Shown: piece by piece, positions 1-64,000 of the stretch
Position numbering within the stretch: the stretch's first letter is position 1
Layout of the letters: each line of letters begins with the position of its first letter
NCBI GenBank assembly: GCA_002712005.1
Contig: PASP01000003.1
Span: forward strand, 59,383-123,382
DNA: 64,000 nt
Reading direction: 5' to 3'
DNA from: Halobacteriovoraceae bacterium
GTDB taxonomy: Bacteria > Bdellovibrionota > Bacteriovoracia > Bacteriovoracales > Bacteriovoracaceae
The notes under the pieces: model-generated
The model's database searches: none
Seen by the model: only the letters and a program-made list of their open reading frames with translations
What the model was told of the DNA's origin: nothing
Program-made: the position numbers and the translations under genes

Positions 1-1249
1 CATTTACTTTTTCTTGATCATTTACTTCAAACGCAAAACAAAGTCCCATGGCCCTTGGACGAGAAATATATTGATCGTAATCCTTAGTCAGTTTGTGTAG
101 CTCTTTTCGGGCAATTTCTTCTTTTTCTAATATATTTGCTTGAAGTTGATCAAGACCTAGAGCATGAATATAACCTCTAATTACCGAAGCCACTTGAAAT
201 TGTTGTTCTGAGTAATTCAGTTGTGGTGGATTGTTCGTTCTATCAAAGATGACGAGACCCACTTGAGCTTTTTTTGCACAAACAATATAGTCTGGAGCTA
301 TTTGTTTATTTTTAGAATCTTTTAATTCAAATTGTTGATGCCAAAAGAATTCTCTACCCAGATGAAATCCTGTTTGAACTTCGTCGTAAATAACCTTTAC
401 TCCAAATTGTTTGGCCATAAGTAATAAGGCCGTGTGGAATCGATCAGAACTGTAACGATCTCCACCTTCACACTGCATAGGCTCAATCAGTAGAGTAAAG
501 ATTTCTCCTTTTAAAAATTCATCACGTATGGCCCATAGTGATTTTACTTCCTCTTTGAGTTCTTTATCTAGGCTATTATCTAACCAGCTTTGCTGAGGCT
601 TTGCTGTAGGATCAAGAAAATCTCCGCTTTCCCAGTAGCTAAGCCAATGATCAGGAAATTCACGTCTTATTTGATCATCGTTAATTTCTGGATATTTTAC
701 AAAAGTTGTTTCATGGCCCTGCCATTGAAAAGGCTCTCTTTTTACTGGGTTCCAAGTTGAATATAGGGAAAGGAGCATCCTTCCATGAAAGGAACCTTCA
801 AAGGCCATTATTTTATTGGCCTTTTTATGGGCCCTTTGGGCATAAGCGAGTCCAATCGCTAACTCATTGGCCTCGGCTCCTGAATTAGTAATATTGATTT
901 CTATTTTCTGTCGTTTAAGTTTTCTTTCAAAGAAATGTCGATATGAATCTAAGAGTTCAAGAAAGCTTGAATCATAAGGATTATTTGTCCAAGCGGCTTT
1001 ATGGTGTGAAGTACCAAAGAAAGTTGAAGGATTAAAACCATGTCCAAGGGTTGCAATTTGAGAAGCTGCATCTAAGAGATAGTGAGCTTCTCCTTGGTCG
1101 CTTTCAACAGCGAGATATGGACCTTCCCCAAAAGATAATTTTGTAAGGTAGGGTTTCTTCTCTGCTGGAATCAAACCCTCATCATAGAATTTTTTAAGTA
1201 TAGAGCTAGCGTGACTTTCATCGTTCTTATTTATTATTTTCTTTGTCAT
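1..1249 (-). CDS. Class-III PLP-dependent aminotransferase, lysine 6-aminotransferase-like. The 3' end runs off the left edge of the window.
   Basis: Absent from the ORF track because it is open to the window edge. My translation of the minus strand from ATG 1249..1247 is stop-free to position 2 (MTKKIINKNDESH...MAFEGSFHGR...YDEVQTGFHLGREFFWHQQF...PDYIVCAKKAQVG...AFEVNDQEKVN). DEVQTG and the AKK-QVG lysine region are class-III/LAT-type signatures. Confidence 0.8.
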   Translation of the reverse strand, partial: MTKKIINKNDESHASSILKKFYDEGLIPAEKKPYLTKLSFGEGPYLAVESDQGEAHYLLDAASQIATLGHGFNPSTFFGTSHHKAAWTNNPYDSSFLELLDSYRHFFERKLKRQKIEINITNSGAEANELAIGLAYAQRAHKKANKIMAFEGSFHGRMLLSLYSTWNPVKREPFQWQGHETTFVKYPEINDDQIRREFPDHWLSYWESGDFLDPTAKPQQSWLDNSLDKELKEEVKSLWAIRDEFLKGEIFTLLIEPMQCEGGDRYSSDRFHTALLLMAKQFGVKVIYDEVQTGFHLGREFFWHQQFELKDSKNKQIAPDYIVCAKKAQVGLVIFDRTNNPPQLNYSEQQFQVASVIRGYIHALGLDQLQANILEKEEIARKELHKLTKDYDQYISRPRAMGLCFAFEVNDQEKVN

Positions 1250-1266
1250 ATTGGGGCCTTTGTAAA

Positions 1267-2268
1267 TTATTTAATGCTAGTTAAAATTCTATCTTTTAAG
1301 AAGTCCCCATATTTAATTCCATGGTTTTCCATCATCATGGGGAACATTGAGATCGGGGTATGTCCTGGAAAAGTATTTATTTCGTTAATATATATTTCAT
1401 TATTCTCTGTAAGAAAGAAATCTATACGGGCTAAGTCTTTTAAGTTAAGACCTTTAAAGGCTTTTATCGCCATTTCTTGTATCTTCTCTTTTATTTCCTT
1501 ACTCAGACCAGGAGCCTCAACTAAGGTCTTTGTTTTACCTGACGAACTATACTTTTCTTCGTAGCTATAGAATTGACTAGGACAGCTTATTTCTCCAGGA
1601 AATGTCCCTATAATCTCTCCTTTAAATTCAAAAACGGAAACTTCAAGTTCTCTGGCCTTCATTGTTTTTTCTACTAGCGCGTAGGAAGAATAACTTAAGG
1701 CCTTGGATAAGATATCATCAATCTGATCAACTTTGGTTACGTGGTAACAGCCTACACTGGAGCCTTGGTTGGATGCTTTTATGAAGATATCTTCGTTGGC
1801 CTCTTTGAAAAATTGCTCAATTCTCTCTCTTTCTTCAGCTGTATTTTCATAGCAAAATAGGGAAGGGCTATTTGCAATACCTAGAGCAGAGAGCCATAGC
1901 TTGGTTGTGACTTTATTCAAGCAATGGATACTTGCCTCTGAGCCTGCTCCTAAATAGGGAAGACCCATGAGTTCAAAGACGGATTGGATTTGACCATTTT
2001 CTCCAGGTGGCCCATGGATGCATGGAATCGCATAATCGAGTGTGATTGTTTCTTTTGTTTCCCGATTGAATATTTCACCTGCTTTTCGCAATTCACAGTC
2101 TTGCCCTTCTAGATTGGTCCTGCGGCCGTCTTTTTCGATGCAAAGGTAGTGAGGAGTAAGCTCTTCTATTTGTCTTAATTGATCCAAAAAATATTTAGCC
2201 GATATAATGGATATTTCATGTTCTGTTCCTCCACCACCACAGATGAGAAGAATATTTTTCTTAGGCAT
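1267..2268 (-). CDS. ddl: D-alanine--D-alanine ligase
   Basis: 333 aa. N-terminal ILLICGGGGTEHEISIISA, ATP-grasp core and C-terminal INEINTFPGHT are typical Ddl. AAGGAAG lies 7 nt upstream of the ATG. Confidence 0.95.
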   Translation of the reverse strand: MPKKNILLICGGGGTEHEISIISAKYFLDQLRQIEELTPHYLCIEKDGRRTNLEGQDCELRKAGEIFNRETKETITLDYAIPCIHGPPGENGQIQSVFELMGLPYLGAGSEASIHCLNKVTTKLWLSALGIANSPSLFCYENTAEERERIEQFFKEANEDIFIKASNQGSSVGCYHVTKVDQIDDILSKALSYSSYALVEKTMKARELEVSVFEFKGEIIGTFPGEISCPSQFYSYEEKYSSSGKTKTLVEAPGLSKEIKEKIQEMAIKAFKGLNLKDLARIDFFLTENNEIYINEINTFPGHTPISMFPMMMENHGIKYGDFLKDRILTSIK

Positions 2269-2450
2269 AGCAATCTTCCTTAAATATATTTGTTCTATTT
2301 TAACTATAGAATAGGAAAAGAGCTAATAGTGTTTAAGGGATATTAAGGTTCGTTGATGGAAAAAGTCAGACTTTAGTGAATCTTCGTCGTAAGGAGTGAG
2401 GACCACTTTGTAAAAGATTTTCTCTTAAAAAGTGGTCCTAATTTTTTTAT

Positions 2451-4199
2451 TTATCTAAGCTCAACTGGAACTTTTTCTTTGGCCAATTCAAGAAATTTTT
2501 CTTTCATTTCTTCAATACTGATGGAGGTACTGAATTTTGCACCATAGGAACGAATGGAGACACTTTGGTTTTCGATCTCTTTGTCCCCAATAACGAGCAT
2601 GAAAGGTACTTTTGCTTTTTGAGTTTGGCGAGTCTTATAACCCATGGACTCATTTCTATCGTCTAAGCGGACTCCGAAGCCAAGATCTTTTAATTCATTC
2701 TTTAATTGAGTCGCAAATTCTAAATGGTTATCATTTTTTACTGGAACAATTACCACTTGCTCAGGAGCAAGCCAGAACGGGAAAGCTCCCGCAACGTGCT
2801 CTATATAGACTCCAATGAATCTTTCTAAACTTCCCAAAAGGGCCCTGTGAATAACAACGGGTTGTGACTCATTTCCTTCGCGATTGACATATTTGAGGCC
2901 AAAACGTTCAGGTAATTGAAAGTCAAGTTGGATAGTTCCTAATTGATAATAACGATTAAGCGCATCAGCGATCTCTACATCGATTTTAGGACCGTAAAAT
3001 GCACCATCTCCTTCTTTGATGAAGAATTCATGGCCACTTTGTTTTAAAGCTTCTGTTAGAGCATTTTCAGCTTTATCCCAAGTTTCATCATCACCCGCTT
3101 TCTTCTCAGGTCGGGTTGATAGGTTTACCTTTATATTCTTAAAGCCAAAATGCTTGTAACAAACAAAGAACATTTCCATGAGCTTTTGGATTTCTTTTTG
3201 AATATCATCGAGCTCAAGGAAGATATGGGCATCGTCTTGGCAGAAGGTTCTTACTCTTGTTAGACCCGATACTGCTCCGGCCTTTTCATAGCGGTGAAGT
3301 CTTCCGAAGTCTGCGTAACGCATGGGAAGGTCTCTGTAACTATATTTATAATGTTTGAACATGAGCATGTGACAGGGACAGTTCATGGGTTTTGCCGCGT
3401 ATTCTCTTTCATCAATTTTTGAGAAATACATATTTTCTTTATAATGATCATAGTGACCTGAAGTATGCCATAGGTCTGAGTCTAGAATTTGAGGGGTAAT
3501 GACCTCTTGATAATCAAACTTTCTATAAACTCTTCTCATAAACTCTACGAGTTCGTTATAGATGATTGTTCCTTTGGGCATGAAGAAGGGTGAGCCTGGG
3601 GCAACATCCTCAAAATGGAAGAGTTCAAGTTCTTTACCTAATTTTCTATGGTCTCTCTTCTTCGCTTCTTCTAAGTTGTGAAGGTATTCTTTAAGTTCCT
3701 TCTTATCTTTGAAAGAGGCGGCATATACTCTTTGAAGCATTTGCCTTTTTTCATCCCCTCGCCAATAAGCACCTGCTACATGAAGAAGCTTGAAAGAAGG
3801 AGGGAGTTCACGAGTATTTTCAACGTGAGGACCACGACAAAGATCAATAAATTCACCTTGTTGATAGCAGCTGATTTCTTCATCGGCAGGAATATCTTTA
3901 ATCAACTCTACCTTTAGGGTTTGTCCCATATTATCGAAGAAGTCTACGGCTTCGTCTCTTTTCATGACTTTTCTTTCAATAGGAAGCTTTTCTTTGATGA
4001 TTTTTTTCATCTCAGCTTCAATATTCTTTAGATCATCCTCAGTGAGTCGATGTTCCATTTCAACATCGTAATAAAAGCCGGTATCGATAACCGGACCTAC
4101 ACCAAATTGAACATTGGCCTCTGGCCAAAGTCGATTAATGGCCTGGGCCATTAAGTGAGCAGAAGAGTGTCGGATAGTATCTAAATCGTAGTTCGCCAT
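2451..4199 (-). CDS. thrS: Threonine--tRNA ligase, short form without the N-terminal TGS domain
   Basis: RHSSAHLMAQA (HxxxH of the N2/editing domain), HRKLGKELELF, class-II core (PMNCPCH, LHRYEKAGAVSGLTRVRTFCQDDAH, GAFYGPKID, HRALLGSLERFIG) and an anticodon-binding domain. I chose ATG 4199 (MANYDL) because GGAG lies 10 nt upstream. The track ORF starts 15 codons earlier, at 4244. Confidence 0.95.
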   Translation of the reverse strand: MANYDLDTIRHSSAHLMAQAINRLWPEANVQFGVGPVIDTGFYYDVEMEHRLTEDDLKNIEAEMKKIIKEKLPIERKVMKRDEAVDFFDNMGQTLKVELIKDIPADEEISCYQQGEFIDLCRGPHVENTRELPPSFKLLHVAGAYWRGDEKRQMLQRVYAASFKDKKELKEYLHNLEEAKKRDHRKLGKELELFHFEDVAPGSPFFMPKGTIIYNELVEFMRRVYRKFDYQEVITPQILDSDLWHTSGHYDHYKENMYFSKIDEREYAAKPMNCPCHMLMFKHYKYSYRDLPMRYADFGRLHRYEKAGAVSGLTRVRTFCQDDAHIFLELDDIQKEIQKLMEMFFVCYKHFGFKNIKVNLSTRPEKKAGDDETWDKAENALTEALKQSGHEFFIKEGDGAFYGPKIDVEIADALNRYYQLGTIQLDFQLPERFGLKYVNREGNESQPVVIHRALLGSLERFIGVYIEHVAGAFPFWLAPEQVVIVPVKNDNHLEFATQLKNELKDLGFGVRLDDRNESMGYKTRQTQKAKVPFMLVIGDKEIENQSVSIRSYGAKFSTSISIEEMKEKFLELAKEKVPVELR

Positions 4200-4441
4200 A
4201 GCGCTAGGCTCCAAGTTATCGAAATTTCGTGAAAATCGGCACAATACATTATCAATACTTTAGCGTGAAATCAACGTCCTATATAGTTTTTTGTGGCTAT
4301 TTTTTACACATTCTTTATAGATCTTTGACCAATTCTGATTTGACATGGTATGACACTAGGGTATTACCTGAAATCAGATATTTGCCAACTTGGTTTGAAA
4401 GGTAAAATAAAAGATTCTTTATTGGACAAAGGATATTTAAA

Positions 4442-5716
4442 ATGAATGAAACAATGAACCCAAATGCAAGTCAATCAGATGATCTCGATTGGGCATCCCT
4501 AGGCTACTTGGCCAATGATGATTTAGAGATTCCTGAAGATAAGCTTAATAAAAAAGATATTGGGCGTTCTTTCTATCAATTAGGAAAACTTTTTTACGAT
4601 AAGTCTGATCTTGTCCAAGCAGAGAAGAACTTTGTTAAAGCCTATCAATGTGCTGAAAGACCTCAGGATACTTTTTCAATATTAAAAATCTTAGGTTTTC
4701 TTATTCGAATAGCCTCTGAGAAATTGGAAGATGATAAAGCGAATACCTATATTAAAGAAGCAGAGTCTATTGTTGAAGCAGCTTCTGAAACTTTAGGAAG
4801 TTTAAATGCAGAGTACTTTTATAATGTTGGGCTAATCAACACTTATAAAGGAGACTTTGATCTTGCTCGCCAAAATTACGAATTTGCTTATAAGAAATCT
4901 AAAGAAGAAAATGAACCAGAGCTTTTGGCAAAAACTCTCTTGGCCTTGGCCCAGAATGGTTACAATCTAAAGAATTTTGAAAAATCTTTAGATTACTTAA
5001 ATCAGCTCAACCAGCTTTTAAAAATCATCAAAAAATACTATCTCTCAGGAGCGATGTTTCTTTTTTCTGCTAAGGTTTTTACAGAAATGGAAATGTATGA
5101 CAAAGCTCTTGAGCATTTTACTTTGGCCAACAAGGCCTTACAGGATAAGAAGTGTTGGAACTTATATGGGTACGTACTTCTAGGTAAGGGAATTGTTTAT
5201 AAGCGCTCAGGTAATTACGAAAAGGCATTGGCTTACTTTATGCTGGCCTTAGAATCTAATGATGGCTCAACTTTTAGAAGACTAAGTGAGCTTATTGAAA
5301 ATGAGATTGCTGATGTTAATGATAATTCAGTCGATCTCTATCTCGATCGGACCAATAGAAAAGTGAAAGAAAGATCTTTAGGAACAATTGATTTTAAACA
5401 TCGTTTTGTTCTTCTTGAGATTCTTTTTCTCTTGGCCAGAAACCCTGGTAGCTACTACGATAAAGAAGAGCTCGCTCAACAAATTTGGAAGGATGAATAC
5501 AATCCTCTTATTCACGATAAATTAATCTATACTTCAGTTAGTCGTTTAAGAAAGCTTATTGAGCCTAAGAATGATCGTGGAGATAAGAGAAAGTATATTA
5601 TACGTGGTAAGGATGGTTATACATTTAATCCTCAGGCCAATATTCGCTTTCACATGGAAAGCCGAAATGACCAACCTAGGTCTATTGGTAATATCGAGTT
5701 AAGTTCTCCAGTTTAA
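4442..5716 (+). CDS. TPR-repeat protein with a C-terminal OmpR/PhoB-type winged-helix DNA-binding domain and no receiver domain
   Basis: About 300 aa of TPR-like helical repeats (YYNVGLINTYKGDFDLARQNYEFAYK, GKGIVYKRSGNYEKALAYF). The C-terminus reads LLEILFLLARNPGSYYDKEELAQQIWKDEY...IYTSVSRLRKLIEP...YIIRGKDGYTF, the Trans_reg_C pattern. Confidence 0.75.
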   Translation: MNETMNPNASQSDDLDWASLGYLANDDLEIPEDKLNKKDIGRSFYQLGKLFYDKSDLVQAEKNFVKAYQCAERPQDTFSILKILGFLIRIASEKLEDDKANTYIKEAESIVEAASETLGSLNAEYFYNVGLINTYKGDFDLARQNYEFAYKKSKEENEPELLAKTLLALAQNGYNLKNFEKSLDYLNQLNQLLKIIKKYYLSGAMFLFSAKVFTEMEMYDKALEHFTLANKALQDKKCWNLYGYVLLGKGIVYKRSGNYEKALAYFMLALESNDGSTFRRLSELIENEIADVNDNSVDLYLDRTNRKVKERSLGTIDFKHRFVLLEILFLLARNPGSYYDKEELAQQIWKDEYNPLIHDKLIYTSVSRLRKLIEPKNDRGDKRKYIIRGKDGYTFNPQANIRFHMESRNDQPRSIGNIELSSPV

Positions 5717-5730
5717 TAAAAGATAGGAAA

Positions 5731-6423
5731 ATGAATAAAGCTCAGTATAATGGCTTTATGAAAAGAATTTTCCTATTATTACTTTTATCAATGAGCTTCA
5801 TTTCTATTGGGTTTGAAGTTATGGCCCAGCCAACTGAGGAAGTTGATAAAAGCAAAACTGAGGACGAATTACCAAGTTTAAAAGATATGGCCCTTGTCCG
5901 TTTAGGAGGGCAAGTCTATTTCCTCAAAGATATTGAAGATCTCCAAGTTTCCTTTAAGGCCTTAAGTTGTATCCACAAAAATTCTTATATAGAAAAATTT
6001 TTAATGGCTTCTCCGGGGCCCTTAGTTTCTGAGAGCTGGGCAAAAGCTTCTCAAGTTCAAGCCTTACCTGATCAATTGAAAGCTTTTATTCTGATTGAGA
6101 AATTGAAACTCTCTTCTATCAGCTCTTCTTATACTCGTCTTGATGATCGCGACTTAGTGAAACTATCTAGGGATTGTGCTCGTTTAAAATGGGCAGAGTT
6201 AAGTTCAGATGAGAAATCTTTATTCATTTCTGAGATTTATTTAAGGCAGCGTTTTTCTAGCTCAAAGAATTTAGAACTTTCTTTAGATGAATTTGTGAAA
6301 AGCTTGAATATTCAACATTCCCATGAACTCTTGAGAATAAGACCTTCTCGCTTAAGTAAGAAACTTCTGGAGAAGCTAAGTCGAGGGCCAGTTAATCATG
6401 ATCAAGATCAAAACGCTGAATAA
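5731..6423 (+). CDS. Hypothetical exported protein
   Basis: 230-aa ORF with AGGAAA upstream of the ATG. A hydrophobic signal-like segment (IFLLLLLSMSFISIGFEVMA) follows a short N-region. No domain recognised. Confidence 0.6.
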   Translation: MNKAQYNGFMKRIFLLLLLSMSFISIGFEVMAQPTEEVDKSKTEDELPSLKDMALVRLGGQVYFLKDIEDLQVSFKALSCIHKNSYIEKFLMASPGPLVSESWAKASQVQALPDQLKAFILIEKLKLSSISSSYTRLDDRDLVKLSRDCARLKWAELSSDEKSLFISEIYLRQRFSSSKNLELSLDEFVKSLNIQHSHELLRIRPSRLSKKLLEKLSRGPVNHDQDQNAE

Positions 6424-6451
6424 TATCCCCATGTCAGAGCTACTTCTATAA

Positions 6452-6943
6452 ATGAATACAAAATATAATATCATTTCCCAAAAGAGAATTTTGGCCAATC
6501 CTAAACTCTTAGAGCAATGTGAGCAGCTCGATTTCACTTACTTTCCAAGGCCATGGAAGAAGGGTGAGCTCGCTAAATTTGCGGCTACAAGGAAAGAAGA
6601 CTTGTTTATAAGGGGCATCAGTGATGACCTAGATCGAGTGATCGGTTTTATTTTTGGTGTAAATGATCCTTTTCTTCAACAATTTCATCTGTATAAGATA
6701 ATGATTCATCCAGATTATCGAGGAAAGTCACTCTCTTTATCCTTAATGAAACACGCCTATAATGAGCTAGTGCGCCAAGGAATCCTCAATATTTATTTAG
6801 AAGTTGAAGTGGATAATGATGTGGCCATTCGACTTTATGAGCGGGTGGGTCTAGATAAGGTGCATCGAGTCAAGTCTTTCTATAGTGACGGTAAGGATGC
6901 TCATATAATGACTGGCGTTATAAATCATAATTTATTTGATTGA
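6452..6943 (+). CDS. GNAT family N-acetyltransferase, RimI-like
   Basis: HLYKIMIHPDYRGKSLSLSLMKHAYNELVRQGILNIYLEVEVDNDVAIRLYERVGL matches the acetyl-CoA binding core of RimI-type GNATs. Confidence 0.8.
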   Translation: MNTKYNIISQKRILANPKLLEQCEQLDFTYFPRPWKKGELAKFAATRKEDLFIRGISDDLDRVIGFIFGVNDPFLQQFHLYKIMIHPDYRGKSLSLSLMKHAYNELVRQGILNIYLEVEVDNDVAIRLYERVGLDKVHRVKSFYSDGKDAHIMTGVINHNLFD

Positions 6944-7017
6944 ATATACATTGCACTTTGGCGAAGTTTTTGATAAAAATACAATGTCTCAATGACATAA
7001 ATACTCGATTTTAAGTA

Positions 7018-7051
7018 GGGTGGATTTTTTTAATTTCCGCCCTTTTTTTTT
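7018..7051 (+). terminator. Rho-independent terminator after the GNAT gene
   Basis: Stem GGGTGGA (7018-7024) pairs with TCCGCCC (7036-7042) with one G-U pair, followed by a 9-T run (7043-7051). Confidence 0.7.
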
Positions 7052-7091
7052 ATAGGGGTTGTATTTGCAATTAGTTAAAGAACGTCAAGGA

Positions 7092-7625
7092 ATGGAAAAG
7101 CGATTCTTTGAATTATGTTCCCAGCTGGTAAAAGAGCATGGACTTTCTCTCTATGGTTTGGACTACCGTCCTGGTCAACAACTATTGTGCCTCTATATTG
7201 AAAATCCTGAAACGAAGACAGCTGTTCTTGAAGATTGTGTTCTCATTGATAGGGCCATGACTCCTTTTGTAGAAGAGGAAGAGTGGATGCCAAGTGAGCT
7301 AACTTTAGAAGTTTCAAGTCCAGGTGTTTATCGCGATATCTTTGAAGCTCGTCAATTTGGTGAACTCGTAGGAGAAAGAATTTCTTTTTCTCTTACTCCT
7401 AAAATTGATGACTCCATGATTCTTGCAACAGGTGACTCTAAAGCTCTAAAGAAGTGGATGGGTCAGAAAAAGGTTATTGGTTACCTTATTGAATTCAATG
7501 AGGGAGAAGAGCAAATTATTATTTCTCCTGAACTCGAGAGCTCAATAAAAGTGGCCATCAAAGTAGAAGATATTAAGAAGGCCAATGTAGAACCGGCCTG
7601 GGAAGATATAAAAGAAAATGGATAG
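7092..7625 (+). CDS. rimP: Ribosome maturation factor RimP
   Basis: Lies immediately upstream of nusA (conserved synteny) and contains EVSSPGVYRDIF (RimP SSPG motif). I prefer ATG 7092, preceded by AAGGA. The track ORF starts at TTG 7059. Confidence 0.85.
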   Translation: MEKRFFELCSQLVKEHGLSLYGLDYRPGQQLLCLYIENPETKTAVLEDCVLIDRAMTPFVEEEEWMPSELTLEVSSPGVYRDIFEARQFGELVGERISFSLTPKIDDSMILATGDSKALKKWMGQKKVIGYLIEFNEGEEQIIISPELESSIKVAIKVEDIKKANVEPAWEDIKENG

Positions 7626-7648
7626 TTATTATATAAAAGTGAGGAAAT

Positions 7649-9061
7649 ATGAACTTTTCTGAAATTGGTAGAGTGATTGAAGCCCTTGGCAAAGATCGTG
7701 GTATCGATAGAGATATTGTGATCAAGGCAGTTGAGCAAGCCTTTCTTGTTACGGCCAGAAAGAAGTATGGAATTCAAGGGGAGTACGAGACTCGTTACAA
7801 TCCAGAAGAAGATTCGATTGAAATTTATCAATACAAGAATGTAGTTGATGAAGTTCGTGACTCTATTGTTGAAATTAATCTAAAAGAAGCTCATGAATTA
7901 GATGAGGAAGCAGAGATTGGTGATCAACTTGGTATCAGAATCGAGAATCCTAATTTTACACGTGTTGATGTGCAAACAGCTCGTCAAATTATTTTCCAAA
8001 AAGTACGTGATGCGGAAAGAGAGATTCTTTTTGCTGAATATAAAGACAAGGTTGGAGAATTGATTACGGGTATCGCTCGTCGCTATGAAAGAGGAAATAT
8101 TATTGTTGATCTTGGAAAAGCGGATGCTGTTCTTTCAAGAAGGGAAGTGATTCCTGGAGAGTCATTCAAAACGGGTGATAGAATTCAAGCTTTCTTATCT
8201 GATGTGGTTATGACTAACCGTGGGCCAGAAATCAGACTTTCTCGTACTTCTCCTATGTTTCTTGTGAAACTTTTTGAAGTAGAAGTTCCTGAAATTCAAG
8301 ATGGAACGATTGTAATTAAGTCTGCTGCTCGTGAGCCTGGGCAAAGAGCTAAGATTGCTGTTATTTCTGCTGATAAAGATATTGATCCAGTAGGAGCTTG
8401 TGTGGGAATGAAAGGTTCTCGTGTACAGAATGTTGTCAATGAGCTTCAAGGTGAGAAAATAGATATTGTAAAATGGTCAGATGATCTTGATACATTCGCG
8501 AGAGCTGCTCTTGCTCCAGCTGAAATTGGAAATATCATGATTGATCATGAAGAAAAGCAGTTGGATGTTGTTGTTGAAGAAGATCAACTAAGTCTTGCTA
8601 TTGGTCGTCGTGGTCAAAACGTTAGACTTGCAGCAATGCTTTCTGGATATAAAGTTAATATTATTTCTAAGTCTAAACTCCAAGAGAAAATTCAAAAGTC
8701 AGTTGAGAACTTACTTCAAATTGATGGTATCACGGATGCAAGAGCTCAAGTTCTTGTTCAAGGTGGGGTTACAGCTCTGGGTGACTTAACTGTAATGGAT
8801 GTAGAAACTTTAGTTGGTCTTCTCGAAGTAGAAGAGTCTGAAGCTCAATCTATTATCGATAATACAATGAAGGCCATTGATGCAGGTGAAATCAATCTAC
8901 AGCCTGAAGAAGAAGAAGAGCTTGTTTCTGCTTCTGCGACTCCACAGTATGTTGGAATTCTCGCAGGTGACGGTGAGCACACTGATGAAGAAGGTGCTGA
9001 TAAGTTTAGTGATGCAGAAAGAAGACTAAGAGAAGAATTAGCAGCATTTAAATTAAAATAA
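7649..9061 (+). CDS. nusA: Transcription termination/antitermination factor NusA
   Basis: 470 aa with an N-terminal domain, S1 domain, two KH domains (GACVGMKGSRVQNVVNELQGEKIDIV; LAIGRRGQNVRLAAMLSGYKVNI) and a C-terminal HhH/acidic region. GAGGAAA RBS. Confidence 0.97.
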   Translation: MNFSEIGRVIEALGKDRGIDRDIVIKAVEQAFLVTARKKYGIQGEYETRYNPEEDSIEIYQYKNVVDEVRDSIVEINLKEAHELDEEAEIGDQLGIRIENPNFTRVDVQTARQIIFQKVRDAEREILFAEYKDKVGELITGIARRYERGNIIVDLGKADAVLSRREVIPGESFKTGDRIQAFLSDVVMTNRGPEIRLSRTSPMFLVKLFEVEVPEIQDGTIVIKSAAREPGQRAKIAVISADKDIDPVGACVGMKGSRVQNVVNELQGEKIDIVKWSDDLDTFARAALAPAEIGNIMIDHEEKQLDVVVEEDQLSLAIGRRGQNVRLAAMLSGYKVNIISKSKLQEKIQKSVENLLQIDGITDARAQVLVQGGVTALGDLTVMDVETLVGLLEVEESEAQSIIDNTMKAIDAGEINLQPEEEEELVSASATPQYVGILAGDGEHTDEEGADKFSDAERRLREELAAFKLK

Positions 9062-9094
9062 CTTTACGATAATCGTAAGTAATATGAGGTAACA

Positions 9095-11902
9095 ATGCCT
9101 AAGAAGATTTTTGAAATAGCAAAAGAACTCGATATGGGAGCCATTGATCTGGTAGAAAAGCTTAAGGATGAAGGCTTTAACGTCAGAAACCATATGGCTT
9201 CACTTGACGACGCTGATGTTGAAAAAGTGATGGCCAAATTTGGTGCTCCAGTTGAAGAGAAGTCGGCGCCTAAGACGAAGAAGAAAACAACAAAGAAAAA
9301 GAAAGTTGTTAAAAAGTCTGCAACGACGACAAAGAAGAAGACGACAAAGAAAAAGGCCGTTGTTACCAAAAAGAAAACGGTTATCCGTAAGAAAGGTGAT
9401 GCTGAGATGGCAGAAGAGGACACGACTCCTGAAGTTGTGGCCAGTGAAGCTGTTGTCGAAGAAGAAAAGCCAAAAGCAACACCTAAGACACGTATTGTGA
9501 AGAAAGACGCTAAGTCGGAAGGTCCTAAAGAAGAAGCTGCTGAAAATAAGTCAGAATCTTTAAAAGAGGCCTTTGGTTTAAGAGTTGTTTCTCGACCCGA
9601 GGAAGAAGCTGAGGACTCACAAGATGAATCTTCCAGCTCTGAAGTAGCAGCAAAAACTGCTGAATCAGATGATTCCAAAAGTTCGTCACAGAAAAAAGAT
9701 GATGAACCCGAACTTTACAAAGAAAAAGTTCATACCTTCACACCTGTGTTCATTCCAGAGAAGAAAGAAGCTTCTTCAGATTCTTCTGATGGAGAGCAAA
9801 GTTCTAGCTCTTCCGATGATTCAGAAGATGGTAAGAAAGAAAAGGATAGCAAAAAGCGCTTAGGTGGTCTTGCCTCTATGATGTCAGGTAAGAAGTCTGC
9901 ATCTAAGTCACAGACGCTTAATCAGGCCCGTGCAGACTCTGAACTCAAGAGTTATGCGGCCCTAAGTGGTACTGGACGTCCAATCTATACTCAGGTTAAG
10001 CGTAAGAAGAGCTACTCTGGTCCTACTAAAGACACAGAGATTACTGAGGTTAAAGAATCAAAAAGAGTTGTAAAACTTCATGGTGGAGCAACGGCTAAAG
10101 ATCTTGCTAAGAAATTAAGTATTAAACTTAAAGAGATGATTGATAAGGCCTTAGATCTTAACCTTCTTATTAAAGGTGAAGACTATATTGGTATAAAGCT
10201 TGCCTCTGAAATCGCGAATCTTTATGACTATCGTGTAGAAGATATTTCATTTAATGAAGATGAAGTGATTGGGAAAGAGAAGCTCTCTGCTGAAGATAAA
10301 GAGAAACTACCCTTACGTAACCCTATTATTACTATTATGGGACACGTTGATCATGGTAAAACAACACTTCTCGATTATATTCGTAACGCAAAAGTAGCCT
10401 CTGGTGAAGCTGGAGGGATTACTCAACATATTGGTGCTTACTCAGTTAAAACTGAAAGTGGTAAGAAACTGACCTTCTTGGATACTCCTGGTCACGCTGC
10501 TTTCGCTAATATGAGACAACGTGGTGCCAATATTACTGACGTAGTGATCCTTGTAGTTGCTGCCGATGATGGTGTTATGCCTCAGACTCGTGAAAGTGTT
10601 CGCTTTGTTCAAGAAGCAGGAGTCCCTCTTATTGTTGCGATCAACAAAATGGATAAGGACTCTGCTAACCCAGATCGTGTTAAGAATGAGTTAACTGAAT
10701 TTCATATAACTCCGGAAGAATGGGGTGGGGACACGCAGATGGTTCCAATCTCGGCTTTAAATGGAGATGGTGTAGATGATCTTTTAGAAGCTGTTGCTCT
10801 TCAAGCCGAAATGCTTGAATTAAGAGCTGAGCCTAAAGGGTCTGCCCATGGTGTAGTTATAGAATCTAAGGTTGAACCAGGACGTGGTCCTGTGGCCACT
10901 CTTCTCGTACAAACAGGAACTCTTAAAAAAGGTGATTCCATTGTTGTAGGAGAGTCTTATGGTCGTGCCAGAAGTCTTGTTGACTCCACTGGTAAAGAGC
11001 TTAAGTCTGCAGGTCCTTCAACTCCGGTTCAAGTTCTCGGACTTAATGAAGCTCCATCACCTGGTGATGAATTAGCTGTTGTTAAAAATGAACGTGAAGC
11101 TAAGAAAATTGTTCAAAATAGAATTGATGATCGTAAAAAACTTGAGAATATGCCTAAGAAGTCAACGGTTTCCCTTGAAGATTTCTTTGCTAGTGCTGCT
11201 GGTGAAGGAACGGAAACGAAGACTCTTAATATTATTGTACGCTCCGATGTTCAGGGGTCTTTTGAAGCCATTAAAGGCTCACTTGAGAACCTTGGTAACT
11301 CTGAAGTTGAAGTTAAACTTATAAGTGGTGGAGTTGGTCCAATAAGCGAATCAGATGTTCAGCTTGCTGATGCTTCTGATGCGATTATTATGGGATTTAA
11401 TATGAGACCTGTAACTTCTGCTCGTCGAATGGCCGAAGATAAGGGGATCGAAATTCGTACTTATTCGATTATCTATAAACTTATCGATGATGTTACTCTC
11501 GCTCTTGAAGGGATGCTTGATCCTGAGTTCTCTGAGAAATATATCGGTCGTGCTGAAGTTAAGGAAACTTTCTCTGTACCAAAAATTGGTGTCATTGCAG
11601 GTTCCGTTGTTATCGATGGCTCAATCCAGGTTGGTTGTCAGGTACGTCTTCTTCGCGAAGGTAAAATTATCTTTGACGGTAAGATGTCTAGTCTTAAGCG
11701 CTTCAAAGATGATGTTAAAGAAGTTAAGAGTGGTTACGAATGTGGTGTTGGTCTCGAAGGTTACAACGATATTAAAGTTGGAGATCTTTTTGAAGCTTAC
11801 ATCATGGAAGAGAAGAAACGCTCTCTTGAAGATGTGGCCAAAGAAGAAGCCATTGCTGCAAGTAGAAAAGAAAAAGAGGAAGCTGATTCCTCTCACGCAT
11901 AG
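9095..11902 (+). CDS. infB: Translation initiation factor IF-2
   Basis: 935 aa. Lys/Glu/Ser-rich N-terminal linker, G domain (IMGHVDHGKTTLLD, DTPGHAAF, NKMD) and C-terminal IF2 domains. Ends with TAG at 11900-11902. Confidence 0.98.
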   Translation: MPKKIFEIAKELDMGAIDLVEKLKDEGFNVRNHMASLDDADVEKVMAKFGAPVEEKSAPKTKKKTTKKKKVVKKSATTTKKKTTKKKAVVTKKKTVIRKKGDAEMAEEDTTPEVVASEAVVEEEKPKATPKTRIVKKDAKSEGPKEEAAENKSESLKEAFGLRVVSRPEEEAEDSQDESSSSEVAAKTAESDDSKSSSQKKDDEPELYKEKVHTFTPVFIPEKKEASSDSSDGEQSSSSSDDSEDGKKEKDSKKRLGGLASMMSGKKSASKSQTLNQARADSELKSYAALSGTGRPIYTQVKRKKSYSGPTKDTEITEVKESKRVVKLHGGATAKDLAKKLSIKLKEMIDKALDLNLLIKGEDYIGIKLASEIANLYDYRVEDISFNEDEVIGKEKLSAEDKEKLPLRNPIITIMGHVDHGKTTLLDYIRNAKVASGEAGGITQHIGAYSVKTESGKKLTFLDTPGHAAFANMRQRGANITDVVILVVAADDGVMPQTRESVRFVQEAGVPLIVAINKMDKDSANPDRVKNELTEFHITPEEWGGDTQMVPISALNGDGVDDLLEAVALQAEMLELRAEPKGSAHGVVIESKVEPGRGPVATLLVQTGTLKKGDSIVVGESYGRARSLVDSTGKELKSAGPSTPVQVLGLNEAPSPGDELAVVKNEREAKKIVQNRIDDRKKLENMPKKSTVSLEDFFASAAGEGTETKTLNIIVRSDVQGSFEAIKGSLENLGNSEVEVKLISGGVGPISESDVQLADASDAIIMGFNMRPVTSARRMAEDKGIEIRTYSIIYKLIDDVTLALEGMLDPEFSEKYIGRAEVKETFSVPKIGVIAGSVVIDGSIQVGCQVRLLREGKIIFDGKMSSLKRFKDDVKEVKSGYECGVGLEGYNDIKVGDLFEAYIMEEKKRSLEDVAKEEAIAASRKEKEEADSSHA

Positions 11903-11916
11903 TATTTAGGTAGAAC

Positions 11917-12300
11917 ATGAGTAAAGGTAATAACAAAGGAAAGATGGATAAGAATGCTAAAAAGGCCATGTTTGAGGAGAGAATCCTCAATGAGCTTAAT
12001 ATGATTCTTCGTCGTGATATGAACGATACCCGTCTTCAATTTGTAAGCCTTACTCATGTTGAACTATCTAATGACTTTAGTATGGCCAAAGTTTATTGGG
12101 ATACCTTTGATAGTGGTAAAAGAGGGGATATTAAAAAAGCTCTTCATAGCGCTCATGGGAAACTTAGATCGAATTTGGCCAAAGTACTCAATGTTCGTCA
12201 CACGCCAGATCTCACCCTTCTCTATGATGGGCAATTTGAGAGCGAAAAGGCGATTGACGAGCTCCTTGAAAAAGAGGCCAAAGAGGGAAAGAGTTTCTAA
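11917..12300 (+). CDS. rbfA: Ribosome-binding factor A
   Basis: 127 aa, positioned between infB and truB. RLQFVSLTHVELSNDFSMAKVYW is a typical RbfA KH-like core. Confidence 0.95.
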   Translation: MSKGNNKGKMDKNAKKAMFEERILNELNMILRRDMNDTRLQFVSLTHVELSNDFSMAKVYWDTFDSGKRGDIKKALHSAHGKLRSNLAKVLNVRHTPDLTLLYDGQFESEKAIDELLEKEAKEGKSF

Positions 12301-12304
12301 ACCC

Positions 12305-13372
12305 ATGATCAGCCTCTATGACCACTCTGATTCGCCCAGGTTTCACGACCCAATTGAATTATCCGAATTAATCAATGCACTACCTGATCTCCCTCTATTT
12401 AACGAAGATCTTCCCTTTGATAACCGCCCTTTTATCATTCCTTTATTTAAGCCTGCAGGGATTTCTTCTTTTGATGTCATTCGCAAAGTGAGAAAGAAGA
12501 TTATTTCTCACCTAGGAAAGGGAAAAGGCAGAAGAAAATTAAAAATCGGCCACTTTGGAACACTTGATCCCTTCGCTGAGGGAATTCTTCTGGTGGGTAC
12601 GGGTAAGGCGATGAAGCTCATGTCGATGATCCAAGATCAACTTCCTAAGAGCTACTGTGCTCTAGGTGTTATTGGGATTAAGACTCTCACTGGTGATTGT
12701 GAGGGTGAGATTATTGAAAAGGTAGAACTAAGTGAAAAGGAACTCTCAAATATTTATCGAGAGATTGAAAATACCTCCAGCACTCTAGAAGGAAAGTATT
12801 GGCAAAAACCCCCTTACTTTAGCGCTGTTAAACATGAGGGAAGACCTCTCTATGACTATGCTCGAGAGGGAATTTTCATTGAGAAAGAAGCAGTCGAAAG
12901 AGAAATTTATTCGTTAAATTTACTAGAAAACCCTACGACGATTAAAGATGAAGTTCTATTTGAATGTTCTGTGAGTAATGGAACCTATATTCGAACTCTG
13001 TGGCAAGATCTTTTACCTCACTTAAGAGGGGCAGGACATTTAAAGGCCTTGAAGCGTTCAAAGATTGGCAATCTCAATATTTCGCAAACGATCTTACCCG
13101 ATGATTTTATAGACAGAGAGGACTTCTATGCCCTCTCTCCTGTCGATATTATTTCTTTAGAGACCATTTCTTTTAATCTTTCAGAAGCTTTAGATCTTCT
13201 CCAAGGTCGGTCCCTAATAAGAATTAATGAGGGTGACCAAGGGAAGGAAGGTCCATTTTGGGCTTATTATGGCTCTCACTTGCTAGGAATAGGCTTGATT
13301 AAGTTACTTACTGACAATCGTTTAGAAGTTAAAATAGATACTTTATTATTTGGTTTAGCGAAGAAAGATTAA
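12305..13372 (+). CDS. truB: tRNA pseudouridine(55) synthase TruB
   Basis: GHFGTLDPFAEGILLVGTGKAMKL (catalytic Asp motif) and YFSAVKHEGRPLYDYAREG. ATG 12305 lies 2 nt after the rbfA stop. The track ORF start at 12056 overlaps rbfA out of frame and was rejected. Confidence 0.93.
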   Translation: MISLYDHSDSPRFHDPIELSELINALPDLPLFNEDLPFDNRPFIIPLFKPAGISSFDVIRKVRKKIISHLGKGKGRRKLKIGHFGTLDPFAEGILLVGTGKAMKLMSMIQDQLPKSYCALGVIGIKTLTGDCEGEIIEKVELSEKELSNIYREIENTSSTLEGKYWQKPPYFSAVKHEGRPLYDYAREGIFIEKEAVEREIYSLNLLENPTTIKDEVLFECSVSNGTYIRTLWQDLLPHLRGAGHLKALKRSKIGNLNISQTILPDDFIDREDFYALSPVDIISLETISFNLSEALDLLQGRSLIRINEGDQGKEGPFWAYYGSHLLGIGLIKLLTDNRLEVKIDTLLFGLAKKD

Positions 13373-13528
13373 ATAAAGAGTTAATTGATTCTTAGCATAA
13401 TTTAGGCAAAGCATAGATGATAAATTTTATCGGTTAAGCTCTTGAAATGTTTGGCCTTTTTATCAGGCATCTTTTATATTAGTTATGCTATATAATAATG
13501 AAAGATATTTTAGGGATGAGGAGTTATA

Positions 13529-14371
13529 GTGAACACTACTTTAATTGCTATGGCAGTTGCCGCGATCGCCGCTATAGGATTGGTTGTAACCGTTGGAATC
13601 GTTAGTTTATTATCCGGTGGTCTACACTTTCTTTTCGCACGTCCGCGTATTGAGTTTTTAAAATCAGAATTTGGAAATGAAGGTTTTGCCTTTTCCTTTT
13701 CTTGGAATGCTACTCGCGAGCCTGCAAAATTTGATAAAGTTAAAGTAAGGCTCTTTAATCCTTTTGGTTCTCCAACTCAAGTGGAAGTTTCTCGTGAGTT
13801 CGCTGCAGCTGGTTCTGACTTTGCTCGTGATGCCTATATGGGTAATGGAATGGTTCGCTTACTCGAGGCTAAGGGTCTTGATAATGCAACTGTTGAAGTC
13901 GAAGTTATCTCAACTAAAGATAGTGTTTCCCAATACTTTAGCTTCAAAGGTCATAAGTTTGTAAAGATGCTTTCAGAAGCAACTGAGACGGTTAAGGATA
14001 TTGAAGAAAAACTTCCTGGAAAAGCACCTAAGCCTATTTATCAAACAGTTCAAAGATCATTCATTGCTGATCCTCTTCCTCAAAGTTCGAAGACGATTAA
14101 ACTTGCAACTAATCCTGAGTTTGCAGGGGATTTTGCTGCTGCTGGCGGATCTGGTGGGGAGACTCAAGAAAACTTTGAAGTAAGTAAGGTTTGGATTGAT
14201 CCCGGTTGTATTGTTTGTAATGCTTGTGAAGCGATTTTTCCTGAAGTTTTTGAAGTGACTGACGATACTTGTTTAATTCGTCCTGATGCACCTTTAAACG
14301 ATGGTCTTAAAATTCAAGAAGCTGCAGAAGCTTGTCCTGTTGAGGTTATTAAGTTCAACAAGGCCGGATAG
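13529..14371 (+). CDS. Membrane-anchored protein with a C-terminal single-cluster ferredoxin domain
   Basis: GTG start with GAGGAG 5 nt upstream. N-terminal TM helix (LIAMAVAAIAAIGLVVTVGIVSLL) followed by basic residues. About 170 aa have no recognisable domain. The C-terminus WIDPGCIVCNACEAIFPEVFEV...EAAEACPVEVIKF carries CxxCxxC...CP cluster ligands. Confidence 0.75.
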   Translation: MNTTLIAMAVAAIAAIGLVVTVGIVSLLSGGLHFLFARPRIEFLKSEFGNEGFAFSFSWNATREPAKFDKVKVRLFNPFGSPTQVEVSREFAAAGSDFARDAYMGNGMVRLLEAKGLDNATVEVEVISTKDSVSQYFSFKGHKFVKMLSEATETVKDIEEKLPGKAPKPIYQTVQRSFIADPLPQSSKTIKLATNPEFAGDFAAAGGSGGETQENFEVSKVWIDPGCIVCNACEAIFPEVFEVTDDTCLIRPDAPLNDGLKIQEAAEACPVEVIKFNKAG

Positions 14372-14400
14372 AAAATTCAAAAATATAATGATGAGTTATA

Positions 14401-14431
14401 AAAAAAGGCTTCCAAGTGGAAGCCTTTTTTA
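14401..14431. terminator. Bidirectional rho-independent terminator between convergent genes
   Basis: AAAAAA-GGCTTCC-AAGT-GGAAGCC-TTTTTT: a perfect 7-bp GC-rich stem flanked by an A-run and a T-run. Confidence 0.85.
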
Positions 14432-14458
14432 TTGGGATTGAACTCGTTGATTAAAGAT

Positions 14459-15136
14459 TTACTTCTTCTTAATTAGATCAGAATGAAGGAGCTTTTTAAG
14501 ACCTTCTTGGTTTTCCTCCCAGATGGCCTTTAAATCTTTGTCATCACTTAAAGTCGGACATTCAAAGGTAAGGACAGGAGAATTATATTTTTCTGGACCG
14601 TAATTACCTAGACTTCCAGGTGTAGGATAACCAATATCTCCTTCTACTGGATATTCATTATACTTGGCGAGAAACTCTGCGACTTCCTTACAGTCTGAAT
14701 TGTAATTAAGAATAGGCTTCCAAGAGTGGAAAGTTAAAATGAGATGAGGCGGGTATTTCGCAAAGAGACCATCGAGATATTGATTCTCTGGCTCACTCAA
14801 TGCTTCAGGTCCTGGATTGTATTTCGGTTCTCTAACTTCAGCTTCCCAATTTGTGGAAGGAAGATTTCTATTGAGATCTACTCCATGGGCATTGGTACGG
14901 TTACCCGCTCTATAGCCGTCTACATTTAAAATGGGAACGACAATGAAAGATACATCCTTAACATCTTCTTCTTGAAGCCATTCGTAGAGCATTTTTAGCA
15001 CATAGACACCTTCTACTTTGTCGCCGTGAACACCGGCCATTAGGTAGCAATAGCTTGTATCTTTTTTATCACTTCTAAAGGCTTCAATCTCAGTACCTTC
15101 AACACTAATTCCTGAACGTAAACTTACAAAATTCAT
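14459..15136 (-). CDS. M14-family zinc carboxypeptidase-like protein (MpaA/murein-peptide-amidase-like size class)
   Basis: GVHGDKVEG, VPILNVDGYRAGNRTNAHGVDLNRNLP and LTFHSW match the M14 fold motifs. 225 aa, no signal peptide. AAGGA RBS. Confidence 0.8.
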   Translation of the reverse strand: MNFVSLRSGISVEGTEIEAFRSDKKDTSYCYLMAGVHGDKVEGVYVLKMLYEWLQEEDVKDVSFIVVPILNVDGYRAGNRTNAHGVDLNRNLPSTNWEAEVREPKYNPGPEALSEPENQYLDGLFAKYPPHLILTFHSWKPILNYNSDCKEVAEFLAKYNEYPVEGDIGYPTPGSLGNYGPEKYNSPVLTFECPTLSDDKDLKAIWEENQEGLKKLLHSDLIKKK

Positions 15137-15145
15137 AAAATCCTT

Positions 15146-15637
15146 TTAAGACTGATAGGTATAAACGGCACACTGACCGGGAGTTTCTTCGACTTCGATC
15201 TCTAATTTTGGAAAATTAAAGTTATATCTTTCCCTTACTAAGTGATGAATTCTTTTGGCCAAGTAAATGGCCAGTCTTTCTGCACTGGTATTAGTAATAG
15301 GAAGTAAGAGAACATCTTCTTCGGGGATGATAAATTTCTTTCCATCTGGTGGAGTCAGATGAAAGTAACCATCTCTATTTTCAATATTAAGCATAGGATT
15401 CATTTCAGGGATAAGAAGTCGGTGATCTAGAGAGTCACAAACTTCTCTCACAATAGGTTTGATATCTAAGAAATCAAAAACCATATCTCCCTCTAACTGA
15501 CAGGCTTCACCCTTGAGCTGGACTCTATAGTTATGTCCATGTAAGGGCTCACGTGTTCCATCTTTGAAAATGAGAAAGTGAGAGGAAGCGAAGTTAAAGT
15601 ATTGCTTATAAACCTTAATTGAATATTCTGTATCCAA
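15146..15637 (-). CDS. 6-pyruvoyl-tetrahydropterin synthase / QueD family protein
   Basis: FNFASSHFL...EPLHGHNYRVQL is the PTPS/QueD zinc-ligand pattern. TTG start with AAGGA 9 nt upstream. Lies 9 nt upstream of the M14 gene, so the two are probably co-transcribed. Confidence 0.85.
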   Translation of the reverse strand: MDTEYSIKVYKQYFNFASSHFLIFKDGTREPLHGHNYRVQLKGEACQLEGDMVFDFLDIKPIVREVCDSLDHRLLIPEMNPMLNIENRDGYFHLTPPDGKKFIIPEEDVLLLPITNTSAERLAIYLAKRIHHLVRERYNFNFPKLEIEVEETPGQCAVYTYQS

Positions 15638-15839
15638 AGTAGAGATCCTTTTTTCTGGACATGAAAAGTTGGAACATGTCTGTTCTAAAGCGCGAGAATA
15701 AATTGTTAAAGCATAAAATTCTATTCAAAATGGAGCCTATAGTCTATTATTTAGCGCAAGAATTCTAGTGTGATTTCTTAAAAATGACGTTTTATTTCAA
15801 GCGTATACCTCTCAAAAACAATGAACTAAAGATATTATT

Positions 15840-16493
15840 GTGACGCAAGATGATAAATTAAAAATTTCTCAAGCTCAGAAGAAGAAGGCCATACAATCTC
15901 TCTCTTTCCTAGAGAAGCTCTTTGTGAATTATCAAGGTGTTTCCTTTGAACAAATGAAAGAGTTGGTGGTAAATGCGGAGATTACTAAAAGTCCAACCGT
16001 GAGTTCGGATTTTTCGCTACCTGATTTGGGCAAAGAATATAACTACTATGCTTTTTCCGATGGAGCTTGTCGTGGAAATCCTGGACCCGGAGCTTGGGGG
16101 AGTTTAGTTCAAGATTCTGAAGGGCTAGTGGTTTACGAAGCCAGTAGTGTAGAGATGAATACCACCAATAATCGCATGGAATTGCAAGGTGCGATTGAAG
16201 CTCTAAGATTCATTAGAAATGAACTCGGAACAGAGGGACCTGTGGCCCTAGTTAGCGACTCCAAGTATGTGGTTGAAGGCCTTAAATCATGGATGGCCGG
16301 CTGGAAGAAAAGAGGTTGGAAGAAAGCCGATAAGAAGACTCCTGAGAATGTAGAATTGTGGCAAGAAATCGATCAAGTTGTGAGTGGCTTTTCTATGATT
16401 CATTACTTTTGGGTAAAAGGACATAGTGGTCACCCACAAAATGAAAAATGTGATCAGTTGGCCAATGAGGCCCTTGATGACGCTGGATTTTAA
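15840..16493 (+). CDS. rnhA: Ribonuclease HI with an N-terminal extension of about 65 aa
   Basis: FSDGACRGNPGPGAWG, TNNRMELQGAIEAL, SDSKYVVEG and GHSGHPQNEKCDQLAN give the DEDD catalytic set of RNase HI. GTG start. Confidence 0.9.
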   Translation: MTQDDKLKISQAQKKKAIQSLSFLEKLFVNYQGVSFEQMKELVVNAEITKSPTVSSDFSLPDLGKEYNYYAFSDGACRGNPGPGAWGSLVQDSEGLVVYEASSVEMNTTNNRMELQGAIEALRFIRNELGTEGPVALVSDSKYVVEGLKSWMAGWKKRGWKKADKKTPENVELWQEIDQVVSGFSMIHYFWVKGHSGHPQNEKCDQLANEALDDAGF

Positions 16494-16511
16494 TTTTAAT
16501 GATATTAATGA

Positions 16512-17195
16512 ATGAAGTGCTTTAAAAGTTTTTACCTATTGATAACCGTTCTTAGCTCGCTAGTTTTAGGGAGTTGTTCCCATATCACTGAATGGGATAG
16601 AACTGCTGAAATAAGTGAACAAAGAACTCAAATAAGTGCCAGGGGCCAAGAGATCAACAAAGGGAAGAATTTAATTATCGAGGGAAAACAATCCTTGAAA
16701 ATTGCTCTTCTCAAATTGAAATTTCTTATCCCAGGTGTCGATTTAAAGTCCAACTCGGTTCTTGTTATGGATAAGGCGCTTTTCTTTACCAATAAAGAGT
16801 TCTTTTCCCTATCAGTGGATCAGAAGAGGAAATTGCAAAGAGAATTACTACCTGAACTGTATCAAGTTTATTCCGTTCTTGAAGAGATGAAGATGACGCT
16901 TGTAGTTGTTTGTTCACAAGGTGAGAATTGTGCATCCACTCATCTCAGAAATTGGATACCTGCGCCAATTTCCTTTGTAGGAATTTCAGGCCAAAATCTT
17001 AAGAAGCTTAATCGCTACGATCCTGTATTGATCTTATCGGATAGTAAAGATATCGTTGAATCCATTCATAGTAATAGAGACCTTGGTGACACTAACCCAT
17101 GGTTGTCTCGCTGGATTAAAATTCCAGGACTCTCTCAAACTGAACTTACTTATAATGAATGGAATGAACTTATTCCAAGTGTAACTCATTTCTAG
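16512..17195 (+). CDS. Hypothetical lipoprotein
   Basis: Signal peptide with a lipobox-like LVLGSC. No recognised domain. Confidence 0.6.
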   Translation: MKCFKSFYLLITVLSSLVLGSCSHITEWDRTAEISEQRTQISARGQEINKGKNLIIEGKQSLKIALLKLKFLIPGVDLKSNSVLVMDKALFFTNKEFFSLSVDQKRKLQRELLPELYQVYSVLEEMKMTLVVVCSQGENCASTHLRNWIPAPISFVGISGQNLKKLNRYDPVLILSDSKDIVESIHSNRDLGDTNPWLSRWIKIPGLSQTELTYNEWNELIPSVTHF

Positions 17196-17348
17196 TTTCG
17201 GCGATCTCAGCTTTCTTATTTGACTTCATTTTTATTTTAGATTTTTCTATGAAGTAGGAAGATTTTGTTTCGATTTAAGGTCTTGATATTACTCAATAGG
17301 AACGCTAATCTATTATAAGTTACATTTACGACCAAAAAAGGAAGGTTT

Positions 17349-18041
17349 ATGAAGAAGATTATTTTTCTTATGACGGCATCACTTGTGCTGTTTTCATGCA
17401 ACAAGGAAAAGAAAGTTAGCTTAAGTAGTGACGAACTCAAAGTGTTCTATACAGTAGGTCACACAATGGGAACAAAGATGAAAGATCTTGGTCTTTCTGA
17501 TGAAGAAGTCATTGCCTATACTATGGGTTATAAAGACGCAGTTAAAGGGACTAATCCTGAAGTAAAAGTTGAAGAATATAGAATGAAGATTCAACAATTA
17601 TTTACGGAAAGAATGTCTAAGAAAGCAGATACTGAAAAAGAAAGTGGAAAGGCCTTCTTAGAGAAATTCAAGAAAGAAGAAGGGGTTCAGGTTACTGAAT
17701 CTGGACTTGCTTATAAAATTGTTGAAGAAGGTAAGGGAGATAATCCTAAAGAAACAGATAAAGTTAAAGTTCATTACCATGGAACACTAACTTCTGGTGA
17801 AGTATTTGATTCATCAAAAGATCGTGGTCAGCCTGTAACTTTCCCACTCAATAGAGTGATTAAGGGATGGACTGAAGGTGTTCAGAAAATTAAAGAAGGT
17901 GGAAAAATTAGATTAGTTATTCCATCTGATCTTGCTTATGGAGACAATGGTGCTCCTCCAAAAATCCCAGGTGGTGCTACTCTTGTATTTGATGTAGAAC
18001 TTCTTGAGATTGTTAAAGAAGACGCTCCTAAGAAAAAATAA
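17349..18041 (+). CDS. FKBP-type peptidyl-prolyl cis-trans isomerase (FkpA/Mip-like lipoprotein)
   Basis: Lipobox LVLFSC. N-terminal dimerisation-helix region, then VKVHYHGTLTSGEVFDSS...VTFPLNRVIKGWTEGV...LVIPSDLAYGDNG...GGATLVFDVELLEI. Confidence 0.92.
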   Translation: MKKIIFLMTASLVLFSCNKEKKVSLSSDELKVFYTVGHTMGTKMKDLGLSDEEVIAYTMGYKDAVKGTNPEVKVEEYRMKIQQLFTERMSKKADTEKESGKAFLEKFKKEEGVQVTESGLAYKIVEEGKGDNPKETDKVKVHYHGTLTSGEVFDSSKDRGQPVTFPLNRVIKGWTEGVQKIKEGGKIRLVIPSDLAYGDNGAPPKIPGGATLVFDVELLEIVKEDAPKKK

Positions 18042-18065
18042 AAATTAAATAGAGCATTTTAATAA

Positions 18066-18090
18066 GGCCCTCTTTTGAGGGCCTTTTTTT
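18066..18090 (+). terminator. Rho-independent terminator after the FKBP gene
   Basis: GGCCCTC-TTTT-GAGGGCC followed by TTTTTTT. Confidence 0.9.
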
Positions 18091-18116
18091 GTTAAATAAT
18101 ATCAAAAGGATTTCAC

Positions 18117-19154
18117 ATGTTACCTTCTGTTATTTCTCATATCGAACACAGATCATTAAACCTTTCTTTAAATTGGCCAAAAAAGCTTAATGTCTTAAAT
18201 GATAATATTATTAGTGAGCTTAAGAATGCCTTAGATAAAGCTCAGGAGGATTCGTCAATTGATAGAGTTTTTATAACAGGAGAAGGAGATAAGGGGTTCT
18301 GTGCCGGTGGTGATGTCGTCAATGTCATTCAATCATTTAAAGAAGGAAAATATAGTGATCCTGGGCATTTCTTTAAAGAAGAATATGCAGTTGACTTAAA
18401 AATTCATGAGTTCACAAAGCCTATCATTGCTCTATGCCATGGCATTATAATTGGTGGGGGATTAGGTCTGGTTAACGGAGCGACAGTAAGAGTTTTTAGT
18501 CCAGATGCTCTCGTTTCTATGCCTGAGATAACGATTGGTTTCTTTCCAGATGTAGGTGCGAGTTTCTTTCTTAATCAATTAGAGAGAAAGTGGTCACTCT
18601 TTCTGGCCCTTACAGGCGCTCGTCTTGATGCATCTATGGCCCATCATTTTAAATTATGTGATTTTATTATTGATAAAGAAGATTGGAATGAGATCAAGAG
18701 ATCTTCAGGCCATGAAGAGCTTCTTTCGTTGTGTAAAATGAAAGACCTATCTTCAAGTATGAGAAATTTTGATGAATCAGAATTTAGAGATCTTGATATT
18801 ATTGACTCCATGTTAACAATTGAAGAGTTTGATCATTGGGCCAAGAATTATATTCAAACTCCTAACGCTCATCCTTGGATAGTGAACTCTTTGAAAACTT
18901 ATCTCTCTGGTTCTCCGTATTCTGCAAAAATCATTTGGAATTATTTTCTATGGGCGAGAAATAAGACTTTGAAAGAATGTTTTGCTATGGATTATCGAAT
19001 CGGTAGCTTTATTCTTCAAAATGGTGATTTCTCTGAAGGAGTTAGAGCTCTACTGATGGATAAAGACAAATCTCCTCAGTGGAAATTTAAGTCGGTTGAG
19101 GAGATCAAAGTGGAAGATTGGGAAGAATTAAGATCTTGGTTTTCTTCTTTGTAA
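18117..19154 (+). CDS. Enoyl-CoA hydratase/isomerase family protein, 3-hydroxyisobutyryl-CoA hydrolase-like
   Basis: GEGDKGFCAGGDV, GIIIGGGLGL and MPEITIGFFPDVGASFFL form the ECH_2/HIBCH-type pattern. 345 aa. Confidence 0.85.
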   Translation: MLPSVISHIEHRSLNLSLNWPKKLNVLNDNIISELKNALDKAQEDSSIDRVFITGEGDKGFCAGGDVVNVIQSFKEGKYSDPGHFFKEEYAVDLKIHEFTKPIIALCHGIIIGGGLGLVNGATVRVFSPDALVSMPEITIGFFPDVGASFFLNQLERKWSLFLALTGARLDASMAHHFKLCDFIIDKEDWNEIKRSSGHEELLSLCKMKDLSSSMRNFDESEFRDLDIIDSMLTIEEFDHWAKNYIQTPNAHPWIVNSLKTYLSGSPYSAKIIWNYFLWARNKTLKECFAMDYRIGSFILQNGDFSEGVRALLMDKDKSPQWKFKSVEEIKVEDWEELRSWFSSL

Positions 19155-19952
19155 GTAGACTTTGATTTCAGGGTCTTCAACGAAAGTATCATCGGAAACA
19201 CTAAAAGAAATAAAGTCATTCTTTCTAAATAGCCTTCTTAGGGCATAGATATCGAGTCTGAATAATTTACCCAAATCAAAGGTATGATCTTTGACGATCC
19301 AGAGATCATCCTCAATTTGATGGGCCCGTAGAAGATTTGTAAATTGGTTGTCGACGATATGATCATCATTATCACCATTCCAAAATTTTGGATTTTTAAC
19401 AATAAACTTGTCATCATCCTTACCAAGTTCACCTGAGCACATTTTGATATTATGCATGCATAAGAGTTCATCTCTTTTTTTAATGGCCAGTGAGTAGAAG
19501 CTAGAAGTGAATTCGATGTGAGTAATTTCCCATAACTCTTTGGGATAGTTCTTATTTAAATCATCGGTTTGGTAGCCAAATATCACTTGAGAATTCCAAA
19601 TGCATTTTGAAGGTAAGGCCGGATGACATTTTCTAGAATCACTTATTTGGCCAAGTTGCATAGGATCAATCATTTTTCGATAAACGAGTATGACATCATC
19701 AGGATTGACGTCACTAGGTGAGATTCGCTGCACGGCCTGAGTGGGACCTGTTGGGGGTGTGCTCGGAGGTTCTGGCTGACTTGGGTCGGTGGGGACAGGA
19801 CCTGTATCTCTATCTGGTTCAGGTTTTAAATCGTCAGTATTTCTGATGGCATCATCAGGGATAGGTGGAATATCTCCACCTTTATTACAAGAGCTGAGAT
19901 TACTTAGGGCGATTATGGCCATCAATAGGGCAACAGAGATTAGATTTTTCAT
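19128..19952 (-). CDS. Hypothetical lipoprotein with a Pro-rich linker
   Basis: Lipobox LSNLSSC, then a Pro/Asp/Thr-rich segment (PEPDRDTGPVPTDPSQPEPPSTPPTGP), then about 190 aa with no recognised domain. Its 3' end overlaps the convergent ECH gene by 27 nt. Confidence 0.6.
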   Translation of the reverse strand: MKNLISVALLMAIIALSNLSSCNKGGDIPPIPDDAIRNTDDLKPEPDRDTGPVPTDPSQPEPPSTPPTGPTQAVQRISPSDVNPDDVILVYRKMIDPMQLGQISDSRKCHPALPSKCIWNSQVIFGYQTDDLNKNYPKELWEITHIEFTSSFYSLAIKKRDELLCMHNIKMCSGELGKDDDKFIVKNPKFWNGDNDDHIVDNQFTNLLRAHQIEDDLWIVKDHTFDLGKLFRLDIYALRRLFRKNDFISFSVSDDTFVEDPEIKVYLQRRKPRS

Positions 19953-20023
19953 TCTTTAAAGTATCTCTAGAATCTTGCTCTTTATCAAGATTTACGCGCT
20001 GCGGTAAATAATTCTTAATGAAG

Positions 20024-20049
20024 GCCTGACTTAAGTGCTTAAGTCAGGC
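20024..20049 (-). terminator. Candidate terminator hairpin downstream of the Lys-rich gene
   Basis: Perfect palindrome GCCTGACTTAAG-TG-CTTAAGTCAGGC, 25 nt past the stop at 20075. The U-tract in the minus orientation is poor. Confidence 0.45.
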
Positions 20050-20074
20050 ATTGGTCCCTGCTGATGGGCTGGGA

Positions 20075-20836
20075 TTACTTAGAGGTCTTTTTTGTTGCTT
20101 TCTTTGCAGTTTTCTTTGCAGTTTTTTTGGCCGCTTTCTTTGTTGTTTTCTTTGCAGTTTTTTTGGCCGCTTTTTTTGTTGTTTTGTTTGCAGCTTTTTT
20201 AGTCGTTTTCTTTGTAGCTTTCTTGGACGTTTTCTTTGTTACTGTGTCGGTTGTTTTTTTTGTCGTTTTCTTTGCTGTTTTCTTTGCCGCCTTCTCTGCG
20301 GTTTTCTTTGCTACTTTCTTTGTTGCTTTCTTTGTAGCTTTCTTGGTCGACTTTTTGGGATCTTTCTTTAGGGAATCACTTTCGTCTTTTGACTTAGGGG
20401 AGGAAGAGGCTTTCTTCTTCTTAGTTGCAAGTCCACTTTTGACCTGATCGACGACGGCCTTGGTATTCTTTCTTACGGTTTCCGTTTCGTTTTCCCACTG
20501 CTTGGCCCTATTTTTTAATTTTTCTGTGACTTCTTTAACTTTATGATGATTGGCCACTCTTTTGGTTGTTTTTTGAATGGTTTCACCAGCGGTTCCGAGC
20601 AGTGCGTTGTACTCTTGTACCAATTGAGCATAGAATCCAGAAATGACTTTCTTTGAAATATTGATTTTATCGTATTTATCATGAAAGACTTTTTTGAGCT
20701 CTGAATATCTCTTCTCGTTGAGTTCTTTTATATCTTCCAGTAACGCCAAACACTTTTCACGGAAATCGATCTTTTGCTTCTTCTTTTTTGCGTCTTTCTT
20801 TTCTTTTTTCTTCTTTAGAAAATCTGCTAGTGACAT
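20075..20836 (-). CDS. Histone-H1/AlgP-like Lys-Ala-Thr repeat protein with a helical N-terminal domain
   Basis: 253 aa. About 140 N-terminal residues are predicted helical. About 105 C-terminal residues consist almost entirely of KKxxKK repeats (TAKKTTKKAAKKTAKKTAKKATKK...). AAGGTAAG RBS. Confidence 0.75.
   Translation of the reverse strand: MSLADFLKKKKEKKDAKKKKQKIDFREKCLALLEDIKELNEKRYSELKKVFHDKYDKINISKKVISGFYAQLVQEYNALLGTAGETIQKTTKRVANHHKVKEVTEKLKNRAKQWENETETVRKNTKAVVDQVKSGLATKKKKASSSPKSKDESDSLKKDPKKSTKKATKKATKKVAKKTAEKAAKKTAKKTTKKTTDTVTKKTSKKATKKTTKKAANKTTKKAAKKTAKKTTKKAAKKTAKKTAKKATKKTSK
20112..20183. repeat. Two tandem 36-bp coding repeats (35/36 identical) inside the Lys-rich tail
   Basis: TTCTTTGCAGTTTTTTTGGCCGCTTTCTTTGTTGTT (20112-20147) is repeated at 20148-20183 with one mismatch. 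Looser copies extend across about 20080-20350. Confidence 0.85.
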
Positions 20837-20995
20837 AATCTTACCTTGATTAGAGTTTCTCTTCTATTTTAAAGAAATTTCTTTGATATTAATAGGTAAA
20901 TTTAGGGTGGTCAAAGTTATGAATATCACGCAATATAGAGCCTTATCCTATCTTTTAGATAAAGATGAATATCACCAGCAATTTGGAGTTTAAGA

Positions 20996-21985
20996 ATGAA
21001 GAAATATCATATTTATGGAATGGGCAACGCACTTGTGGATATGGAAATTGAAGTTTCCAATGAATTTATTACGGAGACTAAGATTGAAAAATGTCTAATG
21101 ATTCTTGTTGATGAAAATAGACAGGCCGAAGTTCTTAAAAAAGTAGGCTCTCATCATAAGCGTGCTTGCGGGGGATCAGCGGCAAATACAATTATTGGAG
21201 CCAGACAATTAGGAGCTCGAACATTCTATTCTTGTAAAGTGGCCAATGATGAAACCGGTGAATTCTATTTCTCAGACTTAGTAAAAGAAGGTGTCCAAAC
21301 TAACCTACATGGTGAAAGGGAAGCTGGAGTAACGGGTAAGTGTATGGTCTTTGTTACTCCTGATGCGGAACGTTCCATGGAGACTTACCTTGGGATTACG
21401 GCAACATTTAGTGAAGAACAGCTTGAATGGGATGAACTTAAAGATTCCGAATATCTCTATATTGAAGGTTATCTTGTTACTGGTGATAGTGCGAAGAATG
21501 CGGCAATTAAAGCTAGAAGGTTTGCCCGTGACAATGGTGTAAAAGTTGCTTTTACTTTTTCTGATCCGGGTATTGTTGCTCATTTTAAAGACGGACTAGC
21601 TGAAATTATGGGTGATAAAATTGATCTTCTCTTTTGTAATGAAGGGGAGGCCATGGCCTTTACAGGTAAGGAAGATATCAATGAGGCCATGACTGAGTTA
21701 GCAAAGGTATCTCATCAGGTGGCCATTACTCAAGGTCCTAGAGGCGCCCTTCTTTGGGATGGTAACAAAGAAATCGATATCGTTACTAAAAAGGTTGAAG
21801 CTGTTGATACAAATGGAGCTGGAGATCTCTTTGCGGGAGCGTTTATGTTTGCTCTAACTCATGGTCACAGTTTTTCGGAAGCTGGAAAACTTGCCTGTGC
21901 TTGCTCATCTGAACTGGTTACTCAATTTGGACCTCGATTAAAAGCCGAGCAAGTAAAAGAAATTTATAAGTCAATTATCGAGTAA
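20996..21985 (+). CDS. PfkB-family carbohydrate/nucleoside kinase (adenosine-kinase-like)
   Basis: GMGNALVDME, CGGSAANT and DTNGAGDLFAGAF are PfkB signatures. Confidence 0.85.
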   Translation: MKKYHIYGMGNALVDMEIEVSNEFITETKIEKCLMILVDENRQAEVLKKVGSHHKRACGGSAANTIIGARQLGARTFYSCKVANDETGEFYFSDLVKEGVQTNLHGEREAGVTGKCMVFVTPDAERSMETYLGITATFSEEQLEWDELKDSEYLYIEGYLVTGDSAKNAAIKARRFARDNGVKVAFTFSDPGIVAHFKDGLAEIMGDKIDLLFCNEGEAMAFTGKEDINEAMTELAKVSHQVAITQGPRGALLWDGNKEIDIVTKKVEAVDTNGAGDLFAGAFMFALTHGHSFSEAGKLACACSSELVTQFGPRLKAEQVKEIYKSIIE

Positions 21986-21995
21986 AGGAATTTTC

Positions 21996-23414
21996 ATGCG
22001 TATTACAATTAAGTCTCTCTTTGAGCAGTCTTCTGATTATATTGGTAAGAAAGCAAAAGTGGCGGGATGGGTTCGCTCTGTTAGAAACTCAAAGGCCTTC
22101 TCATTCATTGTTTTAAATGATGGTTCATGCCAGAAAGTTCTTCAAATCGTTGCTGATGAAAAAATTGAAGATTACACCAAAGTAACGGAATTATTGATTG
22201 GTAGTTGTATTGAAGTTGAAGGGGATATTGTTGAATCTCAGGGAAAAGGCCAATCTATTGAGATGCAAGCTTTAACTGTACATGTGTATGGGAAAACAGA
22301 CTCTTCTTATCCTCTCCAGAAGAAAGCTACGAGTCTTGAATTTTTAAGAGAACAAGCTCATCTAAGGCCGCGTACAAATCTCTTTGGTGCTGTATTTCGA
22401 GTGAGACACCAATTGGCCATGGCCACTCATAAGTTCTTCTCTGATAGAGGATTTTATTATTTGAATAGTCCAATCCTCACTGCAGTTGACGCAGAAGGGG
22501 CTGGTGAAATGTTCAATGTTACCAATATGGATATGGCGAATCTTCCCAAGCATAAAGATGGTTCAGTAGACTTCTCACAAGATTATTTTGGAAAACAAAC
22601 GAGTCTCTGTGTTACGGGTCAACTTGAAGGTGAGTGCTTTGCTATGGGAATGGGTTCCGTTTACACCTTTGGACCTACTTTTAGAGCAGAGAACTCTAAT
22701 ACACCTAGACATTTAAGTGAATTTTGGATGATTGAACCAGAGGTTGCTTTTATGGATCTAGAAGGTAATGCTCAACTGGCCAGTGATTACGTAAAGTATC
22801 TTATTTCCTATGCCTTTGAACATGCTCCTGATGAATTGGAAGCTCTTCAGAAATACCACCAATTTTCTGCTAAGCAGGCCAAAGAGCCTTATGAAAATCA
22901 TCTAGAGACATTAGAAAAAGTTAAGGATTCAGAATTTAAAGTTATTACTTACACTGAGGCCATTGATATTCTTTCTAAATCTAATCAGAAATTTGAATTC
23001 AAACCTGAATGGGGGGTTGAATTGCAAACAGAACATGAGAGATATTTGGCAGAAGAATATTTCAAAGGTCCTGTGACAGTTACTGATTATCCCGCTGATT
23101 GTAAGGCCTTCTATATGAAACAGAATGATGATGGCAAAACAGTAAGGGCCATGGATGTTCTTGTTCCAGGTGTAGGGGAAATCATTGGTGGATCTCAGAG
23201 AGAAGAAGATATTTCTAAATTGATCGCTAAGATGGATGCCTTAGGAATGGATAAAGATCCTCTATGGTGGTATCTCGATTTGAGAAAATTTGGAACAGCT
23301 CCCCATAGTGGCTTTGGATTAGGTTTTGAAAGGGCCATTCGCTATATTACGGGTATGAAGAATATTAGAGATGTTATTCCATTTCCTCGTACACCGAATA
23401 GTTGTGACTTTTAA
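21996..23414 (+). CDS. asnS: Asparagine--tRNA ligase
   Basis: N-terminal OB fold, FRAENSNTPRHLSEFWMIEPE, GGSQREE and APHSGFGLGFER. 472 aa. Confidence 0.96.
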   Translation: MRITIKSLFEQSSDYIGKKAKVAGWVRSVRNSKAFSFIVLNDGSCQKVLQIVADEKIEDYTKVTELLIGSCIEVEGDIVESQGKGQSIEMQALTVHVYGKTDSSYPLQKKATSLEFLREQAHLRPRTNLFGAVFRVRHQLAMATHKFFSDRGFYYLNSPILTAVDAEGAGEMFNVTNMDMANLPKHKDGSVDFSQDYFGKQTSLCVTGQLEGECFAMGMGSVYTFGPTFRAENSNTPRHLSEFWMIEPEVAFMDLEGNAQLASDYVKYLISYAFEHAPDELEALQKYHQFSAKQAKEPYENHLETLEKVKDSEFKVITYTEAIDILSKSNQKFEFKPEWGVELQTEHERYLAEEYFKGPVTVTDYPADCKAFYMKQNDDGKTVRAMDVLVPGVGEIIGGSQREEDISKLIAKMDALGMDKDPLWWYLDLRKFGTAPHSGFGLGFERAIRYITGMKNIRDVIPFPRTPNSCDF

Positions 23415-23420
23415 GAGATA

Positions 23421-23448
23421 AAAAAGGGGATCAGAGATCCCCTTTTTT
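23421..23448. terminator. Bidirectional rho-independent terminator between asnS and the TSP1 gene
   Basis: AAAAA-GGGGATC-AGA-GATCCCC-TTTTTT. Confidence 0.9.
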
Positions 23449-23450
23449 AT

Positions 23451-24851
23451 TTAATCAATATATCGACATCCTGAAGCTTTAACTTCGTGTCCGTAATTGG
23501 TTGTCCATAGGAGTCCGTTTGTCCCACGGCCTTCTTTTCCTTCTATCTGTCCATGTTGAGAGGAACTTGATTTGGCAGCAATTCGAACGCTTCTATGCAC
23601 GACTGTATCAATAATTTCGTAATCCCTATTAACCCCTCTAGAACTAATAAGAGTAACGTCACACTCTATAGGTGCTGGGTAAGGATTGGCCGTAACGACC
23701 CTATAGTAGGCGGTAAAACCTTTGCTTAGAAGTCGATCATCTCTATTGAGGATATCGACATTTGTACTTTTAAAGCGCATCCAGTCGTGATCGATGGCCG
23801 GTCTTCTACCTGGACGTCTTGGATGATCGGGATGACGTGGATGACGTGGATGACGAGGATGACGTGGATCTGTTGGGTAGTCATCGTGACGACAGTCATG
23901 GCTATTGCAGGCCCTCATTTGAACAGCATCACCATCACAACGATCACTTAAACATTGACGATATCTTCTTTGAACTCCGCCGCCACATGAACGGGTACAT
24001 TGTCCCCATGAACTCCATCTCCCCCATCTCGTATCTGGAATACGAGGAGGATGAGGATAGTGGTCGTCATCATCGCCAATGTCATCATCATCATTTCTAC
24101 GGTTTTGTTCACACTCTGCTAGAGGTTTTGATTCAATTCTTATCGTTCTTCCTGTTGAATGAGACTTCATTTCCATTCTAACGGTAGTATAGTCATTGGA
24201 ATCTCTAGTAAAAATAACTCTTGAGCCCTTCACTTTTACAAGCTCTATGACTTGATCGTTATAGAAGAATTGATAGTCGAAGCTATTTGAAATTTCATCA
24301 AAGTTGATGAGTTGATTATTGTAGAGAAAGCTCACACTAATCAGACATTTTTGAAAACTATCCGTACATTGGGGAATGGGTGCTTGGTTAACAAGAGAAA
24401 TTCTATACTCAATTTCTTCGTAACGAGGAAAGTAGAGACCGCCCTCTTGAGTATAGAGAAGTTCAGGCCTAGTAACTGTTACTAAGAAAGAATTAGTGGA
24501 AAGTTTTTCTAAGCGAAAAGCCTGAGAAGGAAAGAGTTCGAGGGCATAGTCTGCTGTTCCACTGATGGACATCTCATAGCTTGAGCCATAGAGAGTTTCA
24601 GGAGTTGAACCCATGATATCGGCAGTTAACTCTGTGATGCCTTGAAGTTCAATATCAAGGAGAGCATTTCTTCTTTCCCTTTGAGCGGCACGACATTGAG
24701 AGTAATCGGGATTAGGACTTGGGTCATGGGGTGTGGGAACGTGATCATCTCCTGGAGGATATCCAGGGTAGTCCGGATAATCAGGATAATTATCAGAGGC
24801 GTATAAATTCGCCGTATTCAAAAATAATAATACTAACAGAATAAGTTTCAC
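23451..24851 (-). CDS. Secreted protein containing a thrombospondin type-1 repeat (TSP1/TSR)
   Basis: GTG start with AAGGAG upstream and signal peptide MKLILLVLLFLNTANLYA. Residues about 276-320 read WGRWSSWGQCTRSCGGGVQRRYRQCLSDRCDGDAVQMRACNSHDC (WxxWxxW...CxxxCGGG...R.R.C, the TSR pattern). This is flanked by DDDDIGDDDD and HPRHPRHPRHPDHPRRP. Confidence 0.8.
   Translation of the reverse strand: MKLILLVLLFLNTANLYASDNYPDYPDYPGYPPGDDHVPTPHDPSPNPDYSQCRAAQRERRNALLDIELQGITELTADIMGSTPETLYGSSYEMSISGTADYALELFPSQAFRLEKLSTNSFLVTVTRPELLYTQEGGLYFPRYEEIEYRISLVNQAPIPQCTDSFQKCLISVSFLYNNQLINFDEISNSFDYQFFYNDQVIELVKVKGSRVIFTRDSNDYTTVRMEMKSHSTGRTIRIESKPLAECEQNRRNDDDDIGDDDDHYPHPPRIPDTRWGRWSSWGQCTRSCGGGVQRRYRQCLSDRCDGDAVQMRACNSHDCRHDDYPTDPRHPRHPRHPRHPDHPRRPGRRPAIDHDWMRFKSTNVDILNRDDRLLSKGFTAYYRVVTANPYPAPIECDVTLISSRGVNRDYEIIDTVVHRSVRIAAKSSSSQHGQIEGKEGRGTNGLLWTTNYGHEVKASGCRYID
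23821..23865. repeat. Five tandem 9-bp coding repeats (GGATGACGT-like) encoding the His-Pro-Arg repeats
   Basis: GGATGATCG GGATGACGT GGATGACGT GGATGACGA GGATGACGT, read directly from the sequence. Confidence 0.85.
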
Positions 24852-25123
24852 TGTGACTCCTTATGTTAACCCTTAATTTTGCATCTCATCACTATCAATC
24901 TTGTGACCCTAATGGCAAATTTTTAACAGTAAATTTTCTTGGATAGACAAAAGAAAGGGTGAGACATGAATGCGCATTGCGTTTCTCAGTGGCATTTTGC
25001 GATGCATATAAGTAGGTGTGAAAAAGAAATGACAATTTCCGATTTTTTTAGTCTTATATCTCTACACAACACCACTATTTGCTGCATTAGGCTATGCAGA
25101 ATACACGGCAATGAGGAGACACT

Positions 25124-26173
25124 ATGGAGCATGAAGTAATTCATGAAACAATCAAATTAGATGATATAAAAATGGAGAACCCGTACCTGCGTTTAGGTAC
25201 CGATGTAGAGACTCTTGAAAAGAGTATCCAAACTGTTGGACTAATTTCTCCACTTATCGTGAATCAAAATAATGTTCTTCTTGCAGGGGCAAGAAGATGG
25301 CAAGCTTTGAAGAACTTAGGCTTTGACGATGTTCAAGTCATTCGTGTGGAAAAGGATTCCTTACATCAAGAGCTTATTTCAATTGATGAAAACTTAGTCA
25401 GGAAATCTCTTTCCACCCCAGAAATGGAAAAGCAACTCTTGCGTACTAAAGAAATTTATCGTGACTTGGCCGATCAAGATGAAGACTTCAAAAAACAATT
25501 AATGGACAAGTACAATATGTTCAAAAGCCTTGAGGAAGAAGAAGTTTCTCAAGAGAATCCACGTAAGAAGAATGAAGAACCAATTGATGAGAATGATATA
25601 GATCAGGTGACTAGCGTTGTTTTCGCAAAGGAAGTTTCTGAAAAGTCGGGGATGTCTGAAAATCAAATTAAGAAGGCCATGGAACGTGAGCAAAAGTCTT
25701 CGCCGATAATCAAAGAAGCAAGAAATCGTGGTGAACTTTCTGTATCTCAAACGAATGAGTTAATCCGTCTTAAAGAAGATGAGCAGGAAGCTCTTATTGA
25801 GCATGTAAGTGACCGCACTGTGAGTGAATTACGAAAATTGGTAAAAGATGTTAAAGCTCAAGGTGTAGATGAAGCTCTTCGTTTAAATGAAAAAGCACCC
25901 CATGCTAGAGAGTTTAATGAGCTTCTAAAACTTCTTAAAAAAGCCAGAAAAATAACGGAAACCTTGTCTTACGAGCATGTAGAACTCTCGGGTCCTATTC
26001 GTAAAGATATGGAAAAGTTCTGGGATGAACTTCAGGGACATATGAATAAAATTATGGGACTAAGCACTGGAGCAAGTCTTATGGGTAACGAAGGTGAGGG
26101 AGAAGATCCTTACCATCCCGAATATATGAACTCATCGCCGGATCATTCGAGTACCGAAACAATAAATCAATAA
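25124..26173 (+). CDS. ParB/sulfiredoxin-fold (ParB N-terminal domain) protein, orphan (no ParA)
   Basis: ENPYLRLGTDVETLEKSIQTVGLISPLIVNQNNVLLAGARRWQALKNLG (GxRR box) and IDENLVRKSLSTPEMEKQL (ParB box III-like). The remaining about 230 aa are helical/acidic with no recognised domain. GAGGAG RBS. Confidence 0.75.
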   Translation: MEHEVIHETIKLDDIKMENPYLRLGTDVETLEKSIQTVGLISPLIVNQNNVLLAGARRWQALKNLGFDDVQVIRVEKDSLHQELISIDENLVRKSLSTPEMEKQLLRTKEIYRDLADQDEDFKKQLMDKYNMFKSLEEEEVSQENPRKKNEEPIDENDIDQVTSVVFAKEVSEKSGMSENQIKKAMEREQKSSPIIKEARNRGELSVSQTNELIRLKEDEQEALIEHVSDRTVSELRKLVKDVKAQGVDEALRLNEKAPHAREFNELLKLLKKARKITETLSYEHVELSGPIRKDMEKFWDELQGHMNKIMGLSTGASLMGNEGEGEDPYHPEYMNSSPDHSSTETINQ

Positions 26174-26176
26174 AAG

Positions 26177-26202
26177 AAAAGGCCTAGTTACTAGGCCTTT
26201 TT
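26177..26202. terminator. Bidirectional terminator between the ParB-like gene and sbcC
   Basis: AAAA-GGCCTAG-TTA-CTAGGCC-TTTTT. Confidence 0.85.
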
Positions 26203-26207
26203 ATTTT

Positions 26208-29200
26208 CTAGGAGAGGGAGAGTGTGCTTTCTCCAAAGTTGTTCTTGTTGATTTCGATGCGTACAGGAATTTGAGAAGTGAGGGAAGTAACATGGGAAAT
26301 GAGACCGATTTGCTTTCCTCGACTTTGAATGGCCATTAGGCAATCGAGAACTTGAGAGATACTCTCTTCATCAAGAGTCCCGAAGCCTTCATCAATAAAG
26401 AAACTTTCTACTTCCGTTTGACCGCGAGTTATATCGGAAAGGCCCATGGCCAAACCGAGACTGAGTAAGAAGGTTTCCCCACCTGAGAGAGTTGATACCT
26501 TCCTTTGGGTTCCGCCATTCCAGTGATCGATGACCATAAATTCTGACTTCTTGCCTGCTTTAGCGTGGAGCAATTGATAGCGACCTTCTGCGAGTGAACT
26601 TATCTCATGATTGGCCATTTCAAGAAGTGTGTTTTCAAGAATAGTAAGAGCGCAATCCCTAAATCTGTCCTTTCCGATATAGTGATTAAGGGTTTCAAAG
26701 CGATCCCAGTCTTTCTTCTTTTGTTTGAGCTCTTTTTTGAGTTGAGATATACGCTCTTGTTGGGATTCATAGGTCTTGATTTCCTGCTCAATTGCAGCAT
26801 AGCTCTTATTAAAGTTTTGAAGAAATCGTTTCGCCAATTCCATCTGTGGGGCGACTGATTCTAAGTGAAAGCGCTTATCCAGGAGAAACTCATCTTGAGC
26901 ATAGGGGATAGGTTTCTTCTTTTGTGCGTTATCTCCTTCTTCAAAACTTTTCCAAGGGCGCGAGATATATTTGGATATAAGAGAGAGCCAATATTCAAAG
27001 TCCTTTGTTTGATCGACATAAGGAGCTTCTAGTAGGATTTCAGAAGCCTCTTGTTTCTCAAATAATGATTTCATCCTAGTGAATTCGTTATGAAAATTTA
27101 GCTCTTTGAGCTTATGAGAGGAAGATGAAATTTCATCTGCATAGAGAAGATGGAGCTTTTCTAATTCGATGAGCCTATCTTTTAAATTTTTAATTTGCTC
27201 TGTGGCCTGTCTAAAGGTGGTTTCGTGATCAATCTTTTCTTTATTTAATTTATCCTTTCGATCACGAAGGCCTTCTAATTCTTCCTCTGAGTGGGCTAAA
27301 ACTTCTTCTGGGTTTTTAGGATATTTATTGATGCTTTCTTTATTATAGAAGGCCGTGAGCTCTTTAGATAATTCTTTAAGCTGATCTTCCAAATTCTTTT
27401 CTTTCTTTTTAAGAAGAAGACTATCCTTTTCAAGATTCTCTATGATTTCGGAAAAGGAATCTTCTCTTTGCTTGAGTAAAATGATTCTTTGAAGAGAGTC
27501 ATTGAACTTGACGAGATTGTCCTTCTCTTGCATCCATTGAGTTAAAACTTCTTCTAAGGAGTTGCTCTCTCTTTTATGATCTTCTTCATGCGATGGGTTT
27601 TGGGCCTCAAGAAAAGTTTTGAGGGCTTTCGTTAAGTGACTTTGACTTATTCCTAGATCAAAAGATTCAAACTCAATTCTATGTTTAGATATCTTTTCTC
27701 GGAGAATATCTAACTTACGAATATTCTCTTGATATTGTTCATCCCATGACTTCCACTTCTGACTTAGAGATGAGCGTAACTCCATAAAGTGAGTTAACTC
27801 ATAGAGGGCCTGTGAGAGAGATATTACATACTTTTCCCATTCTTCTGGAGAATCAATGGCGAGTTTTTTGATTTGAATTAAATTCTCATTCTTTTTTTGA
27901 ATGGATTCTTTTATCCGTTCAACTTCTTTGGCCGTCTCCTCAATATTCTTTTTTAAGTGGGTATCATTATATTGGCGCTTTTGAAGATCTTTTTCTAAGC
28001 TTTGAATATTCTCTCTAAGTTCGTCCTCTTTCTTTTTTACGGCATCTATATTCTCTTTGAGGGGGAGGAAGATTGAGTCCCACTCTATATCTGTGCTGTG
28101 GCAGACTGGGCAAGGGGTTGAGTTGTCTAGGTGGTGGTTTTCCTTATGGTTTTCTTTATGACCATCTCTTTGGTCATGTACGAGGGATTCGTAACTTAAT
28201 TTTAAGATTTGCCAGCGTTTATTTTCCTTCTGGGTGATTTCGAATTTCTCTTTCTCTTGTTCAAACTGATTGATCTCTAATTCTATCTGTTTTGCATTAT
28301 CGGCCTTTTCTAGTTGTAACTGCTCAGCCTTTGTTCTGAGTTGTGAGAGTTGAGAATTTAGGTGCTCTAGTTCTATTTCTAATTTCTGTGACTGAGTTTT
28401 ACTTTCTTTATTTTGAGTGAGCTTATATTCCGTTGACTCTTTTGATTTTTCGATGAGATCTTTTAAGTCATTAAAGGATCCTCTCTCAAAATGAAGGTTA
28501 AGATCCATGGCCAAATCTTTAGAGTTTTCATCCGAGAGGGATGTCATAAGTTTCTTCTTAAGGTCCCTAAGGAGCTCTATTCTCTTATTCTTTCCCTCTT
28601 TTTCAATCTCTTGTCGTTGTTGATAGATATTTTCTATTTGAAGCTTGTTTTGCTTATATTCACGTAAATCTTGAATTGTTTCTTCCATTAGGGATAGAGA
28701 ATGTTTCGAATGATCTAGCTTTTCTTTAAGATTGATATTTTCTGCCAGACTTTCTTCTTTTAAGCTTTCTTTGAAGCTCTCTTTTATTTTTGCGGTAATT
28801 TCTTTTCTGTTTTCTTCACGTTCTATTTTCTTAGATTCTATACTCTGATTTTTGGAGTTGAGATGAGTTTGATTTTCAACCTGTTGAGCGAGGAGCTCTT
28901 TTTCTTGGCCTTGAAGTTTTTCTAGATTTTGCTTGTGAACGATGGCCTCTTTAAGAAAAGGTCTCTTCTCCTTAAATTCACTTTGAAAATTGAGAAATTT
29001 CTTTTCCGCTTCATTTAAATCTTTAATGGCCTGGTTAAGGATGGTTTGTGTCTCTTCAATTTCGTGATTCTTCTTGGTCAGTTGTTCATTGATTTCTAAT
29101 GATTTTTGTTTGAGCGCAATATCTTCTTTGGTTTTATTGAAAATTAAACTAATTTCTTTTTCGAAAACTTCTACAACTTCTAGAAATTGGGCGCATTCAC

Positions 29201-29837
29201 CTAGAAGTGTTTTCTTCATTTTGAATTCTTCAGGAGATAGGGGGGTTGCGAAATGAGATTGACCTTCAAGAGACTTTATCTCTGTTTCAAGTGCACTTAG
29301 TCTTGCACGTAGAGTTTTCCCTATATCTTTGAGTTGGTCATGACCCATGAGCTTTTCGAGAATTTCCTTACGATCTTTAAAGTTCGCTGTAAGAAAGTCA
29401 GAAAATTGTCCTTGATTGAGGATGACAACTTTTGAGAATTGCTTCCAGTCAAGTCCAAGTACTTCTTGAGCATTTGTTTCTTCAATATCCCCATTTTTCT
29501 TCCATACTCTTTGAATGAGGGGAGACTTTCGTGGACTTCCATCTTTTTTTAAGGTTTGGCAGCTCCAGGTGACATTATAAATAGAATTCTGTAAGGAAAA
29601 TTGCAGCTCAATTCTTCCAAAAGGACAATGGGTGGTCACAAGATCTGCTGCATTTAATCCTTTGTGGTTTTCGGCATAAAGGGCCATGGCCATGGCCATA
29701 AGTAAGGTCGATTTTCCCGAGCCCGTTGGACCTGTGATGGCAAAGAGGTCGCTTTGTTTACTGATTTCATCGAAATCAATTCGATGTTTTCCTTTTAAGC
29801 TTGTTATATTTTCAAGTTCTAGATACTGAAACCTCAT
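26208..29837 (-). CDS. sbcC: Exonuclease SbcC (SMC-like ATPase)
   Basis: Walker A GPTGSGKST, long coiled coil with a central zinc hook CPVCHS, LSGGETFLLSLGLAMGL, and Walker B FFIDEGFGTLD. The start overlaps the sbcD stop (ATGA). Confidence 0.93.
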   Translation of the reverse strand: MRFQYLELENITSLKGKHRIDFDEISKQSDLFAITGPTGSGKSTLLMAMAMALYAENHKGLNAADLVTTHCPFGRIELQFSLQNSIYNVTWSCQTLKKDGSPRKSPLIQRVWKKNGDIEETNAQEVLGLDWKQFSKVVILNQGQFSDFLTANFKDRKEILEKLMGHDQLKDIGKTLRARLSALETEIKSLEGQSHFATPLSPEEFKMKKTLLGECAQFLEVVEVFEKEISLIFNKTKEDIALKQKSLEINEQLTKKNHEIEETQTILNQAIKDLNEAEKKFLNFQSEFKEKRPFLKEAIVHKQNLEKLQGQEKELLAQQVENQTHLNSKNQSIESKKIEREENRKEITAKIKESFKESLKEESLAENINLKEKLDHSKHSLSLMEETIQDLREYKQNKLQIENIYQQRQEIEKEGKNKRIELLRDLKKKLMTSLSDENSKDLAMDLNLHFERGSFNDLKDLIEKSKESTEYKLTQNKESKTQSQKLEIELEHLNSQLSQLRTKAEQLQLEKADNAKQIELEINQFEQEKEKFEITQKENKRWQILKLSYESLVHDQRDGHKENHKENHHLDNSTPCPVCHSTDIEWDSIFLPLKENIDAVKKKEDELRENIQSLEKDLQKRQYNDTHLKKNIEETAKEVERIKESIQKKNENLIQIKKLAIDSPEEWEKYVISLSQALYELTHFMELRSSLSQKWKSWDEQYQENIRKLDILREKISKHRIEFESFDLGISQSHLTKALKTFLEAQNPSHEEDHKRESNSLEEVLTQWMQEKDNLVKFNDSLQRIILLKQREDSFSEIIENLEKDSLLLKKKEKNLEDQLKELSKELTAFYNKESINKYPKNPEEVLAHSEEELEGLRDRKDKLNKEKIDHETTFRQATEQIKNLKDRLIELEKLHLLYADEISSSSHKLKELNFHNEFTRMKSLFEKQEASEILLEAPYVDQTKDFEYWLSLISKYISRPWKSFEEGDNAQKKKPIPYAQDEFLLDKRFHLESVAPQMELAKRFLQNFNKSYAAIEQEIKTYESQQERISQLKKELKQKKKDWDRFETLNHYIGKDRFRDCALTILENTLLEMANHEISSLAEGRYQLLHAKAGKKSEFMVIDHWNGGTQRKVSTLSGGETFLLSLGLAMGLSDITRGQTEVESFFIDEGFGTLDEESISQVLDCLMAIQSRGKQIGLISHVTSLTSQIPVRIEINKNNFGESTLSLS

Positions 29838-31198
29838 GGGGATTCACCTCTTTCACCTTTTTCATCTTTTTCATCTTGGGAAGAAGTTTTTCCGTAGGTA
29901 TGGGTGAGTTCATGGAAGGTTTCTTTTATTCTTTCTTTGTCTTTTGAAGGGACTCCCTCTTCTTCGAGATAGAGGTCAAAGAGTTCATCAATTTGGGCCG
30001 TTTGAATTTTCTTGGCATCGATTCCTTTATTGGAATCTTGATCGAGATTCTTCTGGTTGATGATCTGATAGTAATTGAGTAGTTCTATATTCTTTTCTTG
30101 AAGATATTCCCTAATCGTGTCGATGAAACTTGGCTCAGGGGTGTCGAATTTTAAGGTAAGTTCCAAAAAAGCCTCTAGATCAGTATATTGATCACTTTCT
30201 GCTTTTAGAATTTCATCGAGATCATCTGTCCACTTATCCGGTGTAGATTCTATTTGGAGAAGCTTTCTCATGGTGGGAATGGGGATTTGCCTTAATTGAA
30301 TGGACTTATCCTCTAATTGAGTTTCAAATTCGTATATATTGATTTTCTTTTGTTCCCTTTCACTAAAGCGCATAGGAATAGGGGAGCCGCTATAGTAGGC
30401 CATAGGGTTTTCTTTCTTGATACATTGGGGCTTATGAATATGACCCAAGCAGAGTAAGTCCCAATCAGAAAAAAGCCCTAATGGTAGAGAAGCAAGTCCG
30501 GAAAGCCCTACCCCTTGTTCAGAGCCCGATTCCATGAAACTTCCATATAAGTGGTGGCCAACGAAAATATTGTAATCCTTCTTCGCGAGATCCCATTTTC
30601 CTAGCCAGAATTCTATGGCCCTTAGAAGGATTTGATCAGGAGAGATATCTGTTCCCCTTTCTTCTTTATTTGACTTATCCGACTTGTCCGAATTCTTATT
30701 TTGTTCAAGAAGTGCAGGATCTTTTAAGAGAAGGTCGGATGATCTAAAGAAGGGAAGAAGGCCAATTTGAATGGGTCTTTCTCTATCATTTCTCTGGTAG
30801 GTAACTTTATGATCTCTTTGCCAGAAGGCCAAGGCTTTGTCTTCGTCCCTTTGTCCATTTTCGTTATAGGGTCTTCCTAGTATATGAAATTTGGAACTGA
30901 GGAGATTTGTGGGGGCTTCAATTAATTTAGCACTATCGTGGTTGCCGGCAATAACGATTACTTTTTTAAGGCAAGTGAGATCATCAATTTTTCGGTAGAA
31001 ATCAAATAGGCCTTTAAGGGCATAGCTTGGGGGGAGAGGAGTATCGAAGATATCCCCAGCTATGATGAGAACCTCTACCTGTTCATCTTTAATTACATTG
31101 ATGAGCCATTCTAGAAAGGCCTGCTGTTCAGGCCATCGTTCTTTTTTATAGAGTTTTTTGCCAAGGTGCCAATCGGAGGTATGAAGTACTTTGACCAT
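29834..31198 (-). CDS. sbcD: Exonuclease SbcD (Mre11-type nuclease)
   Basis: LHTSDWHLGKKL, IIAGDIFD, IAGNHD and CLGHIH are calcineurin-like phosphoesterase motifs in Mre11/SbcD order. Confidence 0.95.
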   Translation of the reverse strand: MVKVLHTSDWHLGKKLYKKERWPEQQAFLEWLINVIKDEQVEVLIIAGDIFDTPLPPSYALKGLFDFYRKIDDLTCLKKVIVIAGNHDSAKLIEAPTNLLSSKFHILGRPYNENGQRDEDKALAFWQRDHKVTYQRNDRERPIQIGLLPFFRSSDLLLKDPALLEQNKNSDKSDKSNKEERGTDISPDQILLRAIEFWLGKWDLAKKDYNIFVGHHLYGSFMESGSEQGVGLSGLASLPLGLFSDWDLLCLGHIHKPQCIKKENPMAYYSGSPIPMRFSEREQKKINIYEFETQLEDKSIQLRQIPIPTMRKLLQIESTPDKWTDDLDEILKAESDQYTDLEAFLELTLKFDTPEPSFIDTIREYLQEKNIELLNYYQIINQKNLDQDSNKGIDAKKIQTAQIDELFDLYLEEEGVPSKDKERIKETFHELTHTYGKTSSQDEKDEKGERGESP

Positions 31199-31215
31199 AG
31201 AAGACTCGTCTTTTA

Positions 31216-32772
31216 TTAAGACTGATCACCTTGGGAAGAAGAATTTTGTTTCTTTTGCCCTTCCTTTGAAGTCCCGCTCTTCTTTCTTCTTCTTTTTCGA
31301 TTGTTACGAGCTTTCTTATTTTGAGAATCACTCGATTGATTTTTGCCCTGAGCAGAGTCCGAGGAGGAACGATCATTTCTTTGCGATTTTGATCTTCCTT
31401 GTTGGTTGGACTTATTTGGTCTGTTTCCACTTCTTTTAGAGGATTTCTTCTTTCTCGGTTGAGAATGGATTTCTGAAGATCCTTCGTTTTGAGAGGCTTC
31501 TTCTGTCTTTGCCTCTCTTTTTTGATTATCCTCTGAAGGATCTATAGAGGTATCCGAAGTAGAATTTGCAGAAGAATTTAAAGAAGAGGTGTCACCCTTC
31601 TTCACAATATGACTCTCATTCTTAAGTGCTTTGATGTTGGCCATGGCCTTTTCATCATCAGAGAGGTTGGCATTGAAATGGCTGGCCATCTCACTTTCCA
31701 TTTCTTCTAAACCAATCACTTGTGAGGTTTCATTGACTACATGGCGAAAGCTTTCGGGAAATTTATAGTCCTTCCCTAAGTTCTTGCCTTGGGAGAATTG
31801 TGATTTAGCGTAACGGCGGATTTGGCCTTTTTCGGTAATCATATCAAATTGTTCAATGAGAATATGAAGTTTGGTAACTTTACCGATATCGCCATTTTTG
31901 GCCTTGAGAAACATCCCTTCTCGAGGAAGAGTCTTTCTCTTGTCCGTGTAGACATGATCTTCGTACTTGATACAGCATTTGATTTGTCCACATACCCCAT
32001 TTATTTTAGAGGGAATGAGCGCCAAGTTTTGGTTCTTGGCCATTTTGATAGTTACATTGCCATAATTCTTTAAAAAGGTAGAACAGCAGGTAGCAAGACC
32101 ACATGATCCAATTGAACCTAGCGCTGCTGCTCGGTCGCGCACGCTAATTTGACGTAATTCAATTCTCATTTTGAGCTCACCCACAAGTTGTTTGACGAGC
32201 TCTCTAAAGTCAACTCGAGAAGGGGCTGTGAAATAGAAGACCATTTTCTTACCGAATTGAATGATTTCAACATGGGTGATTTGCATATCGAGACCAAGTT
32301 TTTCAATGATCTGAACGGCCTTCATTTCAGCCTTTTTCTGCTCATCTATATTTCCTTGCATGGCCTCTATGTCGGTTTGGTCTGCGGCTTTAGAAATGGA
32401 GCGAATGGGTAACATGTCTTTCTTAAATTTAACGGTATAGGGAAAGCTGTTAATATAGCCAACATCCATTCCACGATCACTCATGGCCACAACCTTTTGG
32501 CCGTAGGCAAAGGTCCTCTTACCTTGAAGAAAGGGAAAACTTCGTGAATTTCCTGGAAATCTTACTCTAACTAAAGAGATTTCATCGCCTTCTTTCCAGC
32601 GAGTTGATGATTCTTCAGATTCAAGAGAATGATCACTATTTCCTTGGTCAGGATTTGATTGAGATTTGGATTTTATATCTTCACTGACATTTCTACTGAC
32701 TTCTGTAAGCCCTTCATTTGAAGACGTAGACTCAGAGTCCACTTCAGCGGGATTGATTTCATTTTCATTCAT
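31216..32772 (-). CDS. PSP1-domain protein (RicT/YaaT-like) with long low-complexity N- and C-terminal extensions
   Basis: The core (FYFTAPSRVDFRELVKQLVGELKMRIELRQISVRDRAAALGSIGSCGLATCCSTFL...INGVCGQIKCCIKYE) is the PSP1/RicT pattern. The position after tmk-holB matches Firmicute tmk-holB-yaaT synteny. The C-terminal 150 aa are Ser/Asn/Lys/Arg-rich. Confidence 0.85.
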   Translation of the reverse strand: MNENEINPAEVDSESTSSNEGLTEVSRNVSEDIKSKSQSNPDQGNSDHSLESEESSTRWKEGDEISLVRVRFPGNSRSFPFLQGKRTFAYGQKVVAMSDRGMDVGYINSFPYTVKFKKDMLPIRSISKAADQTDIEAMQGNIDEQKKAEMKAVQIIEKLGLDMQITHVEIIQFGKKMVFYFTAPSRVDFRELVKQLVGELKMRIELRQISVRDRAAALGSIGSCGLATCCSTFLKNYGNVTIKMAKNQNLALIPSKINGVCGQIKCCIKYEDHVYTDKRKTLPREGMFLKAKNGDIGKVTKLHILIEQFDMITEKGQIRRYAKSQFSQGKNLGKDYKFPESFRHVVNETSQVIGLEEMESEMASHFNANLSDDEKAMANIKALKNESHIVKKGDTSSLNSSANSTSDTSIDPSEDNQKREAKTEEASQNEGSSEIHSQPRKKKSSKRSGNRPNKSNQQGRSKSQRNDRSSSDSAQGKNQSSDSQNKKARNNRKRRRKKSGTSKEGQKKQNSSSQGDQS

Positions 32773-32933
32773 ATAGGAACTAACTCATTTCTTAATTTTG
32801 GGAGAAAAAGAAGGGGTTCTCATCCAGCACACTCTTTTTCTTTGCTAACTACAATAGTGGCCAAAATTTATATGGCCGTCTAGGTTAAGCGCACCATATC
32901 ATTGAAAAAGAGGCCACTTTATTCGAACTTTCT

Positions 32934-33659
32934 TCAGTCACCATAAACTTTATGGGCAGTAGATTCAATTACGCATCTCAGTAGACCATAGAATCTCTCA
33001 GATGGGGAATTATTAAAGGTTTCGGCCTTATCAAACCATTTTATTTCTTCAAGCCAATGTTGCTGAGCGTAGAGAGTGTGATTGGGTGTAAGCATATAAT
33101 CATTCATGGTTTGGTAGAGCCACGATCTTAGTTGAGGTGCTTCCTTTATTGCGTCTAATGCCAGATGGTAATGGGATGGCCTTTCACAATATTCATCTAA
33201 TTTCTTACGAGCTGATTTGGGGAGCTCCCAATGGGCAGAGAGCTTCTTGAGAAAAGTGCTAAAGTCTTCGTGTTCCTCAGGTATAGGATAGGTCTCGTTG
33301 AGATCTTCGCTCTGTACTCTAAGAGTAATAGCACGAGATTCTATGGTGTTGAGAAGAGGGACTTGATTTTCCACTAAGAATAAAGTGGTAACATTGGCCG
33401 TAGGTTCTTCAAGGGGTTTGAGCCATTTGTTGGCAAAGTATTCACTGATAAGTTGACCTTTGTCGACAAAAATAAATTTCTGCTCCAATTCCATAGGTCC
33501 ATATTGAACGGCCTTAAAATAGGAATTCATATGGGGGTCATCTACCTTATAAGCTTTATGGTCTTGGAGTGGTTTTGCTCTTCCTTTATTCTTTTCTGAT
33601 CCGCCTTCACTTTCTATCTCTTTAGTAATAAAGAGGAGGTCACTATGACCAAGCTTCAC
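32934..33659 (-). CDS. holB: DNA polymerase III delta' subunit (HolB), C-terminal 241-codon ORF. The N-terminal 49 codons (33845..33699) are in the same frame but separated by an in-frame TAG (33698..33696).
   Basis: QKFIFVDKGQLISEYFANKWLKPLEEPTANVTTLFLVENQVPLLNTIESRAITL matches the delta' sensor/box motifs (LLKtLEEP, TI.SR). The upstream in-frame segment MSTTSAENLLLRLYKNQRLAPFYIIRGPLSSNYCPLLEWAHEFSNLLLQ-TAG-ANGLSPQEASDKVKLGHSDLLFI gives a normal-length HolB of about 304 aa if read through. Confidence 0.8.
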   Translation of the reverse strand: MKLGHSDLLFITKEIESEGGSEKNKGRAKPLQDHKAYKVDDPHMNSYFKAVQYGPMELEQKFIFVDKGQLISEYFANKWLKPLEEPTANVTTLFLVENQVPLLNTIESRAITLRVQSEDLNETYPIPEEHEDFSTFLKKLSAHWELPKSARKKLDEYCERPSHYHLALDAIKEAPQLRSWLYQTMNDYMLTPNHTLYAQQHWLEEIKWFDKAETFNNSPSERFYGLLRCVIESTAHKVYGD

Positions 33660-33853
33660 TTTATCAGAGGCCTCTTGGGGAGAAAGCCCATTGGCCTATT
33701 GTAAAAGGAGGTTCGAGAATTCATGGGCCCATTCAAGCAAGGGACAGTAGTTGGAAGAGAGAGGCCCGCGAATAATATAAAAGGGAGCTAATCTCTGATT
33801 TTTATAGAGTCTAAGAAGAAGATTTTCAGCACTAGTGGTACTCATAGGTAAGA

Positions 33854-34546
33854 TCAGAGGTCACTAGTTTCTTGTGATTGAGTTAATAAACTCTCAACTC
33901 TCGCCACGATATCCTGATGAACAAGTTCTAGGTCTTGATTGCCATTAATCGTTTTAATACGATCAGAGAAAATCTCTGCAGCTCGGTCATAGCCTTCGAC
34001 CAACTTGTCATAAAAGTTGTCCCCTTGTTTTTCAAAATAATCTTTAGGGGCATTTCTCATTTTTTGACGAGTATGGGACAGATCAGCAGGAATTCTTAAG
34101 TAGAAGCTGAGATGCGGGGTTAGAGTTAGAGGAAAACTCAGGTGAGTTCTCATAACAGTTTCGATCCCCAATGATCTTGCCACACCTTGATAGGCGATGG
34201 TGGAGTCAATATAGCGATCGTAGATTATAACAGTATTAGGGACACCAAGTTCCTTAAGAGTTACTTCTTGTAAAAGTTGCGCTCGAGAAGAAGCAAAGAG
34301 ATGAAGCTCAGCTACAGGATGGATAGGGCTTTGAGAATTGAGGATGGCCTGTCTTAGTTTTTCACCAAAGACTGTGCCACCAGGCTCTCTTAAAACCAAT
34401 ACGCGAAAATTCTTATTTTCGAGATATTCCTTTAATTTAATAATTTGAGTTGATTTACCAGCACCTTCAATTCCTTCAAAGGAGAAGAAATAACATCCTG
34501 GAAATGCGGGGGCTCTGAAATGTGTAGCTAGTTCTTTAATATCCAT
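33854..34546 (-). CDS. tmk: dTMP kinase
   Basis: FEGIEGAGKSTQI (P-loop), LREPGGT and DRYIDSTIAYQG. Confidence 0.96.
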   Translation of the reverse strand: MDIKELATHFRAPAFPGCYFFSFEGIEGAGKSTQIIKLKEYLENKNFRVLVLREPGGTVFGEKLRQAILNSQSPIHPVAELHLFASSRAQLLQEVTLKELGVPNTVIIYDRYIDSTIAYQGVARSLGIETVMRTHLSFPLTLTPHLSFYLRIPADLSHTRQKMRNAPKDYFEKQGDNFYDKLVEGYDRAAEIFSDRIKTINGNQDLELVHQDIVARVESLLTQSQETSDL

Positions 34547-34604
34547 GTCAGTATATTAGACGGATAATTATGCAAAATGAACCTTTTTTTAGGGGGGAGA
34601 GATT

Positions 34605-36149
34605 TTAATAACCCTCATCCATTTGGGGCTCATCGCCATAGGCTTCTTCTGAGTAGGACTCTTCAGGATAAGACTCCTCTTGGTAGCTCTCTTCTTGATA
34701 ACTCTCTTCTTGATAATTTTCTTCAGCGGGATAACTTTCTTGGGGAAGAGCAACATCACCTTGTTGCACTTGGTCGTCGTAGCCACCTTCATCTTGATAG
34801 GAGTCTTCTTGGTAAGCATCGTCACTTTGAGGAACTCGTCCATCTTCTGATCCCCAGACACCTTCAACCGAATCGATATCGGACTCCATGAAGTCATCTT
34901 GTTGGGCCTTATCATAATATTGATCTTCTGAATCAATGGTCCTCTTATCCAGTCTCTTTCTCACTCTATCTTGGGCCACAGGAGTAGAGCCATCATCATA
35001 AGCGTAGTCTTCTCCACCATAGGGATCATCTTGATAGGGATCTTCATTATCGCGAAAGGGGCGTTCTTGCATTTTACGACCTTCTCTGAAAGAGTCGGTA
35101 TCTGTTATACTTGCCGGTCTCCTAGAAGGTGCTCTTCTTGGTGCCTTTCTTATTTTATTTACGCGATTTACTTTGTATTTCTTCTCTTGTTCTTGGGCCC
35201 TTTGGACCACTGCCTTTTCAGAAGCGGGGACACGTCCATTTGTCGGAGTTCCTCTTTTTATGAGTTTCCTTGCGGCTTTATCTCTACCGGTTAGAAGATT
35301 TACTTCCTGCATGGGATCGTTAAAGAGCATATAGGCCGATGCTCCCAACATAATACAAATAGCGACGACGTAGGCTAAGTTCTTAGTCCAGCCTGACTCT
35401 TCAGAATTACTTTCTTGAGCATGATTCTTATTTTGATTAGGGTGAACGAACTCGACAATATCTGCACCTTCATGATGTTCTTTCTCGGATACAGATGATT
35501 CACTGTCTTGTTGATTCGTTTGTGAATTTTGATGAGACTCTACATTTTCAATAAAGGCCAATCCAGCAAAAGCATTGAGCTGTCTCTCTCTTTGCTCAGC
35601 GCTGCCAAGCTGCTCATCAATTTCATCATTAGAGCCTTTGAAGACATCCCAACCAGGGATACTAGGGAGGTGACCTTGTTCTAAATCACGGCGATCAAAT
35701 TGGGCATACTCATAGAGCTTTCTCCATGTGTGACCGTCATCAAAGCTTACTTGATCTGTGAGTAGAATTTCTTTTTGATTGAGAAGGGCCTTGATTTCAG
35801 ACGAACTTAGGGGTCCATGCTTTTGACCATCAACTAAAATATAAGCATCCCTATTTTCGGGAAGTTCTTTTTCATCAGCAATGATTTGAGGCCTTCTTCT
35901 TTGAAAGGCCGGGTGAGAATAGATATTGATCCATTCACCAATATTCTTTGCATCTCTGACTTGAGTATTTTCTGGAAATATATTGGCTTCGGTGAGTTCT
36001 TTTAATCCCGCTTGGGTATAGGGGCCAGATGCTGAGGTCTCAGGTAATTTGAGATGGAAAAAGGGTCCAGTGATTTCACTCCAGTGATGAGGGGCTTTCA
36101 CCTTTTCTAAGAGGGCCTTTATTTTCATAATTTCAGGATCTGTCTTCAT
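34605..36149 (-). CDS. Membrane protein with two GYF_2-like domains and an acidic repeat tail
   Basis: YILVDGQKHGPLSSSEIKALLNQKEILLTDQVSFDDGHTWRKLYEY fits the GYF_2 pattern, and a second weaker copy lies near the N-terminus. One TM helix (LAYVVAICIMLGASAYMLF). C-terminal EESYQEESYQEESYQEESYPEESY repeats. Confidence 0.7.
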   Translation of the reverse strand: MKTDPEIMKIKALLEKVKAPHHWSEITGPFFHLKLPETSASGPYTQAGLKELTEANIFPENTQVRDAKNIGEWINIYSHPAFQRRRPQIIADEKELPENRDAYILVDGQKHGPLSSSEIKALLNQKEILLTDQVSFDDGHTWRKLYEYAQFDRRDLEQGHLPSIPGWDVFKGSNDEIDEQLGSAEQRERQLNAFAGLAFIENVESHQNSQTNQQDSESSVSEKEHHEGADIVEFVHPNQNKNHAQESNSEESGWTKNLAYVVAICIMLGASAYMLFNDPMQEVNLLTGRDKAARKLIKRGTPTNGRVPASEKAVVQRAQEQEKKYKVNRVNKIRKAPRRAPSRRPASITDTDSFREGRKMQERPFRDNEDPYQDDPYGGEDYAYDDGSTPVAQDRVRKRLDKRTIDSEDQYYDKAQQDDFMESDIDSVEGVWGSEDGRVPQSDDAYQEDSYQDEGGYDDQVQQGDVALPQESYPAEENYQEESYQEESYQEESYPEESYSEEAYGDEPQMDEGY

Positions 36150-36337
36150 AATTAGTCCTTAAAAAGGAAGTCCAGTTTTAGTCTTATTCGGCTTTTAACT
36201 GGGAATTCTTCAATTTAGAGTGCATTTATTGATGAAGAGGGCGAAAATTGCCTATCCTGATTTCAGGTATTTATATTATTTTAGACGGTGGACGCTTAAT
36301 ACTAGTCATTAAAGCCAAGGCGTATTAATCTAGGGCG

Positions 36338-37738
36338 ATGACAACCTTTATCTTATTGTTATTACGTTATACTCTGGGGAATCTCCTTATTTTTCCTCTG
36401 TATTTACTCTCTTCTAAAATTAGAAAGAGGATTCTTTTTGAAAAAGAATACGGTCCTAAGAAAGGAGATCGGGTATCTGAAGATATTTGGTTCCATGTCA
36501 GTAGTGAAGGAGAGTGGGAGCAAATATGGCCGGTGGTCAGTTTCTTCTCAACCCTAGTTGTTGGGCAAAGAAAGCTCAATATGACGATTTGGTTCACCTC
36601 CACTTCCTTAAAAAATAAAGTGGATAAAATCTTGGCCCAGAAGACCCAAGATTCCCGTATCGATACCTACTGTTTATCTTTATTAAGTATCAATCCCTTT
36701 GGTCCTCGAAATATTCTCTCTTACAAAGCGCCAAAACTCTTTTTTATGGTTCGGTATGATTTCTTTCCTGAATTGATGTGGCAGGGGATAAGAAGTGGCA
36801 AATTTATTCTTCTGTCCGCTACCTTAAAGGGGAAGGTTGATAAAATAAGAAGAAATCCCATAAAGAAGTTAAAGGCCAAACTTCGTTATGACTGTTTTGA
36901 TCATATCATCGCTTCTACTGATCATGATGCCCATTGTTTTCAAAAACTTCTTGGAGTTTCAGAAAATCAGCAAAGCCCTGTTGAAGAGGCGATGTCAGAG
37001 AAATTTGTAGGAAGCTATGATTTTCGACATTTTCAGATCATGCAACGCCAAGCTGAAAAAATGAATTTAGAATCAACCCATTTTCAGGATTCATTTGAAT
37101 CTCTATTCAAAGACTACTCCATAGATAAAAGAATTATCTTAGGTAACTTTTGGTTTCATGAAAGAGAGCTCTTTACTTCGGAATTTATATCAGATCTTAA
37201 AGACAAGAAGATCTTAGTTTTTATAGCTCCCCACCATCTAAAAGGTGAAGAGTTTGAAAATATAGAGCATTGGTTTGAAAAATTCACGGACGCTGGTTTA
37301 GATACCGTCATATGGGATGAGATAGGAATTCATGGTGAAGGGAATTTTATCCTTTGTAAGCTCCCAGGTTTACTCTGCGAAATTTATCCTTATTTTGGTC
37401 ACGCCTATATTGGAAATGGCTTTGGCCGCTCGATTCATTCTATCCTTGAGCCCTTTTGGTCTGGAGCCCATCTCTACTGTGGCCCCAAAACCCATCGCTC
37501 AACGGAGTTCGACTTTGCTAGGGCCTATTATGAAACGAGAGGGAAAATCAATCCCGCAGTGATCAGAGAATTACACGATTTTTATCCTCTTTTAATCAAT
37601 GAGAGCAAAGAAGGAAATCATTTGAAGCCCATTGATTCGGATAATCTTAAACTTCTGGGTGAGAGTATACGGACTCAAAGAGATGGTTTACTCTCTTATT
37701 ATAAGAATTTTCTAGAAAAAGAAGCCCAGGCTGATTAA
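36338..37738 (+). CDS. Divergent 3-deoxy-D-manno-octulosonic-acid (Kdo) transferase-like glycosyltransferase
   Basis: IWFHVSSEGEWEQIWPVV resembles the WaaA N-terminal W-x-H-x-x-S-x-GE motif. C-terminal GFGRSIHSILEPFWSGAHLYCGP resembles GGHN-x-LEP...GP of WaaA. The assignment is tentative. Confidence 0.6.
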   Translation: MTTFILLLLRYTLGNLLIFPLYLLSSKIRKRILFEKEYGPKKGDRVSEDIWFHVSSEGEWEQIWPVVSFFSTLVVGQRKLNMTIWFTSTSLKNKVDKILAQKTQDSRIDTYCLSLLSINPFGPRNILSYKAPKLFFMVRYDFFPELMWQGIRSGKFILLSATLKGKVDKIRRNPIKKLKAKLRYDCFDHIIASTDHDAHCFQKLLGVSENQQSPVEEAMSEKFVGSYDFRHFQIMQRQAEKMNLESTHFQDSFESLFKDYSIDKRIILGNFWFHERELFTSEFISDLKDKKILVFIAPHHLKGEEFENIEHWFEKFTDAGLDTVIWDEIGIHGEGNFILCKLPGLLCEIYPYFGHAYIGNGFGRSIHSILEPFWSGAHLYCGPKTHRSTEFDFARAYYETRGKINPAVIRELHDFYPLLINESKEGNHLKPIDSDNLKLLGESIRTQRDGLLSYYKNFLEKEAQAD

Positions 37739-37746
37739 GGAAGAAT

Positions 37747-39159
37747 ATGTTACAGAAGCATTACCCTTTGGCGGTTATTGGAAAGAGTTACTTAAGCTTG
37801 ATCTATGGCATTGAGCTTTTACGCTACTTTGATCGCATTCTCCTTCTCGATGATGATCGCCTGAGCTTTGGAGATTTATACCAAAATGGCCTAACGGAAA
37901 TGGATCGCTCCTTTTTGAAAACATTTGGCCAAGATCGAAATATTGAGGAACTCAAAGAAGGTCAGTTCCTGCGACCTTCTCCTTATATCCTTCACAGCGC
38001 TGGAACGGAAATTCTGCTTGGGCGCAGTCCGTGGGAAAATATCCGAGAGCTCACTCGTAAATTCTATGACCTCTTTCCTTATGATTTTCTCTTTCTCGAT
38101 CAAAGAAAGAGTGAAGAGGTTAATGATGAGGCTGAAAAAGGGGATATTCTAGGACAAGAAGAATTAAATAAAGATTACCATCTCTTCTGTGAGAGGCTAG
38201 GCCTTAATGGACTACGCTTTAAAAGTATTGAGAACTTTACCTTACAATATTTGATGGGCCACTGCCCTGATAGCTTAAAGATGCTCTATCGCTTATTTGC
38301 TAAGCAAGTAAATGAAAACCCAGAAGTGGCGAAATACTTTCTCTACTTTGGGAGGGCCCTCTTTCATAAGAAGCTCTCTTCCTCGTATACGGAGCTTGAA
38401 CTCTTTCATTTCTTTATCTGTATTATCGGTCCTCACTATGAGCTAGAAGTAGATTCTCTTTCTCAGTGTCTATCTCGAGAGTTTACGCAAAGAGGTGGCC
38501 ACTATAAAGAAGCTCAAGTTCGTGAATGGAAATTCTATAAGAGAAATCCTTGGTCTATAGAGCTATCAAGTTTTGAAGGAATTATTCATCCTCAAAAAAT
38601 ATCATTCCTAGGAGCCCATCCCACAGGACTTCCTTTAAAAGTTGAATATCCAGGCAATACCTTTCACTCTATTCATTTTGAAGTTCTCTGTAATGATGAA
38701 CGAATTTTTCAAATGAGTGAAAATAGTGAAGCCAGCTTTCATCTCTTTGGTGATCAACTCTCTTTGGGAACAGACTTTCCCTTTTGTAAGTTTGTTTTTA
38801 AAGACTCCCGTATTTTTGGTCAATTTCTTTATCGGGAAAAGAAAGGCTCTAAACTTGAATTTTATAAAGACTCTTTAAAGAAGAAGCTCTCCCAGCATCT
38901 TGGTTCACTCTTTCCTGGTATTGAAGATTCCATAGAGCATTTCCACCTTAATAAGGGGAGAGAAGTTTTTATGGATCAAAGTGATGTCTATATTACTCCG
39001 GATATGGTGAAACTCAAGCAGGTTGGACTCTTTGATTTCTCTATTCCAACAGTGAATCGAAAACTAAAGAATGTTTACTATTATGGTCCACTAAAGAGTG
39101 GTCCTTTGGGAGTCTTTGGTCAGCTCATGGAAATTAAAGAGACTCCAAAGTATCAATAG
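37747..39159 (+). CDS. Hypothetical protein (470 aa)
   Basis: AAGGAAG RBS, starting 8 nt after the preceding gene. The N-terminal LAVIGKSYLSLIYGIELL looks like a degenerate dinucleotide-binding beta-alpha-beta, with no confident domain call. Confidence 0.6.
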   Translation: MLQKHYPLAVIGKSYLSLIYGIELLRYFDRILLLDDDRLSFGDLYQNGLTEMDRSFLKTFGQDRNIEELKEGQFLRPSPYILHSAGTEILLGRSPWENIRELTRKFYDLFPYDFLFLDQRKSEEVNDEAEKGDILGQEELNKDYHLFCERLGLNGLRFKSIENFTLQYLMGHCPDSLKMLYRLFAKQVNENPEVAKYFLYFGRALFHKKLSSSYTELELFHFFICIIGPHYELEVDSLSQCLSREFTQRGGHYKEAQVREWKFYKRNPWSIELSSFEGIIHPQKISFLGAHPTGLPLKVEYPGNTFHSIHFEVLCNDERIFQMSENSEASFHLFGDQLSLGTDFPFCKFVFKDSRIFGQFLYREKKGSKLEFYKDSLKKKLSQHLGSLFPGIEDSIEHFHLNKGREVFMDQSDVYITPDMVKLKQVGLFDFSIPTVNRKLKNVYYYGPLKSGPLGVFGQLMEIKETPKYQ

Positions 39160-39191
39160 ACATAAATCTCATTTGCGATGACAATAAGAGC

Positions 39192-39446
39192 ATGGCCTTA
39201 TTGAGAATGAATCCCTTTTTTAAGAAATTAAAAGAATCCGGTCAGACGAGTGTGGAATATATCCTTATGCTCGCTGTGGTGATGATTATGATTATTAATA
39301 TTTTAGGGGCTGTAAAAGAGCGCTTAATAGCGGAACAGACCCCTTGTCCCCCCAATGATGACTCAATTGGATGTACCATTTCCAGGGCCGTGGCCAGTTT
39401 TGGGACCACCGACGATAATTTTCGTTTCTTCACTCTAAGACGATAA
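39192..39446 (+). CDS. Flp/Fap-family (type IVb, Tad-type) pilin-like protein
   Basis: FFKKLKESGQTSVEYILMLAVVMIMIINILGAV matches the Flp prepilin pattern (G/xxxxEY followed by a hydrophobic helix). 84 aa. The C-terminal part has a Cys pair (CPPNDDSIGC). The start could instead be ATG 39207. Confidence 0.65.
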   Translation: MALLRMNPFFKKLKESGQTSVEYILMLAVVMIMIINILGAVKERLIAEQTPCPPNDDSIGCTISRAVASFGTTDDNFRFFTLRR

Positions 39447-39657
39447 CTCATTCTAAGTATCTGAAATTATAAGTAGGTTCTACCAAGATAATAACGCATG
39501 GTGTGAAAATAATACACTGAGTCAAGGTATACCTTTTTTTTATTCCTACATTTGTTATAACAACTCTGTATTTTTGCTATATGCACAATTTTGTTTCACG
39601 AAGGGCTGCTGTTTTGAGATTTTCAGCATTTCTTAGGAAACATGAGGAGACTTTATA

Positions 39658-40722
39658 ATGAAAGGTTTTATGAAAAGAGACATTTTAGCGGCGACTCTAC
39701 TCGTTACAGCTGCTATGAGTGCCCCGTCATTTGCTCAAGATGATTATCTTATGAATCAAACAGAAGATATCTTGAATTCTGAGCAGATCGATATTGATGG
39801 TACTTTTAAAAAAGAAAGCGCAGCCGACAGAGTGGCGAAGATGAGAAAGAAGCTCGAAGAACAGAACGAGCAAATGGTTCAAAAGAAAATTGAAGACATT
39901 AGAATTCAGCAAGAGCAAGAACTTGCTGGAAAACTTCAAAGTGCTTTCAATGGAAATATGCAGGCCATGGAGCAGAATCAAGCACCGACTCAACAAGTGG
40001 ATACAGTTGATACGGTTCAAGCTGCTCCTCAGAGAATTGTTGCTCCAATGCCTGAGTATAAAGAAGAAAATCTTTATAAAGTTATCCCTTATGCTGGAGG
40101 GAAAGTTTATAACGGTGAAGATGTTGACTCCTTCAACGCGAATGTGGATACAGGGGTTGCCTTTGAAACTATGTTAAGTGAAAGAATTAGTATTGGATTT
40201 CGTCTTGGTTACACAAGTATGGACTTCTCTGACACGGATACTTACTTAAGTTCAGTTAACTCTTCATTCTATGAAGATCTAGAAGTTAACTACAAGAACT
40301 TATCTGTAGGGGTTCAGTCGAAGTTCTTCTTTACGACAAGTCGTTTCCGTCCTTATATCGGTCTTGGAGCTGCTTTTAACAGAACAACTCTAGAACTAGA
40401 AAATGATATTACCAATAATAATGGTTGTTACTACTACGGAAATCAGTACTACTGCTATAACTCTCAAGATGATGAAGATCGCAAGGTTTCGGGAACTAAC
40501 TTTACAGGAACAGCGGCTCTAGGTGCTGAAATCCTTTTCAATGAAACTGTAGGTCTTAACTTTGAGTTCAGCTATACGAGAGCCTTTAATGCAGCCTTTA
40601 ATGCTAATGGAAACTCGACAAACTCTTCTGAGCAAGTTCAAAACTTTCTTAAAGAGCATGGTGAGAATTTTGACGACGCTGATATTGCAGCGCTAAACCT
40701 TGGTCTTGTTGTAAAATTCTAA
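39658..40722 (+). CDS. Outer-membrane beta-barrel protein with an N-terminal coiled-coil/Gln-rich extension
   Basis: Signal peptide (LLVTAAMSAPSFA). About 100 aa are charged and helical. Amphipathic beta-strands alternate to a C-terminal LNLGLVVKF with a terminal Phe, as in OMP barrels. GAGGAG RBS. Confidence 0.75.
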   Translation: MKGFMKRDILAATLLVTAAMSAPSFAQDDYLMNQTEDILNSEQIDIDGTFKKESAADRVAKMRKKLEEQNEQMVQKKIEDIRIQQEQELAGKLQSAFNGNMQAMEQNQAPTQQVDTVDTVQAAPQRIVAPMPEYKEENLYKVIPYAGGKVYNGEDVDSFNANVDTGVAFETMLSERISIGFRLGYTSMDFSDTDTYLSSVNSSFYEDLEVNYKNLSVGVQSKFFFTTSRFRPYIGLGAAFNRTTLELENDITNNNGCYYYGNQYYCYNSQDDEDRKVSGTNFTGTAALGAEILFNETVGLNFEFSYTRAFNAAFNANGNSTNSSEQVQNFLKEHGENFDDADIAALNLGLVVKF

Positions 40723-40795
40723 GACCAAAGTAATTGAGTACAAAAGTCTCCCTTAGGTAAATTTACCTAGATCAATAAATTCATAAATCTTTCAA

Positions 40796-40830
40796 GGGCC
40801 TGATACCAAACTTTTGGACAGGCCCTTTTC
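40796..40830 (+). terminator. Candidate rho-independent terminator after the OMP gene
   Basis: GGGCCTG (40796-40802) pairs with CAGGCCC (40819-40825), with inner CCAAA/TTTGG pairing, followed by TTTTC. Confidence 0.55.
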
Positions 40831-40935
40831 ATTTTCCCCGATTCATAATCTAATAAATCTTTGAATTAAGAAGACCTTAGTCTATTATAATTGAGTATTT
40901 TTCATTTAATGATCTCTTAAGGAAAGGAGAAACCT

Positions 40936-42234
40936 ATGGCAAATGGACGCCCCGTTTATATTGTCTCTGCAAAGCGAACCCCTCAGGCCAAATCAGGAAC
41001 GGATTTAAAAGACGTTGCCGCCCCATATCTTGGCTCCTATCTCATTCGACAAATGGCCGACAATGCCAATTTACCTCCTATGGATATTGATGAAGTCATT
41101 ATTGGTAACGTAGGAAATCCTGCAAAATATCCGAATATAGGAAGAGTGATCGCTCTTGAAGCCGGGCTTCATAAGAAGACCAGTGGTTATACGGTACATA
41201 GAAACTGTGCCAGTGGACTTGAGGCGGTTAGCCAAGGTTTTCTTAAGGTGGCCAGTGGAAGAAGCGAATTAATTTTTGCTGGTGGTGTAGAAAATATGAG
41301 TCAAATGCCTTTGATCTATTCAGAGGAAATGACTGAGCTCTTTATGAATGTTATGAAGGCCAAGACGGTTTCAGATAAACTTAAAGTCATAAGTCACTTT
41401 AGACCTCCTTATCTTTCTCCTATTATCGCTATTGAACAAGGTCTAACGGATCCTTTCTGTGGACTTAATATGGGACAGACTGCGGAAGTTTTGGCCCGTG
41501 AATTTGGAATTTCTAGAGAAGAGCAAGATGCCTTCGCTCAAAGTTCTCACATGCGTGCGATTGCTGCTCAAAAAGAAGGTCGTTTTAATGATGAGATTCT
41601 TCCGATTATAATCGGAGATCATCTCAATAAACTTCTCTCTCAAGATGTAGGTCCTAGAGAGAGTTCCAGTGTTGAAAAACTGGCGAAGCTTAAACCTTAT
41701 TTTGATAGAAAGTCAGGAACTGTTACTGTGGGGAATGCTTGTCCTATTACCGATGGTGGTTCCATGCTCCTTTTGGCCAGTGAAGAAGCGGTTAAGAAGT
41801 ATGACCTTGATCCTATGGCCAAAATTGTAGATTACCACTTCCATGGTCTTGAGCCAGAGAGAATGGGAATGGGACCTCTATTAGCGATGGATGGTGTATT
41901 TAAGCGCACAGGAATGACTCTAGATCAAATGGATCTCGTAGAAATTAATGAAGCCTTTGCCGCACAAGTTCTCGCCGTTAAGAAGTCTATGACGGAAAAG
42001 AAATATGCAGATAAGTTTGGAGTAGAAACTCTTTGGGGTGAAATTCCAGATGAAAAGCTTAACGTCAATGGGGGAGCGATTGCTCTTGGACACCCTGTGG
42101 GCTCTACAGGAAGTCGTCTTGTAGTTACATTGGCCCATGAGATGGTTAAGCGTAAATCAACTTACGGTGTAGCATCTCTATGTATCGGTGGTGGACAAGG
42201 TGGTGCCATCATTATCGAAAACCTTAAGAAATAA
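40936..42234 (+). CDS. fadA: Acetyl-CoA C-acyltransferase (3-ketoacyl-CoA thiolase)
   Basis: [12 protein letters not shown] (active-site Cys), [28 protein letters not shown] and [15 protein letters not shown]. Confidence 0.95.
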
Positions 42235-42264
42235 GAAGCCCAGATTTAGAAGAGAGGATTCATA

Positions 42265-44421
42265 ATGAATACTGCGACAATTAAACAATACGACGAACGA
42301 TTTAAAAATATTAGTTATGAAGTTATGGACGGTGTGGCCTTTATTGGTTTTGGCCATAATAACGATAAGTCTATGACTGTCTTAAATGAAGAAACCTTAA
42401 GGGACCTTGATGCCATTGCCGATGAACTGACGGCAAAGAAGAAAGAATTAAGCGGTGCTATTTTCTTTACTCACAAAGAGCGCTGTTTTCTAGCTGGTGC
42501 TGATATTTCCCTGATTGCGGCCATGAAAACGGAAGCTGACGGTGCTCGTGGAGCGGAAGCTGGTCAAATGATTTTTAACAAGATTGAAGACCTTCCTTTT
42601 CCAACAATTGCTTGTGTTCATGGAGTTTGCTTGGGAGGAGGAACAGAGTTCTCTCTTTCTTGTAAAACCATTTTAATGAGTGATGATAAGTCTACGATCA
42701 TGGGACTGCCGGAAGTTAAATTAGGATTGATCCCTGGTTTTGGGGGGACTTATCGACTTCCTAGAAGAATTGGTATACCGAATGCACTAGATATTATTCT
42801 AACGGGAAAGACCATCAATGCCCGTAAAGGAAAGAAACTTGGACTTGCCGATGAAGTTTATCCAAAAGAGCGTATCGTTCAAATGGCCTTGGAAAAACAT
42901 TTAACAAAGAAAAAAGCAGATGCAAGTTTTAAAGAATCTCTTACGGATCTGGCCCAATCGAATATTATTTCGAGAAAGATCATTTTCTCTAAGGCCAGAG
43001 AGAGTGTTCTTAAGAAAACGAAAGGCTTCTATCAAGCACCTCTTAAGATTCTTGATACGATGGAATCAGGTACGCTTTCGGGAAGATCGAGTTACTTATC
43101 TCGTGAGGCCCAGGCCTTTGGAGAGTTATGTGTAAGTGAGCAAAGTAAGAATCTTCAGCATATCTACTTCATGACAGAGAAAGTGAAGAAGTATTCTGGA
43201 CCCAAAGGAGAGGGAGAGCTCCCTCAGCTTGATCGCGGTGCTTGTCTAGGTGCTGGTACTATGGGGGGAGGAATTGCATGGCTCATGAGTAATGTATCTA
43301 TGGCCCCAATAATGAAAGACTTAAATACAGATGCTCTAGAATTAGGTCTGAAGCAAGCAGCCAATAATTATAGTGGTGCTTTAAAGAGAAAGAGATTAAG
43401 TGCTGAAGACTTTGAAAGAAAGATGAGATCGATCACTTGTCAGACAGACTATTCAGGATTTGAGAAAGTGGACCTTCTCATTGAGGCCATTATCGAAGAT
43501 ATGAATATTAAAAAATCGGTTTTTTCGGAAACCGAAAAGTATATGCGTGATGATGCCCTTATCACTTCTAATGCTTCTTCATTAAGCGTAGAGGAAATGG
43601 CATCTGCCTTGGAAAGACCTGAGCGATTTGCTGGTCTTCACTTCTTTAATCCGGTACATATGATGCCTTTAGTGGAAATCATTACTCACTCTAAAGTCGC
43701 TCCTGAAACAGTTGAGGCCCTCTATAACTGGGTTCTCCGTGCTAAGAAAACACCTGTTGTTGTTAAAGATGGACCAGGCTTTCTCGTGAATCGTATTTTG
43801 ATGCCTTTTTTAAACGAAGCAGGCTTTCTCCTAGAAGAAGGAGTTAGCATGAAAGATTTAGATGATGCTTGTACCAATTTTGGGATGCCTATGGGACCTT
43901 GTCGTCTTCTCGATGAAGTCGGAATTGATGTGGCCGTTAAAGTGGCAAAAATCCTTCACGATGGATTAGGTGATCGTGCTAAGTCATCTTCTCTTTCTGC
44001 AAAAATGGCCGAAAAAGGTTATCTAGGTAAGAAATCGTCAAAAGGTTTCTATATTTATGATGAAAAGGGTAAACCGGCCGGATTTAATGAAGGTGCACAG
44101 AAATTATTAAATGCTCCTAAGAAAGTCATGAGTGAAACTGAGATTCAAATGCGAGTCATTCTACCTATGATCAATGAGGCAGCTATTATCCTCGATGAAG
44201 GAATCGTAGATCATGCTGCTGATGTGGATCTAGGTCTTATTTTTGGAATTGGCTTTCCTCCATTTAGAGGGGGACTCCTTCGCTATGCGGATAGTGAAGG
44301 TCCAGATCGCATTTTGGCCGCGATAGAAAAATTTGAAAAATCTGTGGATAAAGATCGTTATAAACCAGCTGATTTTTTAAGAAAACTCGTTGAGAATAAA
44401 ACGAAGTTCTACGAAGCATAA
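42265..44421 (+). CDS. fadB: Fatty-acid oxidation complex alpha subunit (enoyl-CoA hydratase / 3-hydroxyacyl-CoA dehydrogenase, FadB/FadJ type)
   Basis: N-terminal crotonase fold (FLAGADI, GVCLGGGTEF) and NAD-binding LGAGTMGGGIA with 3HCDH C-terminal repeats. The thiolase-first gene order resembles fadIJ. Confidence 0.95.
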   Translation: MNTATIKQYDERFKNISYEVMDGVAFIGFGHNNDKSMTVLNEETLRDLDAIADELTAKKKELSGAIFFTHKERCFLAGADISLIAAMKTEADGARGAEAGQMIFNKIEDLPFPTIACVHGVCLGGGTEFSLSCKTILMSDDKSTIMGLPEVKLGLIPGFGGTYRLPRRIGIPNALDIILTGKTINARKGKKLGLADEVYPKERIVQMALEKHLTKKKADASFKESLTDLAQSNIISRKIIFSKARESVLKKTKGFYQAPLKILDTMESGTLSGRSSYLSREAQAFGELCVSEQSKNLQHIYFMTEKVKKYSGPKGEGELPQLDRGACLGAGTMGGGIAWLMSNVSMAPIMKDLNTDALELGLKQAANNYSGALKRKRLSAEDFERKMRSITCQTDYSGFEKVDLLIEAIIEDMNIKKSVFSETEKYMRDDALITSNASSLSVEEMASALERPERFAGLHFFNPVHMMPLVEIITHSKVAPETVEALYNWVLRAKKTPVVVKDGPGFLVNRILMPFLNEAGFLLEEGVSMKDLDDACTNFGMPMGPCRLLDEVGIDVAVKVAKILHDGLGDRAKSSSLSAKMAEKGYLGKKSSKGFYIYDEKGKPAGFNEGAQKLLNAPKKVMSETEIQMRVILPMINEAAIILDEGIVDHAADVDLGLIFGIGFPPFRGGLLRYADSEGPDRILAAIEKFEKSVDKDRYKPADFLRKLVENKTKFYEA

Positions 44422-44435
44422 GGGTACTTTTCAAT

Positions 44436-45602
44436 TTGAAGTTATCCTTTGTTCGCTACTTTTTTTCTTATCTTATCCATGCAAAGACGCGCCAAAGATT
44501 GCTCTTCATAGCAATCTTTGGTCTCATTCTCTCTTCTTTTGCTTTGATTGTTCTTCAATCAACGATGGGAGGGCTTCAAAGTAAACTCATTGCTCGTTCG
44601 AAAAGAGTGACAGGCCATGGTGTTGTTGAGTTTTCTCAAGCTTCTGAAAAAGAGGTGAGAGTGGCCATAGAGGAGCTTAAAGAAAGTGGTCTCTATGCTG
44701 TGGGTGAATTAGAATTAGAGCTTCTCATTAAGTACGGTCAATACTATGCCCCCATACTCATCCATGGAATTAATCCTACGGGAGATCTTCCTCGCTTTAT
44801 AGAGGGGCGAGTTTTTGATGAGTTAATTCTTCCAAGAAGCTTAAGCCTTAAAGTAAATGCGGCCATTGGAGATCTGGTTCGTTTACTTAGTCCGGCCCAT
44901 CTTGATTCTTTTATGGGAGATATTCCTCGTATGAGTTCCCTCTATGTGGACTATCTCGTATCCACTGATGTTCAAGAGGTGGATGAATTTCATGGCTGGG
45001 CAAATCTTCTAAGAATACAGAGTTTAATTAAAAAGAGAACCCTTAATCGCATCAGATTATTTGATCCCTATGATAAGACTCAGGTAGAATTAATTTTAAG
45101 AAGGAATGGTTTAGCAGACGCTTCTGTTCTATCTTGGGAAGAGAAGAATTCAACCCTCGTTTGGGCCTTAGGTCTTGAGACTACGGTTATGGTCTTTCTC
45201 TTTGCTGCCATGACTCTCTTGGTATCATTGGCGATCATTAGTGGACTCCTTATCTTTTTTACGAAAGTAAAAGGGGATATGGCCAGTTTTTGGATCTTAG
45301 GTACAGAGGAAAGAGAGATCTTTAAAAGCTCTCGTATCTTCCTCTTTTCTCTAAGTTTTTTCTCTGTCACCCTTGGGCTCTTTCTTGGATTAGGCTTCCT
45401 CTATGGATTAGATTATTTTGGGCCTAATATAATGCCCGATGTTTTTGTCGATAGAAAGATACCTGTCGCTATTTCTACGCGAGGGGTATTACTCAGTTTT
45501 TCTATTCCTTTCTTTATCAGCTTATTTTTTGCGAACCTATCTTTAAAGGCCTTTCGTAAGGATGTGGACTACTTAAGTTATATCCGCACACTTGGACGTT
45601 AA
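44436..45602 (+). CDS. LolC/LolE-like FtsX-family ABC transporter permease
   Basis: N-terminal TM, a periplasmic domain of about 200 aa, then three C-terminal TMs (FtsX-type, LVSLAIISGLLIFF...). TTG start 14 nt after fadB. No ATPase gene is adjacent. Confidence 0.8.
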   Translation: MKLSFVRYFFSYLIHAKTRQRLLFIAIFGLILSSFALIVLQSTMGGLQSKLIARSKRVTGHGVVEFSQASEKEVRVAIEELKESGLYAVGELELELLIKYGQYYAPILIHGINPTGDLPRFIEGRVFDELILPRSLSLKVNAAIGDLVRLLSPAHLDSFMGDIPRMSSLYVDYLVSTDVQEVDEFHGWANLLRIQSLIKKRTLNRIRLFDPYDKTQVELILRRNGLADASVLSWEEKNSTLVWALGLETTVMVFLFAAMTLLVSLAIISGLLIFFTKVKGDMASFWILGTEEREIFKSSRIFLFSLSFFSVTLGLFLGLGFLYGLDYFGPNIMPDVFVDRKIPVAISTRGVLLSFSIPFFISLFFANLSLKAFRKDVDYLSYIRTLGR

Positions 45603-45681
45603 ATTAAAATTTTTTATTGGTAAAATGCTCCACGTTCCATTTTCTTGAGTGCGATACTCCTTTGTTTTAAACTATTCTCCT

Positions 45682-46467
45682 ATGAAAAAAATCATCTTAA
45701 CCCTCTCGCTCTTTCTTATTTCTATCTCCCATTCGTTGGCCAATGAATTCAATTGTGCAGTGAATATTAGTCATTCTAATCCTTCTGCTAGTGACTCTAG
45801 ATTTCCTTTTACTTTCAATTCCGAAAAGGACACATCCAAGTCTTTGCAGTTTAAAGACTACCGCTTTCTCGTGTGGAAAAGTGATGCCTCTCTTATGATT
45901 AAGATCAAAGGTGGTGTTTTTAAAGAGGCCCTATCGGTACAATTTGGTCTTGATCAAAAACAGGCCCGCTTTCACTATGGTAAGGACTTCGACTTTGATT
46001 GCTCACAAAAAGCGATTGCAGATAGCAGTCATACGCTTAAGAAAATCGATGGTGCTAAAGAGAATATAGTAGTCAAAGTTACTCATAATCTAACTTTTCC
46101 CTATAATCAAAGTGAAGAAGTCGAATTGATGAGAACTCTTTATTTTCAAGATGAAAAAATTTATTCTGAATCTTCCAAACTCATTCCTAAGCTTCCATGG
46201 TGCAGCTTAAGGATTCAATTATCTCGCAACGAAGATACTACTGTTAAGGCCGGTGAAGAATTTATTCCCGTATCTTATGATGGACACAACAATAATAGCT
46301 ACTTCACCACTCACAGTTATTCCTTTGTGGATTTTGCGAGTGGAAAAAAGAGAGGATCGAAGAGACTCTACAATCCCTTTATGTTCAATTGCAATGTCCT
46401 TAGAGGTATGGATTTCAATGGTGATACCTTTGCAAGTATCGTAGGCAACTATCTAAAGATTAAGTAG
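45682..46467 (+). CDS. Hypothetical secreted protein
   Basis: I prefer ATG 45682 (MKKIILTLSLFLISISHSLA is a canonical signal peptide) over the track start at GTG 45649. No recognised domain. Confidence 0.6.
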   Translation: MKKIILTLSLFLISISHSLANEFNCAVNISHSNPSASDSRFPFTFNSEKDTSKSLQFKDYRFLVWKSDASLMIKIKGGVFKEALSVQFGLDQKQARFHYGKDFDFDCSQKAIADSSHTLKKIDGAKENIVVKVTHNLTFPYNQSEEVELMRTLYFQDEKIYSESSKLIPKLPWCSLRIQLSRNEDTTVKAGEEFIPVSYDGHNNNSYFTTHSYSFVDFASGKKRGSKRLYNPFMFNCNVLRGMDFNGDTFASIVGNYLKIK

Positions 46468-46497
46468 TAAATTCCACGTTATTTTTAGCTGATCTTT

Positions 46498-47709
46498 TTA
46501 CCATTGCTGTAAGGCCGTTTTATTGGGGGAGAGTAAATTGAAGTATATCTTCTTCCAAGAATCAGTCAGCAAGGACTTTAATTTCTTATCTCCACTTTCA
46601 GACTTTCTAAAGAGCTCATGACATTCCGGCGTAGGATTTCCATAGGGAAAGTGACCTTTGCCCCTGAGGTAGTTCAAGCAGGTCACAGCATAGTGACGGA
46701 TGTACTCTGGAAAACTATCTTGAAGATGAAAGGTGAGGGCCTGAGAGCGACTATGGTCTAAGGTCTCAAAGAGCTTTCCTGGTAGGGGATCTCTCTTTTT
46801 CATTTTCTCGAGAACTTTCTCTCTTAGCGCATAGTTTTGAGAGAGATCTTTAAGGGAGTTCCAACTTAAATTAAGAATCTCACAAGGAGAAGGTGATTGA
46901 AGGAAGTAGCGAAGCATCCATTCATGATACTGAATGGGAGTGAGTTCTTCATTGAGTTTGAGGGCGACAAAGATTGATTTTCCTTGGATGGGATTTAACT
47001 GATTGAGGACCTCTTTTAGATAGGGGTTAATCTTATTCCAACAGCTTTTACCGATTTTTTGATCGAGGAAGTATTTTCTCTTTTTAGGATCCATGAGCTG
47101 CATATTTTCATGCAATATATAGTCGGTAAAGATTCTCTTCGTTATGTCTTTGGAACAGTAGAATTGATCCTTTTCTTGATGGAAAATTTGGCCAAGATAG
47201 GGCATGGCCTTAGGCCCTGGAAAGAAGCCATAATAGAGGGAGGCCATTTGATAACCGGTTTCGAGATCTTTTCTGGCGCTCTTCCAATATTTATTCATTT
47301 GAGAAGCACATATTTCCTTGTCCTTCTTGGTAAAACAGCTCTTGAAATAGGAGAGAGCGTAGCTATTTCTTTTAATCTGAAAGAATTCATCTCTCTTAAG
47401 CTCAGGCCATGTTCCGAGCTCATAAATTTTCTTATAATATTTGGAATTAAATTGTTTTTGCGACCTAAGTTCATCCACATAATCGATGGCCATTGAGCTA
47501 AGCATTTCAATCCAGTATTCATTTCGTTTACTAGGGAGTATGTCTCGGGCATGTTCAAAGTATTCTTCGTAACTCTTTCCCTTTTGCAGAACTTCAAGGT
47601 CAGCAAGACTATAGAGATTTTTAGAATGGATGGAGATAGGGCAAAAGAGCAAAGAACTCAGAATTAGGAAGGTAATTCTTGCCCTGAGGTTTAATCTTAC
47701 TAATAACAT
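46498..47709 (-). CDS. Hypothetical secreted protein (403 aa, helical, several Cys)
   Basis: Long ORF with an N-terminal hydrophobic signal (ITFLILSSLLFCPISIHS). No recognised domain. Confidence 0.6.
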   Translation of the reverse strand: MLLVRLNLRARITFLILSSLLFCPISIHSKNLYSLADLEVLQKGKSYEEYFEHARDILPSKRNEYWIEMLSSMAIDYVDELRSQKQFNSKYYKKIYELGTWPELKRDEFFQIKRNSYALSYFKSCFTKKDKEICASQMNKYWKSARKDLETGYQMASLYYGFFPGPKAMPYLGQIFHQEKDQFYCSKDITKRIFTDYILHENMQLMDPKKRKYFLDQKIGKSCWNKINPYLKEVLNQLNPIQGKSIFVALKLNEELTPIQYHEWMLRYFLQSPSPCEILNLSWNSLKDLSQNYALREKVLEKMKKRDPLPGKLFETLDHSRSQALTFHLQDSFPEYIRHYAVTCLNYLRGKGHFPYGNPTPECHELFRKSESGDKKLKSLLTDSWKKIYFNLLSPNKTALQQW

Positions 47710-47981
47710 ATGAGCCCAATCCTTGTTCTCTTTTCATTGTTCAATTGCTGCTTCTATTTTAAGGTTTTTTGGGATTTAAAGTCAATTTTTGCCTAGTAAA
47801 ACTTGTTTACTTCAATATTATTTTGAGATGAATCTTTCCGATATATACAATCTTTTTTTCTCTCGAAAAAAGACTTAATCTTCCTGGTTAATCGCCGAAA
47901 AATTAGCCCACGACTCCTTATCGTTCAGACTCTAATCGCCAATTATAGTCGGGCTTTACGCATTTTATTTAGTGAATAAAT

Positions 47982-48290
47982 ATGACTTCATCCCAAGCTC
48001 AGAAATTGCAAAAGAACAAAGATCAGCAAAAGGAAAGGGAAGCCTTTCAAGAGCGAGAGAGGATGAAGAATTATGAAAACCGACAACTTCACTTTGCTAA
48101 TGGAGGGATAGAACTTCAATCCCAGTATCGGGGCAAAGAGTCTTATACAAAATTGAACTTCATTCACTATGTGATAATCTTGAGTATATTGATCAGTATA
48201 ATTGTCTTTAGTTTATTTCTCCTTCTTACCTATATACCGGCCACTAAACCTCATGTGATGAAATTTATAGAAACCCAATTGAGCCAATAA
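47982..48290 (+). CDS. Small C-terminally anchored membrane protein (hypothetical)
   Basis: 102 aa with a charged N-terminal half and a single TM (VIILSILISIIVFSLFLLLTYI). No homology recognised, so coding status is uncertain. Confidence 0.45.
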   Translation: MTSSQAQKLQKNKDQQKEREAFQERERMKNYENRQLHFANGGIELQSQYRGKESYTKLNFIHYVIILSILISIIVFSLFLLLTYIPATKPHVMKFIETQLSQ

Positions 48291-48334
48291 AGCTCAAGTC
48301 TTCTTATTTTTATTTGATTAAATTTATTTTTTAT

Positions 48335-48361
48335 TTAAGCTCTCTCGTTTATTTCCCGATA
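48335..48361 (+). promoter_or_regulatory. Sigma-28 (FliA/SigD)-like promoter candidate
   Basis: TAAG-N15-CCCGATAT versus consensus TAAA-N15-GCCGATA(A/T): 3/4 and 7/8 matches with correct 15-nt spacing. Lies 42 nt upstream of the ATG at 48403. Confidence 0.4.
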
Positions 48362-48402
48362 TTTAGGACATAATCAATTCTTTTTTTGAACTTGGAGCTT
48401 CT

Positions 48403-49122
48403 ATGTTGCCTTCATTTAAGCAAATATTTATGGCCATAACTGTCCTATCCTTACCTTTTTTCCTATCTCTTCCCGCTGTAGCAGGAAATGATTGTGTTGA
48501 TTGTTCAGTTCAAAGTGATGCCCCTGGAAGTAGGGCCTTAGAGTTCATTGAGAATTTAGAAAAAATTGGAATGATGGCGATTAATTGTCCGGATGGATCA
48601 CGCTCTTTTGAAGAAGATTTCTGTGACAGCTATATGTATGTCAAAAATAAACAAAACTTTGATGATTGGATAAAAAAATGCGGCTTTGAAAATGATCCCA
48701 ATCGAGATGATATATTAGATTATTTTGAGCAATTATCTTGTGAAAACTATAGAAGTCTTGCTTATCGCAATACTCACCCTGATCTTATGCGAACTCAGAG
48801 AATCCCTGCTGCTAGCTTTCTCCATTATTCAGGAACAGGGATTCATGATCTCTATAACTATCATAAGGAATTGGTTCTTTATTATCTAAGAGAAGATCGA
48901 GAAAACTTAGATCGTTTTGTTAATGTTCTCAATCGCAGAGATGGTAATGGTTTTACTTTCTTAGATCATCTCAATATGAAATGGGTCTATGGAAAAGATG
49001 AAGTCAAGAACACAACAAGAATGATGATCAATACTCTTTGTTCTGTAGGTGCTAACTTTTCTGATGAATCACTTAATGAACGTTTTGACTGTAAGCCTAA
49101 TCCTAGGATTCTTGGAAGCTAA
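48403..49122 (+). CDS. Hypothetical secreted Cys-rich protein
   Basis: GGAG RBS and signal peptide (ITVLSLPFFLSLPAVAG). 239 aa with multiple Cys. No domain confidently recognised. RRDGNGFTFLDHLN is faintly ankyrin-like. Confidence 0.65.
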   Translation: MLPSFKQIFMAITVLSLPFFLSLPAVAGNDCVDCSVQSDAPGSRALEFIENLEKIGMMAINCPDGSRSFEEDFCDSYMYVKNKQNFDDWIKKCGFENDPNRDDILDYFEQLSCENYRSLAYRNTHPDLMRTQRIPAASFLHYSGTGIHDLYNYHKELVLYYLREDRENLDRFVNVLNRRDGNGFTFLDHLNMKWVYGKDEVKNTTRMMINTLCSVGANFSDESLNERFDCKPNPRILGS

Positions 49123-49124
49123 TA

Positions 49125-51668
49125 ATGAAGAACTTCTTATTTTTCTTTTCTTTCTTAGTCATCACAAGTTCTTATCCTTGTACTTTAACGGAGTACCTTG
49201 TTGATTTGGATGGAAGCGATTGCCAAGACACGCAAAAATTGGCGAGACCTTTTTTACAGGAAGAACAGAAGCAGAGAAAAGATAAAATTGATCAGTATCT
49301 TGGAGAAATTCTTACTCTATCCATGGATCATGAAATAGGGAAAATTACGGGAATCGATCAGACTCTTCAGAGTATGGGTGTCGAAATGTCTAATTCTGAG
49401 GATTCCTTTTGTTCATTAGATAAAATGAAATCATCTTTATCGTGTTCTTCTCATGTGGTGGAAGAGAATCTTAAGAAATATAAAATGGGAATGGGAGAAG
49501 ATGTTGATTCCTTTTTCAATCAACTCTCTAAGAACTTCTTAGATCGTAGTCAGCTTAAATTAGAAAATAGTAGCGATTCTTGTATGTCTCCTGCTTTTAA
49601 GAAGCAATATGAACTTTCACTCTTCTTTGAGGCCAATAAAGATGTTGATTTAAAGACTCTTCTCAATAATGAAAGTGAAGAGAGTAGTGCTGCTGATTTT
49701 GCAGGACTTATTGATGATTTAAATTATCTTTTTTGGGATGATTTTAGTTCAGATTTACTCTCTCTCAATACGGCCACCTTAGAAGGTGATACATTTGAAG
49801 ATCAAATAAAGAATGTTCTTGCACAGACAGCTAATTCAGACTTTGCCTCAACCAAGGCCAAAGAGTCTTGCCAGCAAATGTATGAAACACTAGATAGTTT
49901 TCTTTGTTCCAATATGACGGATTACTCTATCAATGATCATGACTTTAATCAGGATGTTCTCAATTATAATTCTGTGGATCTTGAAAATGGCTTTGATATT
50001 TTCACTCTTGAATTATCAGGTGCAGATATAGAGAAAAGTTATAGAAACTTTATTCTAAACTGTCCCCAAGAAAATACGGACGATTCCATTTCTTCACTAG
50101 ATAAAGATACGGTGGATAAGCATCTTTCGATTTTGGATATGCCTTTTAAAGAGTTAGAAGAAAAAGTAGGAAATCAAATCGATCAAGCACAAAAGAGTGT
50201 CGTCAATCAAAATGATTTGGAACAGAAAATGTGTAGTTTACTCTCTTGTGAAGAACTCTCATTTAATGAAATTCCCGAAGGAGGAAGTTGCACACTTCGT
50301 GAAGGACCGCGTACAAGAGAAGAAGTAGAGACTTTATTAAATTGTCCCCAAGATGATCAATGTCATACTAGAGAATTTAGATCATTAATTTCAACTTTGG
50401 AGAGAACTGCACCTCTAAGGGCGAGAAGACCGCAAACCATTTTAAAAGAAAATGGAGAAACGGAAGTCATCCAGGCCCACTCTGGACTCTCATCATTTGG
50501 AAATGCATTTCTCTTGGATAATCATCGTCAACAAGTAACGGCTACAACTCAAGTGAATAGTCAACCCCCTGGTACAGCTGCTGCGGCTGCCACAGAAACA
50601 CCTTCTGCACAGGGGGTTGTTGGACCTGCGGTTGAAGAAGAAGGCCCTAGTTTCTTAAGTGCAAGTATTCCAAGTACTGTGGAAAGACGTGAGCGGGCAA
50701 ATCGAAGGGCCAATACAGATACTGCTCGAGCTCAAGTGCAAAGTCCTAATCCCACTACAGCGACTTGGAATCCCCAGACTCATCCCTATGAGTCTATGGG
50801 AAAGAAAGTTAATGCCCCTATCAATTCACACGATTTGCGTGCGGCCTACGAAGCTCGCAATTTAGCGGAAGATCGAGACAGAGAGAGAAGAACTTTGGAA
50901 ACCATGGAAACCCAAAGAAGAACAATGGAAGAAATGTTGGGCGTGATGAGGGATACGGCCGGTATTCAAAATGAATTGGCCTCTCAGAGTTCACAGAGAG
51001 TGAGCTTGCCAGAGATTGCAAGGGCCAACTCTTATCAAGATCATATCTATACCTTTAATAATGAAGAATCAGCTGCACAAGAAACTCTGAGAGAAAGAGA
51101 AGAAAATTATTTGCGCAATGTTCAAAGAGATAGACAAGCGGAAATTCAACGTTCTGCTTTTCGTGACACCACTGGGGATAATTCCGAAAGAGCTGAGACG
51201 AATCTAATGGCCCCTGTTGGTAGCGGATCCCCATCAAAAAATGGTGATCCCTCAAATTCTTCAGCGGGAGCGAGGGGAGGAAGCTCTAGTGGTAGTGCGG
51301 CCTTAGCTCTTTCTCCAGGTGAGTCAGGTGGTGGGGGAAGTACTGCTCCGGCCCGAATCGGTGATATTAATGCACTGCTGGATGAATTTAATCAGATGCC
51401 TGAAAATGTAAAAATTGAAACAACCGTTTCCGATATTGTCCAACTAACTCCTGACTCGTTGAAGAAGTCAGGCATTGAAATCGATAATCCATTTGTTATA
51501 GTGGTTAGAGATGGAAGTGGTGAATATACGGTTCCGGTTAGACCTTCTCTTTATAGGGGGCGTACCATTTTAACGCCTATTCTAAACGACACCAATGCGA
51601 ATCTTTCCCAGTATCTTCGCAGATCACCTCTGTTCTCTTCGTATTACCGATTCCAGGATCGTAGCTAA
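49125..51668 (+). CDS. Large hypothetical secreted protein (847 aa)
   Basis: Starts 2 nt after the preceding stop (TAATAATG). Signal peptide (FLFFFSFLVITSSYP). The N-terminal half is Cys-rich and acidic. It then has Ala/Gly/Ser-rich and Arg/Glu coiled-coil segments. No recognised domain. Confidence 0.7.
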   Translation: MKNFLFFFSFLVITSSYPCTLTEYLVDLDGSDCQDTQKLARPFLQEEQKQRKDKIDQYLGEILTLSMDHEIGKITGIDQTLQSMGVEMSNSEDSFCSLDKMKSSLSCSSHVVEENLKKYKMGMGEDVDSFFNQLSKNFLDRSQLKLENSSDSCMSPAFKKQYELSLFFEANKDVDLKTLLNNESEESSAADFAGLIDDLNYLFWDDFSSDLLSLNTATLEGDTFEDQIKNVLAQTANSDFASTKAKESCQQMYETLDSFLCSNMTDYSINDHDFNQDVLNYNSVDLENGFDIFTLELSGADIEKSYRNFILNCPQENTDDSISSLDKDTVDKHLSILDMPFKELEEKVGNQIDQAQKSVVNQNDLEQKMCSLLSCEELSFNEIPEGGSCTLREGPRTREEVETLLNCPQDDQCHTREFRSLISTLERTAPLRARRPQTILKENGETEVIQAHSGLSSFGNAFLLDNHRQQVTATTQVNSQPPGTAAAAATETPSAQGVVGPAVEEEGPSFLSASIPSTVERRERANRRANTDTARAQVQSPNPTTATWNPQTHPYESMGKKVNAPINSHDLRAAYEARNLAEDRDRERRTLETMETQRRTMEEMLGVMRDTAGIQNELASQSSQRVSLPEIARANSYQDHIYTFNNEESAAQETLREREENYLRNVQRDRQAEIQRSAFRDTTGDNSERAETNLMAPVGSGSPSKNGDPSNSSAGARGGSSSGSAALALSPGESGGGGSTAPARIGDINALLDEFNQMPENVKIETTVSDIVQLTPDSLKKSGIEIDNPFVIVVRDGSGEYTVPVRPSLYRGRTILTPILNDTNANLSQYLRRSPLFSSYYRFQDRS

Positions 51669-51746
51669 TACGTCGCATTATTAAAAAGTAAATATTGTCT
51701 TTTTTACGAAGACTTATCGTATTCAACGAATGAGTTATGTTGTAAA

Positions 51747-54700
51747 TTGGCAACGAATTTGGACATTAATTTTCCTTCATCTAAAGGTTTTTATTCTATG
51801 AAGAGTCAACATCAAGTTAACTATGAAGTTCCCCCTATTATTCCTCATGTGGAAGAGACCACGGTAACTATTAATGAGGAGCAATGGACGATTGAATTCT
51901 ATTCTGAATATAAAGATGTTGTCTTAGGGGCGATGGAAGAGGTGGTGAGTAAGTTATCCCATCACTGTCTTGCTGAATTCTCTTCTCACCGTACACAGGT
52001 AAGCTTAAGTGGAGCTCCGTTACTTGCTGGTATTTTTCCCGCCGAAAAGAATATCAGTTTCTATTCTCCTCGTTTAGGGCGAGAACTTTTTCTCATTGAA
52101 CATATTCAACAGAATAAAAGTCGTGATCCTCTTAAGTCATTAGTAGAAACCAATGAATATAAAAAGTTTAAAATCTATGCAGAGAAAGTTGCGGGTCTTA
52201 CGGCCCATGAATTTCCTTCTGTTCATCAATTGACAACTCAAAAGTATAAGCTCCCTCAGATGTTGGGAAATAAGGAGTTTAAAGATATTGAAGACAAAAT
52301 GTCGGCAAAAATCGAAGAGCTTGTTCCTCTAATGGAGGAGTATAAGCCTACACTCTTTGAAAAAGTTTCTGACTTTGGTCTTGATCTTACTGCGCGCTTT
52401 GCTTTGATGAGAATTCATTTATTGAAATTTGTCGCTATCTTGCCCTCCCTTGATCACGATAAAGAGGGGACAGAAGTAAAGAGAATCTTTCTAGAGACTT
52501 TTAGAAGACTTACTATCGACTCTACCAAGGCAAAACTTCTTAAGCTCAAAGGACAAGAGGCTCCACTGCCTCCTATGATTTACTATGCGCTTAAAGTGGT
52601 TCTCTTTATTGGTAAATATATTCCTGCAAAAATTCTAGGAGAGTTAATCCGCTCAAGTGTTAGGGCCATGGCCACGAGATTTATTGCTGGAGAGAATATT
52701 GAATCGGTTCAAGATTCATTCAAATCACTCTTTTCCACTCGTCGTGATGTTACTCTTGATCAATTGGGAGAATTAGTTGTTTCTGAGAAGGAAGCTGATA
52801 ACTATTGTTCAGAAGTTATCAATCTAATCAATGGTCTCGGTCAGCACATTAAGAAAGGTGATAAGAATAAGGCAGGAATTTATCGCTCTCACGTCTCGAT
52901 TAAAGTATCTGCGCTTTGCTCAGACTTTAAACCAGATGCCTTTGACTATACTTATAAATTAGTTGCCCCTCGTTTAAAGCAAATCCTTATTAAGGCCAAA
53001 GAAAAAGAAGTTTTTATTCATGTGGATGCGGAACACTACCACTATAGAGATTGTGTTTTAGAAATCTATGCCAAGGTTCTTTTAGATACACCTGAATTGC
53101 ATGATTTTCAACAAACGGCGATAGTGGTTCAGGCCTATTTAAGAGATGGTTATCAGCATTTAATGGATGTTTTAGATCTCGCCCGTAAAAGAAATCTCTT
53201 AATGCCTATTCGTCTTGTTAAAGGGGCGTACTGGGATGCTGAAACCATTGAAGCTGATGCCCATTCATTTGATGCGCCTGAATTCTTAAATAAAGAAGAA
53301 ACGGATCTTAACTTCAGACAGATGATCCATGAAATTTTTAAACATGGAGAGTATCTCCAATTATGTATCGCTTCTCACAACTTTCAAGACCATTGTTTTG
53401 CAGAAACTCTAAGAGAAGAAAAGTTTCCTAATGCTCCGGTAATTGAGCACCAATGTTTACACATGACTTATGAAGCCTTATCAGTGGCCTTGGCGAAAAT
53501 GGGTTGGGCCACTCGTAATTATGTTCCGGTGGGAAGTCTCCTCGTTGGGATGGCCTATTTGGTTCGAAGAATTATGGAAAACTCATCACAAGTTGGGGTT
53601 TTGACGATTATGCGCTCTCACAAGAAAGCTGCTCGTATTGATGATCCCATGACCGTTCATGAAGATAATATTAAGAACTGGTCACTTCAGTTTGATAAGA
53701 CTATCAACAAAATGACTTCTGACTTTTTTAATATCACTCCTATTCGAACCTATCTAAAAGAAGAGAAGAATATTGTTGCAAGTGCCTATGATAAATTTAA
53801 AGAATCTATGCTTGGGGTGCATTACTCAAATGACTTTCTTAATGAAGATGATATTAAATCCAATCACGCGGATCGTGTGCATAAGGTCTTCTCAAGTTCT
53901 GATCCCGATCTCTTAGTGGGAACGATTTGTTTTGCTGGTAAGGAAGATGTTGATCGTGCCATGGATGTGGTTGAGAAGGGTTATGAAAGCGGAAGCTGGT
54001 CTCGTCAATTTTGGCTATCTCGATGTTCAGTCCTTTTAAAGGCCGCTGACTTAATGCTGGCCCGACGTAATGATCTTGCTGCTCTTATTAGTTATGAAGC
54101 TGGTAAGGCCATTGCTGAATCTTATGCAGATGTTGATGAGGCGATCGACTTTCTTAATTACTATGCTCGTGAAGAGAGAAAGGTGACGGCCTACTCTGAT
54201 CAAATGGTAGGAAGAGGTCCCATTGTGGCCATTACTCCTTGGAACTTTCCTATGGCCATTCCTACGGGGATGATTTCAGGACCTCTCGTTTCCGGTAATA
54301 CGGTTGTTCTCAAATCTGCAGAGCAAACTCCTCTCATCGCTCAGATGGTTGTTAATATTATGCATGAAGCTGGTGTTCCAAAAGATGCTTTAGTGCATTT
54401 ACCTGGTCAAGGTGAAGATATCGGTCAGGCCCTTGTTGATCATCCCAAAGCCGCTGGTTACGTGTTCACAGGTTCACGTCCTGTGGGGCAGATGATTTCT
54501 CATAAGGCCTCTAAGCGCTTCTATCATAATAAATTATGGAATCTAAAATTCCCGGTTAAGGCCATCACTGAATTAGGGGGGAAGAATGCGATTATCGTTA
54601 CTGCTAATGCCGAGCTCGATGAGACCGTTGCAGGGATTCTCTATTCTTCCTTTGCCCACGCAGGTCAGAAATGTTCTGCCGCTTCACGAGTGATCGTAGA

Positions 54701-56030
54701 CGCTTCTATTAAAGAGCGTCTTATTGAAAGACTAGAAGAAGCGGTTAAAGACCTCGAAGTTTCCGAAGCCTTCAAATTCAGTTGTACGGTTAATCCTGTT
54801 ATTTCGGAAGAAGATAAGTTGCGCCTTCAAAAACAAGTAAAAGAAGCTGGTGAAGAGGCCAGGGCCCAAGGGGGGAGAGTTATTGTTGATCGCTCTCAAG
54901 AAGAACTCCCTGGATACTGTGTTGGACCTTCCGTTTTTGAAGTTCCTAAGCATGTAGGAATGAATCAAGATTCTTATGCCTGTAAGGAACTCTTTGGTCC
55001 TGTTGTCCACATCATTCCCTATGAAGGACTTGATGATGCTCTTGATATCTTTCATGCAACTGACTATGCCCTAACGGGAGGAATTTTCAGTCAGTCACAA
55101 GATGATATTGATTACCTATCTCAATTTATGGAATGTGGGAGTTTATATATCAATAGAACGATCACAGGTGCTCGGGTTGGGATTGAACCCTTTGGTGGTT
55201 TTAAGATGTCTGGTACCGGTCCTAAGGCCGGAGGGAAGGTTTATATTCCTGCCTTTCACATTCACAAACATGCTGTTGATGAGACTAAGGTTTCTGAACA
55301 TTATGGAGCTGATTACACAATTGAATTGGCCGGTCGTTCAGGGTTAGGGCCGCAGATGCGCGTTGAGCGTATGGTTGCTGGGCTAGATCAATTTATTGAT
55401 CGCTTCGAGCAATTCTTTCAAGGGATTCGTGGTTCCGATAAGAAGTTAGTTATGAAGTTTAGAAAGTGGGTGGATAGAAATGCACTGACTTATATGACTA
55501 AGCAACATAAAAATACGCAGATTCCTGGTCAAATGAGCTATAGTGATTTCACCATTTCCGGAGAACATGCTGTAGCTGTTGTGGGCTCAGAAATTCCTCA
55601 TGTCACTACATTCTTACAAGTGAGTGCGGCCATCCTTATGGGAACGGGAGTAACGGTACTTTGTTGTAATAAGAAATCTTATGAATGGTGGTCTGCTCTT
55701 TTTAACTACTATCAATTGGCCGGAATCTCGAAAGAGAATTTCTCAGTCTATTATCCAACCGAAGAGGCCCTTGATAAAGAATTGAGTAATCCAATGATTA
55801 ATTATTTCATAGTTGATGGACATCAAGAATTTATCGAAAAAGTTACACCTTTAATTTACTCGGAAGAGTATACTGAAAAGCGTGTACGTCAGCTCTTTAC
55901 TCCATACGATACATTTAATCCCTATGACTTTAAGAGGCTATGTGGAATTTATGTTTGGGTTAGGGCCTTTGCTATCAATACAATGAGACATGGTGCTCCT
56001 CTTGAGATTGATTTAGACGTAGAACTCTAG
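51747..56030 (+). CDS. putA: Bifunctional proline dehydrogenase / L-glutamate-gamma-semialdehyde dehydrogenase (PutA), long form
   Basis: PRODH barrel (LVKGAYWDAE, HNFQ), ALDH domain (FPMAIP, ELGGKNAIIV, AGQKCSAASR) and a C-terminal ALDH-like domain. Start uncertain: TTG 51747 (track) or ATG 51798. Confidence 0.93.
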   Translation: MATNLDINFPSSKGFYSMKSQHQVNYEVPPIIPHVEETTVTINEEQWTIEFYSEYKDVVLGAMEEVVSKLSHHCLAEFSSHRTQVSLSGAPLLAGIFPAEKNISFYSPRLGRELFLIEHIQQNKSRDPLKSLVETNEYKKFKIYAEKVAGLTAHEFPSVHQLTTQKYKLPQMLGNKEFKDIEDKMSAKIEELVPLMEEYKPTLFEKVSDFGLDLTARFALMRIHLLKFVAILPSLDHDKEGTEVKRIFLETFRRLTIDSTKAKLLKLKGQEAPLPPMIYYALKVVLFIGKYIPAKILGELIRSSVRAMATRFIAGENIESVQDSFKSLFSTRRDVTLDQLGELVVSEKEADNYCSEVINLINGLGQHIKKGDKNKAGIYRSHVSIKVSALCSDFKPDAFDYTYKLVAPRLKQILIKAKEKEVFIHVDAEHYHYRDCVLEIYAKVLLDTPELHDFQQTAIVVQAYLRDGYQHLMDVLDLARKRNLLMPIRLVKGAYWDAETIEADAHSFDAPEFLNKEETDLNFRQMIHEIFKHGEYLQLCIASHNFQDHCFAETLREEKFPNAPVIEHQCLHMTYEALSVALAKMGWATRNYVPVGSLLVGMAYLVRRIMENSSQVGVLTIMRSHKKAARIDDPMTVHEDNIKNWSLQFDKTINKMTSDFFNITPIRTYLKEEKNIVASAYDKFKESMLGVHYSNDFLNEDDIKSNHADRVHKVFSSSDPDLLVGTICFAGKEDVDRAMDVVEKGYESGSWSRQFWLSRCSVLLKAADLMLARRNDLAALISYEAGKAIAESYADVDEAIDFLNYYAREERKVTAYSDQMVGRGPIVAITPWNFPMAIPTGMISGPLVSGNTVVLKSAEQTPLIAQMVVNIMHEAGVPKDALVHLPGQGEDIGQALVDHPKAAGYVFTGSRPVGQMISHKASKRFYHNKLWNLKFPVKAITELGGKNAIIVTANAELDETVAGILYSSFAHAGQKCSAASRVIVDASIKERLIERLEEAVKDLEVSEAFKFSCTVNPVISEEDKLRLQKQVKEAGEEARAQGGRVIVDRSQEELPGYCVGPSVFEVPKHVGMNQDSYACKELFGPVVHIIPYEGLDDALDIFHATDYALTGGIFSQSQDDIDYLSQFMECGSLYINRTITGARVGIEPFGGFKMSGTGPKAGGKVYIPAFHIHKHAVDETKVSEHYGADYTIELAGRSGLGPQMRVERMVAGLDQFIDRFEQFFQGIRGSDKKLVMKFRKWVDRNALTYMTKQHKNTQIPGQMSYSDFTISGEHAVAVVGSEIPHVTTFLQVSAAILMGTGVTVLCCNKKSYEWWSALFNYYQLAGISKENFSVYYPTEEALDKELSNPMINYFIVDGHQEFIEKVTPLIYSEEYTEKRVRQLFTPYDTFNPYDFKRLCGIYVWVRAFAINTMRHGAPLEIDLDVEL

Positions 56031-56055
56031 GCCAGAAGGCCTAGAGAATTTTTTT
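56027..56055 (+). terminator. Rho-independent terminator after putA
   Basis: CTAGGCC-AGAA-GGCCTAG followed by AGAATTTTTTT. The stem overlaps the putA stop codon. Confidence 0.75.
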
Positions 56056-56069
56056 GAGAGATTCGAAAA

Positions 56070-56555
56070 ATGATAAAAAATGCTACTGAAAAACTTAAGC
56101 AAACAGCTTATGTGAGATTATTTGGTTTAACTAAAATTCCTTTGATTTGGTTTATTTCTCCAGTTATTGAAAAAATGGATAGTACCCAAACCATTGTGAA
56201 GATTCCCTTAAAGAGAAAGACGAAGAATCATCTCAATTCTATGTATTTTGGTGTTATGTGTGCTGCTGCAGACATTGCTGGCGGTTTGGCCGCGATGAAA
56301 CAGATTCAAGACTCCGGTCGAAAAATTTCGTTATCTTTTAAAGATTTTAAAGCAGAATTTCATAAAAGAGCAGAGGGCGATACTCTCTTCATTAATCAAC
56401 AAGGCGCAGAGGTTAAAGACTTTATCGCCCAAGTTATTGAGTCTGGAGAAAGGATGAATATGCCCGTAGAAGTCATTGCTAAGACCCCTTCTAAGATGGG
56501 TGATGAGCCTGTAGCTTCCTTTACCTTAACCTTATCTTGTAAGTTAAAGAAATAG
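56070..56555 (+). CDS. Hotdog-fold thioesterase-like protein (PaaI/DUF4442-like)
   Basis: 161 aa. NSMYFGVMCAAADIAGGLAAM and the surrounding pattern resemble PaaI/DUF4442 hotdog proteins. The assignment is by motif only. Confidence 0.6.
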   Translation: MIKNATEKLKQTAYVRLFGLTKIPLIWFISPVIEKMDSTQTIVKIPLKRKTKNHLNSMYFGVMCAAADIAGGLAAMKQIQDSGRKISLSFKDFKAEFHKRAEGDTLFINQQGAEVKDFIAQVIESGERMNMPVEVIAKTPSKMGDEPVASFTLTLSCKLKK

Positions 56556-56557
56556 GA

Positions 56558-58150
56558 CTATATACCATTTATATAGTCTCTATTCTCATCTTCAATTTCT
56601 TTCTTGGTTTTAAGAAACTCATCCTTACAGGCCTTATCTAGTGTCTTCTTTAGAAATTGGCTTCCCCTCGTTTTCTTATCCACAACGAAGCAGCCTCCAT
56701 TAAGATATTTCTTGGGATGGAAGTAACGAAGAGTTGTCTCTGAGGGTTTACACTTCTTTGAAGAAACTGAACTTGAATAAAGAAGTGGACCTTTTTCTTT
56801 ATCGATTTCATAACATTTTCCAAAAAAGACAAGATTATCTTTATTTGAAATGATGCTATCAATATTAATTAAACTTTTAGATCTTTTTCTTTGTTTAGCA
56901 ATCCATTTTATAGGGAATGCATCAGGTGTATACCAATAGTATCGCGTACTCTCTGTTTTACAATTCTTATCCGTTGTATTTCCCCAGACCTCTTCACCAC
57001 GATAGAGAGACATTTTCTTACACTGACCTTCAAATGGATTCTCTGAGTTCGGGATCCACTTGAATTCTGTGGTACGTATGGTGCAGTATTTCTTGCTGAT
57101 ACTTCTTCTATAGCCTGATTCTTTATTCTTCTTATCTATCTCTATACAGTAAGATTTTTTGTTATAGGTGAGGGGAATGATTTCTAATTCTTCAACTCTA
57201 TCTTTGCATTGATCAAGTCCTGTTTTCTTTGTGACTTTTTTGCCCTGGGTTTCTTGGTCTATCTGAAAGCATTGTCCCGCAATGGGAGAGACTTTGATAA
57301 ATCGATAATCCATTTTAATATCTTTTAAGCAGAGTTCATCATTGACCTTATTTTGAAAACGATTTGTACTGAGGTCTTTACTTATTTCTAAGCAATAGGG
57401 ATCTTCACTCTGTACCCACTGATAGATGAGATTCGAGGCATCAGGTCGGCACTTATTTTTTGAAGCTGTAGCAATATAGTTCGCGATATTGCCATCTTTT
57501 GGAATTTCAAAGCATCTTCCTCTTTCACTATTCCAGATAAATTGGGTTTTATCAGGTCTACACTCCGAAAGAGAAGTGGGTTTAGACAGGTTGTTGACTT
57601 TATCGATTTCGAAACATTGCCCGCGAATTCCGGATGGTCCTAAGACAAATTTCATTTCTATTTGGGAAGATTTACAGAAATCAAAATTAACCTTCTTTAC
57701 AAAAGGTGTGGTTTCAAACTGTCCTAAGAGATAACAACTCCCTTCACTTAAAGTATACTCTTTATTCTTTGGAGTGCAGAATTTCCAAGATACAGGTTTA
57801 GAGTACTGATTTCCTCCGGTTGCTCTATCCACTTCAAAACATTTTCCTTTCGGTGCAGTCTGATCCTGAATCCAACGGTGTGAGATTTCTTCCTTTCCTG
57901 GATAGCACTTACTTGAGGGCACTATGCTTTGATATTTCTGGCCTGAAGTCTCGCGATCAAGTTCATAACATTTACCAGAAAATTTCTTACCCTCCATATT
58001 TTGAGGAAGCCACTGATAGTAAGTTGAACTAACCGCATCGTACTGAGCACTGAGGGGGGAGGATAAGATTAAAAAGAGAACTCCCCCCAGAAGACTTATT
58101 GGGGTTAGGGATTTGAAGTTGAGGAATTTTTGATGGAATGAACAGACCAC
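56558..58150 (-). CDS. Secreted protein made of about 11 tandem two-cysteine modules (unrecognised repeat family)
   Basis: Signal peptide (ISLLGGVLFLILSSPLSA). The repeated module is about 40-48 aa: aromatic-x-W...G-x-C-[FY]-E-[IV]-D-x3-G...C-x-P. Examples: GKCYELDRETSGQKYQSIVPSSKCYP, GKCFEVDRATGGNQYSKPVSWKFCTP, GQCFEIDKVNNLSKPTSLSECRP, GRCFEIPKDGNIANYIATASKNKCRP, GKCYEIDKEKGPLLYSSSVSSKKCKP. GTG start lies 46 nt inside the upstream receiver gene. Confidence 0.75.
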   Translation of the reverse strand: MVCSFHQKFLNFKSLTPISLLGGVLFLILSSPLSAQYDAVSSTYYQWLPQNMEGKKFSGKCYELDRETSGQKYQSIVPSSKCYPGKEEISHRWIQDQTAPKGKCFEVDRATGGNQYSKPVSWKFCTPKNKEYTLSEGSCYLLGQFETTPFVKKVNFDFCKSSQIEMKFVLGPSGIRGQCFEIDKVNNLSKPTSLSECRPDKTQFIWNSERGRCFEIPKDGNIANYIATASKNKCRPDASNLIYQWVQSEDPYCLEISKDLSTNRFQNKVNDELCLKDIKMDYRFIKVSPIAGQCFQIDQETQGKKVTKKTGLDQCKDRVEELEIIPLTYNKKSYCIEIDKKNKESGYRRSISKKYCTIRTTEFKWIPNSENPFEGQCKKMSLYRGEEVWGNTTDKNCKTESTRYYWYTPDAFPIKWIAKQRKRSKSLINIDSIISNKDNLVFFGKCYEIDKEKGPLLYSSSVSSKKCKPSETTLRYFHPKKYLNGGCFVVDKKTRGSQFLKKTLDKACKDEFLKTKKEIEDENRDYINGI

Positions 58151-58536
58151 GCACTAAAAACCTTATCTTTAAATTCGTTATGACCCCAGGGTTTTACTAA
58201 GTAATCAGATGTTCCTGATTCTGTTGCACTCAGCATCTCCGTAACATCATCATTGGCCGTAACCATGAGAAAGGGGATATTCTTTATTTTATCATGGGAT
58301 CGCACATATTTTAAAAGATCGAGTCCTGTAAAGTTTTCGAGATTCCAGTCACTAATAATATAGTCGGCAATTTCGCTGATTTTCTTGGCCTCTTCAAAAT
58401 TATCACTGATGGTGATCGGACCACTAAATTTCAACTGTTCTAAACCCATCTTGATGACTTCTGCGACATCTTCTTCATCCTCAACAATAAGAAAGTGGGT
58501 TTTGGGATCCATTTCAATTTCATCGTGCACTAGCAT
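58105..58536 (-). CDS. Single-domain CheY-like response regulator (receiver only)
   Basis: HFLIVEDEEDVAEVIK (acidic pocket), YIISDWNL (phospho-acceptor Asp), FLMVTAN (Thr) and YLVKPW (Lys). 143 aa with no output domain. No histidine kinase in the window. Confidence 0.9.
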   Translation of the reverse strand: MLVHDEIEMDPKTHFLIVEDEEDVAEVIKMGLEQLKFSGPITISDNFEEAKKISEIADYIISDWNLENFTGLDLLKYVRSHDKIKNIPFLMVTANDDVTEMLSATESGTSDYLVKPWGHNEFKDKVFSAWSVHSIKNSSTSNP

Positions 58537-58623
58537 GCTAACTCCTCATTCCTTTCATAATGAATACTATTCTAAAAATGAATGGGATTTTTGCCAAGCT
58601 AAGTGCTTATTTTTCATAGTTGA

Positions 58624-59466
58624 GTGAATTTCTTAGAAGAATTTTTTATTTTATTAAACGATTTTACCGATAAAAGAAGTATGAAATTAAGAAATCTTAA
58701 TAAAAGCTACCTTACTGCCAGTTTTTACACATTAATTTTTTCTACTACAGTTTACTGTGGTCTCCAATTTTTAAGTTTAAATTCTTACCTTAAAAGAGTT
58801 TTTATTTTACTTGGGGGCGATATCGCTAATGGAGGTATTATTCAGAGTTTTATATTCTTTTCGTTTATGTGGGCCTATCTTGAGATTCGCAAAGATAGAA
58901 AAGAAATAAAAAATGAATTTAAGTATTTATGTTTAGAATTATTACCTACTCGGGATAAGCATGTTCTCTTGCCCTTAGATATACCTCATATTGAATCTAA
59001 GCTGGCCAAGCTTGCTAAGTCTCAATCCCGTGATAAGGGTTCTATTCTTGTCCGACTTCTCAGTACGGCCTTATTAAAATTCAAATCTACTCAATCCATG
59101 AGTGAGACGATTGATGTCATTTCGATCCAAAGTGAAATATCTCGCGAACTTCATGAAAGTGAACACTCCAATATACGTTATCTTCTATGGCTGATTCCAA
59201 GTATTGGCTTTATTGGAACAGTTATTGGAATTTCTCAGGCCTTGAGCATTGCCGCTCAAGGGGATATGGAAGCGATTACAAGTATGCTAGGGGTGGCGTT
59301 TGATACGACTCTCGTCTCACTTGTTCTCAGCGCCATTGTTACGGGTCTTTTTCACCGACTCCAAGAAGAAACCGACAAACTTCATGCTCATATCAAAGAA
59401 TATGTCATTAGTAACTTTGTGAATCGTCTTGAAATTAAGAAAGATGATTTAAAATCAGCAGGGTAA
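58624..59466 (+). CDS. MotA/TolQ/ExbB-family proton-channel protein (4-TM, MotA-like topology)
   Basis: LWLIPSIGFIGTVIGISQAL...LGVAFDTTLVSLVLSAIVTGLF is the family-defining TM3/TM4 pattern (P-x-x-G-x-x-GTV-x-G ... A-x-x-TT-x-x-G/S-L). Two N-terminal TMs plus a cytoplasmic loop of about 100 aa. Start is GTG 58624 (track) or ATG 58681. Confidence 0.85.
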   Translation: MNFLEEFFILLNDFTDKRSMKLRNLNKSYLTASFYTLIFSTTVYCGLQFLSLNSYLKRVFILLGGDIANGGIIQSFIFFSFMWAYLEIRKDRKEIKNEFKYLCLELLPTRDKHVLLPLDIPHIESKLAKLAKSQSRDKGSILVRLLSTALLKFKSTQSMSETIDVISIQSEISRELHESEHSNIRYLLWLIPSIGFIGTVIGISQALSIAAQGDMEAITSMLGVAFDTTLVSLVLSAIVTGLFHRLQEETDKLHAHIKEYVISNFVNRLEIKKDDLKSAG

Positions 59467-59470
59467 TTTA

Positions 59471-60382
59471 ATGGCGTCGAAGAAAGAAATTCCCGGCCTT
59501 AATATTGCCCTTCTCGATATATTAACGGGTGCCCTCGGTGCGGTCATCATTCTCTTTGTTACAGTTCCTAAGGGAGTTAAGGATACTCCAGCTACGGAAA
59601 AAGCGAGAGGTCCTTCTGCTGAGGAGATTGCTAAAGAGAGTAAGGAAAGCCTTAGTAAAAAAATTCAAATTAGAGAAGAGGTGATTAAAAAGTTATCCCA
59701 AAAAATTCAGAATCTTGAAATGGAGAGTCGCAATAAAGAATCGATCTCTGAGGCAAAAATAAGAGAATTACAAGATAAAATGAAATATATGAGTGCTGAG
59801 ATTGAGCAGAATAATTATCAAGGTAAGGGGCTTCCTGTTGATGTAGGATTTGATTTTAAAGGTCGAAAAATTGTTTTTATTATTGATGTAAGCGGTTCGA
59901 TGAATAGAGAGGATCGAATTGGGCAAGTGAAAGCAGGGCTAAAAATGCTTATTACTTCAATGCCTAAAGATTATAATCTAGATGTGGTTGCTTTTCCCAA
60001 TCACCCTAGTGCGTACAGGCCTCTTTGGGGCGGGCTCAAAGCTCTTGATGAATTTAATAAAGATCATATTTATAGGTATCTTCTTAATTTAAAGGCCGTA
60101 GGATTTACCCCTACCGCTCAAGTCCTTAATTATGCCTTTGATACCTATCCCAATGCTACTGACTTTGTTCTTCTCTCTGATGGAGCTCCGACAAAGGGAA
60201 ATTCTAAAATTCCAGATAATATTTCTGAAATTCTTATTAATGTAAAACAAAGAAATAAGAAGAATATTAGAATAAGCACGATTGGGGTGGGTTCTTCTTT
60301 TTTAGATCGTAAAGATTCTTCGGCCTATGTTTTTTTACAAGAATTGGCACGTGATCACGGTGGCTTCTTTGTAGGTTTTTAA
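59471..60382 (+). CDS. ExbD/TolR/MotB-like membrane anchor fused to a coiled coil and a von Willebrand factor A (vWA) domain
   Basis: The N-terminus MASKKEIPGLNIALLDILTGALGAVIILFVTVP resembles the ExbD/TolR signature (basic tail, N-[IV]-x-P-L-[IL]-D-V-x-L-V-LL-I-F, TM-embedded Asp16). Residues about 45-115 are heptad-like and charged. The vWA domain has a full MIDAS: FIIDVSGSM (DxSxS at 59885-59899), GFTPT and LLSDGAPT. Starts 4 nt after the MotA/ExbB-like gene. Confidence 0.8.
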   Translation: MASKKEIPGLNIALLDILTGALGAVIILFVTVPKGVKDTPATEKARGPSAEEIAKESKESLSKKIQIREEVIKKLSQKIQNLEMESRNKESISEAKIRELQDKMKYMSAEIEQNNYQGKGLPVDVGFDFKGRKIVFIIDVSGSMNREDRIGQVKAGLKMLITSMPKDYNLDVVAFPNHPSAYRPLWGGLKALDEFNKDHIYRYLLNLKAVGFTPTAQVLNYAFDTYPNATDFVLLSDGAPTKGNSKIPDNISEILINVKQRNKKNIRISTIGVGSSFLDRKDSSAYVFLQELARDHGGFFVGF

Positions 60383-60419
60383 GTACAATCAGCTCTAAGA
60401 TTATATTATCGAGGTCTAT

Positions 60420-61007
60420 GTGGATTCATCTCTCTTTGATGTCGTCTTCCAAAATACTAAGAAGTGGGTTGAAGAGGTCGTCATCGGTTTAAATTTATGT
60501 CCTTTCGCCAAGAAATCATGGAATAGGGGAGCTTGGAGAATCGATATTCTTGAAGAGGATCAGCACCTTCCATCATTGAATCTTATCATCGCTGAAATTG
60601 AGAGTGCGATTCCATCCTTCAAAAGCGGTGAAATCGAAAATCAATTAATTGCTCTTCCTCGTTGTAAAGATTCCTTTATCCCGTTTCTTAATCTTTCTTC
60701 ACTTGTAGAGATGGAACTCGAGGTTAGAGGTCATCTTGAGGAAGTTCAAATGATCGTCTTTCATCCCGAGTTTAGATTTGAAGGTGAGGCAAAGAATGCT
60801 CGAGGAAATTATGTGAATCGTTCTCCTTATCCGACACTCCATATTTTGAAGAAAGAGGCCATGGATGAGATCGTCGCCGTCCATGGAGAAGAGATAGGGC
60901 TTGAGCTGAGTATGAATAACAATACATTTTTGTCATCGTTGAATGAAAAAGAATTTGAAGTTAAAATTCTATCGTATATAAAAAACTCTAACTGGCCTTT
61001 GGCGTAG
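60420..61007 (+). CDS. Conserved hypothetical protein, DUF1415-like
   Basis: The N-terminal WVEEVVIGLNLCPFAKK recalls the LCPFA motif of the DUF1415 family, from memory and unverified. GTG start, 195 aa. Confidence 0.55.
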   Translation: MDSSLFDVVFQNTKKWVEEVVIGLNLCPFAKKSWNRGAWRIDILEEDQHLPSLNLIIAEIESAIPSFKSGEIENQLIALPRCKDSFIPFLNLSSLVEMELEVRGHLEEVQMIVFHPEFRFEGEAKNARGNYVNRSPYPTLHILKKEAMDEIVAVHGEEIGLELSMNNNTFLSSLNEKEFEVKILSYIKNSNWPLA

Positions 61008-61014
61008 GTGAAAA

Positions 61015-61812
61015 ATGTTTAAGCCCCGTTCTTTTCTATTTCTTATAACAACCTCTCTTTTTATTTCTATTTCTAGTTGCAGTTCTTTCTCTGAAAAGAG
61101 AGAGCTTGAAAGTAAGAAAGAAAATCCTCAGACTCCGTTCTTAGTTGCTACAAAATATTTTCAAAATTCTGCTGAAGCTGCAGCCCTCTATCATCAAGGA
61201 TATAACGTAGCTTTCCAATATGTAGATTCTCTGATGAAGACTTATAGGGAAAAGAAGCCTGCTTGTGTCGTGCTCGATATTGACGAAACCGTTTTAAATA
61301 ACTCTTATTATCAAGGAAGCCTCTATCACGAAAGTAAGAGCTTCTCTGATGAAACTTGGGATGAGTGGGTAAGACAGTCTCGTGCCCCAGCACTTCCTGG
61401 TGTCGTAGAATATATTGAAAAGGTGAGAGAGTTAGGAGTGGAGGTAATCTTTATTACAAATCGCCGCTCTTATTTAATTGAACCTACTCTTGAAAATCTA
61501 ACTCGTGTTGGAATAAAAGCAGAAAGACGCTACATTGTAGGGAGAGATAAGATCCATTCAAAAGAAATGAGAAGAGCAAGATTTAAGAAATTCTGTAATA
61601 TCGTCCAGCTCATTGGAGATAATCTCTCTGACTTTTCCGACGACTATCAAGGAAGTACAATTCAAGAAAGAAAAGATAAATTAGAGTCTCAGCATTCTCT
61701 TTTAGGTTCTCGTTATATTCTTCTTCCTAATCCTATGTATGGAGACTGGAGAAAAACGATTCTTCCCAAGCCTCTAAAAAAGATGGAAGATCTTGATTCT
61801 TTAAAAAAATGA
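61015..61812 (+). CDS. Class C acid phosphatase / 5'-nucleotidase, lipoprotein e(P4) family (HAD superfamily)
   Basis: Lipobox ISISSC. VVLDIDETVLNNSYYQ and LIGDNLSDFSDDY form the bipartite DDDD motif of class C phosphatases. AGGTG RBS, 7 nt after the previous stop. Confidence 0.88.
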   Translation: MFKPRSFLFLITTSLFISISSCSSFSEKRELESKKENPQTPFLVATKYFQNSAEAAALYHQGYNVAFQYVDSLMKTYREKKPACVVLDIDETVLNNSYYQGSLYHESKSFSDETWDEWVRQSRAPALPGVVEYIEKVRELGVEVIFITNRRSYLIEPTLENLTRVGIKAERRYIVGRDKIHSKEMRRARFKKFCNIVQLIGDNLSDFSDDYQGSTIQERKDKLESQHSLLGSRYILLPNPMYGDWRKTILPKPLKKMEDLDSLKK

Positions 61813-61936
61813 TTAACTAAACAGACAAAGAAGCAGAAAAAAATTCAAGAAATAGGCCTTTTTTCATGTGTAAGTGCTTTAAATTACACATATTAAAAAA
61901 AAAAGCTTTTATTACTCAAGCTTTGGTAGGGGTTGT

Positions 61937-61944
61937 GCCGATAA
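61937..61944 (+). promoter_or_regulatory. Perfect sigma-28-type -10 element GCCGATAA, 7 nt upstream of the GTG at 61952
   Basis: An exact GCCGATAA was read in the sequence. The -35 region is only a partial match (CAAGCTTT versus TAAAGTTT, spacer 12 instead of 11). Confidence 0.3.
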
Positions 61945-61951
61945 AACAAGA

Positions 61952-63208
61952 GTGATGAAGGATATGAAAAAAGGCTCTGAGTTTTCAAAACTTATTCCAA
62001 AAGGCGAAATTATTTTTAAAGAAGGACAGTCGGGAGATTGTGCTTACCTTGTTGAAAGTGGACAAGTTGAACTCTACGTGACTTCACGTGATGAGAGCAC
62101 ACCTCTTTCCCTTCTTGGACCTGGTGAAATCTTTGGTGAGATGTCGATGTTAGATGGTTCTCGTCGAGAGACTTCGGCCAAGGCCAATACAGACGTCGTT
62201 CTCTCAGTGGTTTCAAAAGAGGCATTAAGCGAAAGAATTGATGAAGCCGATCCTATCGTAAGGTTGCTCATTAATATGTTGGCCAAGAGAACTCGTGAAA
62301 CTCTTAGAGTGAATAAGAGTATTACTCAAAAGAAGAAATTAAAGATTAAAGAATCAAGAAATAGTAATACGGAGATCACAGATATAAACCTAGGTTTAGA
62401 TGTGATCCAAAAAATTCGTTACGAAAAAGAGTTGCATGAAGCTTTGGAAAATAATGAATTTAAAATTCATTTTCAGCCCATCGTAAGTATTGAATCTCAA
62501 AATGTTGTGGGATTTGAAGCTCTAACAAGATGGAATAGTCCAGAGCATGGGCTGGTTCGTCCCGATATTTTTATGGGGATTGCTGAAGAAACAAGTCTTA
62601 TTGTTCCGCTAGGTCACTGGATTACAGAAACGGCCTGTCGTGAATTTGGTGAAATTCAAAAAAGCCTAGTGGATAAACTAGGAAAAATTCCACGTCTCTT
62701 TTGTTCCATAAATGTAAGCGGACGCCAGATGCAGGATCCTAAACTTTTTGAAATCCTTCAAAAGGCCACATGGCTTAATAAGATTCACCCCAAGCAAATT
62801 AAATTAGAAATTACAGAGCGTGTCTTTGTTGATGGTAGTTTTGTATATGACTGGATTTCTAAATGTCGTGAAAAGGGTTATTCGGTAGCTCTAGATGATT
62901 TTGGAACAGGTTATTCTTCACTTTCATCGCTTCATAAGATCAATGCTAATAACCTAAAAGTAGATAAGAGTTTCGTCCAGTCTATGGAAGAGGATCACGA
63001 TAATTATGTGATTGCTAAGTCGATTGTCGACATGGCACGTGGTCTCAATAAAACCGTAATCGCCGAGGGAATCGAAACCAAATCTCAGCTTAAAATGCTC
63101 AAGCAAATGGGTTGTAAATATGGTCAGGGCTATCTCTTTAGTCGTCCTATGGAAAAAGATCAAGTTATTGAATTTCTAACGCGATCTTCTCAAAAGAAAG
63201 CTGCCTAA
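61952..63208 (+). CDS. Cyclic-nucleotide-binding domain + EAL domain protein (c-di-GMP phosphodiesterase)
   Basis: cNMP-binding fold (IIFKEGQSGDCAYLVESGQVELY, GEIFGEMSMLDGSRRETSAKA). The EAL domain has all catalytic motifs: FQPIV, GFEALTRW, NVSGRQ, EITER, DDFGTGYSSL, KVDKSFV, EGIET, QGYLFSRP. Start is GTG 61952, ATG 61955 or ATG 61964. Confidence 0.9.
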   Translation: MMKDMKKGSEFSKLIPKGEIIFKEGQSGDCAYLVESGQVELYVTSRDESTPLSLLGPGEIFGEMSMLDGSRRETSAKANTDVVLSVVSKEALSERIDEADPIVRLLINMLAKRTRETLRVNKSITQKKKLKIKESRNSNTEITDINLGLDVIQKIRYEKELHEALENNEFKIHFQPIVSIESQNVVGFEALTRWNSPEHGLVRPDIFMGIAEETSLIVPLGHWITETACREFGEIQKSLVDKLGKIPRLFCSINVSGRQMQDPKLFEILQKATWLNKIHPKQIKLEITERVFVDGSFVYDWISKCREKGYSVALDDFGTGYSSLSSLHKINANNLKVDKSFVQSMEEDHDNYVIAKSIVDMARGLNKTVIAEGIETKSQLKMLKQMGCKYGQGYLFSRPMEKDQVIEFLTRSSQKKAA

Positions 63209-63286
63209 AAACTCTTTGCAGACAAAACCTAAAGCTTCGCTTACTCTTTACTCCTAGAATATTTATTTAAAATTAGGAGTATACCC

Positions 63287-64000
63287 ATGTCCATCCTTCG
63301 TTGGTCTCATTTAACCATCCTTTTAATCTTTACCGCTTTTATTTCAGGCTGTGCCAGCCATACTACTATTGAACGAAATGAAATTGAGTATACTGCTGAT
63401 GGGGTTACCATGAAGGGTTATCTCGCTTATCCCTCTCACACTGAAACCCCACGCCCAGGAATTCTTGTGGTTCACGAATGGTGGGGACATAACGAATACG
63501 CTCGTACTCGTGCTGATATGTTGGCCAAAGAAGGCTTTGTGGCCTTGGCCTTAGATATGTATGGGCAAGGGAAGCAAGCCGAACATCCCAAAGATGCCAT
63601 GAAATTTTCAAGTGCTGTCTTTAAGGATCTGGACGGAGCAAAGAAGAAATTCTTGGCCGCGATGGAAACTCTTAAATCTCACCCCAGTGTGGACAAAGAA
63701 AAGATCGGGGCTATTGGATATTGTTTTGGTGGGGGAATCGTTCTTACCATGGCCCGTATGGGTGTCGACTTAGGGGCCGTTGCTAGCTTTCATGGCAGTC
63801 TCACCTCACCGGTAAAGGCCAAGAAAGGAAGATTTGATGGTGAAGTCTATGTTTTCAATGGGGCAGCTGATCCTATGGTGAAAAAAGAGCATATCGAAAA
63901 TTTTAAGAAAGAATTTGATCGCGCAGGGATTGAGTACCAAATTAAGAATTACGATGGCGCTATGCATGCTTTTACTAATCCAGCTGCGACCCAATTGGGT
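63287..64000 (+). CDS. Dienelactone hydrolase family lipoprotein. The 3' end runs off the right edge of the window.
   Basis: My own translation from ATG 63287, with AGGAG 8 nt upstream: MSILRWSHLTILLIFTAFISGCAS (lipobox)...GILVVHEWWGHNEY...GAIGYCFGGG (nucleophile elbow with Cys)...FHG...GAMHAF. Stop-free to 64000. Confidence 0.88.
   Translation, partial: MSILRWSHLTILLIFTAFISGCASHTTIERNEIEYTADGVTMKGYLAYPSHTETPRPGILVVHEWWGHNEYARTRADMLAKEGFVALALDMYGQGKQAEHPKDAMKFSSAVFKDLDGAKKKFLAAMETLKSHPSVDKEKIGAIGYCFGGGIVLTMARMGVDLGAVASFHGSLTSPVKAKKGRFDGEVYVFNGAADPMVKKEHIENFKKEFDRAGIEYQIKNYDGAMHAFTNPAATQLG

Follow-up and report, generated by a model that had tools for sequence, protein, structure and literature searches.

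The window analysed here, a stretch of 64,000 nucleotides from a predatory marine bacterium of the class Bacteriovoracia (Bdellovibrionota), carries two tandem genes on its forward strand, separated by a 4-nt gap in the list of open reading frames (Table 1). Gene 1 encodes a membrane protein of the MotA/ExbB/TolQ family, the proposed A (ring) subunit of an envelope complex, and gene 2 encodes the proposed B (axle) subunit. Both reading frames and all of the peptide strings quoted in an earlier note on this DNA were recovered, as were the neighbours it had described: a divergent receiver-only gene on one side, and a DUF1415 gene and an e(P4) phosphatase gene on the other. A sequence resembling a ribosome-binding site for gene 2 (AGCAGGG) sits within the 3' end of gene 1; scans of the locus returned promoter-like sites at chance level only and found no terminators. 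The reading frame listed for gene 1 is intact, but its start was probably placed too far upstream. Since orthologues begin at Met20, we rejected the GTG at 58624, which yields 280 aa, and prefer ATG 58681, which is preceded by a purine-rich stretch and would give a protein of 261 aa.

Table 1 Genes and protein features at the locus (positions within the window).
Feature	Position	Strand	Detail
Receiver-only protein, divergent	58105-58536	-	neighbour of gene 1
Gene 1 (A subunit, MotA/ExbB/TolQ-family membrane protein)	58624..59466	+	ORF list, 280 aa as listed
Gene 1 penultimate TM helix, motif IPSIGFIGTVIGISQAL	59194..59244	+	P192, G198-T199-V200; T199 codon 59218-59220
Gene 1 last TM helix, motif AFDTTLVSLVLSAIV	59296..59340	+	F226-D227-T228-T229; T228/T229 codons 59305-59310
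Gene 2 (proposed B subunit)	59471..60382	+	ORF list, 303 aa
Gene 2 TM helix, residues 10-32 (LNIALLDILTGALGAVIILFVTV)	59498..59566	+	Asp16 codon 59516-59518
Gene 2 stalk, single long alpha-helix, residues 58-112	59642..59806	+	AF2 secondary structure
Gene 2 vWA domain, residues 126-303	59846..60379	+	complete MIDAS, conserved final strand GGFFVGF
DUF1415 gene	60420-61007		37 nt after gene 2
e(P4) phosphatase gene	61015-61812		7 nt beyond DUF1415 gene

Gene 1 is a member of the MotA/ExbB/TolQ superfamily. Its residues 144–257 match the Pfam MotA_ExbB profile (PF01618) with E=2.5e-11 and 43.9 bits, against a cut-off (gathering score) of 22.9 bits, which bears out the family assignment made in the earlier note, and the domain was carried by 120/120 gene 1 homologues among the matches listed. 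When an AF2 monomer model (pLDDT 85) was compared with the PDB using Foldseek, the first 27 matches were ExbB/TolQ chains, followed by MotA and ZorA. Query-normalised TM-scores among the matches listed were no higher than 0.57, and E-values were modest (~2e-3), a common outcome for membrane proteins built entirely of helices. The predicted overall fold is nearer to ExbB/TolQ than to MotA. The four-TM layout suggested earlier is nevertheless plausible by way of an additional N-terminal hydrophobic helix.

Alignments indicate that gene 1 keeps a pore-lining threonine in each of its last two TM helices, together with the proline of the penultimate helix. Among orthologues (alignments of 23 and 88 sequences), P192 and G198-T199-V200 were invariant in the penultimate helix, and F226-D227-T228-T229 in the last one. 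By hhalign, P192 falls opposite the Pro of TolQ 'SISPYIGLFGTVWG', T199 opposite TolQ T145 and T229 opposite TolQ T178; the gene 1 profile also aligns the penultimate-helix motif to PomA 'VAPAMGMIGT', and T228/T229 with the threonines of PomA 'LLTTLYG'. Distant A subunits retain the TT pair, with D227 replaced by Y or F in 2/5 of those aligned.

Gene 2 begins with a short basic N-terminal tail and a transpore-type TM helix, which a stalk connects to a vWA domain. Its AF2 monomer model (pLDDT 85 overall, above 95 for the vWA domain at residues 133–303) places a TM helix at residues 10–30, disorder at 31–57 and a second helix at 58–112. Asp16 lies in the sequence LNIALLDILTGALGAVIILFV, which on direct reading contains neither His nor SHLS. 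As the earlier note would have predicted, this residue was invariant in sets of 24, 98 and 36 sequences. Within the 98 orthologues, L15, A21-I27 and P33 were likewise invariant; P33 and a nearly invariant K34 directly follow the TM helix. The 36-sequence superfamily alignment reaches down to about 21–28% identity, and at that distance the only invariant columns were Asp16, one TM Gly, and the MIDAS with adjacent residues. Mean column identity was highest in the helix (0.88), lower in the vWA domain (0.65) and lowest in the stalk (0.24–0.30). The better conservation of the invariant-Asp helix than of the globular domain supports reading the two proteins as A and B subunits.

Full-length gene 2 returned no ExbD (PF02472), MotB or OmpA domain in Pfam, consistent with the earlier claim that its periplasmic part is of neither the ExbD/TolR nor the OmpA kind. 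The accompanying label of an 'ExbD/TolR-type anchor' was dropped. A profile of the helix built from the N-termini of 18 orthologues gave chance matches only against the PDB at E up to 10, and a Pfam search of the N-terminal 48 residues of 18 orthologues found no ExbD, MotB, MotB_plug or OmpA at the same threshold. We therefore speak of the same layout rather than the same type, and since the helix has no detectable homology to ExbD, TolR or MotB, the B-subunit assignment rests on layout and conservation.

The flanks of the gene 2 helix carry net charges of +2.8 on the N-terminal side and +1.3 on the C-terminal side, and the more positive N flank favours a topology with the N-terminus inside and the vWA domain outside. 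Many bacterial vWA domains are cytoplasmic, and if gene 2 were inverted its vWA domain would be a membrane-tethered, intracellular peptide-binding module, as in MoxR/chelatase-type systems. Such a reading draws on this commonness of cytoplasmic vWA domains and on the charge bias itself, which is modest, with only a moderate difference across the helix. MoxR–vWA systems have been reviewed (PMC7159879), and no AAA+/MoxR partner is present here. The N-tail nevertheless has about three positive charges and exceeds the C flank in net charge, and the Asp is close to the helix's N-terminal end, the cytoplasmic one in MotB, ExbD and TolR. Moreover, the vWA-FHA proteins that accompany the wider family are built as signal peptide, vWA, TM segment and FHA in that order, which places their vWA domains in the periplasm. 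We regard the inverted topology as very improbable and proceed with a periplasmic vWA domain as the expected arrangement.

Between membrane and vWA domain, the earlier note had described a heptad-like segment of about 70 aa. The model instead divides this region into ~27 disordered residues and a 55-residue helix, though a moderate heptad pattern was upheld: the helix is charged, with a register score of 0.5 hydrophobic at a/d. It is probably a dimeric coiled coil, which on the model would be ~8 nm long. Among close orthologues the spacer from the end of the TM helix to the MIDAS Asp varies from 72 to 118 residues, and relatives of 413–484 aa have a much longer stalk. The vWA domain itself matched Pfam VWA_3, VWA_2 and VWA (E from 1e-10 to 1e-6), and its closest Foldseek matches (E 1e-10 to 1e-7) were inter-alpha-inhibitor heavy chain, alpha2delta, CLCA1 and bacterial vWA domains. 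All of the MIDAS residues named earlier are present, namely D139-x-S141-x-S143 (nt 59885–59899), T213 and D237, and no alignment, not even the distant one, showed any variation at them.

The two genes are strictly coupled. Gene 1 lies immediately upstream of gene 2 in 80/80 loci from reference genomes, so the co-conservation at stake in the earlier note is found throughout, and in the 78 loci for which both ORFs were called, the gene 1 stop and the gene 2 start share 4 nt in 39 cases and 1 nt in another 15 (54/78 together). Each locus (the window and 80/80 related loci) has a single vWA gene, which implies a homodimeric axle. No conventional B subunit is encoded nearby: homologues of E. coli TolR, ExbD and MotB were absent from the 64-kb window, no ExbD/TolR/MotB gene adjoins any of the pairs, and the only motAB genes among the 80 loci were an unrelated flagellar pair 4 kb away.

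Around the pair, no conserved third partner gene was found in the 80 loci. The recurring flanks (class IV aminotransferase, Na+/H+ antiporter, ABC/FtsX transporter, SNF2 helicase, thioesterase, SLT transglycosylase and an unannotated lipoprotein) are limited to subclades and mostly on the opposite strand; they are unrelated housekeeping genes. The receiver, DUF1415 and e(P4) phosphatase genes, which the earlier note had listed with the locus, were found beside the pair in no more than the 7 closest loci, as were cNMP-EAL genes. All four were rejected as components; for the receiver, DUF1415 and e(P4) genes, proximity to the pair is a lineage-specific trait. MoxR AAA+ ATPase, DUF58 and Bat/TPR genes were found neither in the window nor in recurrent flanks of the 80 loci, and no relatives of the pair were found on plasmids or phages. 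Throughout the class Bacteriovoracia, the pair is conserved as a bicistron of its own amid housekeeping genes.

The wider family numbers roughly 1,200 members or more, and named relatives beyond this class come from Alpha- and Gammaproteobacteria. Pairing of A and B subunits is retained in eight distinct distant loci, where the pair sits among FHA-domain proteins, PP2C phosphatases and Ser/Thr kinases, as well as bitopic proteins that combine periplasmic vWA, trypsin or peptidoglycan-binding domains with cytoplasmic FHA domains. One such locus is associated with a secretin, and no ExbD or OmpA Pfam matches were recorded in any of them. MoxR–vWA 'ternary systems', considered as a description of the FHA/PP2C context, were rejected; the systems described under that name are different ones, in which MotA is not mentioned (PMC7159879). 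The gammaproteobacterial locus L094 has a tandem vWA pair with the Asp helix in both copies. A subunits beside distant TPH-vWA genes scored 100–140 bits against the gene 1 profile, compared with 12.7 bits for E. coli TolQ and no match for ExbB or MotA, which points to joint divergence of A and B as partners dedicated to each other. Around L091, a relative with a long stalk, no gene for an A subunit was found within 11 kb, and some helix-vWA proteins may thus work without a ring of their own.

The last case bears on whether genes 1 and 2 form a joint machine at all. Gene 2 could be a periplasmic vWA protein that is simply anchored in the membrane, like BatA/BatB, and gene 1 an additional ExbB/TolQ paralogue that uses an ExbD or TolR encoded elsewhere; canonical Tol and Ton loci elsewhere in Halobacteriovorax could provide one (PMC12204202 supplement). 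The solitary L091 gene would fit such an arrangement, as would the lack of profile similarity between the gene 2 TM helix and ExbD or MotB. A mere anchor, however, would not be expected to be the best-conserved part of the protein, or to keep an invariant membrane-embedded Asp across sequences of 21–28% identity. Adjacency in 80/80 loci with overlapping stop and start codons, the co-divergence of A and B subunits across phyla, and the absence of MoxR, DUF58 and Bat genes nearby also argue against two independent proteins, which we consider quite unlikely.

The signalling-type context of the distant relatives raises another alternative, in which the complex forms but, instead of transmitting force, acts as a sensor or gated channel. 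Ions would pass through the ring or be held back according to whether the vWA domains have a periplasmic ligand bound, and the complex would thereby signal to the cytoplasm, a behaviour likened to MotB unplugging or ZorAB activation. The FHA, PP2C and Ser/Thr kinase genes of the eight distant loci are consistent with this view, as are the translational coupling, in two loci, of the A-subunit gene to one for a small soluble FHA protein and a weak match of gene 1 to ZorA in PADLOC (E=2e-4). Yet no FHA, PP2C or kinase partner lies near the Bacteriovoracia pair in 80 loci, and its class-wide housekeeping surroundings and absence from plasmids and phages are unlike those of defence islands. Sensing and force generation are, besides, compatible in known 5:2 systems. 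A purely sensory complex thus seems unlikely to us, if less so than two unconnected proteins.

We consider it likely that genes 1 and 2 form a membrane complex of the MotAB/ExbBD/TolQR type that is self-contained and driven by ions, most likely protons, and that it belongs to the TPH-vWA + TolQ-like class. Our data support reading them as the A and B subunits of a 5:2-class motor whose B subunit retains the Asp-bearing TM helix and has, where other B subunits have an ExbD/TolR or OmpA domain, a stalk and a MIDAS vWA domain. Five copies of gene 1 would make up the outer ring, and the N-terminal helices of two gene 2 copies would enter its pore, giving a 5:2 stoichiometry. Asp16 would face a ring of T199 and T228/T229, and its cycle of protonation and deprotonation could drive rotation of ring and axle relative to each other. 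Beyond the membrane, the gene 2 chains would continue as a flexible segment and then as the helical stalk, which would present two MIDAS vWA domains in the periplasm. Each of these may bind an acidic residue of a partner via a divalent cation. The motor could then hold that partner, as MotB holds peptidoglycan, or pull or turn it, as proposed for TonB/TolA and GldM. This motor interpretation is mechanistically sound and well supported, and the function is a predicted one.

Ion-driven 5:2 motors are the energy source behind flagella, TonB-dependent uptake, outer-membrane maintenance, gliding with type 9 secretion and Zorya phage defence. With every output domain that came to be understood, a further route for carrying inner-membrane energy to the envelope was revealed; a vWA/MIDAS output is so far a prediction. 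We found no functional characterisation of the TPH-vWA + TolQ-like family in the literature, in agreement with the earlier view that the pair stands outside functionally characterised families, and the family's association with phospho-threonine signalling appears to be previously unreported. A tentative suggestion, possible but doubtful, is that the stand-alone Bacteriovoracia pair represents the minimal, homodimeric form of a family of envelope machines that are elsewhere wired to FHA/PP2C/Ser-Thr-kinase signalling, periplasmic proteases and one secretin, and that in these obligate predators the PMF pulls or holds an outer-membrane or prey-derived ligand through the MIDAS. If true, this would give a 5:2 motor a new physiological role, for example in attachment, invasion or envelope remodelling during predation. 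The Bacteriovoracia version may be the simplest form to study: two genes, a probably homodimeric axle, no accessory genes and class-wide conservation (including in cultivable Halobacteriovorax) make it convenient for cryo-EM and genetics. In Halobacteriovorax marinus, the homologues of the pair bear the tags A9Q84_12255/12250. The FHA/PP2C/kinase/protease clusters of distant relatives, in turn, offer a lead on motor regulation.

ExbB–ExbD and TolQ–TolR are 5:2 proton motors that energise TonB and TolA. Gene 1 resembles their ring subunits in its MotA_ExbB domain, in its closest predicted fold and in its threonines matching TolQ T145 and T178, and gene 2 resembles ExbD and TolR in having a short basic N-tail and a single TM helix whose Asp is close to the cytoplasmic side. 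Unlike ExbD and TolR, gene 2 has neither their periplasmic domain nor any profile similarity to them, its globular domain being a vWA domain, and unlike in ExbBD and TolQR systems, a TonB/TolA-like third subunit is not encoded nearby. Gene 1 also differs from TolQ and ExbB (15–16% identity) in its additional N-terminal TM helix, and TolQ Glu173 is not conserved; instead, D227 beside the threonines is invariant within the clade.

With MotA–MotB and PomA–PomB, gene 1 shares a likely four-TM ring subunit, and PomA was the best PDB sequence match of its profile, over both pore helices. Gene 2 is analogous to MotB and PomB as a putative B subunit with a TM Asp and a periplasmic domain that may attach to something outside the membrane. 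Unlike MotB, it has no OmpA-like peptidoglycan-binding domain or plug helix; unlike MotA, gene 1 has no FliG-facing cytoplasmic domain, and its fold match to MotA is weaker than that to ExbB/TolQ. The locus also lies outside a flagellar gene context. GldL–GldM is the motor of gliding and type 9 secretion, with GldM thought to carry the mechanical output. The pair would be analogous to it as a 5:2-type motor with a dimeric inner subunit extended as a long periplasmic structure. Neither sequence nor profile comparisons linked the pair to GldL or GldM, and the periplasmic part of GldM is a multi-domain rod, unlike the stalk and MIDAS vWA domain of gene 2.

Zorya systems, whose typical setting is defence islands, likewise combine a MotA/ExbB-type ring (ZorA) with a B subunit (ZorB) whose TM helix bears an Asp. 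ZorA chains ranked low among the fold matches of gene 1, PADLOC gave no ZorB match for gene 2, and unlike in Zorya, gene 1 lacks the long cytoplasmic tail of ZorA and the pair has no adjacent ZorC/D/E effectors. A mobile defence system was rejected for this clade, given only the weak ZorA match, nothing for gene 2, and the absence from plasmids and phages. The pair also falls outside the Bat/MoxR-associated class of membrane vWA proteins, having no MoxR, DUF58 or Bat/TPR neighbours.

The closest likeness in architecture is to the "TPH-vWA" proteins paired with TolQ-like genes, described in Mol Biol Evol in 2025 (PMC12204202). That study had already published the same architecture, the same Asp/Thr-ring argument and an AlphaFold3 (AF3) 5:2 model, so the earlier note's proposal of a new functional class, and with it our motor interpretation, is not new; the published analysis arrived independently at the same model for the TPH-vWA architecture. 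These motors and the pair have in common a TM-tethered vWA gene beside a TolQ/ExbB-like gene in loci without tolR, exbD or motB, a conserved Asp in the transpore helix, retained pore threonines in the ring subunit and the absence of the SHLS/His motif of TolA/TonB. The family also includes L094, with its tandem heterologous pair, and it is through this gammaproteobacterial locus, and the Alpha- and Gammaproteobacteria among the named relatives, that the pair is indirectly linked to the Idiomarina loihiensis reference proteins, a comparison made by description (PMC12204202). The vWA genes of TPH-vWA motors occur predominantly, though not obligatorily, as heterologous pairs, and the hosts named are mainly Proteobacteria and Verrucomicrobia (PMC12204202). 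In contrast, the loci studied here have one vWA gene each (80/80), in a stand-alone bicistron of Bacteriovoracia hosts. Within the TPH-vWA + TolQ-like class, the gene 1/gene 2 pair would be a single-gene, stand-alone Bacteriovoracia member.

Genes 1 and 2, encoding the MotA/ExbB-family protein and the vWA protein, are inherited together. A scan of GTDB with one genome per species recovered 123 relatives of gene 2, and among the best 80 of these 123, which were analysed as loci, a gene 1 homologue lay immediately upstream on the same strand in every case (80/80), bearing out the earlier note's reading of the two genes as partners. All are labelled Bacteriovoracia or Bdellovibrionota, save for one Sphingobacteriaceae-labelled MAG and a few generic labels; the Sphingobacteriaceae-labelled locus (L033) has a complete pair. 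The end of gene 1 overlaps the start of gene 2 by 4 nt in 39, and by 1 nt in 15, of the 78 loci in which both ORFs were called, which points to translational coupling. No second vWA paralogue was found in any of the 80 loci, an ordinary motAB pair occurred in only one (4 kb off), and no homologue of E. coli TolR, ExbD or MotB was found in the 64-kb window. Only in the 7 closest of the 80 loci is the pair found with the receiver, DUF1415, e(P4) and EAL genes; in the others it is flanked by unrelated housekeeping genes, most of them encoded on the other strand. These results mark the pair as a bicistron that is complete in itself and is conserved class-wide.

The product of gene 1 is a ring subunit resembling TolQ/ExbB, and its pore residues are intact. 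Its proposed membership of the MotA/ExbB family was supported by a match to Pfam MotA_ExbB (PF01618) of 43.9 bits (gathering score 22.9; E=2.5e-11), and NCBIfam matches to PomA, TolQ and MotA were weak and all sub-threshold. Since orthologues begin at the position of Met20, translation probably starts at ATG 58681 (giving 261 aa), and codons 1–19 of the listed ORF (58624–58680, GTG start at 58624) are probably untranslated; a purine-rich stretch lies just before this ATG. The predicted model (pLDDT 85) opens with a hydrophobic helix at the N-terminus; next come a short loop, in which an LLGG..NGG-type motif is invariant, and TM helix 2, which continues into a helical cytoplasmic domain, and two TM helices close the chain. 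Foldseek comparison of this model with the PDB returned ExbB or TolQ chains as the top 27 matches, with MotA and ZorA ranking lower and query-normalised TM-scores of up to 0.57 among the matches listed. P192, G198-T199-V200 and F226-D227-T228-T229 are invariant in orthologue alignments, and in a profile–sequence alignment T199 and T229 correspond to T145 and T178 of E. coli TolQ; the best PDB sequence match of the gene 1 profile, PomA, spans the same two TM helices. In solved 5:2 motors, these are the threonines established to line the pore around the B-subunit Asp (restated in PMC12204202). D227, directly before the pore threonines (AFDTT; F226-D227 at 59299–59304), is invariant in Bacteriovoracia; of five distant A subunits, three keep it and two have Y or F in its place. 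TolQ and ExbB differ in placing a Glu one turn before this position, and gene 1 does not conserve that Glu; D227 could be a second ion-coordinating residue.

Three elements make up gene 2: an invariant helix carrying the Asp, a stalk that varies, and a vWA domain with its MIDAS intact. It matches three Pfam vWA families (residues 133–299, E 1e-10 to 1e-6) and nothing of the ExbD, MotB or OmpA kind in Pfam. An AlphaFold2 model using 98 homologues as input (mean pLDDT 85) comprises a TM helix (10–30), a disordered segment (31–57), an uninterrupted helix (58–112), a short linker and a vWA domain (133–303) with pLDDT above 95. The top Foldseek matches are MIDAS-type vWA domains (E 1e-10 to 1e-7), including those of inter-alpha-inhibitor heavy chains, calcium-channel alpha2delta, CLCA1 and a bacterial vWA protein. 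The charged, heptad-like segment described previously survives in the long helix, which has a moderate heptad pattern (half of a/d positions hydrophobic in the best register) and could plausibly form a dimeric coiled coil, but not in the disordered residues 31–57.

In alignments of 24 and 98 orthologues, L15, D16, A21–I27, P33 and a C-terminal GFF..F are invariant (K34 is kept in at least 90%), as are all five MIDAS residues (D139, S141, S143, T213 and D237); the TM Asp and the complete MIDAS that the earlier note had read in gene 2 thus both held. Mean column identity is 0.88 in the TM helix, 0.99 in P33-K34, 0.24–0.30 in the linker and stalk and 0.65 in the vWA domain. A mere membrane anchor would not be expected to be the most conserved part of its protein, nor to retain a buried acidic residue. 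Positive charge is greater on the N flank of the TM helix (net +2.8) than on the C flank (net +1.3), favouring an N-in topology with the vWA domain in the periplasm. A cytoplasmic vWA domain is very improbable, being disfavoured by this charge bias, by the position of the Asp in the helix and by the signal peptides of the vWA-FHA proteins that accompany the pair in relatives.

An exhaustive profile search over 1.84 billion cluster representatives matched 7,175 proteins at E<=1e-3, 895 at E<=1e-10 and 84 at E<=1e-30, many of the weaker matches probably being generic vWA proteins. Beneath the Bacteriovoracia core are many proteins of 280–330 aa that can be aligned end to end and share a common plan (an N-terminal helix with F-(S/N)-x-S-x-L-D, a coiled coil, a vWA domain and a C-terminal G-x-F-x-G). 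Across 36 aligned sequences spanning ~21–28% identity, invariance is confined to the TM Asp, a single TM Gly, and the MIDAS residues with those adjacent to them. Named members belong to Alphaproteobacteria (Rhodospirillaceae, Reyranellaceae, Hellea) and the gammaproteobacterium Ca. Thiodiazotropha. In eight distinct distant-relative loci the vWA gene has a MotA_ExbB gene next to it or close by, and the A subunits encoded there score 100–140 bits against the gene 1 profile, which gives 12.7 bits with E. coli TolQ and no match with ExbB or MotA. These scores indicate that ring and axle have diverged in step, as partners dedicated to each other, and form their own clade within the superfamily. 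Such co-divergence, like the stronger conservation of the TM helix than of the vWA domain, contradicts the view that the two proteins are unrelated and ExbD is supplied from elsewhere, which we regard as improbable.

Ca. Thiodiazotropha taylori (L094) has two tandem, mutually diverged helix-vWA genes, each with an Asp helix; this is the 'heterologous pair' arrangement of PMC12204202, in contrast to the single vWA gene of all Bacteriovoracia loci. Long-stalk variants of 413–484 aa (in L091, and proteins P0263 and P0265) combine a TM helix like that of Bacteriovoracia with ~250 residues of coiled coil and a GF.IGF at the C-terminus. L091 is an exception in having no A-subunit gene within 11 kb; its neighbours, a divergent PP2C gene and a PKD/Por_Secre_tail protein (type 9 secretion cargo), suggest a Bacteroidota host.

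In loci of distant relatives, from Alpha- and Gammaproteobacteria and metagenome contigs, a recurrent cluster surrounds the MotA-like/helix-vWA pair. It includes small soluble FHA proteins (the gene sometimes translationally coupled to the MotA-like gene), PP2C phosphatases, Ser/Thr kinases and bitopic proteins with a periplasmic vWA, trypsin, PG-binding or Sel1 domain and a cytoplasmic FHA domain; no paper describing this association was found in the literature searched. In one of these loci (L093), a secretin-TPR gene lies just upstream as well. This signalling-type context, with its bitopic vWA, trypsin or PG-binding proteins, would suit a ligand-gated or sensor role for the pair, but it is absent from Bacteriovoracia loci, and we consider such a role unlikely.

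The window has a G+C content of ~38%, and both proteins are 99–100% identical to proteins of Halobacteriovoraceae metagenome-assembled genomes, which places the organism in the predatory class Bacteriovoracia (Bdellovibrionota). Pfam/NCBIfam annotation confirmed the neighbours named previously (the divergent receiver, DUF1415 and e(P4)). The cNMP-binding EAL protein is 86–95% identical between the window and relatives' loci L001–L007, while adjoining genes are far more diverged (DUF1415, e(P4) and receiver, 40–66%; motor pair, 51–75%); this points to unusually strong constraint on this c-di-GMP phosphodiesterase. A 530-aa protein whose N-terminus resembles a signal peptide, and which has ~10 repeats of a ~45-residue Cys-containing module (G.C[FY]E[IV]D....G......), had no match in Pfam or NCBIfam and adjoins the receiver gene in L001–L003 too. 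Thioesterase-fold genes recur 1–2 genes upstream of the TolQ-like gene (4HBT in several loci), resembling E. coli ybgC upstream of tolQ, though this may be coincidence.

Coordinates of the pair, its neighbours and related loci
Feature	Sequence	Position	Strand	Remark
Gene 1	window	58624-59466	+	ORF, MotA_ExbB
Gene 2	window	59471-60382	+	ORF, vWA; 4 nt gap from gene 1
Receiver-only response regulator	window	58105-58536	-	divergent
DUF1415	window	60420-61007		
e(P4)-family 5'-nucleotidase	window	61015-61812		
cNMP-binding EAL protein	window	61952-63208	+	
530-aa repeat protein	window	56558-58150	-	
DUF4442 thioesterase-fold gene	window	56070-56555	+	
4HBT thioesterase-fold gene	L043	4753-5160	-	Halobacteriovorax sp. 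CON-3
MotA-like gene	L094	2858-3643	-	
Helix-vWA gene, tandem copy 1	L094	5267-6142	+	Asp motif SALDLFASALGAF
Helix-vWA gene, tandem copy 2	L094	6160-7032	+	Asp motif SSLDLFASAMGAF
Long-stalk variant	L091	5001-6383	+	
Recurrent cluster	L084	118-7424		
Recurrent cluster	L085	1-9320		
Recurrent cluster	L087	1326-8849		
Recurrent cluster	L089	1500-9838		
Recurrent cluster	L090	1375-8715		
Recurrent cluster	L092	1-9318		
Recurrent cluster	L093	3768-10630		
Recurrent cluster	L094	1-9685		

The mechanistic reading of the earlier note, a motor pair with a vWA domain, was right; its claim of a new functional class has been overtaken, since the class had already been predicted in print. The same architecture is described in PMC12204202 (Mol Biol Evol 2025), with a 'transpore helix' bearing a conserved proton-binding Asp, an AF3 5:2 model placing the Asp pair within the threonine ring, and vWA genes occurring mostly as heterologous pairs, mainly in Proteobacteria and Verrucomicrobia; that paper gives the function or phenotype of the class as not known, and we found no experimental paper on it in the literature searched. 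The window pair fits every defining class feature examined save the non-obligatory pairing of vWA genes, and the tandem vWA pair of the gammaproteobacterial relative provides an indirect link to the Idiomarina reference of PMC12204202. Our analysis adds a minimal single-gene form, class-wide in predatory Bacteriovoracia and probably homodimeric; quantitative support for stronger constraint on the helix than on the vWA domain; evidence for ring and axle co-divergence as their own clade; and the FHA/PP2C/kinase/protease context of distant members.

We consider the motor-complex model as a whole to be probable. The two proteins would form an A5B2 complex in which Asp16 cycles protons against T199 and T228/T229 and ring and axle turn relative to each other. 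The stalk (~27 flexible residues and a helix of ~8 nm) would place two vWA domains in the periplasm, each of which may bind an acidic residue of a partner via a divalent cation. These domains could serve as a fixed anchor, like the OmpA-like domain of MotB, or as the output that the motor drives, the role proposed for TonB/TolA and GldM.
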